A stretch of DNA of 64,000 nt from Candidatus Blackburnbacteria bacterium (GTDB lineage Bacteria; Patescibacteriota; Microgenomatia; UBA8517; UBA10165). The notes under the pieces are model-generated. The model had not been told where the DNA came from. It ran no database searches and saw nothing but the letters and a program-made list of their open reading frames with translations. Made by a program: the position numbers and the translations under genes. Shown in pieces: positions 1-64,000 of this stretch. Each line of letters opens with the position of its first letter. Position 1 is the first letter of the stretch. The DNA is taken from contig JACPEJ010000001.1 in assembly GCA_016183565.1 (NCBI GenBank), forward strand, positions 486,479 to 550,478, read 5' to 3'.

Positions 1-643
1 TGAAACCTGAACCTATTGCATATTGCTTATAGAATTGTGGAGATTGTGCTAGATATGCTCTTTTCCCAAAGTAATCTTTGAGCTCGAATAATTCGGCTCC
101 TGACTCACTGGGAACTCCCATAATCTTAGGGGAATGTATTTCAATAAAACCATCTCTACTCCAGAATTCGCGCATCGCATGTTCAGCTGTAGTCTGTAAT
201 TGAAAAATTAAGTGGTTTTCTGGCCTTCTTAAATCTAGAAATCTCCAATCTAATCTGTTTTGTAAGCTAGAAGGTCGTTCTTTCGTGCTTATAGGTAAGG
301 CTGGATCAGACGAAGCTTCGACTTGAATATCTTCTGGTATGATTTCTAGTCCACCAACCTTAACTACATCGTTTTTAACCACTTTCCCCCTGAGTCTTAC
401 TGCAGATTCAACTGTTAAACTGGAAGCCAACTTGCCTAAGTCTTTCTTCTCCTGGCTGTCTATTGTTACTTGCACCATCCCTGTATCATCACGCACCAGA
501 ATAAACTTCATTCTTTTCTGACTTCTTATGGTGTCTATCCACCCTACTACTCGTACTTCATTACCGATGTGCTGGGACAGAGCTTCTATTGGCACTACAC
601 CTAATATTTCTTCTTCTGTCACTCTTGCTAGATGTTCTTTCAT
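1..643 (-). CDS. aspS: Aspartyl-tRNA synthetase, archaeal/non-discriminating type (N-terminal part; gene runs off the left window edge)
   Basis: Reverse-strand translation from the ATG at 643-641 gives MKEHLARVTEEEILGVVPIEALSQHIGNEVRVVGWIDTIRSQKRMKFILVRDDTGMVQV..., an OB-fold anticodon-binding domain. It continues to ...FELKDYFGKRAYLAQSPQFYKQ, which carries the class IIb SPQxYKQ motif. There is no stop before position 1. Confidence 0.75.
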   Translation of the reverse strand, partial: MKEHLARVTEEEILGVVPIEALSQHIGNEVRVVGWIDTIRSQKRMKFILVRDDTGMVQVTIDSQEKKDLGKLASSLTVESAVRLRGKVVKNDVVKVGGLEIIPEDIQVEASSDPALPISTKERPSSLQNRLDWRFLDLRRPENHLIFQLQTTAEHAMREFWSRDGFIEIHSPKIMGVPSESGAELFELKDYFGKRAYLAQSPQFYKQYAIGSGF

Positions 644-1092
644 TGTCGGCCTTGACTATCGAGCGTATGTCTTATGAAAATTACGACACCTAACGCTTCT
701 TGCAACTGCCCTAAATTTGCTTCTTTGCCTTCGAAATCTTTTACTTCCCCGTTTGGAAGAACTTCGTACATACTCCATTCGTCTTTTTGTTCGACAAAAC
801 GGGCTCTAATTTGAGTGGCCACAACTCCTTGTGAAAATTTTTCGATAGCCCTTACTTCTATATCGTTAAAAGCTAATACCCATCTAGTACTATAGTGTGC
901 GTCACACTCGTTACTATTTATAACCTCGCTGTTTACAACTGTCTGGGGAGACCCTGTAGCGAAATCGCGGACTTTATTAAGACGTACAAGTCTTTGTGTC
1001 TCGTGTTTCAAAGTTGAATAGGTATCCCTTTTAATTGCCTCTTGTGCAACTCGACTGATGGTATCTTGTAAAGTTTCTTTGGGGCTTGACAT
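640..1092 (-). CDS. Hypothetical protein (150 aa)
   Basis: Complete ORF from the six-frame track. Its stop overlaps the aspS start (ATGA overlap), suggesting co-transcription. No recognisable motif. Confidence 0.45.
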   Translation of the reverse strand: MSSPKETLQDTISRVAQEAIKRDTYSTLKHETQRLVRLNKVRDFATGSPQTVVNSEVINSNECDAHYSTRWVLAFNDIEVRAIEKFSQGVVATQIRARFVEQKDEWSMYEVLPNGEVKDFEGKEANLGQLQEALGVVIFIRHTLDSQGRQ

Positions 1093-1143
1093 TGAAGTAA
1101 TGGCATTATAAGTCTTTGGAAATAAGGTGTCAAGCTTCCGATA

Positions 1144-1173
1144 TTGACATTTCTATCTGTTAAACGCTAGTAT
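1144..1173 (+). promoter_or_regulatory. Putative sigma70-like promoter (TTGACA, 18-nt spacer, TAGTAT) upstream of the 1180 ORF
   Basis: TTGACA at 1144-1149 and TAGTAT at 1168-1173, by direct reading. Confidence 0.3.
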
Positions 1174-1179
1174 GGATAT

Positions 1180-1665
1180 ATGAGGAATGGGTTGGTTTTT
1201 GTTGCTAGTGCTTCGACAGTTGTTGTTGTTCTTTTGAGTTTCTTATTTCTTAATTACTTCAACGTGCTTTCGCTTTCCCAAATGTTCCCGAAGCAGTTTG
1301 GCTGGTTGCCACAAAGAACTAGCCTTGTTGAAAAGTCGAGAGCTGGCCAGAGAGCCGTCTCGCAAACAGTGCATCTTAAAGCAAGTTCACTTTTTACAGG
1401 GCAAACAGCAACAATTGAGGGGAAGATTAGGGAGGTAAGAGGAAACACTTTAGTGGTCGAGGGTAAGAGTGGCCTGGTTGATGAGTTCCCTTTATCTTCA
1501 AACTTTACGGTATATACTTATTCTCCTGGGTCTACTGAGCCAAGCACCTCACGTGATCCTAAGTCAATTGATTTGGCTAAAAATTGGGTGATAGCTCTAC
1601 AGGTTGAGGGGAACGAGTACAAGATTGTTTCTGCCTCCCATGTTCCTGCTGTTAGTAATCCTTGA
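1180..1665 (+). CDS. Hypothetical membrane-anchored or secreted protein (161 aa)
   Basis: ORF with an N-terminal hydrophobic segment (LVFVASASTVVVVLLSFLFLNYF). No catalytic motif recognised. Confidence 0.4.
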   Translation: MRNGLVFVASASTVVVVLLSFLFLNYFNVLSLSQMFPKQFGWLPQRTSLVEKSRAGQRAVSQTVHLKASSLFTGQTATIEGKIREVRGNTLVVEGKSGLVDEFPLSSNFTVYTYSPGSTEPSTSRDPKSIDLAKNWVIALQVEGNEYKIVSASHVPAVSNP

Positions 1666-1719
1666 CGAGACGAGGCCAAATATGATATCATAGGCGTTAT
1701 ACAAGTCAAATAGCTTCTA

Positions 1720-2991
1720 TTGTTTGGCTTAAATATCAGGGCAGAAAAATATATGTTAGGGAGAGAATTTCAGTTAACTCGCAGGGACCTTCTTCGTGGT
1801 ACTTCTGCTGCCTTAGGGCTTGCAGCCACAGGTCGGCTTTCTTCCGAAGCATCTGCCCAAAGTTTGCCTCCAAGCGCTATAAACATTGAAAAAGATCCCA
1901 CTAAAATTGCCGAGATTACAAGATCATTGATTGCTAAAATTAATCGGATGTTTAGCGATTCTGATACGAGGGTTAATGCCACAGGTTATAGAATAAGCGA
2001 GGGGTGGCATGGACAAGACAATTTTAAATACATTGCTTTTCAGAGAGTAATCTTCCAAGAAGAACCAAGTGGAAGAGTTAATTTCTGGAACACGTTGGAC
2101 AACATGTCTGAATTTGGTTTGGACCCAAAACTTGATAGCGGAGAACTTGGCGTTACCATTCCTCCGATGCAGAGGTTCAACGACAGAAGCACTGATTTAG
2201 AAGGAATTTTTGAAGAAAGAGTTAATGTTCTTAATATGCCTAAAGCAATGGCTGATTACGTGAGAGAGATAAGAAGAATAGCTGAGACAGGAGTGTTTAC
2301 TGCTTTCAAGGACTATGGCCCTTACAAAGTAGGCAGGTATCAAAGGGGTGCGGTTATGGAATGGACTGATGGTTCGCAAAAGGGTCTTGTCCAGGGTATA
2401 TTGGCAGGAGATGCTGCAAACGCAGCAGGACTTATTCCTAAGGAAGTACAGCTTGATACACCTGACCTTGGAAGTGGTGGAGGAGGAAGAGAAATATCTA
2501 AGAACAGAGATTTTGAGGACAGATATGTAAGTCCGTCAGGCAATTCGGAGATAGTAAATCCTGCTTCTGGAGCTATTGGTTGGAAAAGTTCTGTAGAAGG
2601 TATGGCAAGAGGCGAAGAGATTACTCAAGCTTTTGGATTAAAAGGATTTAAAATCATTGAGGTGCCTGGTGTGTCTATTGTTAGTGAACGTAGTCGAATA
2701 GTTAGTGCCTGCTTAGACTCTTCTTTCCCCAGATGCAGCTCACCAGTATTTATGACCTGGCTTCCTAGTGTTGAAAACGGGTATCTAGTAATTAGATATG
2801 ATATCCTTGATCCAAACAGGGTATTCTTGCCTGGTGAACTTGATAAATTGGTGGATATAACTTTTAATATGGTGAATGCCACATTAATGGAATTGGGACA
2901 AGACCTTAATAGTTCCCAAGCAATAGCTCTGAGAAGGTCTCTAGCTGGAGAAACCAATATTAGAATTGTAGGGCCTGTTATAACTTCCTAA
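1720..2991 (+). CDS. Tat-signal (twin-arginine) exported protein of unknown function (423 aa; start possibly at M12, nt 1753)
   Basis: The N-terminus LTRRDLLRGTSAALGLAATG is a canonical twin-arginine motif followed by a hydrophobic h-region and an AxA-like site (ASAQ). Confidence 0.55.
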   Translation: MFGLNIRAEKYMLGREFQLTRRDLLRGTSAALGLAATGRLSSEASAQSLPPSAINIEKDPTKIAEITRSLIAKINRMFSDSDTRVNATGYRISEGWHGQDNFKYIAFQRVIFQEEPSGRVNFWNTLDNMSEFGLDPKLDSGELGVTIPPMQRFNDRSTDLEGIFEERVNVLNMPKAMADYVREIRRIAETGVFTAFKDYGPYKVGRYQRGAVMEWTDGSQKGLVQGILAGDAANAAGLIPKEVQLDTPDLGSGGGGREISKNRDFEDRYVSPSGNSEIVNPASGAIGWKSSVEGMARGEEITQAFGLKGFKIIEVPGVSIVSERSRIVSACLDSSFPRCSSPVFMTWLPSVENGYLVIRYDILDPNRVFLPGELDKLVDITFNMVNATLMELGQDLNSSQAIALRRSLAGETNIRIVGPVITS

Positions 2992-3013
2992 AATCTGTTA
3001 ATATTTTAAACAG

Positions 3014-6000
3014 ATGATAAAGTTGCCGGTTTCTTGTAAAATTAGCTTTACTTTTGCAATATTATTCTTTATTCTTGCTTCTTTTCCCTCGATAGCCAAG
3101 GCTTCTAATCACAGGTGTGGAGATTACAACGTAACACAACAATGCGCATTTGTAGAATCACTTCCTGTAACATACCCCAGTGGTTGTAGCGGAGCCAGAG
3201 ATTTGTATAACTGTAATGGCTTAACTTGTGCTATTGAATCTGCTCCCAGTTGTAGCGTTGTACAGCGTGTTTGTGAATATAATAGCGACAGATATAACTG
3301 TGGAGAAGCTTTCGCCGATCCCAGCTACTGCAAAACAGTTCTTCAAGGCGGTGATGGGGTAGGAGGATATGGCTCAATAAATACGTGGCCACCCAATCGC
3401 AATAGTCAAAACGCCTATTGCGGTAAGTACAAAGACTCTGATCCTCGTGACCCGCGTCCTTATTGTGATGATTGGTGGAACGCTTGTTTAGCAAGCTGCG
3501 AAGGAGCTACTTCAGACACTAATTATGCATGTCCAGGAGTTCAACAGTGTGACCAGTCTCACGTTTGTGTTACTCAAGCACCACAAACCACTTTGTTGGT
3601 TAATAGCCAGTCTTCGGTCACTATTACAGAAGGCAATAGCGCAACTCTTGCCTGGTCTTCAGTTCGAGCCGAAACGTGTACGGCGTCGGGGGCATGGAGT
3701 GGCGGTAAAGTACATCAAGGCAGTGAGTCTACAGGTGATTTATCAGTCAGACAGGGGGACGGAAATCAGTCTACTTATACTTATACGTTGACTTGCTCGA
3801 ACACAGCCGGAAGTGGAAATAGCCCTGTGAGTGTTACAGTTATTGTTACGCGGGCAGCCACTCCCAACACCCCAACTCCCACTACTCCAGTTATAACAAA
3901 CACACCTACTCCTACTGCCACCACTGCTCCACCTTGGACTTGTGATGTTTGGTCCACAGAGGGAGACAGAAATGCTGCGGGGGGGGCGTGCAATGCAAAT
4001 GAGTATTGCGTTGAACTTGGTGGAACTTACAATGATCCGAATAATGCAATAAGGTGGCCTGTGCAGCAGAATTGGACTTGGGGGTCAAACCTAACACCCG
4101 CGAGAACTTTTAAGAGTTTCCCCTACAACAGCAGTACTTTGGTTAATATGACTGCGGTTGATAATAGCGGTTCAGGCACTTCTCAAGCTTGCACTCCCAA
4201 AACTGTGAATGTAGGTCCTCAGAGTAATCCCGGAGGAACAACACCTACTCCTAATCGTGGGGGTGGAAGGGCAACACCCACTCCAACGACCGGGCAACCT
4301 TTGTCAGGTACTGGAGCAATAAGGTTTTTTAACTCTAATTGTATTACCCCCTATACTGGCCCAAGTACTTTGCGCGTTCTAACACATGCTCAGTTTGGTG
4401 ATGGATCATGGGAAAACGGGAACGGGCATAACAGCTTGTTTTACCCCTCTGTTACTCATAGTAGCGCTCAGGATACAGGTATTTGTGACAGGCGGGAGTG
4501 GCATTATTATTATGATCCTGGTTATCAGATTAGTAGCGATGGCACTTTTGCCGGCTGTCCTGCTCAAAATATGGATGGTACCGGGGAATGGGTGTGTACT
4601 GGGCAGCCAGATTGTGGTTACAATGCGTACGGAGACTGGGAATGCCAGCAGTGTCCAGGCTACAGGGATGGTGAAGGCAATGACGTTTGCAAAGAAGATA
4701 CTGATTCGGAAGAAAGATTTCCCCGTTGCTTTTCCGCTTTTTCCAGTCCTGCAACAATAACTTCTGCTAACCCAACTCTTAGTGTGCACAGCGAACGCAG
4801 TATGCAAAGAACTTTTAGTGTCGGAGCCCCAACAGGTGTGAGGATTAAGGTTATTAGGGTTTGTACTGGGGATGGGTGTAATTGGTCCAGGGTTGGTGAT
4901 CCTTCTGTTTCTCCTAATGGAGGTGGTGGTGCTAGTGTTGTTAAAGACTTTGGTACGAGCAGCGCCGGGCCCACTAATTACTTCGCAAGTCCCATGGAAG
5001 GAGCCGATGGTAATACAAGCTCATATGTGTATGATGTTTGTGTTGAAGATGGTACTGGTGGGGTTACTGTTGGCGGTAATGTGTTTACTGATTATGGTTG
5101 TGATGGGAGGAAAGATGCTGTTGATACGAATTATGGAGGCGCGAGGATAAGGATTACCGGGGGAAGTACGGACGAGATAAAGACAACCGATAGCTCGGGC
5201 AATTATACTTCCTCTGCGCTTGTGAAGGGGCAAAACTATACTGCAGATGTTGAGGTGCCTTCGGGCCACCGAGCGTCTACAACAGACCCGTTAGTCTACA
5301 ATAATCTTAATAGTAATATTACTAATGCTAACTTTGGGTTTTGTCCTACTGCATCTTCTTGGTTTCAAACTAAAGATTCGGATTTGCTCTCTTCCGGGAA
5401 TATGAATTCAAGCATTCCTAGGCAGTGTGTACAGCAGTTGGATTCTTGTTCGCCGTATCTTTCTTTAAATGGGGATGGGGGGTATCCTGGGGTACCTGTT
5501 TATAATGGTACTTTGAGTTTAGGTTGGGGGACGGTTTCAGCAAATACTTCGTCAACCGGTTGGAATGCGAATACGCGATATACAGGTCGAGCATATACTT
5601 ATGCGTCGTTTGCTGCAAAGATGCCAACGAGCGGGGTAACAACGACCCCCGATACTATTGATAGTGATGGTTACTTTAGCTTAAGCGGGACTCCTGACAG
5701 TAATGGGTATAAGTGGTTTAAGGCTACTGGCAACTTAACGATAAATGGGGAGGGCAATATTAACAATCAGAAAGTGATTTTGTTTGTGCCTGGGAATTTG
5801 ACAATTAACAATAGAGTGAGGCTTAGGAAAGGGGAAGGGTTTTTTGCGGTGTTTGTTGGGGGAGAGATATCAATAAGTCCGGAGGTAATCTACCAATCTC
5901 AACCTGCGCCAAAGAGTAATTCGCAACCCGGGCTTGAGGGGATGTTCTTTGCTGATGGGAATATAAGGACTGGTACAAGAAGTACTGCAACACCTGTTAA

Positions 6001-6199
6001 TGATGATCAGCTTTTTGTACGAGGCGCTTTGGTAAGCAAGAGTGGCATTCTTCTTCAAAGAGATTTGGATCCGGCAAGAAGTGGTACGGGAAATAATACT
6101 ACGCCTTCGGAGTTTGTCGAGTATGCTCCGGATTTAGTCTTCAATTTTCCCACAGCTTTGAGTCGGGAGGGGGTGGTTTGGGAAGAGGTTGCACCGTAG
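3014..6199 (+). CDS. Large Cys-rich secreted surface protein (1061 aa) with Thr/Pro linker
   Basis: Signal peptide (ILFFILASFPSIAKAS). Cys-rich N-terminal module. Low-complexity T/P linkers (PTPTPTTPVITNTPTPTATT, GTTPTPNRGGGRATPTPTT). C-terminal motif EFVEYAPDLVFNFPTALSREGVVWEEVAP. Confidence 0.6.
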   Translation: MIKLPVSCKISFTFAILFFILASFPSIAKASNHRCGDYNVTQQCAFVESLPVTYPSGCSGARDLYNCNGLTCAIESAPSCSVVQRVCEYNSDRYNCGEAFADPSYCKTVLQGGDGVGGYGSINTWPPNRNSQNAYCGKYKDSDPRDPRPYCDDWWNACLASCEGATSDTNYACPGVQQCDQSHVCVTQAPQTTLLVNSQSSVTITEGNSATLAWSSVRAETCTASGAWSGGKVHQGSESTGDLSVRQGDGNQSTYTYTLTCSNTAGSGNSPVSVTVIVTRAATPNTPTPTTPVITNTPTPTATTAPPWTCDVWSTEGDRNAAGGACNANEYCVELGGTYNDPNNAIRWPVQQNWTWGSNLTPARTFKSFPYNSSTLVNMTAVDNSGSGTSQACTPKTVNVGPQSNPGGTTPTPNRGGGRATPTPTTGQPLSGTGAIRFFNSNCITPYTGPSTLRVLTHAQFGDGSWENGNGHNSLFYPSVTHSSAQDTGICDRREWHYYYDPGYQISSDGTFAGCPAQNMDGTGEWVCTGQPDCGYNAYGDWECQQCPGYRDGEGNDVCKEDTDSEERFPRCFSAFSSPATITSANPTLSVHSERSMQRTFSVGAPTGVRIKVIRVCTGDGCNWSRVGDPSVSPNGGGGASVVKDFGTSSAGPTNYFASPMEGADGNTSSYVYDVCVEDGTGGVTVGGNVFTDYGCDGRKDAVDTNYGGARIRITGGSTDEIKTTDSSGNYTSSALVKGQNYTADVEVPSGHRASTTDPLVYNNLNSNITNANFGFCPTASSWFQTKDSDLLSSGNMNSSIPRQCVQQLDSCSPYLSLNGDGGYPGVPVYNGTLSLGWGTVSANTSSTGWNANTRYTGRAYTYASFAAKMPTSGVTTTPDTIDSDGYFSLSGTPDSNGYKWFKATGNLTINGEGNINNQKVILFVPGNLTINNRVRLRKGEGFFAVFVGGEISISPEVIYQSQPAPKSNSQPGLEGMFFADGNIRTGTRSTATPVNDDQLFVRGALVSKSGILLQRDLDPARSGTGNNTTPSEFVEYAPDLVFNFPTALSREGVVWEEVAP

Positions 6200-6251
6200 G
6201 GTAAAAACTTAAACATCGGTGATATAATAATCTAGAGAATTAGATCTGAAC

Positions 6252-7067
6252 ATGTATAAGTCATTGCTGGTTGTCAAACTTGGTGGAAGTGTAATAACCG
6301 ACAAAGAAAGTTTTGTGCCAAGACCTAGGTTAAAGATTGTTGGGCAATTAACCAAAGACATAGCAACAATCTACAAGAAGAAAAGACATAAGATCATACT
6401 AGTTCATGGCGCAGGATCGTTTGGTCACCCGATTGTAAAGAAGTATGGTCTTCACAAGGGAATGAACAGTGAGGCACAAAAGTTAGCCTACAGTCAAACG
6501 CTTCAGAACATGATTGAGCTAAACAGTATTGTGATACAAAACTTAATCAAACTTGGAGTTCCGGCCGTAAGTTTACCACCCCATGCTTTTACTATTCACA
6601 CTAAAAGTAGGCTCACAAAGCTAGACTCTAAAATAATAGAAATATATCTAAAAAACGGCCAAGTACCTGTTTTGTTCGGAGATGCAGTTTTAGATGAAGA
6701 ATGGGGTTGCTCCATTCTTTCAGGCGATACTATTGTTTCTTATTTTGCCAGGAGGCTTAAAGCAAAAAAAGTGGTATTTCTGTCTGATGTGGACGGAATA
6801 TTTAACAATGATCCCAAAACTAACCCCAACGCAAAACTTATCCCGTTAATAAACAATAAGAACTTGCCAAGTGTGCTAGAAAGTTTGCGGGCAAACAGCA
6901 GTAGGAGTGAAAGGGCAGATGTAACCGGCGAGGTGTATGGCAAGATATTGTCAATTAAGAAAGATCTAAAGGGTATTGAGACTGTTATAGCCAACGGGCT
7001 TGGCTTGAACAGCTTAACCGATGCTTTGCAAAATAGAGGAAGGTTAACAAGGTTTTACTTTGGTTAG
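6252..7067 (+). CDS. ipk: Isopentenyl phosphate kinase (amino-acid-kinase fold)
   Basis: VVKLGGSVITDK ... ILVHGAGSFGHP ... ILSGDTIVSYFA ... LSDVDGIFNNDP ... DVTGEV. These match the characteristic IPK motifs (KLGGS, HGGGxFGHP, SGDxIV, DVTGGM). Confidence 0.75.
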   Translation: MYKSLLVVKLGGSVITDKESFVPRPRLKIVGQLTKDIATIYKKKRHKIILVHGAGSFGHPIVKKYGLHKGMNSEAQKLAYSQTLQNMIELNSIVIQNLIKLGVPAVSLPPHAFTIHTKSRLTKLDSKIIEIYLKNGQVPVLFGDAVLDEEWGCSILSGDTIVSYFARRLKAKKVVFLSDVDGIFNNDPKTNPNAKLIPLINNKNLPSVLESLRANSSRSERADVTGEVYGKILSIKKDLKGIETVIANGLGLNSLTDALQNRGRLTRFYFG

Positions 7068-7068
7068 T

Positions 7069-7743
7069 TCAACTACTTGTAGTTGTAGATGATAGAGGCT
7101 CGGTTGCTTTCAAGGAGTCTAAGGAGAGGGGTACCAACTTGTTGGTAGGTGAGATTAGGTTCTCAAAGCTACCATCAATGATGCATCCTTCGAGAATCTT
7201 TTTTACGCCAGGTCTGAGAGGGTACTCCAGAAGTTCTTGTGGTTTTCGCCATCCCACTGCGACTACTTCACCGTCGCCAGATGTACCGATGAGGCTGTTT
7301 GGTTCTCCAGTGTAGTGCAAAATCACCACGCGTGCCAAAACACCCGGTCCAAAAACACTCTCTCCGAGAAAACATTTATCAGGATTTACTGCAAGGTGTC
7401 CATTGGCCAGAACTTCTGGGCCAAGTTCTTCTTGAATTCCACGGATTACATTGCTTGCCCAATCCTCGCCCCGTTCTGCAGTTTCACAAACAACACTAAA
7501 ATTCCCAATTTGCCCTCCGTCAGTGTCGTGAACTCTATTTTCCTGTACCAGAAGCATTTCTCCTTGGTTGTTTACGATGAATAAGACTGCCCCGATCTTT
7601 CTATAGTGTTTTTCAAGTTCGCTACTTCTGCTGAGCTTTCTCTCTACCATAGTGTTGGCGCTGTTTAGAACAAAAGGTGCAGCGTTGTGATAGTATACTA
7701 TTAGTTCCTGCTTTGATACAAATGACGCCTGAAGGAAGAACAT
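7069..7743 (-). CDS. Nudix-family hydrolase-like protein (possible IPP isomerase-type role given context); start possibly internal at nt 7650
   Basis: Contains E-x7-R-G-I-x-E-E-L-G (EDWASNVIRGIQEELGP), resembling the Nudix box ExxxxxxxREUxEExGU with one deviation. It is flanked by isoprenoid genes. No IDI-1 CCSHP motif, so function is uncertain. Confidence 0.4.
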   Translation of the reverse strand: MFFLQASFVSKQELIVYYHNAAPFVLNSANTMVERKLSRSSELEKHYRKIGAVLFIVNNQGEMLLVQENRVHDTDGGQIGNFSVVCETAERGEDWASNVIRGIQEELGPEVLANGHLAVNPDKCFLGESVFGPGVLARVVILHYTGEPNSLIGTSGDGEVVAVGWRKPQELLEYPLRPGVKKILEGCIIDGSFENLISPTNKLVPLSLDSLKATEPLSSTTTSS

Positions 7744-9548
7744 CGCCCGAGTCCGAACGTTGGGTAGTTCCCAGACACCTTGTTATTATCCCCGACGGAA
7801 ATGGTAGGTGGGCTCAAAAACACAACCTTCCCATAATTGAGGGCCATTTACGAGGAGCACGGAATATGCTTTCTTTCGCCGATAGAATAGACCAGCTTGG
7901 TATAGAAGTTTGTACGTTTTGGGGCTTTTCTACAGAAAACTGGACAAGGTCGAAGGAGGAGGTTGATGGGATATTTGCTGTTACACAAAATATGCTTGAG
8001 GAAAATTTGGGGGAGTGGGTAGCAAGAGGTAGGAGATTTATGCATGTTGGTAGAAGAGATAGGTTGCCACCTGAACTTCTAGGGACTATAAAGAGATTTG
8101 AGCAAGCAACAGCTCATAACCGAGGAAAGACCTTTGTTCTGGCTTTTGACTATGGCGGTAGGGATGAGATCGTCCGGGCAATAAGTAAAATAGGTGGACG
8201 GCCAGTAGGGGAGGAAGAGTTTGAAAACCTTCTCGATACGGCGGGCCTGCCGAGGCCGGATCTTATCATAAGGACCTCGGGGGAAATGCGAACATCGGGG
8301 ATTTATCCATATCAAGCAGTTTATGCAGAGTTTGTTTCCTCACAGGTTTTGTTCCCTGATTTTGATTTTAAAGAACTTGACTATTGCCTGCGTGAATTTG
8401 GAAGAAGGAAACGTCGATTCGGCGCTAGATTAGAAACTAGAACTGAACAACCATTTGGATGGTTGGGATTGCAAGAAGCGACGTTTAAAAACTTCCTAGA
8501 AGCTGTTTTGCCGAAAATTAACAATGCAACACAGTTATTTTTAGGTAACTGGAGGCATGGGAGATTTTACCGCTCCTTGGGATTGCAAGAGGATGTGGAT
8601 ATGTATAAAGATTTGCTTGTAGGCGGTAAGAAATTAAGAGCGGCTCTTGTTGTGTTTGGGTTTGAGAATGCAGGAGGAGAACCAGAGTTTCGCGATGGAG
8701 TTCTTACAGCGGCCGTAGGGTATGAAGTGATCCATAATGCTTTCTTGATTCACGACGATATAATGGACGCTTCACCTATAAGACGAGGGCAACCGAGTGT
8801 TCACGAAAGATACCGCACAAGGCACGAGCAGGGTGGTGGTATGATAAACCACTCCCAATATGGACAAGCGATCGCGCTCAACACAGGCAGTCTTGGTCCT
8901 CTTAGGGCTCAAGAAGTGTTGTGGAGTATTCAGAATAAACAAGATAGGATTGTAGAGGCGCAAAAGTTTGTTCGTTCTGTTATAGAAATCACGTTACTTG
9001 GCCAAAGGCGGGATATGACTGAGATTTCTCTTGGTAGTCTAACGGCACGGCAGGTGTTTGAGATTTGTCACCAAAAAACGGCAGTTTACTCGGTTGTTGG
9101 ACCTTTTGCATTGGGAGCAATTCTTGCCGGTGCTTCACGAAAAGAGGTTGGTCTCATTAATAGTTTTGGTGTTAATCTTGGGATTTCTTTCCAGATGATA
9201 GATGATCATCTTGGTCTTTTTGGCTCTGAAGATATAATAGGTAAGCCAGTCGGGTCGGATTTGACTGAAGCGAAGAAAACTTTACACTTTGTTAACGCTT
9301 GGGAGCGAGCAGACAATGAGCAAAGGAGATTTTTAGAGAACGTTTGGGGTAATCAAAATGTTACACTTGAGGATATAGATCATGTTAAGCAGTTAGTAGA
9401 AGATTTGGGAGTGAGGAAAGAGGTGTTGGATACAGCGAGAAGGCTTGCCAATAAAGCTAGATGTCTGGTTCCTAAAATATCCACTAGCCTAACTGCCGCA
9501 GCAATTTTGGACGAACTGATAACGTTTGTTACCGAAAGGGAGTTTTAG
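7677..9548 (+). CDS. uppS: Fusion protein: N-terminal undecaprenyl-diphosphate synthase (cis-IPPS, UppS) plus C-terminal trans-polyprenyl diphosphate synthase
   Basis: N-half: HLVIIPDGNGRWAQKHNL...GH..G...TFWGFSTENWTRSKEEV...FDYGGRDEI...DLIIRTSGEMRTSG...RKRRFG, which is canonical UppS. C-half: GGKKLRAALVV, FARM LIHDDIMDASPIRRG, FQMIDDHLGLFGSEDIIGKPVGSDLTEAKKT (SARM variant DDHLG), KT. Single 623-aa ORF. Confidence 0.8.
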   Translation: MQRCDSILLVPALIQMTPEGRTSPESERWVVPRHLVIIPDGNGRWAQKHNLPIIEGHLRGARNMLSFADRIDQLGIEVCTFWGFSTENWTRSKEEVDGIFAVTQNMLEENLGEWVARGRRFMHVGRRDRLPPELLGTIKRFEQATAHNRGKTFVLAFDYGGRDEIVRAISKIGGRPVGEEEFENLLDTAGLPRPDLIIRTSGEMRTSGIYPYQAVYAEFVSSQVLFPDFDFKELDYCLREFGRRKRRFGARLETRTEQPFGWLGLQEATFKNFLEAVLPKINNATQLFLGNWRHGRFYRSLGLQEDVDMYKDLLVGGKKLRAALVVFGFENAGGEPEFRDGVLTAAVGYEVIHNAFLIHDDIMDASPIRRGQPSVHERYRTRHEQGGGMINHSQYGQAIALNTGSLGPLRAQEVLWSIQNKQDRIVEAQKFVRSVIEITLLGQRRDMTEISLGSLTARQVFEICHQKTAVYSVVGPFALGAILAGASRKEVGLINSFGVNLGISFQMIDDHLGLFGSEDIIGKPVGSDLTEAKKTLHFVNAWERADNEQRRFLENVWGNQNVTLEDIDHVKQLVEDLGVRKEVLDTARRLANKARCLVPKISTSLTAAAILDELITFVTEREF

Positions 9549-9564
9549 ATCCAGATCGAACGGA

Positions 9565-9675
9565 ATGGGGCAGCAAACACCTACTGAGTATGTCGAATAT
9601 GCTCCTGATTTAGTCTTCAATTTTCCCACAGCGCTTTCTCGGGAGGGGTTGGTTTGGGAAGAGGTTGCACCTTGA
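9565..9675 (+). pseudogene. Orphan 36-codon remnant duplicating the C-terminal module of the 3014-6199 surface protein
   Basis: MGQQTPTEYVEYAPDLVFNFPTALSREGLVWEEVAP* is about 90% nt-identical to 6107-6199 (EFVEYAPDLVFNFPTALSREGVVWEEVAP*). No upstream domain is present. Confidence 0.4.
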
Positions 9676-9746
9676 GGCACGACTTGCATTTTGATGTCAT
9701 GATGTTACAATGGGCGAAAGCAAACCTGCCCCGTTGAACTTCAATT

Positions 9747-10889
9747 ATGGCCCTAGTTAAGCCTGATACATCTCGTTTAGCAAGAATAAGAGTTGTTGCG
9801 ATTGGTGGTGGGGGAGGAAACTCGATTGCTCATATGATCGAGGAGACGAGAATTGATGGAGTTGAATTTATTACGGTTAATACAGACGCCCAGGTACTTC
9901 TTAATAATCCCGCGGATACAAAGCTTCAGATTGGGGAGAAATTAACTCGTGGTTTAGGTTCCGGTGGCGATCCCGGTATGGGGGAGCAGGCTGCTGAGGA
10001 GTCTCGGGAAAGGGTAAAGGACCTTCTTTTGGATTCGGATATGGTTTTTTTGACGGCTGGGATGGGGGGTGGGACGGGAACCGGCGCAACCCCGGTTATT
10101 GCACAAATCGCAAAAGAATGTGGTGCTTTGACGGTTGCTATTGTTACGAAACCTTTTGCTTTCGAGGGAACTCGGAGGATGGTTGTTGCTGAGGAAGGGA
10201 TAGAGAAGTTGAATGGGAATGTTGATGCTTTGATTGTTATTCCGAACCAGAGGCTGATGGATGTTATAGATAGGAGGACAACTCTTGCTGATGCGTTTAA
10301 GGTTGTTGATTCTGTGCTTTCGCAAGGTGTACAAGGAATTTCTGAGATTATTACGACACCTGGTCTTATTAACGTTGACTTTGCTGATGTCAGGGCAATT
10401 ATGAAGGATGCCGGGTCTGCGCTTTTGGGAATAGGAACGGGGGTTGGCGAGAACAGGGCGCAGATGGCGGCACGGGCCGCGATTTCTTCTCCGCTTCTTG
10501 AGGTTTCTATAGAGGGGGCAAAGGGGGTTCTTTTTAATATTGCCGGTGGTCCGGATATTACGATGTCTGAGGTTGATGAGGCAGCAAGGATTATTTCGGA
10601 GAATGCTGATGCTGATGCAAATATAATTTTTGGAGCGACTGTTAATCCTAAGCTTTCGGATCAGATAAGAATTACAGTTGTTGCAACTGGGTTTGATGAG
10701 ATGCGGGCGAGACTGGGGCGTATGGTTAATCCTGTAAAGCCAGCTCCTGTTCAACCGGAGGGTCTTATTAGCCAGCTTCCTGAGACGCGACCTGAGATTA
10801 GTCGTCCGATTATTCGGGAAGATAATGAGAAAGATGAGTGGGGTGAGAAGTTTGAGATTCCAGCATTTCTCCGGAAGGGGAAGTCGTAG
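9747..10889 (+). CDS. ftsZ: Cell division GTPase FtsZ
   Basis: RVVAIGGGGGNSIAHMIEE, VNTDAQ, the tubulin signature GGGTGTGATPVIAQIAKE, NVDFADV, and a C-terminal tail. Confidence 0.95.
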   Translation: MALVKPDTSRLARIRVVAIGGGGGNSIAHMIEETRIDGVEFITVNTDAQVLLNNPADTKLQIGEKLTRGLGSGGDPGMGEQAAEESRERVKDLLLDSDMVFLTAGMGGGTGTGATPVIAQIAKECGALTVAIVTKPFAFEGTRRMVVAEEGIEKLNGNVDALIVIPNQRLMDVIDRRTTLADAFKVVDSVLSQGVQGISEIITTPGLINVDFADVRAIMKDAGSALLGIGTGVGENRAQMAARAAISSPLLEVSIEGAKGVLFNIAGGPDITMSEVDEAARIISENADADANIIFGATVNPKLSDQIRITVVATGFDEMRARLGRMVNPVKPAPVQPEGLISQLPETRPEISRPIIREDNEKDEWGEKFEIPAFLRKGKS

Positions 10890-10907
10890 TTTACAAAATA
10901 AATTTTT

Positions 10908-10925
10908 AAGGGGACGCCTTGCAAC
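10908..10925. repeat. REP palindrome copy a (reverse orientation): aaggggacgccttgcaa
   Basis: Reverse complement of TTGCAAGGCGTCCCCTT. Imperfect palindrome TGCAAGG-CGTCC-CCTTGCA. Confidence 0.7.
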
Positions 10926-10934
10926 CGTACTGAA

Positions 10935-11612
10935 CTAGTCGTCTTCAATAATTAGGTTGCTAGTTATCTGAGGAATTTCTTCCAATGCCATAAATTGTAT
11001 GTAGGACTTATGCTGTGTTTTGGGAAAGAAATTCAGAATTTCCTCTGGATGGATCCACGTGGTGTTGCGTAGTCCGCAATATTCGGGGTAGGAGCTTGGT
11101 TGGTTTTGCAAGGCGTCCCCTTGCAGGATTAAGGCTTGTTTGTGAATATACCGTGACAGATGCAGAAGCTGTTCATCAGTTTTAACAAGAACGGCTTTAT
11201 AGACATCTTGGTATAATGGTCCGACTCTCTTATACTTGGAATTAAAGTACATGGTATAGCGGGTTCCTAATGAGTTCATAAAGGGGTCAATTGCACTTTG
11301 GTTATTTTGTTTGATAAGAATGTGAAAGTGGTTGGGCATGAGGCAATATGCAACGAGGATAATGTCTGTTGCGAAGTTGTTAAGCCGAAGTAGCTTTCTG
11401 ATTCGATCTTTCTCATAAGGTGAGGTTGATTGATTTCCTAATTGCTCCATAAGTAGGTCTTTGTTAGCAGGTAGCAAGTATGTTTTTAGATAGGATAGGA
11501 ATACGCCGTAGTCCTGTTGATCCTGAAAGATAAGCCTTTTCTCTACCCCGCGGTTGTAGATATGGTAGTATCCGGTTGTTACATACTCCTTAACACTGTT
11601 TTTGGAGGGCAT
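10935..11612 (-). CDS. IS200-like / REP-associated tyrosine transposase (RAYT, HUH Y1 family)
   Basis: YHIYNRGVEKRLIF ... LVAYCLMPNHFHILIK (HUH motif) ... LSRYIHKQ (catalytic Tyr region). 225 aa. Confidence 0.7.
   Translation of the reverse strand: MPSKNSVKEYVTTGYYHIYNRGVEKRLIFQDQQDYGVFLSYLKTYLLPANKDLLMEQLGNQSTSPYEKDRIRKLLRLNNFATDIILVAYCLMPNHFHILIKQNNQSAIDPFMNSLGTRYTMYFNSKYKRVGPLYQDVYKAVLVKTDEQLLHLSRYIHKQALILQGDALQNQPSSYPEYCGLRNTTWIHPEEILNFFPKTQHKSYIQFMALEEIPQITSNLIIEDD
11104..11127. repeat. REP palindrome copy b, embedded in-frame in the RAYT ORF
   Basis: ttttgcaaggcgtccccttgcagg encodes ILQGDALQNQ on the minus strand, immediately after the RYIHKQ motif. Confidence 0.65.
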
Positions 11613-11640
11613 ACCTTAGGTTAATGGTATTGATTTGGTT

Positions 11641-11674
11641 TTGCAAGGTGTGCAAGGCGTCCCCTTGCAGGGGT
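11641..11674. repeat. REP palindrome copy c (tandem partial plus full copy)
   Basis: ttgcaaggtg tgcaaggcgtccccttgcagggg. Confidence 0.7.
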
Positions 11675-11713
11675 GGGTTGGGTAATGCAAATTATGGGGG
11701 AATGGGTATATAA

Positions 11714-14671
11714 TTGGGAAATATGGCTTCGGGAAAATTTAAATCCATCGACAAAGCTCAGGACCGAAATAAATTTCGGCCTGTTGATACTAAGGTTGAT
11801 TTTGTGGCGTTGGAGAGGGAATTGTTAAAGTTTTGGTATGATGCGCAGATTGTTGACAAGTACTTGACTAAGAATAGTGCTTCAGAAAAAAAATTCTCTT
11901 TTCTTGATGGCCCAATTACAGCTAATAACCCGATGGGGGTTCATCATGCCTGGGGTAGGACATACAAAGATTTGTTCCAGCGGTTTAAGAATATGCAGGG
12001 TTACAAACAGCGTTTTCAGAATGGGTTTGATGAACAAGGTTTGTGGGTTGAGGTTGAGGTGGAGAAAGAACTAGGGCTTAAAAGTAAAAAAGATATTGAA
12101 AATTTAGTGCCTAAGGATAAGTTTGCCTCTTTGGAAAAGTTTGTAAACTTGTGCAAGGAAAGGGTCAAAAAGTATTCTCTAGTTCAAACAGAACAGTCTA
12201 AACGTCTTGGTTATTTCATGGATTGGGATAATTCTTACCATACATCTTCAGATGAAAACAATTACTGGATTTGGCATTTTTTAAAAACTGTCCACGATAA
12301 AGGGTGGTTGTATAAAGGAAGAGACTCTGTGCCATGGTGCCCTCGTTGTGGTACAGCTATTTCACAACATGAGATTTTAACTGAGGAGTATAAGGAAGTA
12401 ACACACCAATCGGTTTTTGTAGAATATCCAGTATCCGGACAGGAAAACACTTATCTTCTTGTTTGGACAACTACTCCGTGGACACTACCGGCTAATGTGG
12501 CTGTTGCAGTTGATCCGAATTTGGATTATGTGCAAGTTGAAAAAGAAGGGAAGGTGTATGTTGTTGCTAAGGGTGCGGTGGGGAGGGTGTTTGGGGATCT
12601 GCCAGCCGGCGGAAAGGTGATTAGGGAATGCAAGGGAATTGATCTAGTTGGTTGGGTGTACGAGGGTCCTTTTGATAATTTGCCTCGTGTCAGGAAATCT
12701 TTAGGAGAATATAAACACGAAGCTGTTGCTACGGATCCTCTTATTTTGCCTATTAGCGATGAGGAAGGAACCGGTCTTGTGCATATTGCGCCTGGTGCAG
12801 GCTCTGAGGACTTTCAGCTGTGTAAAAAGCTTGATCTACCTGTAATTGATATTATAGATGAAGGCGCGGTTTTATTAGGAGAGTTGGGGGAGTTGGGGGA
12901 GTTGGGAGTAAAGGAGGTAATTCAACCGATTGTTTCTTACCTTGAGGAAGGTGGTTATTTGTATAAGGTTCAGGGGTATGTTCACCGATATCCGACATGT
13001 TGGAGATGTAAATCGGAGCTGGTTTGGAGGGTAGTTGACGAGTGGTACATAGCGATGGACAGGCCATCGAAATCAAAAGTCAAAAGGGAAACTTTTAGGG
13101 AGCAGATGATAGAGGTTGCGAAGAAAATAAATTGGTTGCCGAAATGGGGGTTGGACAGAGAATTAGATTGGTTAAAGAATATGCACGATTGGCTAATATC
13201 TAAGAAAAGATATTGGGGATTGGCTCTGCCAATTTGGGAATGCCGCAAATGTGGTAATTTCGAGGTGATTGGGGGTAAAGATGAACTGAGAGAAAAAGTA
13301 GTAGAAGGTTGGGATGAATTCGAGGGACATTCTCCACACAAACCTTGGATTGACCAACTGAAAATAAAGTGCTCTAAATGTAATGAGGTAACATCACGTA
13401 TTCCTGATGTTGGGAACCCTTGGTTGGATGCCGGGATAGTACCATTTTCCACAATGCCTGCGGATTGGTTCCCTGCGGATTTTATAACCGAAAGCTTCCC
13501 TGGACAATTTAAGAACTGGTTTTATGCTTTGATTGCCATGTCCACGGTCCTAAAAAGAACAAATCCTTTTAAGAGTTTATTGGGGCATGCTTTAGTGGTA
13601 GATGAAAAGGGAGAGCCAATGCACAAGAGTTCTAAAAACTTTATACCTTTTGATGAGGGAGTAGAAAAAATGGGGGCAGATGTTATGCGCTGGATTTACT
13701 CCTCACAGGATCCTTGTGCCAATGTTCCTTTAACGTACGGTATGGGGGAAGAGAAGAAGAGAAGGTTCTTTTTGATGCTTTGGAATGTTTATAACTTTTT
13801 TGTGACTTATGCAAACCTTGATGGGTGGGGGGAGGGGAATAGTTCAAAGGATATTAAATCGCAGAATATTTTGGATAGGTGGGTTATTTCTCGGTTATAT
13901 GGGACGGTAGATGAGGTAACAAAGTCTTTGGAGAATTATGATGCCAGGACTGCTGTAAATTGTATTGAGGAGTTTGTTCAGGATTTGTCTTTGTGGTATG
14001 TGCGGCGTTCTAGGGACAGAGTAGGTGTTACTGCAGAAGACTCAGCGGACAAACAATCTTTTTACCTTACGCTTTGGAGTGTTTTGACAACCCTCTCGAG
14101 GCTTCTTGCTCCTTTTGTTCCTTTTGCATCTGAGGAGATTTACAAGAACTTAACAAGAGGAGATTCTGTTCATCTTGCCTCTTGGCCTTTAGGTAACGCG
14201 GAATTGCGAGATGAGACGTTGGAAAAAAATATGACTCTTGTTAGGAAGATTGTAGAGAGAGGGCATGCGGTGAGAAAGGAGGCAAGCGTTCCGGTACGGC
14301 AACCGCTAGCAAGTGCAAAGTGCAAAGTGAAAAGTGAAAAGTTAAATGAGGAAGTACTTCAGTTGATTAAAGATGAGCTAAATGTAAAAGATGTTGAGTG
14401 GGAGGTGCAGAATGACTTAAAAGATCCGGAAGTTGAACTTGATACAACAATAACCCCTGAACTTGAAGAGGAGGGAAAAGCCAGAGAATTAGCAAGACAG
14501 ATTCAGGAGGAGAGAAAAAAGCTTGATGTTCCATTGGACGAGAAGGTGAATGTTGTTGCTCCTTGGTTGCCCGAAAGGTCGGAGGTTTTAGAGTGGCTGA
14601 AACGTAGGACTTTGGTGCAACAGTGTTCGACAGGTGATAAACTGCTGGTGGAGAGGGTAGATGAGGGTTGA
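11714..14671 (+). CDS. ileS: Isoleucyl-tRNA synthetase
   Basis: WTTTPWTLPANVAV (IleRS-specific); GFDEQGL; a degenerate HIGH region (MGVHHAWG); a KMSKS-like MHKSSKN; zinc-knuckle CPRCGT/CWRCKS; 985 aa. Confidence 0.85.
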   Translation: MGNMASGKFKSIDKAQDRNKFRPVDTKVDFVALERELLKFWYDAQIVDKYLTKNSASEKKFSFLDGPITANNPMGVHHAWGRTYKDLFQRFKNMQGYKQRFQNGFDEQGLWVEVEVEKELGLKSKKDIENLVPKDKFASLEKFVNLCKERVKKYSLVQTEQSKRLGYFMDWDNSYHTSSDENNYWIWHFLKTVHDKGWLYKGRDSVPWCPRCGTAISQHEILTEEYKEVTHQSVFVEYPVSGQENTYLLVWTTTPWTLPANVAVAVDPNLDYVQVEKEGKVYVVAKGAVGRVFGDLPAGGKVIRECKGIDLVGWVYEGPFDNLPRVRKSLGEYKHEAVATDPLILPISDEEGTGLVHIAPGAGSEDFQLCKKLDLPVIDIIDEGAVLLGELGELGELGVKEVIQPIVSYLEEGGYLYKVQGYVHRYPTCWRCKSELVWRVVDEWYIAMDRPSKSKVKRETFREQMIEVAKKINWLPKWGLDRELDWLKNMHDWLISKKRYWGLALPIWECRKCGNFEVIGGKDELREKVVEGWDEFEGHSPHKPWIDQLKIKCSKCNEVTSRIPDVGNPWLDAGIVPFSTMPADWFPADFITESFPGQFKNWFYALIAMSTVLKRTNPFKSLLGHALVVDEKGEPMHKSSKNFIPFDEGVEKMGADVMRWIYSSQDPCANVPLTYGMGEEKKRRFFLMLWNVYNFFVTYANLDGWGEGNSSKDIKSQNILDRWVISRLYGTVDEVTKSLENYDARTAVNCIEEFVQDLSLWYVRRSRDRVGVTAEDSADKQSFYLTLWSVLTTLSRLLAPFVPFASEEIYKNLTRGDSVHLASWPLGNAELRDETLEKNMTLVRKIVERGHAVRKEASVPVRQPLASAKCKVKSEKLNEEVLQLIKDELNVKDVEWEVQNDLKDPEVELDTTITPELEEEGKARELARQIQEERKKLDVPLDEKVNVVAPWLPERSEVLEWLKRRTLVQQCSTGDKLLVERVDEG
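12881..12908. repeat. In-frame 9-bp tandem repeat (gagttgggg x3) inside ileS encoding LGELGELGELG
   Basis: Direct reading. Confidence 0.6.
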
Positions 14672-15725
14672 TCCTTGGATTTTTTTGCCAGCAGTTTTTT
14701 TATCCGTTATCGGGATTTTGATTTTATCGAGTGTTTCACAGGACTCTTTCCCCAATCATTTTTTCTATCTGGGTGCAGCTTTTATTGTTTTTGTTTTGTT
14801 TGCCAATACAGACATTAAGATACTAAGGCAATTTTCGCCGGTTTTTTATTTTGTTTCAATCCTCTTTTTGCTTTTAACGCTAATATTTGCGGGTAACGTA
14901 AGAGGTTCAAGTCGGTGGCTGGCGCTTGGTGGTTTTATGTTTCAACCTTCTGAGTTGGTAAAGCCCTTCTTGGTTTTGTTTTTTGCGCATATTGTGGCAA
15001 GGGGGAGAAAACTTAAGTTTCTTTGGGTTTCTTTATTGTTTTTACCCCCTTGGTTGTTGGTTTTTCTACAACCTGATTTTGGGAGCAGTATGGTTTTGTT
15101 GAGTGGTTTTTTGGGTGTTGTTTTTTTAGGTGGTATACCTTTGCGGTTGGCAGGTTGCGCTTTTGGTGTGTTAGTCGTAGGAGCGCCTATTTTTTGGAAG
15201 TTTTTAGAGGAGTATCAAAAACATCGTATATTTTCGTTTCTTTCTCCTGGTAGCGATCCTTTAGGTACTGGCTATAATTCTATCCAGTCGGTTATAGCAG
15301 TAGGGAGCGGAGGTTTGTTGGGTCGTGGGTTGGGGCAGGGGACCCAGTCACAGCTTGCTTTTTTGCCGGAACGTCATACTGATTTTATCTTTGCTGCTAT
15401 GTCTGAAGATCTGGGTTTTATAGCGAGTGTTGCAGTTATTTTTGGCTTTGGTGTTATTTTGTTTCGTATTGTGAGTTTGATGAAGAATGATACTGAGATT
15501 TTTTCTCAAGCGCTTTTAGCTGGCATATTTTCTGTGCTGTTTGTGCATGTGGTGATAAATATTGGGATGAATGTCGGAGTGTTGCCTATAACAGGTATTC
15601 CTCTGCCTTTTATTTCGTCGGGGGGATCTTCGCTTATTTCTATGTCGGCTATGTTGGGAATGGTGTCGCAGATAGCGGGAGATTTGAATAAGAGGGGGAG
15701 TTTGGGTATAATGGGGGGAAAGTAA
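14661..15725 (+). CDS. ftsW: SEDS-family peptidoglycan glycosyltransferase (FtsW/RodA)
   Basis: About 10 TM segments. LLGRGLGQGTQSQLAFLPERHTDFIFAAMSEDLGF is the SEDS signature. Overlaps the ileS stop. Confidence 0.8.
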   Translation: MRVDPWIFLPAVFLSVIGILILSSVSQDSFPNHFFYLGAAFIVFVLFANTDIKILRQFSPVFYFVSILFLLLTLIFAGNVRGSSRWLALGGFMFQPSELVKPFLVLFFAHIVARGRKLKFLWVSLLFLPPWLLVFLQPDFGSSMVLLSGFLGVVFLGGIPLRLAGCAFGVLVVGAPIFWKFLEEYQKHRIFSFLSPGSDPLGTGYNSIQSVIAVGSGGLLGRGLGQGTQSQLAFLPERHTDFIFAAMSEDLGFIASVAVIFGFGVILFRIVSLMKNDTEIFSQALLAGIFSVLFVHVVINIGMNVGVLPITGIPLPFISSGGSSLISMSAMLGMVSQIAGDLNKRGSLGIMGGK

Positions 15726-15727
15726 AA

Positions 15728-16066
15728 ATGGTAAAAGATATGAAATACGCAGTATTTTCTCATGCTGGGAAGCAGTACAAAGTTTCGGAGGGAGATGAGG
15801 TCTTACTTCCAGGTAGCTTGGGTTCTGATCCTAAAGATTTGGAGCTTTCTCAAATTTTGCTTGTGAGCGATGAGGAAAAGGTTAAGATAGGGACTCCTTT
15901 AGTGACAGGAGCAAAAATCGCGTGTGAAATCTTAGGTGAGGAGAAGGGCAAAAAAATAGAGGTTTTTAAATATAAGGCAAAATCTCGGTATCGTAAGCAC
16001 ACTGGTCATAGGAGTCTTTATACTAGAGTGAGAGTGCAAAAAATTACACATTCTTCAAAAGACTAG
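15728..16066 (+). CDS. rplU: 50S ribosomal protein L21
   Basis: MKYAVFSHAGKQYKVSEGDEVLLP matches the L21 N-terminus. Confidence 0.85.
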   Translation: MVKDMKYAVFSHAGKQYKVSEGDEVLLPGSLGSDPKDLELSQILLVSDEEKVKIGTPLVTGAKIACEILGEEKGKKIEVFKYKAKSRYRKHTGHRSLYTRVRVQKITHSSKD

Positions 16067-16083
16067 CTTCTGAGATGATTAAA

Positions 16084-16172
16084 GATACAACTCGTTTCAA
16101 AACTCGTAGATTAATCTTATTAAATTTTTTGAAACGAGATTGGAGAAGCTGTTTTGAAACAGCTTCATAAAG
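16084..16172 (+). repeat. Copy A of a roughly 90-bp structured repeat element (two hairpins) in the rpmA leader
   Basis: gatacaactcgtttcaaaactcgtagattaatcttattaaattttttgaaacgagattggagaagctgttttgaaacagcttcata. Near-identical to 54045-54133; 5' and 3' parts shared with 40675-40764. Confidence 0.6.
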
Positions 16173-16240
16173 TAGTACAATCTATATTGAAGTGGTCTAT
16201 TGACTTGCGTGAAAAAGTGATGTAAAGTGAAAATGCTACA

Positions 16241-16486
16241 ATGTCTAAGAAGAAACAGGGTGGAAAAGTCAGACAACATCATCAGCGTGCGGGTAAGCGC
16301 CTTGGTTTGAAAATTTCTGGTAATCAGAAGGTTTCGACTGGTGCGATTTTGGTTCGCCAGCGGGGGACTAAATTTCATGCTGGTTGTAATGTTAAGGTAG
16401 GCAGAGATCACACTTTATATGCAGTAGGTACCGGAAAAGTGCAATTTAAGACGAGAAATGGTAAAGCGGTTGTGGATGTTGTCTAA
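16241..16486 (+). CDS. rpmA: 50S ribosomal protein L27
   Basis: GGKVRQHHQRAGKRLGLKISGNQKVSTGAILVRQRGTKFHAGCNVKVGRDHTLYA is the L27 signature. Confidence 0.9.
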   Translation: MSKKKQGGKVRQHHQRAGKRLGLKISGNQKVSTGAILVRQRGTKFHAGCNVKVGRDHTLYAVGTGKVQFKTRNGKAVVDVV

Positions 16487-16498
16487 ACTTTAACTCAT

Positions 16499-17347
16499 AT
16501 GGTTGACTTGTCATCAACTCAAATAGTCCAAATTCCGGTTGACGAACTGCAGCCTAATCCTCTACAGCCTCGCGGTGTAATAACCCCTGAAAGTTTAGTT
16601 GATCTTATAGATTCAATAAAAGAGCATGGAATTTTGGAACCTCTTGTTGTTGCGAAAACTCCTGCTGGATATCAGCTGATAGCTGGTGAAAGACGTTGGA
16701 GAGCGTCAAAGTATGCAGGGTTAACGCATGTTCCAGTTGTTGTCAAAGAAACTTCTCCTCGTGGGATGTTGGAGTTGGCGATTGTTGAGAATGTTCAAAG
16801 AGTTGATCTTAACGCTTTGGATCGCGCCAAAGGTTTCCAAAGATTAATGGAAGAGTTTGGTTTGACGAATGCCGATATTTCACAGAGGGTGGGTAAAAGT
16901 CCTGCATATGTTGCTAACAGCTTGAGATTACTTCGTTTGCCGGATGCTTTAAAGGATGGTCTTTTGTCAGGTCTTATTACGGAGGGGCATGCGCGAGCTC
17001 TTGCTGCGATTGAAGATCCAACTTTGATGGTTGAAGCTTATAAAATAATTTTGCGGGAGTCGGGTTCTGTGAGGAGGGCTGAAGATTTGGCCAGGAGAAT
17101 GAAAGCAAGTTCAGGTCAACCTGAGAACAAGAAAACTCCGCCTAAGCACCCGATTCTTGTTAGTGAGGAAGTAGATCGTATGACTGAAAGACTTAAGAGT
17201 GCATTGAGTGATGACGGTGTCGATAGGCCGACTAATATTAGGCTGTTGCGTTCCAGACGAGAGACAAGGATTGTGATAGTTTTTAAGGGTGGTCTTGAGG
17301 AAACAGAAGATAGGCTTCAGAAGTTAGTACAAGGTGTGGCTTCGTAA
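16499..17347 (+). CDS. parB: Chromosome partitioning protein ParB/Spo0J (no parA adjacent)
   Basis: HGILEPLVV ... YQLIAGERRWRASKYAGL (ParB box), plus an HTH region. Confidence 0.8.
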   Translation: MVDLSSTQIVQIPVDELQPNPLQPRGVITPESLVDLIDSIKEHGILEPLVVAKTPAGYQLIAGERRWRASKYAGLTHVPVVVKETSPRGMLELAIVENVQRVDLNALDRAKGFQRLMEEFGLTNADISQRVGKSPAYVANSLRLLRLPDALKDGLLSGLITEGHARALAAIEDPTLMVEAYKIILRESGSVRRAEDLARRMKASSGQPENKKTPPKHPILVSEEVDRMTERLKSALSDDGVDRPTNIRLLRSRRETRIVIVFKGGLEETEDRLQKLVQGVAS

Positions 17348-17356
17348 GTTTTAACC

Positions 17357-17911
17357 TCATTTTGCGTACTGAACAAACCCGAATTTTGCTGGTGGCCAGT
17401 ATACAAACCAGGCACGTCCCACAATTTTCTTTCTTTTCACGGGTCCCCAACGTCGACTATCGGAGGAGTTAGAACGATTGTCTCCCACCACAAAGTATTC
17501 ATCTTGACCCAGTTCTACTGGTTTTCCTTCCGGGCTCCATAGACCTACAGTTGTGTGGGTCTCAGGAGGAAGATAGTCTTCATTTAATATTTTGCCATTT
17601 ATAGATATTCTGCTTTCTTTGACCATTACTGTTTCGCCCGGAAGTCCAATAATGCGTTTTATATAATCTTCCCCTGGGGAGGGAGGCGCTGCAAAGACTA
17701 CCACATCGCCCCTTTTTGGTTTGCCAAAACGGTAGGAGATTTTGTCTGTTAGGAGGTATTCGTTGTCTTGGAAACTGGGGGACATGGAGTCACCTTTTAC
17801 TTGGTGGGGTTGAAATAGGAAGAGATATGCTAAAAGAAAGATGGCGAGTGCCAAGACTATTGTTTGGAGAAGGTCGAGAGTGAATGCTTTAAGGTTTTTT
17901 TCTTCGGGCAT
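17357..17911 (-). CDS. lepB: Signal peptidase I
   Basis: N-terminal TM; GDSMSPSF (Ser box), KRIIGLPGETV (Lys box), YFVVGDNRSNSSDSRRWG. Confidence 0.85.
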   Translation of the reverse strand: MPEEKNLKAFTLDLLQTIVLALAIFLLAYLFLFQPHQVKGDSMSPSFQDNEYLLTDKISYRFGKPKRGDVVVFAAPPSPGEDYIKRIIGLPGETVMVKESRISINGKILNEDYLPPETHTTVGLWSPEGKPVELGQDEYFVVGDNRSNSSDSRRWGPVKRKKIVGRAWFVYWPPAKFGFVQYAK

Positions 17912-17945
17912 GGTGACAAGTCTAACTTGCCTACTAAGTCAGACT

Positions 17946-18022
17946 TGGTGGACTCGGAAGGACTTGAACCTTCGACCCCTGCAATGTGAATGCAATGCTC
18001 TAGCCAACTGAGCTACGAGTCC
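17946..18022 (-). tRNA. tRNA-Val (anticodon CAC)
   Basis: Reverse-complement GGACTCGTAGCTCAGTTGGCTAGAGCATTGCATTCACATTGCAGGGGTCGAAGGTTCAAGTCCTTCCGAGTCCACCA folds as a cloverleaf. Anticodon loop TTCACAT; CCA encoded. Confidence 0.8.
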
Positions 18023-18029
18023 TTTGTTT

Positions 18030-18140
18030 CAAAACCCAATTAGTGGGTCCTGTCAGGAGCTCGTCCCATCCGACGTCCTCGCCAACGCTGCGGTCACTCG
18101 ATGGGACTCCCCCCGCTCCTGACACCCACTAATTTTGGAA
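18030..18140. other. Roughly 100-nt GC-rich nested perfect hairpin (candidate structured RNA) between tRNA-Val and GT2
   Basis: Three stem segments: aattagtgggt/acccactaatt, gtcaggagc/gctcctgac, gtcccatc/gatgggac. GC content is far above the flanks. Confidence 0.4.
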
Positions 18141-18235
18141 ATGAGTTCTGGTTTATTTTACCACCTTTGTTTACGGGTATCTATTGTTTTTTGCCTTTGA
18201 TATACTTTGGCTAACCAGGGGTACAAAACTTCAAC

Positions 18236-19036
18236 ATGATTAGTGCAGTCGTTCTTGCTAAAAATGAAGAAAAGAATATAGGCGACTGTCTTTCTTCTCT
18301 TTCTTGGTGCGATGAGATTGTAGTGATTGATGATTTTTCGCAGGATAATACTATTCGAATTGCTAAAGCAGATGGGGCCAAGGTGTTTCAAAGGTCTTTG
18401 GATGATGATTTTGCGGGACAAAGAAATTTTGGGTTGGAGAAGACGGCTGGTGATTGGGTTTTGTTTGTAGATGCTGATGAACGAGTGTCTCCGGGATTAG
18501 CAAAAGAAATTATGACCGAGGTGCAGGTAGGATTCCACTTCGGGAGTGGAACAGACCTGCCCGTCCGGCAGGCGGGTACGCCACCTCGGGGTTTTTATCT
18601 TAAAAGAACCGATGTTGTGTGGGGAAAAGAGCTGAAGCATGGGGAGAATGGAAATATAAAACTCCTGCGGTTGGCGAGACGTGGCTCTGGTCAATGGGAG
18701 AGGGCTGTGCATGAGACCTGGAACATACGAGGAAAAACAGAGGAGCTTAAAAGTCCCTTGTTACATTTTCCCCACCCAACTTTGCGTGAATTTGTTTCGG
18801 ATATTGACAAGTATTCGACTCTTCATGCTTTAGAGAACCTTAAAGAAGGAAAACACTCAAGTCTTTTTAAGATTATTTTTTATCCCCCGGCAAAATTTTT
18901 TTCTAATTGGATATTGCGTTTAGGTTTTCTTGATGGTACGGTGGGTTTAAATATGGCTATGATTTTAAGTTTACATTCTTTCTTAGCTTGGGGTAAACTT
19001 TGGCTTTTTGAGAAAAGACGAACACAAAGATTGTAA
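18236..19036 (+). CDS. Family 2 glycosyltransferase
   Basis: ISAVVLAKNEEKNIGDCLSSL...VIDDFSQDNT...VDADERVS has the GT2 DxD architecture. Confidence 0.75.
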   Translation: MISAVVLAKNEEKNIGDCLSSLSWCDEIVVIDDFSQDNTIRIAKADGAKVFQRSLDDDFAGQRNFGLEKTAGDWVLFVDADERVSPGLAKEIMTEVQVGFHFGSGTDLPVRQAGTPPRGFYLKRTDVVWGKELKHGENGNIKLLRLARRGSGQWERAVHETWNIRGKTEELKSPLLHFPHPTLREFVSDIDKYSTLHALENLKEGKHSSLFKIIFYPPAKFFSNWILRLGFLDGTVGLNMAMILSLHSFLAWGKLWLFEKRRTQRL

Positions 19037-20229
19037 TGAATTTGCTGTTTTTTTCACTACTTGCTATATTTCCGTTCGGGCAACTAGGAAGATTTCAGCT
19101 GACTTCGACAATAGCTATTCATCTTATTGATCTTTTTGCTTTTTTGTTAGCTTTTTTTTGGTTGATACTTGTCTTTCGGACGAAAAAAATTGCAAAAAGT
19201 GCGCTTGACATACCTTTGGTTTCTTTCACTTTTGCTGCTGTTTTTTCTTTTTTAATAGGGAGCCTTGCTGTTGGTGGTAGCCAACTTCTGGAGGCACTAT
19301 TTTATCTTATTCGTTGGGGTTCGTATGCAGCCCTTTTTCTTGTTGTAATAGACTTTACCAGAAAGAACAAGAAATTTTTTACTCAATTACCAGATGCGCT
19401 TCTTGTTATTGGGGCGTCTACGGCAATTTTTGGGATTGTTCAGTATTTTTGGTTTCCTGATGTACGGCTTATGAGTGGGAATGGTTGGGACCCGCATTAT
19501 TATAGATTGGTTGGGACTTTTTTAGACCCTGGTTTTACTGGAATAATTTTAGTTTTTTTCACGCTTCTTGTTTTTTCACGGAAATGGGGTGGGGTAGGGA
19601 GGTGGTTGGGGATGCTGTTGTTCTTTCTCGGAGTAGTGACTGTTGCTCTGACTTTTTCTCGGGCAAGTTATCTGGCGTTAGTAGTGGGTATGTTATCTTT
19701 GTATATTGTGCGACGTAATTTTTTAAAAACAGCAGGGGCACTGTTCTTTTTCTTTATACTTGTGTCCCTTATTCCTAAGCCTGGGGGTGAAGGAGTTAAC
19801 CTTGCTCGTACTTCTACTGTTGTTAAGCGTTTATCAAATTATGAGGAAGCTGTGAAAACTGCAAAAACTCATCCTCTTTTTGGAGTTGGTTTTAATTTTT
19901 ATAGGTACAAAAGAGTTGGTGCTTCTTTGATTGCCAAGCAGCAAGTACCTAATCATTCTGGTGGTGGTGCTGATTCAAGTCTTCTGTTTGTGCTTGCTAC
20001 AACGGGGGTTGTTGGGTTGATTGCTTTTATGGGGTTGTGGTGGAAGTTGTTAAGCATTGGCTGGGTAGAAAACCAAACTGTTTCGGGTTTAGCACTTTTT
20101 GCTTCTACTGTTTCTCTTTTTGCTCATTCTTTATTTGATAATTCGCTATTTTATCCTTGGGTTTTGGTTTGGATTGCTATTCTTGCGGGAGTTTGTTGTG
20201 GAAGATCTAAGGGGTATATAAAACTTTAA
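19036..20229 (+). CDS. Polytopic membrane protein, O-antigen ligase/polymerase (Wzy_C)-like
   Basis: About 10-12 TM helices. Central periplasmic loop with SRASYLALVVG, typical of Wzy_C-like proteins. Weak assignment. Confidence 0.4.
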   Translation: MNLLFFSLLAIFPFGQLGRFQLTSTIAIHLIDLFAFLLAFFWLILVFRTKKIAKSALDIPLVSFTFAAVFSFLIGSLAVGGSQLLEALFYLIRWGSYAALFLVVIDFTRKNKKFFTQLPDALLVIGASTAIFGIVQYFWFPDVRLMSGNGWDPHYYRLVGTFLDPGFTGIILVFFTLLVFSRKWGGVGRWLGMLLFFLGVVTVALTFSRASYLALVVGMLSLYIVRRNFLKTAGALFFFFILVSLIPKPGGEGVNLARTSTVVKRLSNYEEAVKTAKTHPLFGVGFNFYRYKRVGASLIAKQQVPNHSGGGADSSLLFVLATTGVVGLIAFMGLWWKLLSIGWVENQTVSGLALFASTVSLFAHSLFDNSLFYPWVLVWIAILAGVCCGRSKGYIKL

Positions 20230-20914
20230 TAGTTTTTTCTGTTTTGTTTTCCGCAGGATCTATTGCTACAAAAAGGAGTTCATTTTGGCCTTCTGAGAGA
20301 GTGTATTTAACCGTAAAATTGCCGGTTCCATCAACTGCTGCGATTCTATCGTTTACGGTAACTTTTGCTTCAGGTTCTGTCGTACCGTTAATTGTTAGAG
20401 TTTCCTCATCAGTTCCCCCGAAGCTTTCGCCATCAGAAGGAGAAGAAATCTCAAGTTTTGGTGGTTCAAGGTCGAAAAACACAGTTTGTGGTATTTTTTC
20501 ACTTTCGTTTCCGGAAGCGTCTGTTGCAGTTACCCAGATTATGTTTTTCCCTTTCGATAATTTGATTTCTAAAGAGAACTTGCTATCGTCGAGGATTGTT
20601 GCTTCGCGTACTACTTCTTCGTTTTTGTATAGTTTAAGGCGAGAGCCGACTTCTGCTTTCCCGGTAACTATTAATTTGTCTGTTTGGGTGTTATGGGGTA
20701 GAGTGTCCATATTTGGGCGGGCTGGGGGGGTTTTATCTTCTTGAGATTGTGATTTGGAGTTTCCATTGGAATTTCCCATTAGGGATGTTAGTTGCGCAAG
20801 ACTGTTGGTGCCGAAAAAAACGAAACCTACTAAGAGGAGTCCTGAGAGGGTAATAAGAAGATAGGCCTTGCGGGTCTTTCTTTTTTCTTCAACTCGGAGA
20901 CGTCTTGAAAACAT
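20207..20914 (-). CDS. Membrane-anchored secreted protein with Ig-like beta domain
   Basis: N-terminal TM (AYLLITLSGLLLVGFVFF), then a beta-rich ectodomain. Start abuts tRNA-Thr. Confidence 0.4.
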   Translation of the reverse strand: MFSRRLRVEEKRKTRKAYLLITLSGLLLVGFVFFGTNSLAQLTSLMGNSNGNSKSQSQEDKTPPARPNMDTLPHNTQTDKLIVTGKAEVGSRLKLYKNEEVVREATILDDSKFSLEIKLSKGKNIIWVTATDASGNESEKIPQTVFFDLEPPKLEISSPSDGESFGGTDEETLTINGTTEPEAKVTVNDRIAAVDGTGNFTVKYTLSEGQNELLFVAIDPAENKTEKTIKVLYTP

Positions 20915-20990
20915 GGGAGCCGTCTGTCGGATTCGAACCGACGACCTGCTGTTTACGATACAGCCGCTCTACCAACTGAGCTAAGACGGC
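20915..20990 (-). tRNA. tRNA-Thr (anticodon CGT)
   Basis: Reverse-complement GCCGTCTTAGCTCAGTTGGTAGAGCGGCTGTATCGTAAACAGCAGGTCGTCGGTTCGAATCCGACAGACGGCT. Anticodon loop ATCGTAA. Confidence 0.75.
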
Positions 20991-21062
20991 GTGGTTCTAG
21001 GGTTTAGGTTATTTTAACACAGATAAGGAAAGTTTGGGAAGTTAGTGAGTAATGGAATTGTT

Positions 21063-24000
21063 TTAGTCTACACGATGTGGGTTTTTACCGAGGTGCCAAC
21101 GTATTCCACCTCCCAGGTGGAATAGCCAGGAGGCAATTAAAGTGGTAGGAATTAAAAATAAACCTATATATTGGAGGTATTGAGGTAGGAAAAATACTAC
21201 AACATTTCCTTTATTAGTGTTTTCGGGTATGGTCCACGCATTTGCCCAATTATTGTAGATGATATGGTTTTCTAGCTTTTTACCTCGGACAAACGGTAGG
21301 GTTTTGTCTAATGTGTTCGGTATATTGGAAAAGGTGTAGGCGTGCCAGCCTGGGTCGAAGCTCTGATGAAAAACCAGCAAGCTGGGGAGAGAAGAATTGT
21401 TTGGGTTAACAAACTTAATGTCGTTTAAAAACTGATAAGGGATTGGGTAGACCTCAACGTTCTTTAGGTCGTTTTCTGTTTCCTCATTTCCAATAGAGAT
21501 ATTATTAAAGTTTAAGTTGTACCCAATACCATCCGCCTTCATTGGTGGAATGATTAGATAGTCGCTTTCAAAATTAGTGTGGTTGGGTAATTGCACATCT
21601 ATATCCGGCTTGCGGGAATCGGGGTTGAGGATTGCAAACTCAAGCGCCTTTCCTTTAATGTGGCGGCTTTCAATTTTTACTAGATAGGCGTTCTTGTTTT
21701 CCAACTTGTTAAGGATAATAGAATAGCAGTTGTCCGAATTTTTTGAGTGGAAACGTAGATATTTTGTGTCAATTACGACTTGCTCAAATTTCCCGTCAGG
21801 TGGAGGGGTATTACAGGAGAAGGCCTTGTGGTTTAGGAAAAATGGATCCTGTATGCTTAGATATATTTCCGTTTCGGGGGACTTGGGGGTAGTAACTGAT
21901 ATGGCGTTGTCATTCTGTGAAACCGTGATAATACTCTCTAAAATACCAGCTTTCTGTTTGTCGAACTGAATGGTTAGTCTCTCTGCTTCTTTAGGAATTG
22001 TCGAAACGAAGTCGAAACGGTCGCTCTGGTCTTGGATAGTAAAAGGTAGTTCGTCAAGCTTGCGTGTTGTGAGTAGCGAACGATAGGGATAATAAACAGA
22101 CCAGGGAGCTTGGCTGTCCGTAAAGTAATCTCCTTGGTTTAGGTAAGCCTGATCAAGGTGGGTGTAATTATAAAGCGGTTGAATGTTTTTAACATTCCCT
22201 GCGACAACGGTACTTTTTTCCGCCCCGGCTTGGTTGTTTAAACTCACTTTGTATACAGATATATCCCGGATCTCTACCTTCTTGGAGGAAAATGTTTTTG
22301 TTTTTTCGTACTTTGTGTTTGAATTAAGGTAATTTTCAACCTTTTCCGTATACAAATGGCTTCGTGGATTGGCATAAGGAATAATATTTTTGTCCAAAAT
22401 AATAAAAGAGATGTGATATTTCTCTACTAGTTTATCTATAAGAGGAAAGTTTTCAGAATATATAGCATATTCAAGCTGCCAAAAGTAATCTTCATTATAT
22501 TTACCCCAAACATCAAAAGCTCTGTCCATTATTGGCTGCTCTATTCCATACCACAGAAACCCGGATCCTGAATAACCCCAACGGTAAACACTCCAGCCCC
22601 AATTCCATCCTTGAGGAAAGTTGGCGATACGTTCGTTTGGGTTTTGGCTCTTAAAGAAATCAAAAAGTTGGAAATAAGATTGTGGAATGTTGAGTTTTGT
22701 CCTGTCGTACAATAACTTTCCATTGAAGAAAGGCCAGCCAAAGGTGATTAGTGAAAAGGTGACTAGTGGATAGAGTGAAACAAGCATATATTTTTGTGTC
22801 AAAAACTTTTTTGCAACAGGGATTATCTGTGTAATCCCTAAAGTAAACAATATCGCATACAAAAGTGCTAAAGCTATGGAAAATTTAGTGAACGCGACTC
22901 GGAAAGCTTGTTTAAGAACTGGAATGTCTTGAAGGACTTTTGAGATGTAAGAGAATGGTGGGGTGTTTGTGGCAAGAAGGGAGAACACCAGAACAAAAGA
23001 AACTATTAAAAAGAGATTTGCCGGATGTTTTCTAACATTTTTAACGCATGACAGAAAACCCACAAGGATGATACCAAATAATGCATATCCAATTGTCTTA
23101 ACAAATATATTCAAGTGTTGTTCCCAGGGAGCAAAAATTGGGAAAATGTCCCCATTGTTTGTTGCGTCAATGGCTTCGAAAATAAATCCTTTTAAAAGTG
23201 CAACATTAGCTACATCTCCATATTTTTTATTTTTAAGGATAAAGTCCTCAGTTGAAGAGATGTTGTTGTAGGCGTTAAGATATGTTCCGCTGTGGGTTGT
23301 TGTAAAGTAAGACACTGGCAGTAACCAGTAAAGGTTTAAGGTAATTGTGATTACAAAAACTGTAAGGACCCTTTGTAGAGTTTTAAGTGTGAGGCTGTAA
23401 AGATAGTGGCTTCCGAGAAATATCGCCAGTAAAAGCATGTAGACGATAAATAGCGGTGGGATAAAGCCCATACTTGAGGTAAAAATGGTGATTGTTGTGA
23501 AGATGATTAAATTCTTTTTGGCGGGGTTATCCAGAAATCTTCTAACAGACCAGAAAAGCCAGGGAAGAGCAGCAAAATGGATTGTGAAGGGCTCAAGTTG
23601 AATATAAAATTGCTGTGCTGTCGCTAGATTAAAAATATAGAATAACGCGCTTAAAAAAGATGAACCGTTTCGTATCTGTTCGTTTGCGTCTTTAAGAAGT
23701 TGTCTAACTAAGAAAAAAACGCCAAAACTGCCGGCAAAAAGCATTAAAAATGTAAACGTGGAGCGCAGATACTGCTCCGGAATGATAAAAGAGAGGAGCC
23801 AGAGAACAAAAGTGTGGGGAAGAGTTGCGGCATATCCGTGACCTCCGTATGTCCCCAACCCTTGATTAGGTTGCCAAACAGAAGTTAAGGCACGTGTGAA
23901 ATTAAGAGGGAAGTTAAACTCGGGGTGCAAATTATCCCAGCCTGTATACCACGTGCCAAAAGGAAAGTTCTTTAGAAGAAGAATGGCACAAACTAAGGTA

Positions 24001-24080
24001 AGGAGGCTAAGCCAAGGCAGGAGCGATGACTTTCGTGCTTTTTTGATCCATTGCATACAATTGATTGTAGCAAGACTCAA
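21063..24080 (-). CDS. Large polytopic membrane protein (1005 aa), putative glycosyltransferase of the YfhO/DUF2298-like class
   Basis: N-terminal about 600 aa carry many TM helices. C-terminal about 400 aa form a beta-rich extracytoplasmic domain. Context is a glycosylation cluster. No precise motif recognised. Confidence 0.45.
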   Translation of the reverse strand: MSLATINCMQWIKKARKSSLLPWLSLLTLVCAILLLKNFPFGTWYTGWDNLHPEFNFPLNFTRALTSVWQPNQGLGTYGGHGYAATLPHTFVLWLLSFIIPEQYLRSTFTFLMLFAGSFGVFFLVRQLLKDANEQIRNGSSFLSALFYIFNLATAQQFYIQLEPFTIHFAALPWLFWSVRRFLDNPAKKNLIIFTTITIFTSSMGFIPPLFIVYMLLLAIFLGSHYLYSLTLKTLQRVLTVFVITITLNLYWLLPVSYFTTTHSGTYLNAYNNISSTEDFILKNKKYGDVANVALLKGFIFEAIDATNNGDIFPIFAPWEQHLNIFVKTIGYALFGIILVGFLSCVKNVRKHPANLFLIVSFVLVFSLLATNTPPFSYISKVLQDIPVLKQAFRVAFTKFSIALALLYAILFTLGITQIIPVAKKFLTQKYMLVSLYPLVTFSLITFGWPFFNGKLLYDRTKLNIPQSYFQLFDFFKSQNPNERIANFPQGWNWGWSVYRWGYSGSGFLWYGIEQPIMDRAFDVWGKYNEDYFWQLEYAIYSENFPLIDKLVEKYHISFIILDKNIIPYANPRSHLYTEKVENYLNSNTKYEKTKTFSSKKVEIRDISVYKVSLNNQAGAEKSTVVAGNVKNIQPLYNYTHLDQAYLNQGDYFTDSQAPWSVYYPYRSLLTTRKLDELPFTIQDQSDRFDFVSTIPKEAERLTIQFDKQKAGILESIITVSQNDNAISVTTPKSPETEIYLSIQDPFFLNHKAFSCNTPPPDGKFEQVVIDTKYLRFHSKNSDNCYSIILNKLENKNAYLVKIESRHIKGKALEFAILNPDSRKPDIDVQLPNHTNFESDYLIIPPMKADGIGYNLNFNNISIGNEETENDLKNVEVYPIPYQFLNDIKFVNPNNSSLPSLLVFHQSFDPGWHAYTFSNIPNTLDKTLPFVRGKKLENHIIYNNWANAWTIPENTNKGNVVVFFLPQYLQYIGLFLIPTTLIASWLFHLGGGIRWHLGKNPHRVD

Positions 24081-25392
24081 GCAATTTGTCCTTGCTTCGT
24101 GCTATTCCTAAATCACACGACACAGAAGTCAATTTCTCAAGAATTTCTTTATCTTGCGCTTTCAATATTGTATTTGCAAAAGATTTGATGTTGTGAGAAA
24201 ACGAGATTTCACTCTCATTTATGTTGTTTTTACTTATTGCAAACTCCACATCTTTGTTTTTCAATACCTCCCCCATTGCGCGGCTTATCACAAAAGGCTT
24301 TTTGTGGGTGATTGCCTGAGAAAGAGTGGCCGAGCTTCCAATCAGTCCTCGGTAAGGAAGAACAACCAAGTCAGAAGCCGAAAAGTATATACCGATTGCA
24401 TTTTCAGGAACAAAGCCGGTTATACATATTTTCTTTTGATCCTTGGCGCTTGCAAGAACTTGGGCGTAAAACTTTTTGTAATAGGCTTTGTCCTTCAAGG
24501 AATAAGCTTCTCCCCCGGCCAAAATGAGATTGATTCGTGTGAATTGGTTTTGTTGGCGAAGTTTTTTGACTGTTTTAATAATCCAATCCGCACCTTTGTA
24601 GTAAGTAATAAATCCGAAGTAAAGAAGAATAAAATCGTTTTTCGCGACATTAATTTTGGTTCGTGCTGTTTTTTGGGAAACTGTATTTTTCTTTTCAATC
24701 CAGAAAGGGTGGAGGAAAATTTTATTAGGGCTTACGAAGAAGGACAGCCTTTTGTAAATGGCCTCGTCCATAACTACAAAACGGTCAAGTAATATTCCCA
24801 AAGTCTTATAGAAGGCAATAACACCAATGTTTAAAATCTTAACAAGTAGAGAATTTTTCTTGTATCCCAAATGAGGAGCAATAGAATCAAAACTTGTAAT
24901 TACATTGTGTGAATAATATGTAATGTGCTTGCTGGCAAGCTTGATAAGCAACATAAAGGGGAACAAAAGCATGAAGTTTTTTATGCCGCCATTTGTGCAA
25001 AATTCCGAATGGATATCGACGTATTTGACTTTATTGAAAATAGAAAGCCAGTGGAGGATACGAGGAAATAGGGTTGGGTGTCTTTGGTCAAAAACTCGCA
25101 AAACAAGGATGCGTCCTCCAGCTGCCAGTTGGGGTTTGTTGCTTTGGCCTTTTTCTCCGAGCACAACAAAGCGCATATTGTAATCGTGCGCCAGAGATTG
25201 GTAAAGCTCTTTGGTGTACCAGGCGATGCCGTAGTTTTTTTCTCCTTTTTTGGTCTTTTCAGGCCAATCGGAGATTACCAAACGGGTATTTTTGTTGTTG
25301 AATTTTTGAATTAGATTTTGCATGTTTTTGTAGTAGCGGAATTTATTTCGCATGGCTATGTGTAAATTTAAAATAAAGGGGGGAGGCCACAA
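24007..25392 (-). CDS. Family 1 (GT4-like) glycosyltransferase; probable true start at 25353 or 25323
   Basis: C-terminal half ILAGGEAY...ITGFVPENAIGIYFSASDLVVLPY resembles a GT1 nucleotide-sugar-binding domain. The track ORF begins with an alternative TTG. Confidence 0.5.
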   Translation of the reverse strand: MWPPPFILNLHIAMRNKFRYYKNMQNLIQKFNNKNTRLVISDWPEKTKKGEKNYGIAWYTKELYQSLAHDYNMRFVVLGEKGQSNKPQLAAGGRILVLRVFDQRHPTLFPRILHWLSIFNKVKYVDIHSEFCTNGGIKNFMLLFPFMLLIKLASKHITYYSHNVITSFDSIAPHLGYKKNSLLVKILNIGVIAFYKTLGILLDRFVVMDEAIYKRLSFFVSPNKIFLHPFWIEKKNTVSQKTARTKINVAKNDFILLYFGFITYYKGADWIIKTVKKLRQQNQFTRINLILAGGEAYSLKDKAYYKKFYAQVLASAKDQKKICITGFVPENAIGIYFSASDLVVLPYRGLIGSSATLSQAITHKKPFVISRAMGEVLKNKDVEFAISKNNINESEISFSHNIKSFANTILKAQDKEILEKLTSVSCDLGIARSKDKLLESCYNQLYAMDQKSTKVIAPALA

Positions 25393-25441
25393 TCGAGAGC
25401 GAGTTGCTTAATCGAAAGTGGTCTCCCCGTGGGAAACAGTT

Positions 25442-26020
25442 CTAGCCGCCACCGAGCCGGCTGGTGAACTGACCCCAATTGAGGCCAGATGTCCAGATGG
25501 TCACTGGACCATTGGCCACGACGTTGGTGTACAACGTCGAGGGGTTCCTCTGGTCCGGCGTGTGCTGGACAGTTCCGGGCCCGGTCGCGATTCGCGATGG
25601 CACGTCCGTTGTCACGATGTTGGGCCAATTGACCCGAAGGCCTGTGGCCCGAACTTGGACCCCGGAGGCCAAGACGCGGCCGGCTGGGGAGGTCTCCTCC
25701 TCAATCTGCCGAGCCTCGACGGCCAGTCCGTCCCAGGTAAGGCCGGCGGCGCGAAGCCATGCCTCGATTCCCTGGGAGCGAAAGACCGGGTCCAGCTGCT
25801 CTAGCCGAGACCAGTGGGTTTGCACCGAGGCCGTAGCGGGTGCAGCTGTAGCCGCGGGTGGTCCACCTCCGACAGCCGGCGGTGCTGACGTGGCGGTAGC
25901 AACAGCAACCGGGCCGGGTGTTGCCGTTGGCCGAGCCGGACCGAGGGGGTCGCCTACCTCACAGGCTGCTGCCGCCAATGCCAATATCGTTGTCGTGATC
26001 ACTGCGATGATGGTCTTCAT
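25442..26020 (-). CDS. Putative lipoprotein (192 aa) within the high-GC island
   Basis: MKTIIAVITTTILALAAAAC: signal peptide with Cys (lipobox-like), then a Pro/Ala/Thr-rich linker. Confidence 0.5.
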   Translation of the reverse strand: MKTIIAVITTTILALAAAACEVGDPLGPARPTATPGPVAVATATSAPPAVGGGPPAATAAPATASVQTHWSRLEQLDPVFRSQGIEAWLRAAGLTWDGLAVEARQIEEETSPAGRVLASGVQVRATGLRVNWPNIVTTDVPSRIATGPGTVQHTPDQRNPSTLYTNVVANGPVTIWTSGLNWGQFTSRLGGG

Positions 26021-26030
26021 GACTCCTCCT

Positions 26031-26522
26031 CTACTCCCAGATTTGCCGCGCCGTCCAGGCGTCTTGGATAGTGATCAGGATTAGGACGGCGAACAGTGTC
26101 CAGAACGTTACGAACTCGGGCAACCCAACCCTGAAGTTGGTCAAGAACAGGGCTGCCAGAGTAAAGAACACCGATGTACCGACTGCGATTAGGCCACGAA
26201 CGACGCGCTGTCTGGTCCAGAAGCCAGCGGCGCCGGGTGCTACAGCCGGTACACGCAATAGGTAGACGGCTTCGATCACGTCCACTAGGAGCGTGATCAC
26301 CAGCTCGATATTGAGCGCAGCCTGCCTTGTGACGCTGGTCAAGAAGAACAGCGCCCCGAAGGCCAGAATGTCCAAGCCGAGTTCGGCCGGGACCAAGAGA
26401 GTGATGAGCCGACGCCAGAACGACATATTGGATCTCCTTTTTGGGATTTGTGCTAGAACCCTCGGGTTTACTGCAGTCCGAGGGACGACGATGACAACCG
26501 AACCTTCCCTCCTTTCAGGCAC
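26031..26522 (-). CDS. Small integral membrane protein (start possibly M33, nt 26426) within the high-GC island
   Basis: Four predicted TM helices. No motif recognised. Confidence 0.4.
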   Translation of the reverse strand: MPERREGSVVIVVPRTAVNPRVLAQIPKRRSNMSFWRRLITLLVPAELGLDILAFGALFFLTSVTRQAALNIELVITLLVDVIEAVYLLRVPAVAPGAAGFWTRQRVVRGLIAVGTSVFFTLAALFLTNFRVGLPEFVTFWTLFAVLILITIQDAWTARQIWE

Positions 26523-27491
26523 CTATCGGCAGGCCGTGAACCAGATCGTTCCGGCTTGGGTCTTTGGGGACCACACTCCGGGTTGACTGTACCGCACGCC
26601 GTTCACGTCCACGACCCACATGTCGTGGGCCATCAGCGGGCGTGCACGCTCGCTTGAGCTTGCTATGAACTTCCACCCGTTGCCAGGTGAAAGCTGCCGC
26701 AGCTCCCGGGTGAGCCTTCCGATTTCGTCTTCCGGCTGACCGGTTTTCCACTCAAGAAGAATCCGGGCCACCTCGGTGGCGTTGCGCGGGCAGGCAGCAG
26801 TGGGCTGTGTGATAGCCTGTGTTACGGCTTGCTGCGGGCCGCCGTGTTGGTCAACCCAGGCGTGCCAGGCAAACTCCGGACCGTAAACGGTCACGAAAGT
26901 TGCGATCACTTCCTGGGGCTGATTCCAGAATACCTGGCCATCCGCAGCAACTGCGGCACTGTCCCCAAGCTTGAGAAAGATATCCGATTGTTCGGGCCTC
27001 TCAATCTTGAAAACCCAATGGCTTGCGTCACCGTCCCAGTAGGTAAACGTCCGCGCCTCTGCTGGAACCGCAAACGTCGTTACCTCCTCCGGTGTTACCA
27101 CCTGCTGCGCAGCTACCTCGGCTCCCTGCACGAGGGATAGCGTCCTCTCGCCAGGGTTGGGTTGATACTCTGTAGGTCCCACAGGGGTGCACACAGAATT
27201 GGCCCAAACCGTTCCCCAGACTGGACTTTCGGTGCTACCGTCTACACGGCTGACGTTTCCACCCTCTACCTGGAGTGTGTCTCCAGGGTTGGGTGTCCAG
27301 GCTGTCGTGAAAGCAACCACTGCGCCTGCGGGACGGCTCTTGCCGTCGATAAGTACCTGCTGAACAACCCCGACCCACGTGTCGAGGCCTTCGAACGACC
27401 AGCAGTCGGCTGCTGCCACTCTTTGTGGAGTCAACAGCAAGCCAAGTACCAGTCCGATAGCGGCGAGCACGGTGCTCATACTGAGATACAT
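26523..27491 (-). CDS. Secreted hypothetical protein (322 aa) within the high-GC island
   Basis: Signal peptide MYLSMSTVLAAIGLVLGLLLTPQRVAAA. Strong SD. Confidence 0.5.
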   Translation of the reverse strand: MYLSMSTVLAAIGLVLGLLLTPQRVAAADCWSFEGLDTWVGVVQQVLIDGKSRPAGAVVAFTTAWTPNPGDTLQVEGGNVSRVDGSTESPVWGTVWANSVCTPVGPTEYQPNPGERTLSLVQGAEVAAQQVVTPEEVTTFAVPAEARTFTYWDGDASHWVFKIERPEQSDIFLKLGDSAAVAADGQVFWNQPQEVIATFVTVYGPEFAWHAWVDQHGGPQQAVTQAITQPTAACPRNATEVARILLEWKTGQPEDEIGRLTRELRQLSPGNGWKFIASSSERARPLMAHDMWVVDVNGVRYSQPGVWSPKTQAGTIWFTACR

Positions 27492-27608
27492 TTTGGACCT
27501 CCCTTTCCTGTTCCTGCTTGTATTTTTGTTTCCCTGTAAAAGTGCTCCGCTTGAGAGCGGAGAGAACGGTTTTACCTGCGTGGAACCGCTTTCTCCACGC
27601 TCAAAAGA

Positions 27609-28283
27609 TTAGGCGATCTTTTTAAGCGATTTTAAAGAAAATAATTTTGTGCCTACGAACCCTATTACTGACAACATAAGGATGGCGAGAACTGTGTTTT
27701 GGGAACCAGCCTTAGGTAGTGCTTTAATAGGTTTTCTTTCTACACAAACTTGTGCTTTATCTTCATCGTTTTTGTCACCTGTTACAGCTTTGGCAACGTT
27801 AAAATCGCAAGTCTCGAGCTTGTCTTGAGGTAACTTATCGGAGGTAACAACACGGGCCTTAAGTTCCTTTTCAACCACTTGGTCAACTTTTAGATCCTTT
27901 ATCTCGAAAGAGAACTCGCCAGAAACAGGTTCAAGGAGGTTTGGCAAAGTGTCGGTTACTTGGATTTTATCTAAGGTTTTGTCACCAATATTTTTTATTC
28001 TGAGTCTGAAGGTAATTTCATCGCCTGGGGAAAATTTGTGGATACTAGCTGGAATATTATCTTTCCACTCTTTTTCTTTGATCTTTTCAGTGGGATCGAG
28101 GACCTCTTTATTTATTTGAATTACACCTACTGCTGGACATTCGCCACCGTAAGGTGCAGCCACGCCGTATTGAGCGGGACATGGGGCGGCAGCAAAGGTT
28201 GAGGATGTGGCAGCAATAAGCAGTCCGGATACTAGGATTATTGCGGCTCCTATTTTGTTTGCATAAGTTAGAGTGTTTTCCAT
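27609..28283 (-). CDS. DUF11 (conserved repeat domain) surface protein with C-terminal LPKAG sortase sorting signal
   Basis: Signal peptide; ITFRLRIKNIGDKTLDKIQVTDTLPNLLEP (DUF11-like). The C-terminus LPKAG plus a hydrophobic stretch plus KKIA is an LPxTG-type cell-wall sorting signal. Confidence 0.6.
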   Translation of the reverse strand: MENTLTYANKIGAAIILVSGLLIAATSSTFAAAPCPAQYGVAAPYGGECPAVGVIQINKEVLDPTEKIKEKEWKDNIPASIHKFSPGDEITFRLRIKNIGDKTLDKIQVTDTLPNLLEPVSGEFSFEIKDLKVDQVVEKELKARVVTSDKLPQDKLETCDFNVAKAVTGDKNDEDKAQVCVERKPIKALPKAGSQNTVLAILMLSVIGFVGTKLFSLKSLKKIA

Positions 28284-28284
28284 T

Positions 28285-28320
28285 TTACAAAAAACCTGCT
28301 TCCCGAGGGCAGCAGGTTTT
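28285..28320 (-). terminator. Rho-independent terminator downstream of the sortase gene
   Basis: 8-bp stem aacctgct/agcaggtt with a 10-nt loop, followed by a U-run on the minus strand (A-run on plus). Confidence 0.5.
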
Positions 28321-28381
28321 CTAACAATATGGGTTATTCTAACATAGGTGTGTTTATTTTGTCAAGCTTTGTTTTGCACCT

Positions 28382-29269
28382 TTACACACCACCATAGATG
28401 ATTTCTTCTTGACCTGTTTCGCTTCGATTCAGGTTATTTAGATCTGAGGGACTTTCCTCTTTATCTGGGTAGGCGATTACAACCAGTCTTTTCCAGGTAG
28501 TTCCGGGAGGCCAGCAGGTTTGCAAAATTAAGCGTTCTGCCCCATTTTGAGCCTTGTTTAGCCAGGAAACATCATCGGCGTCGACAATATGTTTTTCAGC
28601 AACTCTGTATTTGTACAGTTTTCCATCGTAGAAGACATAGATTTCGTCTTGGTTTTTGGGATCGAGTTCTCTTAAAAGGTAAAATACTGCGTTGTATTGG
28701 GAAACGTTCCAAGGCCCGTTGGTGGAGTGGGCAAAAAGGTAGGTGCCCCCATTTGTTCCTGGTAAAGAGGAGCCTTGGGCATGGGCGATGCCGTTTTTTA
28801 GTGCAGTTGTGTAATCTTTTTCGTTTCCTGCGTCAACATTTTTTATAACCGGAGATCGTGCGTCGATTTTAGGGATGTAGACAGAAAAGTCGAGATTTGT
28901 TATGCCAACTTGTTCTGCGAAAGTTTGAGCGTATTGGCGGTCAGCTTTATCTTGGTTTTGTATTGCCAAAAGTTCTGCGGTTTCTTTTTGCTTAGCGTAG
29001 GTTTGGAGCAAACTGTTTACGCGATAGTTGGTTTCGGAAGAAATAAGCGGGTAGCTGGCAAAACCCAGACCGGAAATACTTGTGATTATAAGCCCAAGAC
29101 CGATTCCTCGGATAAGTCCTAAGGCTGCTTCTGAATCTTGCAGGTGTTCCCATGTTTGGGTGAGCCTGTTATATACTAGCGCAAGACGGGACCCACGCTC
29201 GTAGATTATAATTATTTCCCCGGAATTTAAGCCCCATTTTGCATCGTAAATTACGCCTTGTGCGATCAT
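28382..29269 (-). CDS. Sortase (transpeptidase)
   Basis: N-terminal TM; catalytic triad context TYLFAHST (His), LILQTCWPPG (TLxTC Cys), WKRLVV (Arg). Confidence 0.7.
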   Translation of the reverse strand: MIAQGVIYDAKWGLNSGEIIIIYERGSRLALVYNRLTQTWEHLQDSEAALGLIRGIGLGLIITSISGLGFASYPLISSETNYRVNSLLQTYAKQKETAELLAIQNQDKADRQYAQTFAEQVGITNLDFSVYIPKIDARSPVIKNVDAGNEKDYTTALKNGIAHAQGSSLPGTNGGTYLFAHSTNGPWNVSQYNAVFYLLRELDPKNQDEIYVFYDGKLYKYRVAEKHIVDADDVSWLNKAQNGAERLILQTCWPPGTTWKRLVVIAYPDKEESPSDLNNLNRSETGQEEIIYGGV

Positions 29270-29380
29270 TTTAGTGAGGGTTTAGTAGCCCGTAGTATTT
29301 TATCATGTGGTATTAAAAATCGCTAGTTTAGTAGTTGGTGGCTATTAAGTGGTATGATATTATTGTTTTGTAAAGATTTC

Positions 29381-29455
29381 GCGGGTGTAGTTGAGTGGTA
29401 CAATGCTTCCTTCCCAAGGAAGAGTTCGTGGGTTCGATTCCCATCACCCGCTCCA
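29381..29455 (+). tRNA. tRNA-Gly (anticodon CCC)
   Basis: GCGGGTGTAGTTGAGTGGTACAATGCTTCCTTCCCAAGGAAGAGTTCGTGGGTTCGATTCCCATCACCCGCTCCA. Anticodon loop TTCCCAA; CCA encoded. Confidence 0.8.
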
Positions 29456-29463
29456 AACAAAAA

Positions 29464-29558
29464 GATCGAACTTTGCAAATTTTAGCTTCAGGAAATTGTT
29501 AAAGTTTACTGAAATCTAGGCTCATAACGTTATACCCAGAAGGGAATCGAACTTTTTA
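29464..29558. repeat. Left copy of a roughly 95-bp degenerate direct repeat (att-like) immediately 3' of tRNA-Gly
   Basis: gatcgaactttgcaaattttagcttcaggaaattgttaaag...gggaatcgaact is about 75% identical to 32343-32437. Confidence 0.5.
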
Positions 29559-29626
29559 GTTCAATCTGATAAAAATAGTTGAGCTTGGGAAAAACTACGC
29601 TTAAAGCTATAAAAGAGGCACTAAGT

Positions 29627-30616
29627 TTATTTTTTAGATAAGTCGCATTTGTAGTAACACAAGCCAGTTTTACCAATTATATTTTGTTTTGGAACAAAAC
29701 CCCATTCACGAGAGTCTGAACTGTATGGTCTATTATCTCCTAATACAAAATAACTATCAGCAGGTACAGTTATTTGTTGGCCTTCTTGCAAGAAAGCACC
29801 ACCATAAGTCTGTACATCAGATTTGAGATAAGAACTTTCATCAAGGGGCTGGTTATTTACAAGAACTTTCCCATTTTGTAATGCTACAGTGTCATTTGAA
29901 AGTCCGATGATTCTCTTGATGAAGTCTTTGTCAGGCTCTTTCGGGTACTTAAACACTACAACATCACCACGAGTAGGCTCACTTGATCTGTATACCATTT
30001 TGTTGACAAGGTAGTATTGACCATTCACATAATTTGGCGACATAGCTTGTCCTGCAATTTGGAAAGGTTGTGCAATGAATAAATAAACGATTAAGAAAAC
30101 TGTTGCAGCAGGGATAGGTAAACCGAACACTACAAACAGTAAGCCAAAGGTGACTTTCTGGCCTTTTGTCACCTTTTCTTCTTCAGTTATAGGAATTAAA
30201 ACACCTGTGCTATCTGTTTTGACAACAAAGGTTTTAGCGAGCTTATCGTGCCATGCTTGCCTCTTGCCATTGATGATTACCCATAAATACCCCAAGTTGA
30301 AGATTAAACCAGAGAGTAGTTTTCCGATACTTTCCCGAAGAAGTGCAGAACCAAAGCTAACTGGTTGGTAAGAACCATTAACAACTTTCAACTTTAATAA
30401 CTTTTTCCCTGGAGTGTGTCCTGATTTCCAAATGAATAGTGTTCCATATAAGATTGAAACTATCCAAAATAGCAAATTAAGAAGTACTTTTGCCAATGAA
30501 GCAAGTATGAAGGACAGTACAAGAGTAACTACAAAGAGGATAATTTCGTCAATGATTAAAGCGAGTAGCCGTTCCCAGAACGTTCCTTTCTTATAAATTC
30601 TGTTTTCTATTTCCAT
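29627..30616 (-). CDS. RDD-domain membrane module fused to signal peptidase I
   Basis: N-terminus WERLLALIIDEIILFVV plus TM helices (RDD-like). C-terminus GQAMSPNYVNGQYY...GDVVVFKYP...KRIIGLSNDTV...YFVLGDNRPYSSDSREWG is SPase I. Confidence 0.65.
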   Translation of the reverse strand: MEIENRIYKKGTFWERLLALIIDEIILFVVTLVLSFILASLAKVLLNLLFWIVSILYGTLFIWKSGHTPGKKLLKLKVVNGSYQPVSFGSALLRESIGKLLSGLIFNLGYLWVIINGKRQAWHDKLAKTFVVKTDSTGVLIPITEEEKVTKGQKVTFGLLFVVFGLPIPAATVFLIVYLFIAQPFQIAGQAMSPNYVNGQYYLVNKMVYRSSEPTRGDVVVFKYPKEPDKDFIKRIIGLSNDTVALQNGKVLVNNQPLDESSYLKSDVQTYGGAFLQEGQQITVPADSYFVLGDNRPYSSDSREWGFVPKQNIIGKTGLCYYKCDLSKK

Positions 30617-30717
30617 AATAAGATTAGTATTTCAAAGAAAATTGACAAAAGCAATGATCTTAAAATAATAATTCATCTTTACCGCAAGGATCGCTTTATT
30701 GCACAGCAAGAACTTGT

Positions 30718-31554
30718 TCATTTTAAAAGTCTCTTACTTTGTTTTTTAGGTAAATAATTCCGTGAGGTTATTACTTTCCTGCCGGTTTCTTTTTCCAAAT
30801 TAGATCTGGCATCTCCGGCAATTTTGCCTCCACGCTTTGAGACTTGTTTATTTTTCTCAAACCCTTTGGGATGTTCTGTTTTGGTAATTTCTGTGGTTGC
30901 TGCTTCACCCAATTGGGAAAACAAAAGTTCCAAATCACTCATATGATCACGCAGGTTTTGACGTTTGAGTCCTTTTATTTTCTTATGTTCCGATGGAGTA
31001 ACACCAAAAGTGGCTTTAGATATCTCGGCAGTCAGTATTTTATACTCTTTTGCCAGTTCTACACCATGTTTTTGCCATTCATCCGTCAATTCTTCCCTAA
31101 TGGCAATAGAACGCATTCTTCTTTCGATCCAATCCTCTGGATAGCCTTTGGCTTTATAAAGCGCTCGGGCCCGTTTTTGGGCTAACTCCGGATCTTCTAT
31201 CTCTTGCACCCTTTCATAACCAACCTTGGCTAACCATCTTTTAAAAGGTTCTGCTTTAGGGGAAGGAACCGATTGAATAATTCGGAAAATTCCCTCAGTA
31301 TTTGCACATCTTACTTTTTGTTTTCCTCCTGAAGTTTCTATCAAAAGGGGGTGTTCAATTTGAACCCACCCTTTAGCCAGTTCTTCGTCTCGGTTAAGCA
31401 TATTCTTTAAATATTGTTTGGGGTTTTGCGAATCAGTTAAAGTAGCGATTACGTCAGTAATAACAAACCACCACTCATTTTTATGGATAGTCTTTCTTAT
31501 TTTTCTGTTTCGGAAAACAGCTATTTTAGTTATTTGGGTTATTTCTTGATTCAT
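30718..31554 (-). CDS. Bro-N domain protein (phage antirepressor / DinD-like)
   Basis: FRNRKIRKTIHKNEWWFVITDVIATL resembles the Bro-N N-terminal domain. Basic C-terminus. Confidence 0.5.
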   Translation of the reverse strand: MNQEITQITKIAVFRNRKIRKTIHKNEWWFVITDVIATLTDSQNPKQYLKNMLNRDEELAKGWVQIEHPLLIETSGGKQKVRCANTEGIFRIIQSVPSPKAEPFKRWLAKVGYERVQEIEDPELAQKRARALYKAKGYPEDWIERRMRSIAIREELTDEWQKHGVELAKEYKILTAEISKATFGVTPSEHKKIKGLKRQNLRDHMSDLELLFSQLGEAATTEITKTEHPKGFEKNKQVSKRGGKIAGDARSNLEKETGRKVITSRNYLPKKQSKRLLK

Positions 31555-31700
31555 CTTTATTAAAAATTGTTGCTATACTTTATTATACATAGGAAACCCG
31601 TAATTACTAGTAGCTTTATAAGAGAAAACCAGTTTATTCTTTGGTCGGAGAACTTTTTAGGACTAAATTAGGCTCCAATTCGTACAAAAAATCTGGTAAA

Positions 31701-31716
31701 ATAAGCATAGCTTGAT
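31701..31716. promoter_or_regulatory. Palindromic operator-like motif ATAAGC-ATA-GCTTGAT
   Basis: One of three copies of ATCAAGC-N3-GCTTGAT, located in the divergent intergenic region. Confidence 0.35.
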
Positions 31717-31866
31717 ACTCGCTGGTGCTCGTATTAGGCGAGGAGCTAAATTCTTGGATAAATCCTGTCAGTCTGTGTAACAGTACGTCAGGATCTCCAA
31801 AAGTGACAGAAATAAACAGAAAATTACATTAACTGATACAAACTAGATCAAAAAACAAGTCAAGTT

Positions 31867-32202
31867 ATGTTAGAACAAGAAACAGAAAGAATCTCACCAA
31901 TTGAATATTTGAGAATCCTACGTGACGATTATTCTAATGAAATTCCAGAACAGGTACTACACGGACCAGTCACCAACTCAGATAGAAAGAAATTTAAGGT
32001 TAGAAGGAATTGGTGGAATGGTGTTGTTGGAGGTTTAGGAAGATTGCGGTTAAAAGGTTTAGTGCCCACAGGATTAGAACAAGAAGTACAAGATTTTGTT
32101 GACCATTATTCGTCTGAAGAATTCCACAGTCAACCACTCACTACAGCAGAGGATATCGCAAGAGCAAACGAGATAATTACAAAAATTGTTGGAGATAGGT
32201 AG
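31867..32202 (+). CDS. Hypothetical protein (111 aa)
   Basis: ORF only. No motif. Confidence 0.3.
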   Translation: MLEQETERISPIEYLRILRDDYSNEIPEQVLHGPVTNSDRKKFKVRRNWWNGVVGGLGRLRLKGLVPTGLEQEVQDFVDHYSSEEFHSQPLTTAEDIARANEIITKIVGDR

Positions 32203-32342
32203 TATCATTCAAAGTTGTAGGAAATTTTGAATACCCACTCGTTCTTTAAGAGCTTGCAACTGTAAAACTAGATCTGTTGTGATATAGTCGCCCAGGCCAA
32301 AGTGGTTCGAGCCAATTACGGTATCCAGCTCCATAGGATTTT

Positions 32343-32437
32343 AATCGAACTCGTGGATTTTAGCTTCAGAAAGTCGTTAAATTTCGCTAAAATCTAATTC
32401 TATAACTTAATACCCTAACGGGAATCGAACTGTTTTT
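32343..32437. repeat. Right copy of the roughly 95-bp direct repeat, preceded by a tRNA-3'-end-like fragment
   Basis: aatcgaactcgtggattttagcttcagaaagtcgttaaat...gggaatcgaact. Upstream ...gtggttcgagcc...gctcca resembles a tRNA T-arm / 3' end. Confidence 0.5.
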
Positions 32438-32461
32438 GGGGCGTAAAATTATACCTAATCA

Positions 32462-33538
32462 TCAGTTAGAACATTCAGGATTTCTGGCAATATCCTCTGG
32501 GTCGTCACACATCCTTGCTTTTTGCATCCCTTCTAAGTCATTTATCCCAACTCCAATGTAAACATCCTGCTCTTCAAGCGGTAAGTCTTCAACGCGCCCA
32601 CTGTCAAAGTAAGGAGGACGGTCGCTAAAGTTAGGACCACCTTGTTTAAATTTACAAGGATGAGTAAGACGATATTCTTTTGAAAGGGTCATATCCTCAC
32701 GGCTTTTGAGCCCTGGTATGGCAGCCTGATACCGGGCAAAAACTTCATCTGTCATATAATTAAATACTGAATTCAATTTCTTATATGGCTCACCATTACC
32801 ATTTTTAAACATCGGAGGTATAGCGATAACACCCATTCTCACCTGTGTACCTTTAATTCTTTGGCCATAACGGTCAAGAGCATTCACATAACCAACCAAA
32901 GTTCCTGCTTTAACAAAATGGATTGGTGGATCCTGAAACTGCGGCAAGACATGAGTATGATTCATAGCAAACCTCCACTGATTAAACGGCCACCAAGGAA
33001 TTCCAGATTTAGGGACCATTGTTACCCCTTCGTCAACTAAAGTATTCGGCGCACTACCTAAAATATAACCGTCAAATGGTGCATAGATTCCTATTTTATC
33101 AGGATCGACACTTGCAAGAATGGGGATATAATGCTGCATATTACTAACAGGCTCATCAGAATATTGGTCCACAGTTTGGTGCCCACTGCAACTTCGATAT
33201 TTAGTAAATCTGTGAACTTGATTAAGATCAATAAAATTCTTAGTAATCAAAAAATCTTTCGGCGGTTTATCAGGAGCAAACTGGCTGATTAAACTAAGTA
33301 ATACCAAAATAGTAATCGGAGTAAAAACAATCCACCGGAGGACACGCTTTAACAGAATTTGCTTAACCAACAGTTGAGATAAGAAAGACGAGACAAAGTA
33401 TAGAGGAATCAGAGTTAGCAGCCACACGGGCTGGACAGTTTCAGGATGGGTAAAAAGTAAAAATAAAAAAGAGGTAAGAAGAAATAAAAAAATTGTAATA
33501 CCTATGTTATCCAAATTGGGTTTAAGCAGTTTACCCAT
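32462..33538 (-). CDS. Hypothetical membrane protein (358 aa)
   Basis: N-terminal TM helices, then a Cys-containing soluble domain. No motif. Confidence 0.4.
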   Translation of the reverse strand: MGKLLKPNLDNIGITIFLFLLTSFLFLLFTHPETVQPVWLLTLIPLYFVSSFLSQLLVKQILLKRVLRWIVFTPITILVLLSLISQFAPDKPPKDFLITKNFIDLNQVHRFTKYRSCSGHQTVDQYSDEPVSNMQHYIPILASVDPDKIGIYAPFDGYILGSAPNTLVDEGVTMVPKSGIPWWPFNQWRFAMNHTHVLPQFQDPPIHFVKAGTLVGYVNALDRYGQRIKGTQVRMGVIAIPPMFKNGNGEPYKKLNSVFNYMTDEVFARYQAAIPGLKSREDMTLSKEYRLTHPCKFKQGGPNFSDRPPYFDSGRVEDLPLEEQDVYIGVGINDLEGMQKARMCDDPEDIARNPECSN

Positions 33539-33676
33539 ACCTTTAGTAAATCATAGTTAAGAGCTAGTATCAATAACTTTTTGAATATCTACAATTTTTA
33601 GAAAAAACTGGATCTGGAATTAGAAATTATATCGAATTTCTAATATGCATACTTATACAGTTTTTAGTTCTAAAAC

Positions 33677-33692
33677 ATAAGCAGAGCTTGAT
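33677..33692. promoter_or_regulatory. Palindromic operator-like motif ATAAGC-AGA-GCTTGAT
   Basis: Second copy, about 130 bp upstream of the 33538 start. Confidence 0.35.
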
Positions 33693-33801
33693 TTCTCGCA
33701 AGCTCGAAATTAGACTAAATCGGGTAATAGACCGTCAGACAGGAACAATCTTATGAACTCTGGCAGTCTGGCTAAGATCACGTCAGGAGCTCATCAGAAA
33801 G

Positions 33802-34425
33802 TTATTTTGATGCAGGGGCTTGGCTGATTTCGCCTCGAGGGAGTTTGAGGACTTGGCCTATTTCAATTAGATCTGGATTTTTTACTTCGTTTGTTTGCGC
33901 GATTTTTACCCATTGATAACCATCTCCGTATGCTCTGACTGCGATTCCCCAAAGATGGTCGCCTTTTTCAACAGTGTATATGTCTCCTTGTATTGCTGGA
34001 CCAAAAGTGTTTGTTGCGTCTGTTTTAATAGTTGCTAAGGTGATTTTCTTTGCTTGAACTTCTGGGATTTTAAGTTCTTGGCCTATTTCGATTTGACCGG
34101 GGTGTTTCAGTTCATTTGCATTTGCAATATCAACCCAGTTGTATCCTGAGCCGTAATATTTTTCTGCGATGCCCCAGAGGTGCTCGCCTTTCTCTACCTT
34201 GTGAGTGTTGGGTAAGTTGGTTGGGACTTTCCCTTCTTCTGTTGATGTTGAAGTCTGATTGGTTGTTTGGGGGGCTTGGTTTGAGATGGAAGGTTGTGTT
34301 TGGGCCCTGTTTCGGAAGTAGTTCGCTCCTAGAAAGACAACTGCCAATACTAGGGCTGCGCCGAAGACCATGCTTAGGGCCGATTCGTTGAGCTTTAGAA
34401 ATTTAAGGGTATTTTTAAGATCCAT
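33802..34425 (-). CDS. LysM-domain peptidoglycan-binding protein (two LysM repeats)
   Basis: Two copies of HKVEKGEHLWGIAEKYYGSGYNWVDIANANEL... / YTVEKGDHLWGIAVRAYGDGYQWVKIAQTNEV..., each followed by IEIGQxLKIP. Confidence 0.7.
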   Translation of the reverse strand: MDLKNTLKFLKLNESALSMVFGAALVLAVVFLGANYFRNRAQTQPSISNQAPQTTNQTSTSTEEGKVPTNLPNTHKVEKGEHLWGIAEKYYGSGYNWVDIANANELKHPGQIEIGQELKIPEVQAKKITLATIKTDATNTFGPAIQGDIYTVEKGDHLWGIAVRAYGDGYQWVKIAQTNEVKNPDLIEIGQVLKLPRGEISQAPASK

Positions 34426-34520
34426 CTGCTGCCTTTTGTGTGAAAGTATGTCAAATTAGAGCAGTTAATTTCTGGGCTCATATAACCAGATAGAAAGAAG
34501 AATGTCAAGAGGGATTTTTG

Positions 34521-34594
34521 CGGGACCGACGGGGCTCGAACCCGCAACCTCTGCCGTGACAGGGCAGCACTCTAACCAATTGAGCTACGGTCCC
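34521..34594 (-). tRNA. tRNA-Asp (anticodon GTC)
   Basis: Reverse-complement GGGACCGTAGCTCAATTGGTTAGAGTGCTGCCCTGTCACGGCAGAGGTTGCGGGTTCGAGCCCCGTCGGTCCCG. Anticodon loop CTGTCAC. Confidence 0.8.
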
Positions 34595-34677
34595 AACATG
34601 TTCGCATTTTTAGTATATCATTTTTCCTAAAGAAAAGCACGGCTGTTTTGAATGTTGTATCATTTACTTAGGTCTTT

Positions 34678-36519
34678 ATGAGAATGCATAAGGAGATGAC
34701 TAATGCTGAAGTTGCGCGGCTTTTGCGGGGAGTTGCTGCGGCATATGAAATTAAGGGGAAAGATTCGCCAAATACTAGGTTTAGGGTGATTGCGTACGAG
34801 CGTGCTGCTGATAGTATAGAACGCTCAACGGTTGAGGTGAAGGATCTTTGGGAGGATGGAAAACTGGGTCAGGTTCCTGGGATTGGTACGAGCATGGCTG
34901 AATACCTGGATGAGCTTTTTAAAACGGGCAAGGTAAGGCATTTTGAAAAGTTGCTTGATTCCTTGCCCGAGGCTATGTTTGAGCTTTTGGATATTCCGGG
35001 GATTGGGGCAAAAAGAGCTTACAAGCTTGTCAAGGAGCTTGGCATTACAAAAGCTCATGGTGCTTCTGAGAAACTTCTTAGGCTTGCGGAGAAAGGCCGA
35101 ATTCGTACCATTGAAGGGTTTGGGGAGCAGTCTGAGAAGGAGATAATAGATGCTATTCAAGGTGTTTATCGTAAGACGAAAAGATTTTTGCTTCCCTTTG
35201 CAACAGAAGTTGCTGAGAATATTCTTGAATATCTTCGAAAGAACCCTCGTGTTAAACGGGCTGATCCTTTAGGTTCTTTGCGCCGTTGTGTTTCAAGTGT
35301 TGGGGATGTTGATATTTCTGTTGCTTCTGATGATCCAGAGGAAGTAATCAAATATTTTACTGCCTACAAGAATAAGAGTGAGGTTATTGAGTCTGGTGAG
35401 CACACAGCTTCCATTCTTCTGCCTAACGGAATGCAGATTGACCTTATGGTACAGCCTCCGGATACTTATGGGGCTTTGCTTCAGCATTTTACAGGTTCGA
35501 AAGAGCATAATGTTGCTCTGCGCGAGTATGCCCTTAAAAAGGGGATGAGCTTATCGGAATATGGGATTAGATTTCTCCAGAAATCTAAAGTCCAAAAGTC
35601 AAAATTCAAAAGTCAAAATTACAATGCAAAATTAAAAATTTATCAATTTGCCGATGAGAAGAGCTTCTATAACTCTCTGGGGATGGAGTGGATACCTCCA
35701 GAGCTGCGAGAGAACCAGGGGGAGATTGAAGCGTCTATTGAGGGTGAATTACCAAGCCTTGTTGAGGTTGAAGATATAAAAGGTGATTTGCATCTGCATT
35801 CTAATTTTCTTAAGGATACAAGCCACGACGAGGGGGCTAACTCTATAGAGAGCATGGTTGAAGAAGCAGATCGTTTGGGGTATGAATATCTTCTTTTCAC
35901 AGAACATAACCCTAAGATAGATGAGCAAGAGGAAAAAATAATGGACGTTTTAAGGAGGAAAAAAGAGTATATTGATAAAACTAATTACTCGCGTGAAAAT
36001 CGTAGTGGAAAAAGGGTAAGAAAGGTATTCAATGGATTGGAGATTGATATTCGGCCCGATGGGGAGGTTGCACTTCCCGATAGGGCGTGGGATTTTTTGG
36101 ATTTTGCGGTTGTTTCTGTTCACTCAAGTTTCAGAGGTTCTCGGGACAAACAGACTAAGAGAATTCTTAGAGGGCTTGAGCATCCGAAAGCGAAGATTCT
36201 TGGTCATCCGACAGGAAGACGAATTGGGGAGCGAGAGGGGATTGAGGTTGACTGGGGGGAAGTTTTTGAGTTTTGCAAGACTAATGATAAGTGGCTTGAG
36301 ATTAATAGTTGGTGGGATAGATTAGATCTTCCAGATATACTTGTTTGCCAGGCTATAAAGGTTGGTGTAAAATTGGTTATAAGTACAGATAGCCATGCAA
36401 CTGATCAGATGGTTTTGATGAGATATGGGGTTTCTGTTGCCCGTCGGGGTTGGGCTGAGAAAGGAGATATTGTTAATACTTTAGGGTACAATGATTTTAC
36501 AAAGGAGGTGAGAATATGA
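34678..36519 (+). CDS. polX: DNA polymerase X family protein with C-terminal PHP domain
   Basis: N-terminal Pol-beta-like helix-hairpin-helix (NAEVARLLRGVAAAYEIKG). C-terminal PHP (HLHSNFL...TEHNP...HPTGR). Contains a low-complexity insert KSKVQKSKFKSQNYNAKLKI. Confidence 0.8.
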   Translation: MRMHKEMTNAEVARLLRGVAAAYEIKGKDSPNTRFRVIAYERAADSIERSTVEVKDLWEDGKLGQVPGIGTSMAEYLDELFKTGKVRHFEKLLDSLPEAMFELLDIPGIGAKRAYKLVKELGITKAHGASEKLLRLAEKGRIRTIEGFGEQSEKEIIDAIQGVYRKTKRFLLPFATEVAENILEYLRKNPRVKRADPLGSLRRCVSSVGDVDISVASDDPEEVIKYFTAYKNKSEVIESGEHTASILLPNGMQIDLMVQPPDTYGALLQHFTGSKEHNVALREYALKKGMSLSEYGIRFLQKSKVQKSKFKSQNYNAKLKIYQFADEKSFYNSLGMEWIPPELRENQGEIEASIEGELPSLVEVEDIKGDLHLHSNFLKDTSHDEGANSIESMVEEADRLGYEYLLFTEHNPKIDEQEEKIMDVLRRKKEYIDKTNYSRENRSGKRVRKVFNGLEIDIRPDGEVALPDRAWDFLDFAVVSVHSSFRGSRDKQTKRILRGLEHPKAKILGHPTGRRIGEREGIEVDWGEVFEFCKTNDKWLEINSWWDRLDLPDILVCQAIKVGVKLVISTDSHATDQMVLMRYGVSVARRGWAEKGDIVNTLGYNDFTKEVRI

Positions 36520-37106
36520 GTCCTATTTTAATTGGCATAATTGTTGCTATAGTTTTGGTCGCAGGCTACGTCCTTCTAACTTACAATAATTTTGTCACTA
36601 CACGTGTTCGGATTAAGGCTTCTATTCAGGAAATTGGAAATCAGCTTAAACGTCAGGCTGGTTTGATACCGAATCTTGAATCATCTGCGAAGGCTTATCT
36701 TAAACACGAGAAAGATATTTTCGAAAAGCTGACCGAGGCAAGGAAGGCGGTTTTGAGTGCGCAAAAATCCGGAAGTATTGAGGATGCGGAGAAGGCTAGT
36801 CAATTAATTTCTGGTATTATTCCGAGTATTAGAATACTTGTTGAGAGCAATCCTGAGATGAAGGGTGCAGATGTTGTTAGGCAATTGATGGAGGAGTTGC
36901 GTGATACGGCGGATAAGATTATGTATTCAAGACGCACTTTAATTGATCTTGCGGCGGATTATAATAGCTTGCGTGTTCAGTTTCCATCAAGCTTGATTGC
37001 TAGTGCCTTTGGTTTCGGGGAGGAGAAGGGGTTGACAGTTGCGGAGTCGGGTGAGCATATTGAGGTAAGTGACAATGAGCTTAAGACGCCGAAGGTGAGT
37101 TTGTGA
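36516..37106 (+). CDS. lemA: LemA family protein
   Basis: Single N-terminal TM plus YNNFVTTRVRIKASIQEIGNQLKRQAGLIPNL is the LemA signature. Overlaps polX and htpX by 4 nt. Confidence 0.8.
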   Translation: MSPILIGIIVAIVLVAGYVLLTYNNFVTTRVRIKASIQEIGNQLKRQAGLIPNLESSAKAYLKHEKDIFEKLTEARKAVLSAQKSGSIEDAEKASQLISGIIPSIRILVESNPEMKGADVVRQLMEELRDTADKIMYSRRTLIDLAADYNSLRVQFPSSLIASAFGFGEEKGLTVAESGEHIEVSDNELKTPKVSL

Positions 37107-38011
37107 TGAAAAATATTACCAACGTTTATGAAGCTGTTGGTTGGAACAAAGCCAAAAGCACTTTGGTTATTGTGCTTTTTATTGCTTTTGTTGTTGGTGT
37201 GGTTTGGGTTTTTACTCAAGCGTTTGGTTATGGTCCTGAGCTGATAGGTAGTGCTCTAATTTTTTCGGGTTTGATGAGTTTTGCAAGCTATTGGTTTTCC
37301 GATAGAATAATTTTATCTATATCTGGGGCAAGGCCGGCAGACAGGAAGAGGGATTTTCATTTTTATACTGTTGCGGAGAATTTGGCCCTGGCTGCGGGTT
37401 TACCGAAGCCGAAATTGTATGTTATCGACGATTCTTCTCCTAATGCTTTTGCAACTGGTCGAGATCCGGGGCATGCTGTTGTTTGTGCGACGACAGGTTT
37501 GTTGGAAAAATTGGATCGGACCGAACTTGAGGGGGTTATTGGTCACGAGCTGTCTCATGTGGGCAATTACGATACGCGTTTAATGAGTATTGTGGCAATA
37601 CTTGCGGGCATTGTAGTGCTTTTGGCAGACTGGATGCTTCGTATGTCTTGGCATTCTGATGATGATCGGGATAATAAGGCTAGGGGTGTTTTGATGGTTG
37701 TTGCTATTCTTCTTGCGCTTCTTTCGCCTATTATTGCTCAGCTTATACAGCTTGCTATCTCAAGAAGGAGGGAGTTTCTGGCTGATGCTTCGTCGGCTAA
37801 ACTTACTCGTTTTCCGGAAGGATTGGCGAGGGCTCTTGTGAAAATTTCAGCGGATCGTGAACCTTTGGAGGCAGCGAACAAGGCTACTGCGCATCTTTAT
37901 ATAGTGAACCCTCTTAAAAATCGCCATGATGCAGTTGGTTGGTTTGCTGGACTTTTTAATACTCACCCACCTGTTGAGGAACGTATTAAAGCACTTCGCG
38001 CTATGGTTTAG
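37103..38011 (+). CDS. htpX: M48 zinc metalloprotease HtpX
   Basis: TM helices; HELSHV (HExxH); a downstream Glu; NTHPPVEERIKAL C-terminal motif. Confidence 0.85.
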   Translation: MMKNITNVYEAVGWNKAKSTLVIVLFIAFVVGVVWVFTQAFGYGPELIGSALIFSGLMSFASYWFSDRIILSISGARPADRKRDFHFYTVAENLALAAGLPKPKLYVIDDSSPNAFATGRDPGHAVVCATTGLLEKLDRTELEGVIGHELSHVGNYDTRLMSIVAILAGIVVLLADWMLRMSWHSDDDRDNKARGVLMVVAILLALLSPIIAQLIQLAISRRREFLADASSAKLTRFPEGLARALVKISADREPLEAANKATAHLYIVNPLKNRHDAVGWFAGLFNTHPPVEERIKALRAMV

Positions 38012-38066
38012 TCAGCTAGCACTTGTCTTGACAGAGTGCTAAACGGTATATTAATCTTTTTAAAGT

Positions 38067-40220
38067 ATGTCTAATGGACCAAGTGCTATCGAAGACTTTT
38101 TAAAACCCGTAAATTCCCAGGAGGCTATTGGAAAGTACACTGTAAACCTTACTCAGCTGGCTCGTGAGGGGAAGACTGATCCTGTTATTGGTCGTGATTC
38201 TGAGATCCGTCGGGTTATGCAGATACTTTCAAGGCGGACTAAAAATAATCCGGTTTTGATTGGGGATCCTGGTGTCGGAAAAACAGCTATAGTTGAGGGG
38301 CTTGCACAAAGGATTGTTTCTAATGAGGTTCCAACCACACTTGTAGACAGAGAGCTTCTGGTCTTGGATTTTGCGCTTCTTTTAGCCGGGGCTAAGTTTC
38401 GCGGGGAGTTTGAGGAGCGTTTGAAGGCTGTTATTAAGGGAGTTGAGGAGTCGAGCGGAAAATACATTATTTTTATTGATGAGCTTCATACGATAGTTGG
38501 TGGAGGTGCTGCAGAAGGTGCGACGGACGCTGCAAACATGCTTAAGCCTGCTTTGGCTCGTGGGACATTGAGGATGATCGGCGCAACTACGATTGAGGAG
38601 TACCGGAAGTATATAGAAAAAGATGCAGCTTTGGCTCGACGCTTTCAGCCGGTTTTGGTTGAGGAACCGACAGTTGGGGATACAATTACGATTCTTCGAG
38701 GAATAAAGGAACGGTATGAACTTCATCATGGGATAAGAATTACTGATGATGCACTGATTGCTGCGGCAAAATTTTCTGATCGTTATATAACTAATCGTTT
38801 TTTGCCGGACAAGGCAATAGATTTAGTTGATGAGGCAGCTTCGGCTATAAAAATTGAGACTGAAAGTAGGCCTGTGGAATTGGATACTATTAAGAGACGT
38901 TTGGTGCAACTTGAGATTGAGCAGGCTGCATTGAAGAAGGAGAAAGAGGCTACGGTGGAGAAGCGGAAGATACAGATACAGAAACAGATACAGGAGCTTA
39001 AGGATCAAATTGAAGTGTTGGAGAAAAGGTGGCAGGAGCAGAAAGATATTATTGCCAAAATACAAGAGGCTCGAGCGAAAATTGATAAATTGCGAGGTGA
39101 GCTTGAGCAAGCGGAAAGAAGTGTGGAGTTGGAGCGTGCAGCAGAGATAAAGTATGGCAAGCTTCCAGAGCTTGAGAAGCAGCTTGAACTTTACGAGAAA
39201 CAGTGGCGGGTAATACCAGAGGAGGAGCGAGTGTTGCGGGAGGAGGTAAGCGAGGAAGATATCGCGAAAGTTATTGCTCGCTGGACTGGGATTCCTGTAA
39301 CGAGACTTTTGGGGTCTGAGAGAGAACGTTTGGTAAATCTTGAGGATGAGCTTAGAAGAAGAGTTATCGGTCAGGATGAAGCCATAACAAAAGTAGCAGC
39401 AGCGATCCGTCGCTCTCGCGCGGGCTTGAGTCCGCAAAATCGTCCAATTGGCTCGTTTTTGTTTATTGGTCCGACTGGTGTAGGAAAGACAGAAATGGCT
39501 CGGGCATTGGCGGAGTTTTTGTTTAATGATGAACATGCGATTGTGAGGATTGATATGTCCGAGTATCAAGAAGCTCATACTGTGGCAAGACTTGTTGGTG
39601 CTCCCCCTGGGTATGTTGGGTTTGAGGAAGGTGGGCAATTGACTGAAGCAGTTAGGAGACGACCCTACTCTGTTGTGCTTTTTGACGAGATCGAGAAGGC
39701 TCATCCTCAGGTTTTTAATTTGTTTTTGCAAATTCTTGATGATGGTAGGTTGACTGATAGCAAGGGGGTAACTGTGGATTTTAGGAACGCGATAATTATT
39801 ATGACTAGTAATTTGGGTAGTGATATTATACGGGAGGGGTTTAGCGCAAAACGGGAAAATGTTGAGAAGAAGATTTGGGAGCTTCTACATATGACCTTTA
39901 GGCCTGAGTTTTTAAATAGGCTCGATAATGTTGTATTCTTCAATCCCCTTTCTCCTGAAGTTATTTGGGATATTGCAAAAATTCAACTTGAGCAGGTGAA
40001 GAATACTTTTTTTGAGAAGGGTATTGAGTTGATGGTGGATAACGATTTGGTGTCTTATTTTGCCAAGAAGGGTTATGACCCGGTTTTTGGCGCAAGGCCT
40101 TTGCGACGAGCTATTGAACAAGAGCTTTTGGATGAGATAGCTCTGCAGATTATTGAGGAAAAGGTTAAGGCTGGAGAGAGTGTTACTCCTCAAGTTAAGG
40201 ATGGTAGGCTTGTTTTTTGA
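38067..40220 (+). CDS. clpB: ClpB-type AAA+ chaperone lacking the N-terminal domain
   Basis: Two AAA modules (GDPGVGKT; GPTGVGKT). A long coiled-coil M-domain between them. VIGQDEA, and a C-terminal D2-small domain. Only 717 aa, starting directly at NBD1. Confidence 0.8.
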
Positions 40221-40339
40221 TCTGGGGCTTCAGGTTTTAAATCCCATAGCCTTGACTTTTGGTGGTTTTTCTGTTACAGTTTTAATACTTCAGAAGGAGA
40301 TTTAGATTTTCCCAAAGATTAGTTAATTTTAGTTGGAAA

Positions 40340-40640
40340 TCTGCCTAATTTTTAATCTGGAGATACCATCCTAGCGCGCTATGATGGTGCACATTGAAAG
40401 ATTCCCGAGGTGTCGTATCTTTCTTTTTACTTGCCGGCAGCGTTTTGGGTATTTGCTCCCTTCAAGTGCTTGAAACGCTGCCTTAAGGCAAGCAAGAGAT
40501 AGGAGGAGAACGTGGCCAAGTGGTTGGTACGTGGGTGCAAACGATGGAGAGGAGCGGCCACTCCCGAGGTGTAGCTTGGCCCCTGGAGGGTTTTTCAAGT
40601 TTGGCTTGATAACCTTCCGGGGGATTTTTTTGGCAAAAGT
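40340..40640. ncRNA. Candidate structured non-coding RNA region (elevated GC, multiple hairpins) between clpB and gatC
   Basis: ccatcctagcgcgctatgatgg hairpin; ggcagcgttt...aaacgctgcc 10-bp stem; repeated tcccgaggtgt motif. No convincing ORF. Identity not established. Confidence 0.25.
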
Positions 40641-40674
40641 TAGCAAGTTTGTGATATAGTTTGATTTGATGACA

Positions 40675-40764
40675 GATACAACTCGTTTCAAAACTCACGC
40701 GTTAGCTTCCGCTAACTTGTGTAAAGGTGAGATTGGAGAAGCTGTTTTGAAACAGCTTCATAAA
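40675..40764 (+). repeat. Copy B of the structured repeat element, in the gatC leader (variant central segment)
   Basis: gatacaactcgtttcaaaactc...gagattggagaagctgttttgaaacagcttcataaag. The central part is replaced by the gttagcttccgctaac hairpin. Confidence 0.55.
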
Positions 40765-40773
40765 GTTGGTTTG

Positions 40774-41064
40774 ACTCCAGAGTTGGTTCGTAAGATTGCA
40801 GGTCTTGCAAATCTTCAGTTGACTGTGGATGAAGAGAAGCTTTATGCACCACAGCTTTCTTCGATATTGGATTATGTGGAGCAATTATCTTCGGTTGATA
40901 CCTTGGCCGTAGAGCCTACTTTTAGTGTAAGAGATCTAAAAAATGTGATGCGGGAAGATGTAGCTTCCTCGGAAGTTGAGCTATCTCAGGAGGAAGCGTT
41001 GAAGGGTGCACTGGCTGTAGAAGGGGGAATGTTTAAGGTGGAGGTAGGGAATAAAGAATCATGA
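40774..41064 (+). CDS. gatC: Asp/Glu-tRNA amidotransferase subunit C (probable TTG start)
   Basis: LTPELVRKIAGLANLQLTVDEEKLYAPQLSSILDYVEQL matches GatC. Directly upstream of gatA. Confidence 0.65.
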   Translation, partial: TPELVRKIAGLANLQLTVDEEKLYAPQLSSILDYVEQLSSVDTLAVEPTFSVRDLKNVMREDVASSEVELSQEEALKGALAVEGGMFKVEVGNKES

Positions 41065-41081
41065 ATAATGAATCGTGAATT

Positions 41082-42455
41082 ATGGAAGAACTAACTAAAC
41101 TTACCCTTGTGGAAACACTAGAAGGATTAGAGGATAAGAAATTTTCTACAGAGGAGCTTTGTGTTGCATATACCCAGAGGATTGGAGAGCTTGACTCTAA
41201 ACTTAATGCTTTTTTGACTGTGAACGAGGAATGTGGGGGAATTCCGGTGGCGGTGAAGGATATAATAGTTACGAAAGGTATAAAAACTACTGCCGGTTCG
41301 AAGATTTTGGAGACTTTTATTCCTCCTTATAATGCTACTGTTATCGAGAGACTTTTTGACAAAGGCGTTGGGGTAATCGGGAAAACTAATTGTGACGAGT
41401 TCGCTATGGGTTCTTCTGGAGAAAATTCCGCTTATGGCTGTACTCGCAATCCGTGGGATTTAGAGCGAGTTCCTGGAGGTTCCTCAAGTGGGTCTGCTGC
41501 CGCGGTTGCTGCTAACTTGTGTGTTTTTGCACTTGGTACAGATACTGGAGGTTCGGTAAGGCAACCTGCTTCTTTGTGTGGTGTTGTGGGATTTAAGCCT
41601 ACGTATGGTCTAGTGTCGCGATATGGTTTGATTGCCTATGGAAGTTCACTTGATTGCGTTGGTTCGATAACAAAATCAGTTGAAGATGCTGCAACGGTTT
41701 TAGAATGGATAAGTGGACCAGACGGAAAAGACTCTAATTGTAGCCAACAGTTTAAACTCGATCGGACAAAGCTAAAATCAGGGGTCAAGGGCTTGATAGT
41801 TGGTATTCCAGGGGAATATTTTAGTCAAGGGCTAGATAAGAAGGTTAAAGAAGTTATAAAAACCTCTATTAGAAAGCTTGAGGCGTTAGGATGTAAAACT
41901 GTTGAGGTAGAATTGGCCCATACAAAGTACGCAATTGCTACTTATTATATAATTGCAACTTCGGAGGCTTCAGCAAACCTTTCTAGATATGACGGTATAA
42001 GATTTGGTGGTGCCCGTGATTTATTTGGACAAGAAGTAAAGCGTCGAATTATGCTTGGAACCTTTTCTTTGTCTGTTGGTTATTATGACGATTATTATGC
42101 GAAAGCAGCAAGAGTTAGGACGCTTATAAAGCAAGACTTTGAAAAGGTTTTTGAAAGGTGTGATGTAATTGTTGGTCCAGTTTCTCCAACTACTGCATGG
42201 AAACTTGGTGAGAAACTAAATGACCCCCTTTCAATGTACTTATCTGATATTTACACAGTTACTGCGAATTTGGCAGGTCTTCCTGGGCTTTCAGTGCCAT
42301 GTGGTTTTGCGGACAACTTACCCGTGGGTTTACAAATTTTGGGGCCAAGGTTTAGTGAAGAGAAGATTTTGAGAGTTGGATATGTTTGTGAGCAGGTGGG
42401 GGGGAGAAAGCTTCGTCCCGATGTGCAAAGCTATTCCACATCGGGAGTGGAATAG
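41082..42455 (+). CDS. gatA: Asp/Glu-tRNA amidotransferase subunit A (amidase signature)
   Basis: GGSSSGSAAAVAA amidase signature. KDIIVTKGIKTTAGSKIL. 457 aa. Confidence 0.9.
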   Translation: MEELTKLTLVETLEGLEDKKFSTEELCVAYTQRIGELDSKLNAFLTVNEECGGIPVAVKDIIVTKGIKTTAGSKILETFIPPYNATVIERLFDKGVGVIGKTNCDEFAMGSSGENSAYGCTRNPWDLERVPGGSSSGSAAAVAANLCVFALGTDTGGSVRQPASLCGVVGFKPTYGLVSRYGLIAYGSSLDCVGSITKSVEDAATVLEWISGPDGKDSNCSQQFKLDRTKLKSGVKGLIVGIPGEYFSQGLDKKVKEVIKTSIRKLEALGCKTVEVELAHTKYAIATYYIIATSEASANLSRYDGIRFGGARDLFGQEVKRRIMLGTFSLSVGYYDDYYAKAARVRTLIKQDFEKVFERCDVIVGPVSPTTAWKLGEKLNDPLSMYLSDIYTVTANLAGLPGLSVPCGFADNLPVGLQILGPRFSEEKILRVGYVCEQVGGRKLRPDVQSYSTSGVE

Positions 42456-42480
42456 ACCCATCGGGAGTGGAATAGACCCA
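42441..42480. repeat. Perfect 20-bp tandem duplication (tcgggagtggaatagaccca x2) at the gatA/gatB junction
   Basis: The first copy encodes the gatA C-terminus and stop. The second copy supplies the gatB upstream region and ATG. Confidence 0.7.
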
Positions 42481-43868
42481 TGAAGACTCGACAACGACAA
42501 CACGAACCAGTAATCGGTCTTGAGGTGCACGTGGAGTTGAATACAGAATCTAAGATGTTCTGTTCTAACTCGACGCAATATTTTGGGCAAACGCCAAATA
42601 TTCATACATGCCCGGTTTGTTTAGGCTTCCCCGGAGCTTTGCCGTATACAAACAAGAAAGCCATTGAGTATTGTATAAAGATTGGTCTTGCCTTGGGTTG
42701 CGAGATTGCAGAAGAAACCGTATTTGAACGCAAGAATTATTTTTATTCTGATTTGCCAAAGGGGTATCAGATTTCTCAATATCGTTGGCCATTATGCAGA
42801 GGTGGAAGGATGGTGGTTAAAAACAAGGTAGGAGAAGAAAGGGAAATAAGGGTAAACAGGGTTCATATGGAGGAGGATACGGCGAAATTGGTGCACCAGT
42901 TTGGAATTTCCAATTCAAAAGGAGCTACGCTGATAGATTTTAATCGATCTGGTGTGCCGTTGGTGGAAATTGTGACCGAGCCGGATTTTAGGGATTTGGC
43001 TGAAATTAGAGATTATGCCAAGAAACTTCAGCAGGTTATGCGGTATCTCGGTGTTTCAAACGCGGACATGGAGAAAGGGGATATGAGACTAGAGGCGAAC
43101 GTATCCGTTCGCCAAGTTCAAAGTTCAAAGTTCAAAGTTCAAAATGAATTACCAAAATACAGAATTGAATTGAAGAATATTAACAGTTTTAGGTTTATGG
43201 TGGCGGCTGTTCAATATGAGATAGAAAGGCAGATTGAAGCTCTAGAGAAAGGAGAGAAGCTTGTGCAGGAGACAAGGGGTTGGGATGAAAATAATAGGAG
43301 AACATATGTGCAGCGGGTCAAGGAGGAGGCCACTGATTATAGATATTTTCCTGAGCCGGATATACCCCCCATAGAAATAGATAAAGATATAGAAACAGAG
43401 TTGAGAAGGCAGATGCCGGAGCTGCCTTGGGAGAAAACAGAAAGGCTAATCCAAGAATACAGTCTAAGTTCAAGCCAGGCGAGGGTTTTGTCTGAGACAC
43501 AAGAGTTTGCAGATTACTTTGAAGAGGCTGTGAAAGTGGTTAACAGTCTAAGTCTAAGTCTAAGTCTAAGTCTAAGTCCGGTCAGAATTGCCAATGTTTT
43601 AATTAACAAGAAGTTTGATCGAGAGCAAGTTTTACCAGCCAGGTTTGTGGAGATGATACGAGAAGAGGAAGATCGGCCTGGTGTTTCTTCGGAGGAATTG
43701 GAAGGAGCTGTGCATAGTGTGATAGCTGAAAATACTAAGGCAGTTGCGGATTACCGAAAGGGCAAAGAAGCGTCGTTACAGTTTCTCTTGGGACAGGTTA
43801 TGGCAAAGACTCGAGGACAATCTAATCCTGTAGCGATACGAGAAGCATTATTGAGGAATTTGCGGTAG
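42480..43868 (+). CDS. gatB: Asp/Glu-tRNA amidotransferase subunit B
   Basis: VIGLEVHVELNTESKMFC, CPVCLGFPGALP, the C-terminal GatB/YqeY domain. Contains in-frame repeats (SLSLSLSLSLSL; QVQSSKFKVQ). Confidence 0.9.
   Translation: MKTRQRQHEPVIGLEVHVELNTESKMFCSNSTQYFGQTPNIHTCPVCLGFPGALPYTNKKAIEYCIKIGLALGCEIAEETVFERKNYFYSDLPKGYQISQYRWPLCRGGRMVVKNKVGEEREIRVNRVHMEEDTAKLVHQFGISNSKGATLIDFNRSGVPLVEIVTEPDFRDLAEIRDYAKKLQQVMRYLGVSNADMEKGDMRLEANVSVRQVQSSKFKVQNELPKYRIELKNINSFRFMVAAVQYEIERQIEALEKGEKLVQETRGWDENNRRTYVQRVKEEATDYRYFPEPDIPPIEIDKDIETELRRQMPELPWEKTERLIQEYSLSSSQARVLSETQEFADYFEEAVKVVNSLSLSLSLSLSPVRIANVLINKKFDREQVLPARFVEMIREEEDRPGVSSEELEGAVHSVIAENTKAVADYRKGKEASLQFLLGQVMAKTRGQSNPVAIREALLRNLR
43114..43143. 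repeat. 7-bp tandem repeat (aagttca x4) inside gatB
   Basis: Direct reading: gccaagttcaaagttcaaagttcaaagttcaaaatg. Confidence 0.6.
43565..43598. repeat. 6-bp tandem repeat (agtcta x5.5) inside gatB encoding (SL)6
   Basis: Direct reading. Confidence 0.65.
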
Positions 43869-43900
43869 CGTATTTTGCGTGAAAAGAGTAAAATGTTTGC

Positions 43901-46900
43901 ATGTTGGATGGTCGTTTTGTGCATCTTCATGTTCACTCAGAGTATTCACTTCTTGACGGCTTTGGGAAGCCAAAAAACATTATAAAACGGGCTTCTGAAT
44001 TAGGCCAGAAGGCTATTGCAATAACTGATCATGGAACAATGTATGGTGCTGTTGAATTTTATAAGGCTGGGCTTGAGATGGGCGTGAAACCTATTGTTGG
44101 GGTTGAGGCCTACATAACCAATCAAGATCATAAACTACGTGGCAAAGATCAAAAAATAGAAACATTCCACGTCATTCTTTTAGCTTGCAATGAAGAAGGT
44201 TATCGGAACCTTATGAAATTGACGAGTATTGCGCATTTGGAAGGCTATTACTATAAACCAAAGGTTGATAAGGAGACCTTAAAAAAATATTCAAAAGGGA
44301 TTATTGCTTGCTCGGGTTGTACCTTGGGTGAGCTTTCGCAGCTTTTAATAGCGGAGGATTGGAAGAAAGTTCGTGAAATAGCTCGCTGGTACCAAGATGT
44401 TTTTGGTGAGAACTACTATTTGGAGATACAAAGACATGAGTATGAGAGGTTTATTCCAAGTGCTTTGAATGCTGATATTAAAAATGATCTTGAGAAAATG
44501 GTTAGGAATGAAAAGATTGTTAATGAGGGGGTTATAAAACTCTCAAGAGAAATTGGGGTTCCGATTGTTGCTACAAATGATGCACATTATATAAGGCAAG
44601 AGGATGCGGTAGCACAGGATGTTTTGGTTTGTGTTGCTACAGGCAAGTTTGTGACGGACACTAAAAGGATTAGATACATAGACACCCAGACTTTTTATAT
44701 AAGACCAACTGAGGAGATGGAGGCTTTGTTTGTGGATCTTCCTGAGGCTATTGAAAATACGACGAAACTTGCTGAGAAATGTAACCTTGAGATATCAACA
44801 TACGGGAAGTGGTTTTTCCCAAAATTCAGTTTACCTCACGGTAAGACTGCTGAGGAGCATTTGCATGACATGGTTTATGAAAAAATATCTGAGACATACC
44901 CGGATGCGAGCAAGGAAATATACGAAAGAGCTGATTACGAGCTCAGTATTATTTCTCAAAAGGGTTACGCGCCGTACTTTCTTATTGTTGCTGATTTTGC
45001 GCAATGGGCAGGAGAAGTAGGCATTATTACAAACACTCGAGGTTCTACAGCTGGTTCAATAGTTTCTTATATAGTTGGGATTACAACTGTTGATCCTATA
45101 AAGTATTATTTACCATTTGAACGCTTCTTAAATCCCTACAGGCCTTCTCCGCCTGATATTGACTTTGATGTTGCAGATTGCAAACGTGATGAGGTTATTG
45201 GCTATATAACTTCGCGTTATGGTAAAGAAAGTGTTGCTCAAATTTGTACGTTTGGGCGAATGCTGGCTCGATCTTCGGTAAGGGATGTTGCGCGTGTTTT
45301 AGGATTGCCTTATGCAACCGGAGATAGGATTGCAAAAGTAATCCCGCCGCCTAAGCAAGGGTTTCCTATTGATGTTCCTAGGGCTTTGGAGATGTCACCA
45401 CCTTTGAAGGAGCTTTATGATAATGATCCTGAGGCGAAGAAGATCTTGGATATTGCGCACTCGCTTGAGGGAAGCGCAAGGCACATATCAGTACACGCGG
45501 CAGGGGTTGTTGTTGCTCCTTCGGATTTGACGGATTTTACCCCACTTCAGTATGAGCCATCTGGGACAAAAACTATTACACAGTATGAGATGCATGCTTG
45601 TGAAGAAGTGGGGCTTATAAAGTTTGACATACTGGGGATAACAAATTTGTCAATTCTTGGATCTGCAGTTCAGCTTGTCAAAGAAACTCGAAATATTAAG
45701 ATTGATTTAAGAAATATTCCTTTGGATGACAAGAAAACTTTTGAGATGTTGAGCCGTGGGGAGACAATGGGGGTTTTCCAGATGGGTTCTAGTGGTATGA
45801 CGAAATATATTAAGGAGTTGCGGCCGACTTGTATTGAGGACTTGATGGCGATGGTTGCTCTTTATCGGCCTGGTCCGATAGCGGTTATTCCTGAATACAT
45901 TGAGAGGAAACATTCTGGTAAAAAAATAAAGTATTTGGATCCGAGAATGGAGAAGTTTTTAGATAAGTCGTTTGGTCTTTTGGTTTATCAAGACGATCTT
46001 CTTTTCTGCGCGTTGGATCTTGCAGGTTATACATGGGAGGAGGCGGATAAATTTAGGAAAGCTGTTGGCAAGAAGATTCCGGAGGAAATGGCTGCCCAGA
46101 AGGAGAAGCTGATAAAGGGTATTGTTGAGCATGGGCAGACTCCCGAGTTTGCAGAGATGTTGTGGAAACTTTTTGAACCTTTCCAGGCATATGGGTTTAA
46201 CAAAGCGCATGCTGCTTCGTATGGTATGGTTGCGTATCAAACGGCTTATATGAAAGCTAATTTTCCGGTTGAATATATGTGTGCGCTTTTGACTTCGGAA
46301 TCTAATAATACTGAAAAAGTTGCGTTGGGGGTTGGTGAGGCGAAGCGGATGGGTATTAGTGTTTTGCCTCCGAGTATTAATGAAAGCGGTATTGGTTTTA
46401 CAATAGTGCCTCAGAAGGATTCGTTAGGGGAGCGTGGAATTCGCTTTGGTTTGTCTGCGATTAAGAATGTTGGCGGTGCGGCTATTGAGGCAATTTTGAC
46501 AAGTCGCGAGAAAGATGGGGCGTTTCGTTCGTTTTCTGATTTCTGTAGTAGAGTAGATAGTCGGCGAGTTAATAAAAAAGTTCTTGAAAGTCTTATAAAA
46601 GCAGGGGGATTTGATTCTTTTGGGAATCGTGCCAGTCTTCTTGCCGGAATTGATCAGATAAGGGAACAGGTACTTAAGGCGGCGGCGGCTTCCTTAAGCG
46701 GGCAAGGTGGGTTGTTTGATGATTCAGAAGAAGAAAAGGACACACCCCCTTATTTGGTTGATAATCTACCAAATGTTGAAGATTTTTCGCGGGAAGAGAA
46801 GTTGGCTTTAGAGAAACAGTTGCTGGGTCTTTATTTGACTGAACACCCATTGACTGCTTCACTTTCCGCTTTATTTGATCGAATTACTCACAAAATTGCG

Positions 46901-47440
46901 GAGCTTTCAAGTGATGAACATGTGGGTCAAATTGTAAAGGTTGGTGGGATTATAATAAGCTGCCGTGTGGTTACTACAAAAAATAGCGGCAAGCAAATGT
47001 GTTTTGCAACTATAGAGGATGATACTGGATCTTTGGATCTTGTGGTTTTTCCGCAGGCGTATGAGAAGACGCGCGTTCACTGGGAAGGTGGGGAACCTTT
47101 GGTTATAGAAGGGAAGGTTGAACATCGGGAGGAAGCATTGTCGCTTATTGTAGAGCAAGTAAAAACATTAAGTGAGGCCCTGCCTATTGAGGGTCTTGAG
47201 AATTCCTTGAGGAATTCGAGGGTGCTGGGATTGAGTGAACCTGTTGTGTTAAGAATCCCTCGGGGGATAAGGTCATCCGTTTTGTTGGAACTTAATCAAC
47301 TTTTGCAATCGAACAAGGGTGATCAGGACTTAACAATTGTTGTTGAGAATGGGTTTGGAGAGAAGAGGATAAAGTTGCCGTATGGAGTGGCGTGGAATAG
47401 AGAGCTTGAGCAGAGGATAAAGAGTTTGCTTTCCAATTAA
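43901..47440 (+). CDS. dnaE: DNA polymerase III alpha subunit
   Basis: N-terminal PHP domain ([17 protein letters not shown]...[14 protein letters not shown]), polymerase core, an OB-fold near the C-terminus. 1179 aa. Confidence 0.9.
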
Positions 47441-47457
47441 TTTTCAATGTTACAATT

Positions 47458-47898
47458 TTGAAAAGCGGGAAATGGGATTTTTTTGTTCGAGTTTCAAGGG
47501 TAATTATGGTACAATATATTCCTATGGCGTTGACAATTACCCATAATGAGAGGAAATTTTCGGTTGGTGATACGGTTCGGGTTTTGTTGAGGATAACCGA
47601 AGCCCGAGCCAAGGGAGAGAAAGTTCGTGTTCAGCCGTTTGAGGGCATGCTTATTGGGGTTCGTGGCGAGGGTGTTAATAAGTCATTCACTGTACGACGA
47701 GCTGGAAGCGGAGGAATTGGTATTGAGCGGATTTTTCCTTTGTTTTCTCCTTTGATAGAGGGCGTGGAGCTTGTGAATCATGGTCTTGTTAGACGGTCTA
47801 AACTTTATTACATCAGAGAGAAGAGCCAAAAAGAAATTGCTGAGATTGCAAAAGGATATTTGCGTCGACAATCAAAAGCCAAAGGGATAAGGTCTTAA
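47458..47898 (+). CDS. rplS: 50S ribosomal protein L19 (true start probably internal, about 47505-47520)
   Basis: [48 protein letters not shown]...[19 protein letters not shown] matches L19. Confidence 0.8.
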
Positions 47899-47920
47899 AG
47901 AAAGTTTAAAAATTTTCTGA

Positions 47921-48274
47921 ATGGACAAACAAGCTACAGGAAGACTCGGAGAGGATTTAGCTGTAGGTTTTCTTCAAAAGCAAGGCTATAAAATACTTAC
48001 GCGAAATTTTCGGTCACACTTCGGAGAGGTAGATATTGTCGCACAGGACAAAAAAACTTTAGTGTTTGTTGAAGTAAAGATGCGTGATGATTACAGTTTC
48101 GGATACCCCGAGGAAGCTGTTACTCCAAGAAAGATTAGTTCAATTATTAAAACTGGTCAGTATTACAAACTTGTGTATCCTGGCACGCCTTCTTTAATGA
48201 GAGTGGATGTGGTAGCGATAGATATGATTGGTGACCAACCACAGATTCGTCTTCATAAGAATATCACCCTTTGA
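47921..48274 (+). CDS. yraN: YraN family (UPF0102) putative endonuclease
   Basis: GRLGEDLAVGFLQKQGYKILTRNFRSHFGEVDIVAQD...VFVEVKMR is the YraN signature. Confidence 0.7.
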   Translation: MDKQATGRLGEDLAVGFLQKQGYKILTRNFRSHFGEVDIVAQDKKTLVFVEVKMRDDYSFGYPEEAVTPRKISSIIKTGQYYKLVYPGTPSLMRVDVVAIDMIGDQPQIRLHKNITL

Positions 48275-48292
48275 CTGGTAGGAGTCTACTAC

Positions 48293-48574
48293 TTGTTACT
48301 AGGTTCTTACAATGTCTTCACCCCAATCTTACCGCACAATAGTAACCTTGTTGGGATTTGTACGCAGTTGGAAAATTTTTTTATTTGTTATATGAGAAGC
48401 AAAGGGGGTGATTTACGAAAAATGGCAATACAAGGAAGTCTTAGAGGGTTTGCGGCAATGTCTCCCGAGAAAAGACGTAAGATCGCACAGAAAGGTGGTC
48501 AGATGAGTGGAGGCAAATTTAAAGAAGGTTCGCAACGAGCTAGAGAAGCAGGTCGGAGAGGTGGATCTAGGTGA
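48293..48574 (+). CDS. KGG-repeat general stress protein (YciG-like); start probably at M21
   Basis: Repeated KGG/QKGGQMSGGKFKEGSQRAREAGRRGG motifs. Confidence 0.5.
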   Translation: MLLGSYNVFTPILPHNSNLVGICTQLENFFICYMRSKGGDLRKMAIQGSLRGFAAMSPEKRRKIAQKGGQMSGGKFKEGSQRAREAGRRGGSR

Positions 48575-48618
48575 AGTAACTAGTAGTTAAGTAGTTTAGT
48601 TAAAGGCAGGCTCAACAG

Positions 48619-48650
48619 CAGGCGGTGTAAAGACTGCCTGTTTGTTTTTT
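48619..48650 (+). terminator. Putative Rho-independent terminator after the KGG-protein gene
   Basis: caggc-12nt-gcctg followed by tttgtttttt. The stem is short. Confidence 0.35.
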
Positions 48651-48894
48651 GTGTTGTGAGCCGCTTAGTGCCTTAAACAGACTGAAAGAATTTTTCAAAT
48701 TATTCCTTACTGATGGTCTAAACTCCGAATTTGCTTATACCTTTGGTCTAAAAGATGCATAATTAAGTACATTAACTTTTTTTAGATCCGCAAGTGCGGA
48801 TCGCAAGCTCTGCTTATAGGGTTATTGACTTCTGTACTTATTTATGGTTAAATAAAAATAATCACGCCCCTCGAGAAATCGGGGGGGTATTTTT

Positions 48895-49493
48895 TTAAAC
48901 GAAGATGTCTACCCCTAATTTATCTACAGCCTTAGTAAAAATTCTTTTCTCGATCTGATAAACTTCCTTACCCATATGCCCGTGAGCAAAAATCACAATC
49001 ACCTGTTTGTGTAGGCTTATTAAAAGTTTGTATAAAGGAGCGAAATCACCATCTCCTGAGAAAAACAAAAAGGATTCAAAATCATTTTTTATTGCTTTGT
49101 GAGCGTCTATAGAAATTTCCATATCGAAATCACACTTTCTTCGTAGAACCTTGCGGCTTAGGATCTGTAGAATTTTTTCTATATCCTTTGCTTCAAGATT
49201 TTTAATTAAGGACAGAGAGTTCTTTATTTCTAGAGATAGGTTCTTATATCTCCGGGTAGTGTTTTAGATTCTTAAATAACTTCTTTTGGATCAACCTCTT
49301 TTTTTAGGGATTTCGTCCAGCCATAAATATTTGCCCAATCAATAAAAACTACGGTTTTACCTTTTAATTTGAATCTAAATTCAGAATTGCTCATTATTTT
49401 TATAATAGCACAAAGAAAACCTCCGGGTCGAAGTGAGCCGGAGGGAATAAGGTTACTATCCTTGTGGCTCGCCTTTGGCGGCATAAGGATCAT
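48895..49493 (-). pseudogene. Disrupted NYN/LabA-like nuclease gene split into two ORFs
   Basis: 49272-49493 encodes the N-terminal half (KTVVFIDWANIYGW). 48895-49122 encodes the C-terminal half (FLFFSGDGDFAPLYKLLISLHKQVIVI). They are separated by a 150-bp segment with frame disruption. Confidence 0.5.
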
Positions 49494-49552
49494 TCGGTGG
49501 GATTAGTATAGCACAAACTTGTTCTTAGTTTTTGGTATATAATATTAACTAA

Positions 49553-49906
49553 TTGTCCTGTTTTATGAGTATAAATTATGAAGATTTCGAAAAAGTTGAT
49601 ATAAGGTTGGGTAAAGTTATTGATGTGCAGGATTTTCCTGAGGCTAGAAAGCCAGCCTTGAAACTTAAAATTGATTTTGGTCCCGAAATAGGGATTAAAA
49701 CTTCAAGTGCGCAGCTTGTAGGAGCTTATACAAAAGAAGAATTACACGGTATGTTAGTGATGTGCGTAATAAATTTTTTACCTAAACAAGTAGGCCCTTT
49801 TGTTTCAGAAGTATTAACACTGGGATTCGCGAATACAAGTGGAGAAGGTTTTATTCTCGCAACGCCCTCTAAGAATTCAGTGGGATTGGGAAATAAATTG
49901 AGATAA
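49553..49906 (+). CDS. tRNA-binding domain protein (CsaA/Trbp111-like)
   Basis: FEKVDIRLGKVIDVQDFPEARKPALKLKIDFGPEIGIKTSSAQL has the Myf/EMAP-II OB-fold pattern. Confidence 0.65.
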   Translation: MSCFMSINYEDFEKVDIRLGKVIDVQDFPEARKPALKLKIDFGPEIGIKTSSAQLVGAYTKEELHGMLVMCVINFLPKQVGPFVSEVLTLGFANTSGEGFILATPSKNSVGLGNKLR

Positions 49907-49918
49907 AGAAATACTAAT

Positions 49919-50358
49919 ATGAAAACAGTTGGAATTATTGGTGGTCTTGGACCAGAAACCACGGCTAGGTTTTATCAGGAAATTATTGCTTCTTGTTTTG
50001 AGAAGAATAAAGATAAACGTCCTCCAATACTTATATGGAGTGTTCCATTACCTTACAAGATAGAGGAAGATTTAATTAAAAATGCACAGGGAGAAGAAAG
50101 ATACCTTCCTTCTGGTGAAGAACAATAATCGAGAGTAGGTGAAGTTATTTTCAATCTCGTTAATTACAAGTATACCAGCCAAGATGAGAAACAAATTGTG
50201 GATATATTAGACAGTTTCGAACATAAAGACGTAAAAGTGGTTTTACTTGCATGTACTGATTTGCAGTTACTTAATCTTTCACATCCGAATCTCAAGATAT
50301 ATGACACCATGAAAATTCTCGCCGATGCTGCAGCAGAAAATATATTAATGGAAAAATA
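49919..50358 (+). pseudogene. Degraded Asp/Glu racemase-family gene (in-frame TAA at 50126, middle portion missing)
   Basis: The N-terminus MKTVGIIGGLGPETTARFYQEII is a racemase motif. After the in-frame TAA the same frame continues with VVLLACTDLQLL...IYDTMKILADAA, the second half-site motif. The total is far shorter than a functional racemase. Confidence 0.45.
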
Positions 50359-50442
50359 AAAGCTGCTAGAAACGCAAGACCCCACCTCCCTCGCCATTAA
50401 CATAAAATAGTTTTAACTGAAGATAAACAAGGTGGTGATTTA

Positions 50443-50562
50443 AGATGTTACCTCTTGATGTAATTAGAAAATATTGTCCTGATTTGTCGGACGAAGAATT
50501 AAGGAAAATACAAGAATTTATTTACCAGTTGTGTTGTGGAATAATGCAACATTTTTATGGAT
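50443..50562 (+). CDS. Candidate small protein (39 aa, Cys-rich) with strong SD
   Basis: aaggtggtga is 7 nt upstream of ATG. MLPLDVIRKYCPDLSDEELRKIQEFIYQLCCGIMQHFYG. Confidence 0.25.
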
Positions 50563-50648
50563 AGGATTGGGATAAGAATATTGATGAGATAGATTTTGAA
50601 AATGAAAAAGGTTAATAGAAAGGTCTATGGTGATCGGGCTGAGTTTAG

Positions 50649-50722
50649 TGACGCCTGCGGGAGTCGAACCCGCGATTCCTGGGATGAAAACCCAGTGTCC
50701 TAGACCACTAGACGAAGGCGCC
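50649..50722 (-). tRNA. tRNA-Glu (anticodon TTC)
   Basis: Reverse-complement GGCGCCTTCGTCTAGTGGTCTAGGACACTGGGTTTTCATCCCAGGAATCGCGGGTTCGACTCCCGCAGGCGTCA. Anticodon loop TTTTCAT. Confidence 0.8.
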
Positions 50723-50762
50723 CTGATGTATATTTTAGCATTTTTTCGGGTGAATTTATACT

Positions 50763-51143
50763 CTAGTGGTGTTTTAGGGGTGTGGGTTTGCGGGTGTGTT
50801 TTTTGATTTTTGTGAGTAATTGGTCTATGTCGAATGGTTTTGCCAAGAAATCGTTAGCTCCATTCTTTTTAGCGATTTCCTCAGCGCCTGGGTGGGCTGA
50901 GATCATAATTATTGGCAGATTTTTTGTGGATTTATTTTTTTTGAATTGTTTTATTACGTCTCTACCATTTTTGCCGGCGAGAAGTAGATCTAATAACATT
51001 ATGTCAGGGGAGATATCTTTTGCTTTTTGGAATGCTTCTTCGGCGTCTATGATGGTGTGGACCTCAAATCCTGTGTATTCAAACACTGCTCTGATAGCTT
51101 CTAGTATTCCTTCGTCGTCGTCGACTACTAGTATTTTAAGCAT
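50763..51143 (-). CDS. Single-domain response regulator (CheY-like receiver)
   Basis: MLKILVVDDDEGILEAI...DIMLLDLLLAGKNG...IIMISAH...AKPF carries the receiver-domain Asp pocket. Confidence 0.8.
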   Translation of the reverse strand: MLKILVVDDDEGILEAIRAVFEYTGFEVHTIIDAEEAFQKAKDISPDIMLLDLLLAGKNGRDVIKQFKKNKSTKNLPIIMISAHPGAEEIAKKNGANDFLAKPFDIDQLLTKIKKHTRKPTPLKHH

Positions 51144-51366
51144 ATGAAAACAACTTTTTAGTTATACGCAGTTGAAGCGTTTTATACCCAAAATACTCTA
51201 GTTTGCAACTTCCAAATAGTATTTTGGGTTCTAACTATTTAAAGAAGAGTTACCTGTCTGCCGACAGGCAGGTAAACTCGAGTTAAATAGGTATATCTAA
51301 AACGATTATACCTCTCTTATGCCAGCGGACTTTAGTTCGGTTGAGTAGAGCTGGTAAACTAGATAT

Positions 51367-52542
51367 ATGCATCATCACATACATCTTAGAGACATAGATC
51401 AGCTTCATCGAGAAATTTTAAGATTTTTAGTCTCATTAAATCTTGAGGAAACATATAAGGTGATAGTTGACGGGGCATTGAAATTAGTTGAGGGAGATTC
51501 TGGGTCTATTCTTTTAGGCAAGAAAGGTGGCCTTAAGAGGGTTTATGCTTCCTCGGAAGTTCTTTTTAAGGTTAAACCAAGAAGACGTGGTATTGTTTAT
51601 GGTGTTTTTAAGACATGTGAGCCGAGGGTGCTCTCGGCAAAAGAGATAAGAGATGTTGAGAAGCGACACCCTGCACTTAAGGAATTGCCTGCTCGCTCGA
51701 TTCTTCTTATCCCTCTTTCGTATTTAGGAAAGTCTATGGGTGTTTTGACTGTTTTGTCGAAGGAGGATATAGATTTTACACAGAAAGAGTTTAATATGCT
51801 GAAACTTTTTGGTACTGCTGGAAGTCTAGCTATCCGAAAAGCACAACTTTATCAACAGACTCGGGAAGCTTTGGAAACTCGGGATTTGTTTATTTCTCTT
51901 GCAGCTCATGAGTTGCGCACTCCCCTTACAACTATCAATGGTTATGTTCAGCTTCTTGCTCATAAACTATCAGGCGATTCTGTGGAGGCTAGCTGGACGG
52001 ATGGGTTAAAATGGGAGATCAAGAGACTGACGCGGATGGTAAATGAGCTTCTGGATGTACAGCTTATTAAAACCGGTCAGTTTATATGTCAAAAACATAA
52101 AGTTAGCTTAAAAGATGTTGCGCGACGTGCTATTTTGGAGTCTAAGTTTGCATATCCAAAACATAAGTTTGGTTTTGAGGATGACTTGGGAAGTAAGCCA
52201 GATATTTTAGAAGGTGATCCTGATAAGTTGGTACAGGTAGTTGCAAACCTTTTGGACAATGCTGCGAAATTTTCTCTTCCTGGACAAAAGATACTGGTGC
52301 GGTTGAGGTCTAATCATTCTTCGTTTGTAATAGAGGTACAGGATCATGGTCTTGGCATTGAGGGGAAAGAAGCGTCGCAGGTGTTCAGTAGATTTTACAA
52401 AGGGCAGAACAATTACAAGAGAGGCATGGGATTGGGTTTATTTTTAGCCAAACAAATTGTAGAATGTCATGATGGATCTATTAATTTGAAATCGGAGGTA
52501 AATAAAGGAACAAAAATTTTTGTTGTGTTGCCTAAATCTTAA
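51367..52542 (+). CDS. Sensor histidine kinase (GAF-like N-domain, HisKA, HATPase_c); apparently cytoplasmic
   Basis: H-box LAAHELRTPLTTINGYVQLL; N-box DNAAKFS; G-box GMGLGLFLAKQIV. Confidence 0.8.
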   Translation: MHHHIHLRDIDQLHREILRFLVSLNLEETYKVIVDGALKLVEGDSGSILLGKKGGLKRVYASSEVLFKVKPRRRGIVYGVFKTCEPRVLSAKEIRDVEKRHPALKELPARSILLIPLSYLGKSMGVLTVLSKEDIDFTQKEFNMLKLFGTAGSLAIRKAQLYQQTREALETRDLFISLAAHELRTPLTTINGYVQLLAHKLSGDSVEASWTDGLKWEIKRLTRMVNELLDVQLIKTGQFICQKHKVSLKDVARRAILESKFAYPKHKFGFEDDLGSKPDILEGDPDKLVQVVANLLDNAAKFSLPGQKILVRLRSNHSSFVIEVQDHGLGIEGKEASQVFSRFYKGQNNYKRGMGLGLFLAKQIVECHDGSINLKSEVNKGTKIFVVLPKS

Positions 52543-52554
52543 CTGCTATTTATT

Positions 52555-53634
52555 ATGTTTGCTGAACGAGAAGTTGATGGACCGAATCCCGTTGTAGTAG
52601 GAGAATCTGAGTTGGATAGGATGCTAGCGGACAGGTCAGAGGTTCTTTATTCCTTGGTTGATCTGAAGGGTAGGCCCGTGGGCAAAGAACTTGTTTCTAG
52701 AGTTCTTACTTCTGCGGAACGTGTTGTTGTTTTTGGCGAACCTGCCGCTAATAAGAGTACGATTCTTGGGCAGTTAGTGAGGGAGGTGACTATTTTGTCT
52801 GGTGGGCGGATTGCACCTACGGTAGTACTTTTTGACCAAGTTCTTGTTGATTGTCAGCTTGAGTTTGGTAAGCCTAGGCAGGAGTGGGGTACGGAAGAGT
52901 GGGACAGGTTTGATAGATGGGTTGAAAAGAGAATAGAGGAGCCGGCTGAGGGGGTTGGTCCTTCGCGCAGACACGTTAGGTTTGTGGAAATTGTAGGTCT
53001 TCGGGGGAAGGGGGTGCCTAATAATAGGGCTGTGACTACCTTGGAGAACTTAGCTAGACGGGCTAGGCAAGAACCCGAGGATGCACCGAAAACCTTGATC
53101 GTGGCTGTAGCTCCAGACTCTCGGTCACAGTACAGGACGGGAATTATGCGTGAACGGGTGCTATCGGTTCAGCCAGAGGAGGTTCTGGGTGTTTTGCGCT
53201 GTGAATTTAATATCGAACCTGTGGGGTTAAGTGAAACTGATGCATACAGAGCGGGAGTTTTCCTTCAGGAGAAAGTTCGCTCTATGGCCCGAGCAGAAGA
53301 TATCGGGCGGATTAGGAGTGAGATGTTGTGTGAGGCCAGGAGTTGGTCGTGTGGCTTGAGTGCTGAAGAATTTGCAGCTATATGGAGGTTGTTTGATTTA
53401 ATACGAATGCCTGTAGAAGTAGGGGCGTTTAAGGATAACGAATTTAATGAGTATCAGCTTAAGGCTGCGCATTTGGGGTATATTGTATGGGCTAAACTTG
53501 GGTTAGGACAGCATCAGGGTTTTGTCGTCTTTAGTCTATTCCAAGAACACGGGACGATTCATTGGCCCATTCAGTTGGATACGTTGCGCGGCTATACTCG
53601 TTCCGGAAAACCCATGAATACAGGTGGGTTTTGA
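52555..53634 (+). CDS. Hypothetical protein with degenerate Walker-A-like motif (359 aa), slightly GC-elevated
   Basis: VVVFGEPAANKSTILGQL resembles GxxxxGKST with G replaced by A/N. No other recognisable domain. Immediately downstream of the HK. Confidence 0.4.
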   Translation: MFAEREVDGPNPVVVGESELDRMLADRSEVLYSLVDLKGRPVGKELVSRVLTSAERVVVFGEPAANKSTILGQLVREVTILSGGRIAPTVVLFDQVLVDCQLEFGKPRQEWGTEEWDRFDRWVEKRIEEPAEGVGPSRRHVRFVEIVGLRGKGVPNNRAVTTLENLARRARQEPEDAPKTLIVAVAPDSRSQYRTGIMRERVLSVQPEEVLGVLRCEFNIEPVGLSETDAYRAGVFLQEKVRSMARAEDIGRIRSEMLCEARSWSCGLSAEEFAAIWRLFDLIRMPVEVGAFKDNEFNEYQLKAAHLGYIVWAKLGLGQHQGFVVFSLFQEHGTIHWPIQLDTLRGYTRSGKPMNTGGF

Positions 53635-53667
53635 GGATGCAGAGGAGACCAGTATCAGACACTGTAC

Positions 53668-53979
53668 CTACTTTTTCAAAATGTCCTTGAGGAGGGTGAG
53701 AATTTGTTCGAGAAATTTTGCAACTTCATCTCTTGGGCCGCGGACCTTAGCCTTAATCTCCACTCTTGTATCTGAATTTACAGCCGCGGGAGTCGCTGTT
53801 TGATCGGAAGCTGTTGTGGTAGGCGTAGGAAGGATTTCATCCTCCTGCCTATTTTCGATTTTTACCTCTATCCTATTTTTCCCGCTTCCCTGGTTGTCTC
53901 CATGCGAGAGCGCGACTGATGGTACGCTTATCAGAAGAAATAAAATTGTAAATGTTGAAAGAAGAATTTTTCCGTTCAT
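53668..53979 (-). CDS. Small secreted hypothetical protein (start taken at internal M, signal peptide)
   Basis: MNGKILLSTFTILFLLISVPSVALS signal peptide. The upstream ORF portion is encoded by the repeat element and is probably not translated. Confidence 0.35.
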   Translation of the reverse strand: MNGKILLSTFTILFLLISVPSVALSHGDNQGSGKNRIEVKIENRQEDEILPTPTTTASDQTATPAAVNSDTRVEIKAKVRGPRDEVAKFLEQILTLLKDILKK

Positions 53980-54044
53980 ACATATATAACGGATAATTCT
54001 AAAATTTGTTACAAAACACTCTTTCAAACGTTTTATTAATGCGT

Positions 54045-54133
54045 GGATACAACTCGTTTCAAAACTCATAGATTAGTCTTATTAAATTTTTTGAAACGAG
54101 ATTGGAGAAGCTGTTTTGAAACAGCTTCATAGT
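54045..54133 (+). repeat. Copy C of the structured repeat element, in the ECF sigma gene leader
   Basis: gatacaactcgtttcaaaactcatagattagtcttattaaattttttgaaacgagattggagaagctgttttgaaacagcttcata. Confidence 0.6.
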
Positions 54134-54146
54134 ATAATAAGCCTGT

Positions 54147-54686
54147 ATGGATGATGAGATACTTGGTCTTGTTATACGTGCCAAAAGGGGCGATAAAAAT
54201 GCATTCGGCAAACTTTATAATCTTTACTTCAAAAAGATTTATCGATACGTGTATTATTCTATTTATGGTCATGAATTATCAGAAGATATTACCCAAAATA
54301 CTTTTCTTAAGGCATGGAAATCGCTGCCTTCGTTTACTGTGGAAAAAGGAACTTTTCAGGCCTATATTTTTATGATCGCAAGAAACCTTGTCACTGACTA
54401 TCAAAGAAAGAGAAAAGAAATATCTCTTGAAGTAATCGAAGATACTACTTTTTCCGAGGAGGATTTGGCGGAGCAAATATCAAGGGAACAAAACAAAGAT
54501 ATGGTGCAAAATGTTCTTTCAGGCTTGAACGGTTTTGAAAAGCAAATTGTTATTTTGCGCTTTTTTGAAGAGTTATCTTTTTCTGAAATTGCAAGAGTTA
54601 TTGGGAAAAAGGAAGGAGCCCTAAGGGTGCAAATTCATAGAATTCTTAAAAAACTTGCGGAGAGATTAAAAGATTATGGAAACTAA
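54147..54686 (+). CDS. ECF-type RNA polymerase sigma factor (sigma-70 regions 2 and 4)
   Basis: Region 2: YRYVYYSIYGHELSEDITQNTFLKAWKSL. Region 4 HTH: LSFSEIARVIGKKEGALRVQIHRILKKL. Confidence 0.8.
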   Translation: MDDEILGLVIRAKRGDKNAFGKLYNLYFKKIYRYVYYSIYGHELSEDITQNTFLKAWKSLPSFTVEKGTFQAYIFMIARNLVTDYQRKRKEISLEVIEDTTFSEEDLAEQISREQNKDMVQNVLSGLNGFEKQIVILRFFEELSFSEIARVIGKKEGALRVQIHRILKKLAERLKDYGN

Positions 54687-55296
54687 CAAATATATAGAAA
54701 AACTTAAAAAAGAATATTTAAAACTTTCTCCCCCAAAAACCCTCGTTGAGCAGGGGTGGACAGAACTTGAGAAGTCCCTTGCGCCGCAGGAGAAATTTCT
54801 TTCACTTTTTGTTTTTAGACGAGGTGTATTGTTTGCCGTTATCGTCCTATTTTTATCTTTTGGCATACTTTTTGGAAGTTTGGTTCAAGCTGCCCAAGGC
54901 GCTTTTCCAGGAGAGCCTCTTTATCCTATTAAGCGTTTGTCAGAGGAAGTGATCTTTCTTACACCTGACAAAGAGAAAGTTGAGCGCCGAGCAGACGAGA
55001 TAATTGAGCTTACAAAAAAAGGGGGAAACAAAGATATCTTGGGAAAATCCATAAGGGGTTACAAAAAAACTATTCTTGAAACTAAAAAAGAAATATTAAA
55101 TTCAGGAAAGGGAAAAAAAGAACTTGATGAGAGTTTAAATTTGCAGGAAAAAAGATTTAGGGAGGTTATTAAACAGCAGTCTTCAGAAGAAGTTCGAGAA
55201 GCAATCGAAATCGCGCGAGAGGGAAGGAATGGCAGAGACGATATTGATGGTGACCGTAAAGAAGAAGATAAAAAAGAAGATAGAGAAACAAAATGA
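54676..55296 (+). CDS. Putative membrane-anchored anti-sigma factor (by context)
   Basis: Overlaps the sigma gene by 11 nt. Single central TM (VLFAVIVLFLSFGILFGSLV). Charged coiled-coil C-terminus. Assignment by synteny only. Confidence 0.35.
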   Translation: METNKYIEKLKKEYLKLSPPKTLVEQGWTELEKSLAPQEKFLSLFVFRRGVLFAVIVLFLSFGILFGSLVQAAQGAFPGEPLYPIKRLSEEVIFLTPDKEKVERRADEIIELTKKGGNKDILGKSIRGYKKTILETKKEILNSGKGKKELDESLNLQEKRFREVIKQQSSEEVREAIEIAREGRNGRDDIDGDRKEEDKKEDRETK

Positions 55297-55340
55297 AAGA
55301 GAATGAAACATCCTAGAAAGTTAGTGTGATTCTTGGTATA

Positions 55341-55357
55341 ATCAAGCATAGCTTGAT
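55341..55357. promoter_or_regulatory. Perfect palindrome ATCAAGC-ATA-GCTTGAT upstream of tRNA-Lys/ruvC
   Basis: Third and perfect copy of the operator-like motif. Confidence 0.4.
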
Positions 55358-55366
55358 TGAAGCGAC

Positions 55367-55394
55367 TTGTAACGATTATTAGGAGCGCTATAAT
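55367..55394 (+). promoter_or_regulatory. Putative sigma70-like promoter of tRNA-Lys (TTGTAA, 16-nt spacer, TATAAT)
   Basis: TTGTAA 55367-55372; TATAAT 55389-55394; tRNA starts at 55427. Confidence 0.4.
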
Positions 55395-55426
55395 TGCTAC
55401 GTATTTCTTCTTATGATTTAGACATT

Positions 55427-55500
55427 GGGGGTATAGCTCAATGGTAGAGTAGTGGCCTTTTAAGCCATTGGTTCAGGGTTCGAATCCCTGTGCCCCCACC
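55427..55500 (+). tRNA. tRNA-Lys (anticodon TTT)
   Basis: GGGGGTATAGCTCAATGGTAGAGTAGTGGCCTTTTAAGCCATTGGTTCAGGGTTCGAATCCCTGTGCCCCCACC. Anticodon loop CTTTTAA. Confidence 0.8.
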
Positions 55501-55542
55501 TTCTTTGAAAAAACAGCCTTTGGAATTTAGTGTTATACTGTC

Positions 55543-56079
55543 TTGATGCGCGTATTGGGGATAGATCCTGGCACTGCAACTACTGGATATGGGTTTTTGG
55601 AAACAAACGGTGACGGCACTCCATACCTTAGGAGTTATGGTTGGATTGAGACTAAAGATAATGGTGATCCTGCCAAAAGGCTTGTCGAGATCTATAATGG
55701 TATTAAGGATTTGCTTTCCAAACATAGTCCTGATGTTGTGGCAATGGAACGCTTGTTTTTCTTTTCCAATCAGAGGACTGCTATGAGAGTAAGTCAGGCA
55801 CAGGGGATATTTTTGCTGGCTGCTGCTCAAAAAAATATACCCTTGTTTGAGTATCCACCCGGGCAGGTCAAGTTAAAGATTGCGGGGAGTGGGAGAGCAG
55901 ATAAAAAATTAATGCAGGAAACTATAAAAGAGATTTTTAACATTAAGGCGCCTGATAAGAAAAAAACTCATTTTGATGATGTGGCGGATGCGATAGCGAT
56001 TGCGTTGTGCCATATACGGGTAAAACGGGAAACACAAAACGAAAAACGTGATACACAAAACGTACAACGAAAAACGTGA
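55543..56079 (+). CDS. ruvC: Holliday junction resolvase RuvC
   Basis: MRVLGIDPGTATTGYG...VVAMERLFFFSNQRTAMRVSQAQG...ADKKLMQETIKEIF...DDVADAIAIALCH. The C-terminal tail is low-complexity from tandem repeats. Confidence 0.85.
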   Translation: MMRVLGIDPGTATTGYGFLETNGDGTPYLRSYGWIETKDNGDPAKRLVEIYNGIKDLLSKHSPDVVAMERLFFFSNQRTAMRVSQAQGIFLLAAAQKNIPLFEYPPGQVKLKIAGSGRADKKLMQETIKEIFNIKAPDKKKTHFDDVADAIAIALCHIRVKRETQNEKRDTQNVQRKT

Positions 56080-56140
56080 TACGCAAAACGAAGAAGCATT
56101 TAACGTCTGCCATTTTACGTTTTACGTTTTACATTCCAGA
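56021..56140. repeat. Tandem about 21-bp aaaacg-rich repeats followed by inverted cgttttacgttttac copies at the ruvC 3' end
   Basis: cacaaaacgaaaaacgtgata / cacaaaacgtacaacgaaaaacgtgata ... cattttacgttttacgttttac. Confidence 0.5.
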
Positions 56141-56154
56141 GGGGGTGATATCTA

Positions 56155-56406
56155 ATGGCTACTAAGATTGGGCGGGTTCTTCATTATTATGATAAGATTG
56201 GGGTTGCAGTAGTTGAACTGGCTGAAAATCTTTCAGTTGGAGAAAAAATTCGTTTTGCAAGGGGGGGTGAGGATTTGTTTGATCAAAGCGTTTCTTCTAT
56301 GCAATCAGAGCACGAAGAGATAGAAACAGCTAAGTCAGGTGAGATAGTTGGACTTAAGGTTGATCAGCCTGTGAAGGAAGGGGCGGAGGTGCTGAAGGAG
56401 GAGTGA
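56155..56406 (+). CDS. Hypothetical small protein (83 aa), strong SD
   Basis: agagggggtga is 6 nt upstream of ATG. MATKIGRVLHYYDKIGVAVVELAENLSVGEKIRF has a beta-barrel-like pattern. No confident family. Confidence 0.4.
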   Translation: MATKIGRVLHYYDKIGVAVVELAENLSVGEKIRFARGGEDLFDQSVSSMQSEHEEIETAKSGEIVGLKVDQPVKEGAEVLKEE

Positions 56407-56416
56407 TTGGTGATTA

Positions 56417-64000: not shown

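Follow-up and report, generated by a model that had tools for sequence, protein, structure and literature searches.

Probable recombinase-less gene cassettes in tandem at the 3' end of a tRNA-Gly gene of Candidatus Blackburnbacteria

Introduction

How did a signal peptidase fusion, a Bro-N protein and a twice-occurring non-coding sequence come to lie directly behind a tRNA-Gly gene in a Candidatus Blackburnbacteria genome? Little is known of the mobile elements and gene-exchange routes of candidate-phyla-radiation (CPR) bacteria, organisms of tiny genome size that live on other cells and for which few such elements are on record. We analyzed a 64,000-nt stretch of the genome (hereafter the window), for which a sequence-only reading had proposed one old insertion that lost its integrase and is bounded by 95-nt attL and attR repeats. 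Our answer is that positions 29447–33800 are probably a tandem array of at least two recombinase-less gene cassettes (1–2.5 kb), inserted site-specifically at the 3' end of tRNA-Gly(CCC).

Results and Discussion

Layout of the locus

The features follow one another in the order tRNA-Gly(CCC), R1a, RDD–signal peptidase (RDD–SPase), Bro-N, E2v, ORF111, tRNA-like piece, R1b, 358-aa gene, E2a and LysM. A possible further module lies at a distance in the same window.

29381–29455, + strand: tRNA-Gly(CCC), the proposed insertion target (ARAGORN; Rfam tRNA, 67.9 bits)
29447–29563, + strand: R1a, left arm of module 1 (nhmmer E 3e-31; family alignment)
29627–30616, − strand: RDD–signal peptidase I (S26) fusion, cargo (Pfam RDD 3.9e-25, Peptidase_S26 6.9e-47; TIGR02227)
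30718–31554, − strand: Bro-N domain protein, cargo (Pfam Bro-N 1.5e-14)
31599–31799, + strand: E2v, variant right arm of module 1 (nhmmer with the E2v model, E 5e-52)
31867–32202, + strand: ORF111, 111 aa, of no family, between E2v and R1b
32296–32333, + strand: decayed tRNA-like 3' piece (GGTTCGAGCC...CCAGCTCCA) before R1b, not significant alone
32325–32442, + strand: R1b, left arm of module 2 (nhmmer E 1.8e-33)
32462–33538, − strand: gene of a 358-aa protein, predicted to be LytM/M23-like and membrane-anchored, cargo of module 2
33626–33800, + strand: E2a, right arm of module 2 (nhmmer E 2e-41; alignment A3)
48653–49544, − strand: possible third, decayed module (E2x 49482–49544, NYN ~48900–49400, E2b 48653–48799)

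The final bases of the tRNA gene (...CCCGCTC-CA) overlap the start of R1a. Independent Logan contigs end precisely at 29455 and restart at 29426. The GC content is 37% in the insertion and 42% in the flanks. Upstream of the tRNA gene, a sortase is encoded in the window, and an S11 peptidase or an AI-2E transporter at other loci. The earlier view that foreign DNA sits at the tRNA-Gly 3' end is supported.

The left arm

The proposed repeat was confirmed. Segments 29464–29558 and 32343–32437, for which ~75% identity had been stated, aligned with 73 identical positions out of 97 (75%), and the ungapped core (29479–29557 and 32357–32435) had 77% identity over 79 nt. Two degenerate repeat probes each matched only two sites in the 64-kb window, the expectation from shuffles being 0.00–0.01. 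The gene content between the copies (RDD–Peptidase_S26 fusion, Bro-N and a 111-aa ORF) was as claimed according to Pfam, and the reported lack of an integrase held, with no recombinase between the two repeats.

Both copies belong to R1, a family of ~105-nt elements with members at about 21 other loci, metagenomic or genomic. The metagenome scan used an R1-derived pattern and yielded 35 loci, with 22 R1 copies at nhmmer E < 1e-12. R1 always started in the last bases (GCTC-CA) of tRNA-Gly, of a tRNA-like 3' piece or of E2, and once of tRNA-Arg. At 10 or more loci it began within the final ~8 nt of an intact tRNA-Gly (TCC or CCC); the single tRNA-Arg had the anticodon TCG. The T-arm sequences vary among the loci, so that only (C/G)(C/G)NGC(T/A)CCA is common to all. 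R1 contains two direct ATCGAAC motifs ~80 nt apart. ATCGAA occupied fixed R1 positions, 18 and 98–99, in ~21 of 24 copies (background 2.7e-4 per nt), position 18 being outside the search pattern.

The sequence-only reading would have yielded to a generic repeat family at many unrelated sites. A family does exist; it is specific to tRNA 3' ends and not a generic dispersed repeat. REP- or MITE-type dispersal does not describe it, with few copies (two of R1 and three of E2 in the 64-kb window) and R1 always behind a tRNA(-like) 3' end or E2. R1b is 88.8% identical to the copy in L034 and 86.4% to that in L021, compared with 72–77% to R1a, and R1a is likewise nearer to foreign copies than to R1b. 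The repeats are not the attL/attR pair of one element but the left arms of two different family members, and each module has its own right arm.

The tRNA 3'-end-like fragment described before the second copy was less well supported. Taken alone, it was not significant: the tRNA covariance model did not match it, even when only 146 nt were searched, and local alignment to the tRNA returned GGTTCGA only, a result equalled by 540 of 2000 shuffles. Its end, CCAGCTCCA at 32325–32333, is nevertheless the conserved start of the R1 family, and there is a parallel in L052, where a similar tRNA-like piece (GGTTCGAGCACATTATCGTTACCAGCTCCA) precedes R1. T-arm-like remnants were also seen before other secondary R1 copies.

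The right arm and tandem junctions

The right arm, E2, which the sequence-only reading had not noticed, is ~130–200 nt long and terminates in ...CGTCAGGAGCTC, beyond which the sequence diverges. This end is identical or nearly so in all copies, except for the decayed L043 and E2b. E2 shared the orientation of R1 and followed it at a distance of 1–2.3 kb in L010/L045, L021, L029, L033, L034, L036, L038, L043, L052 and the window. In L020 and L041, E2 directly abuts R1 via GGAGCTCCA, yielding tandem cassettes. The L020 junction is not an assembly artefact, because its two R1 copies are ~80% identical.

In the window, the E2a terminus CGTCAGGAGCTC lies at 33781–33792. E2a has a 33-nt hairpin insertion at 33684–33705 and is 92% identical to the L020 E2 over 162 nt. 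E2v terminates in CGTCAGGATCTC-CA at 31786–31799, with the same end point as in L023 and L041, and is matched partially by the E2 model (31754–31803, nhmmer). The gene at 32462, previously taken for the host flank that an empty site would place next to the tRNA, turned out to lie inside its own R1...E2 module. A simple tandem model expects a direct E2/R1 junction at this point, but ORF111 and the tRNA-like piece separate E2v from R1b. ORF111 had no Pfam or NCBIfam match; it is a remnant in its own right or else the far end of module 1. L023 repeats this layout (E2v, ORF, tRNA-like piece, R1).

The left junction reads ...CCCGCTC-CA in the tRNA and the right arm ends with GGAGCTC(CA), leaving an att-like repeat of 4–6 nt in all loci except L043 and E2b. 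The sequence common to the tRNA and E2 ends is GCTC, extended by CA in about half of the right junctions. The outer arm edges are sharp to the nucleotide, and the inner edges are ragged. The locus thus has the features of a CIME or non-autonomous att-bounded cassette, namely conserved outer boundaries at both ends and cargo lacking mobility genes. For an element carrying its own integrase, the bounding tRNA 3'-end repeat (4–6 nt) was present, and Pfam and the motif regex detected no recombinase inside.

GCTC is short for the overlap of a tyrosine recombinase, an observation that counts against the cassette model.

Exact-protein look-up of the flank genes for an empty site gave the same haplotype only for the sortase, and nothing for LysM, Bro-N and the 358-aa protein. 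Circular junctions and empty-site reads were not seen, which also speaks against cassettes.

Cargo genes

The cargo varies by locus and includes NYN, sigma70_r4-like, ABC transporter, deaminase, S58 peptidase, methyltransferase and HigBA-like toxin–antitoxin genes. One to three genes are present in either orientation, often with their own promoter. L010 and L038 have 340 nt around R1 in common and carry different genes.

The RDD–SPase of the window is 90% identical at the amino acid level to the L052 copy, which is the sole gene of an R1...E2 cassette in unrelated surroundings. R1a and the SPase gene together are 80% identical to L052 over 1270 nt, and L052 ends in a standard E2 beside an unrelated gene. 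About 60 relatives of the fusion were found. A canonical stand-alone SPase I is encoded in the window at 17357–17911; this gene and the L052 cassette agree with the earlier suggestion that the fusion is accessory cargo. The Bro-N gene with E2v matched L041 (1559–519) with 81.6% identity over 1074 nt.

The 358-aa protein had no sequence match in Pfam, NCBIfam or PDB. Its AF2 model (pLDDT 82) found nearly exclusively LytM/M23 proteins among the best Foldseek matches (E from 2e-3, prob up to 0.98), and the protein is predicted to be membrane-anchored with a LytM/M23-like fold. Relatives with 60–87% identity occur in Pacearchaeota, Woesearchaeota and Patescibacteria with no conservation of the neighbours; the gene is patchily transferred and present in both CPR bacteria and DPANN archaea. 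The contexts of 358-aa or SPase homologues in L050, L051, L053 and L057–L061 contained neither R1 nor E2. In L010, the 358-aa gene lies between R1 and E2, inverted relative to the window, and a second cargo position, between E2x and E2, was found in L038 and at 48.6–49.5 kb of the window. Both findings count against the cassette model. A 14-nt motif near the start of the 358-aa gene is common to the window and L010, possibly by chance.

Search for a recombinase

Pfam identified no recombinase in the window cargo or the cargo of 10 other cassettes, nor among the window ORFs at 14.6–53.6 kb. A regex for the tyrosine-recombinase boxes gave no hit on 132 ORFs. When 61 flank ORFs were pooled and scanned with Pfam, the best 25 of 86 families included no integrase. 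The absence of a recombinase is that seen by motif regex and Pfam scans, which are not exhaustive. An autonomous relative with the same att sites was found neither in the 35 metagenome loci nor in viral contigs.

RAYT-like Y1 genes were located 4–18 kb away in the window, L021, L038 and L043. The window RAYT is an improbable mobilizer: it is flanked by a REP hairpin of its own, TGCAAGGCGTCCCCTTGCA, that has no relation to R1 or E2 and is absent from the cassettes. The IS200 adjoining the 358-aa homologue in L060 was likewise set aside, neither R1 nor E2 being present there.

Structured-RNA, phage and promoter tests

At the gathering score, Rfam detected only tRNAs in the whole window. Relaxed searches gave no meaningful match at E up to 10 (29200–32700) or up to 5 (E2a and the L041 E2/R1 junction). 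Single-sequence folds of the repeat had z-scores of −0.6 to −1.4. The alifold calculation on the R1 alignment yielded three pairs and no conserved RNA structure; for E2, it yielded one 10-pair hairpin without compensatory change. An RNA role of E2 may exist; we leave it standing because the covariation tests had low power (11–20 sequences with ~80% identity). A phage origin was rejected, as viral contigs matched neither the R1 and E2 patterns nor the 358-aa protein. Promoter and terminator counts at 29.3–34.7 kb were at chance level.

Origin of the array

With the above results in hand, we compared the possible origins of the locus. Under the cassette reading, a unit consists of the R1 left arm behind ...GCTC of a tRNA(-like) 3' end, variable cargo, and an E2 or E2v right arm. 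A free circle would join the arms as E2-GCTC(CA)-R1, a bipartite site of ~270 bp resembling a lambda-type attP, and the tRNA 3' end would serve as attB. A site-specific recombinase, presumably encoded elsewhere in the genome or the community, would insert the cassettes at GCTC(CA), and each new insertion would displace the older cassettes downstream. Whereas the anatomy of the units and the existence of the family are observed, this enzyme and its mode of recombination are inferred. 

One alternative needs no mobile element: a local tandem duplication of tRNA-Gly with the adjoining 95 nt, after which the second tRNA decayed. It accounts for the same-orientation repeat and for the tRNA-like piece before the second copy. 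The family data already contradict this idea, R1 following various tRNAs or E2 at about 21 other loci, and R1a and R1b each being nearer to foreign copies than to one another; we consider it extremely improbable. The original model of one old integrase-less element (29381–32437) also draws on the direct repeat and the tRNA-like piece, taking the tRNA-Gly 3' end plus 95 nt as attL, the tRNA-like fragment plus 95 nt as attR, and the 32462 gene as host. The part order repeated in L023 favors it, and a variant in which the tRNA-like piece alone is the att duplication, R1b coming from an older element, fits that order. This model has little probability in view of the kinship of R1b with R1 copies of other genomes, the 358-aa gene closed by its own E2 (and standing between R1 and E2 in L010 too), the end of E2v at the usual right end of the family 520 nt before R1b, and the lack of significance of the tRNA-like piece alone.

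Homologous recombination after DNA uptake could swap genes between R1 and E2 without a dedicated recombinase, if the arms were host non-coding sequences (e.g. a tRNA trailer, promoter, terminator or small RNA). The missing recombinase, cargo in both orientations and at two internal positions, the 358-aa gene inverted between the same arms, the promoter-like E2x (TGCTATACT) and the ragged inner edges all suit such a homology-anchored hotspot. We nevertheless regard it as rather unlikely, since the nucleotide-sharp outer edges coincide with the 3' ends of three tRNA species and with E2 ends, several arm copies occur per genome with tandem E2/R1 junctions, and the flanks beyond the arms are non-syntenic across loci. 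Arms of 105–200 nt with ~80% identity would also be a poor substrate for homologous recombination between lineages. Even if the arms were homology anchors or RNAs, the sharp boundary at the tRNA end still demands an explanation. Non-autonomous single-strand transposons of the IS200/IS605 type, moved by a Y1 (HUH) transposase and inserted 3' of GCTC, R1 forming their left end and E2 their right, would explain the common core of only 4 nt. The GCTC-bearing E2 end would itself be a target, accounting for the tandem arrays; R1 (by eye, alignment A2) and E2 each contain an imperfect hairpin, and the nearby RAYT-like genes encode such an enzyme class. IS200/IS605 elements have similar hairpins at both ends, whereas those of R1 and E2 are dissimilar and show no compensatory changes, and the REP hairpin flanking the window RAYT is not in the cassettes. 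Such transposons are thus an improbable source.

Comparison with known systems

Integron cassettes are promoter-poor one-gene units in one orientation, with IntI and attI adjoining the array, and attC is an imperfect dyad of 57–141 bp that folds on one strand. The cassettes described here resemble them in diverse accessory cargo, a conserved site between units and a recombinase outside the cassette. In contrast, no IntI lies beside the array, no integrase was found upstream of the tRNA, and the ~270-bp E2/R1 spacer has no attC-like dyad, neither R1 nor E2 giving an attC-type fold. Here the cargo also runs in both orientations, often with a promoter, and the point of entry is a tRNA 3' end. Xer-dependent modules (Acinetobacter pdif modules; IMEX such as CTX phage) are small and recombinase-less, carry accessory or toxin–antitoxin cargo between 28-bp dif-like bounds, use the host tyrosine recombinase and can be stacked in arrays. 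We recognized no dif-like dyad in our cassettes, and their target is a tRNA end. By analogy, the joined arms may be likened to the lambda-type attP of heterobivalent tyrosine integrases: bipartite and asymmetric (~270 bp), with a short core, the arm motif ATCGAAC and a tRNA 3' end as partner. No integrase was found here, however, the core is apparently 4–6 nt and the arm sites are putative.

The ssrA islands of Dehalococcoides follow a tRNA-like gene in tandem, and short repeats of its 3' end mark their bounds; 15 of them have no integration module, and their movement is thought to occur in cis or trans (PMC3146451). CIMEs and ssrA islands thus share with our cassettes the tandem siting at a tRNA 3' end and units without an integration module. 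The cassettes differ in their size (1–2.5 kb, 1–3 genes), in the recombinase present in 0 of ~15 with no autonomous relative found, and in their long, dissimilar arms (~105 nt and 130–200 nt) in place of a 20-bp repeat only. Prochlorococcus tycheposons insert repeatedly at tRNA 3' ends, leaving stacked elements with partial tRNA copies between them, remnants and adaptive cargo; they are much larger and have their own tyrosine recombinase and replication or packaging genes (bioRxiv 10.1101/2020.12.28.424599). The stacking at the tRNA 3' end is alike, but our cassettes lack recombinase, replication and packaging genes.

A broader reading, which we offer tentatively as a possibility, is that CPR bacteria of the Blackburnbacteria/Microgenomates kind have an integron-like capture platform. 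One recombinase encoded elsewhere would move one-gene cassettes about inside a genome and from one genome to another through the tRNA-Gly 3' end as the entry and the ~270-bp E2/R1 site, some of these cassettes carrying genes shared with DPANN archaea. If real, the cassette family would be a compact means for CPR genomes to sample accessory genes, among them envelope proteases, a LytM-like wall hydrolase (shared with DPANN archaea), toxin–antitoxin pairs and methyltransferases. The R1 and E2 models provide a sequence handle for this variable gene pool and, by co-occurrence, for the missing recombinase.

A possible third module

The candidate module at 48653–49544 contains E2b, recognized by the nhmmer E2 model with E 1.9e-30. 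Its NYN gene (~48900–49400) is frameshifted, as seen in translation; cassettes of L021 and L023 likewise carry NYN. E2x matches the sequence immediately upstream of E2 in L029 and L033.

The tRNA-Gly locus and its repeats

The sequence-only reading had taken 29381-32437 for a decayed integrative element, with repeats at 29464-29558 and 32343-32437 as its attL and attR. Alignment at these coordinates gave 73 identical positions of 97 (75%), and an ungapped 79-nt core was 77% identical between the copies. Two degenerate probes for the repeat each matched just these two places in the 64 kb (0.00-0.01 expected from shuffles). The gene content claimed between the repeats was confirmed (an RDD–signal peptidase fusion, a Bro-N protein, and ORF111, a 111-aa ORF giving no family match), and the reported lack of an integrase held, no recombinase being present between the two repeats. 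The tRNA-like fragment noted ahead of the second copy gave, taken alone, a chance-level signal. A canonical 184-aa signal peptidase I is encoded at 17357-17911; therefore, the fusion is a second, accessory copy.

Features of the window (R1, left arm; E2, right arm; both located with profile models)
29381-29455, tRNA-Gly(CCC)
29447-29563, R1 copy (R1a)
29627-30616, -, RDD + S26 signal peptidase fusion (RDD-SPase)
30718-31554, -, Bro-N protein
31754-31803, partial E2 match
32325-32442, R1 copy (R1b)
33626-33800, E2 copy (E2a)
48653-48799(-), E2 copy (E2b)

In the window, tRNA-Gly(CCC) is followed by R1a, RDD-SPase, Bro-N, and E2v, a variant right arm whose last base is 31799; behind it stand ORF111 and the tRNA-like piece. 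Module 2 comes next, with R1b, a 358-aa gene, and E2a (ending at 33792), and then a LysM gene and tRNA-Asp. The GC content of the block 29456-33800 is 37%, as compared with 42% in its flanks and the remaining window.

Conserved arms with sharp edges

The arms were recognized in L010, a Patescibacteria MAG with accession JBBTXS01, where a copy of the repeat (R1) adjoins a homologue of the 358-aa gene, and the block across the gene matches window 33631-33793 (E2). Both blocks are oriented as in the window, and the gene between them is inverted. Profile models were built from the first copies and run on the window. Scanning metagenomes with the pattern TTTTAGCTTCA-N(40-65)-GGGAATCGAAC yielded 35 loci, containing 22 R1 copies at E<1e-12.

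The left boundary of R1 is nucleotide-sharp. In at least 10 loci, an intact tRNA-Gly, mostly TCC (CCC in L036, L049, and the window), has the start of R1 in its last ~8 nt; in L018, the start falls within tRNA-Arg(TCG). The T-arms of these tRNAs differ, and therefore the only common sequence is (C/G)(C/G)NGC(T/A)CCA. The remaining R1 copies stand behind either E2 or a decayed tRNA-like piece, the latter being present ahead of R1b and of R1 in L052, L023, L027, L043, L016, and L026. The six tRNA genes of the window (at 17946, 20916, 29381, 34520, 50648, and 55427) include two with an encoded 3' CCA, tRNA-Val and tRNA-Gly. The tRNA-Gly genes of L025 and L026, not directly followed by R1, have no encoded CCA; thus, the CA after GCTC appears to derive from R1.

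In 10 loci, R1 is followed at a distance of 1-2.3 kb by E2 in matching orientation. Its copies end (near-)identically in ...CGTCAGGAGCTC and diverge thereafter, except for the decayed L043 and E2b copies. E2v shares the last ~40 nt with E2, with a different body (window 31599-31799, L023, and L041). The apparent partial E2 in the window is therefore a complete variant arm. In L043, the tRNA-Gly(CCC) bordering the right arm is inverted and meets it with its 3' end, an orientation that the palindromic core GAGCTC might allow.

A third type of conserved non-coding block precedes R1 where a tRNA is absent (L010 9606-9830, L038 12298-12064). It contains GC-rich hairpins, terminates in CGTAAA(G/C)GAGCTCCA, and may be a further right-arm variant. 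The L010 block comes after a DUF4379 zinc-ribbon protein of 621 aa, whose C-terminal part resembles a nuclease by eye, and after an XRE/ImmA-like gene pair (read directly off the sequence). Another conserved, promoter-like block carrying TGCTATACT, E2x, was observed within the stretches window 48653-49544(-) and L038 9808-10700, which also contain E2. A frameshifted NYN gene (window) or a HigBA-like toxin-antitoxin pair (L038) separates E2x from E2, whereas the two are ~70 nt apart in L029 and L033. This suggests a second insertion point within the right arm.

Exchange of cargo and modules

The cargo between R1 and E2 differs at each locus and occurs in both orientations. It includes NYN, sigma70_r4-like, ABC transporter, HhH-GPD-like plus cytidine deaminase, and S58 peptidase genes, two methyltransferases, a Gp49/HTH toxin-antitoxin pair, and unknowns; no recombinase was found among these genes. 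R1a with RDD-SPase is 80% identical to L052 across 1270 nt, where SPase stands alone, closed by a standard E2 adjoining an unrelated oxidoreductase gene. Bro-N with E2v is 81.6% identical to L041 across 1074 nt, and the gene beside R1 in L041 differs. The 340 nt around R1 are common to L010 and L038, which carry different cargo. R1b is 86-89% identical to the L034 and L021 copies and only 72-77% to R1a; E2a is 92% identical to the L020 E2. Because modules recur in new combinations and R1b is nearer to foreign copies, the window repeats are independent family members rather than the two ends of one insertion, as had been proposed.

ORF111 is either part of module 1 (R1a to E2v) or a separate remnant. 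In the former case, the tRNA-like piece would be the displaced att copy of module 1, as in the earlier view. L023 shows the window order (E2v, ORF, tRNA-like piece, R1); in L020 and L041, R1 instead lies directly behind E2 and abuts it.

The 358-aa gene

The gene at 32462-33538 had been regarded as the host neighbor at the empty site. It is not a host gene; its L010 relative also sits between R1 and E2. MAGs of Pacearchaeota, Woesearchaeota, Patescibacteria, and 'Saccharibacteria' encode relatives of 59-72% identity; the contigs span 30-61% GC, and the neighboring genes are not conserved (L005-L014 and L057-L061 among the loci). The family comprises ~60 clusters and is common to CPR bacteria and DPANN archaea at 60-75% identity. 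An AlphaFold model from a 43-sequence alignment (pLDDT 82) predicted a beta-rich domain together with three membrane helices at the N-terminus; the soluble domain covers residues ~95-358. Nearly all of the top PDB matches returned by Foldseek for this model were LytM/M23 peptidases (E from 2e-3, probability up to 0.98), including lysostaphin, Csd1/2, DipM, and EnvC, a weak but consistent indication of a LytM/M23-like fold. HxxxD- and HxH-like motifs are present, with incomplete conservation in the family. The protein may be a wall-hydrolysing tool passed among episymbionts.

Proposed mechanism of insertion

The two arms are conserved and mutually dissimilar, with outer edges nucleotide-sharp at GCTC(CA). 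R1 follows E2 as well as three tRNA species, cassettes are stacked in tandem and exchange cargo, and several copies occur per genome. We infer that a circular cassette joined as E2-GCTC(CA)-R1 (~270 bp) would recombine site-specifically with the tRNA 3' end, using a recombinase encoded elsewhere. The joined arms resemble lambda attP in size and asymmetry. Several points count against such recombination: motif and Pfam scans of the cassettes, their flanks, and the window ORFs checked revealed no recombinase, the common core measures just 4-6 nt, L010 carries the 358-aa gene in reverse between the same arms, and cargo also lies between E2x and E2.

The arm sequences favor putative protein-binding DNA over RNA, because R1 has no conserved fold, the single E2 hairpin shows no compensatory changes, Rfam returned no family match to the arms, and ATCGAA sits at fixed positions. 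This motif occupies R1 positions 18 and 98 in ~21 of 24 copies (background 2.7e-4 per nt), position 18 lying outside the search pattern; of 15 E2 copies, 7 have it at their left end.

The weightiest rival, exchange of cargo over arms acting as homology anchors, is disfavored by the sharp outer edges and by the missing synteny outside the arms. Ranked after it is single-strand transposition by a Y1/HUH enzyme targeting GCTC, for which RAYT-like genes 4-18 kb away in four loci would speak; however, the RAYT of the window carries its own REP hairpins, unrelated to the arms, and the hairpins of R1 and E2 are dissimilar.

The RAYT-like Y1 transposase gene itself (10935-11612(-)) has copies of the hairpin TGCAAGGCGTCCCCTTGCA on its flanks (10905-11669), with one copy within the gene and another at 60121-60139; this is the classic layout of a REP/RAYT system, here in a CPR genome. 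GIY-YIG nuclease genes of ~80-90 aa directly at tRNA-Gly (L025 7434-7747, L026 281-617, L043 6562-6834) show that this target also receives insertions of a second kind; the L026 gene lies between tRNA and R1, within a 13-nt duplication of the tRNA 3' end, CCCTCACCCGCTC.

Relation to known systems

No description of such elements in Patescibacteria was found in our literature search. The closest known systems are of two kinds. One comprises cis-mobilizable elements and the accretion arrays found at tRNA/tmRNA genes, such as the ssrA islands of Dehalococcoides, half of which have no integration module (PMC3146451). The other is the tRNA-seeded islands of Prochlorococcus, which are stacked and partly degenerate (bioRxiv 10.1101/2020.12.28.424599). 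Unlike these islands, the R1/E2 cassettes are very small units with long, conserved, mutually dissimilar arms, and a recombinase was seen in 0 members. Integron cassettes follow a similar logic, but IntI/attI and an attC-like dyad are missing here, and cargo orientation is mixed.

Independent assemblies

In independent Logan assemblies of several runs, SRR12113424 and SRR12113430 among them, contigs end exactly at 29455, the last tRNA base; the sequence resumes at 29426 in the following contigs, an overlap of 29-30 nt. The assembly graph thus branches at the proposed recombination junction. This branch at 29426-29455 is compatible with alternative continuations behind the tRNA; it could also come from other organisms with the same tRNA 3' end.

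Elsewhere in the window, 25100-27550 forms a 58% GC island within the 42% GC genome. Its three ORFs (192, 163, and 322 aa, the last with a signal peptide) had no Pfam or NCBIfam matches. The island is present at 100% identity in the independent Logan assemblies; therefore, an assembly chimera is ruled out, and it looks like a recent transfer from a high-GC donor.
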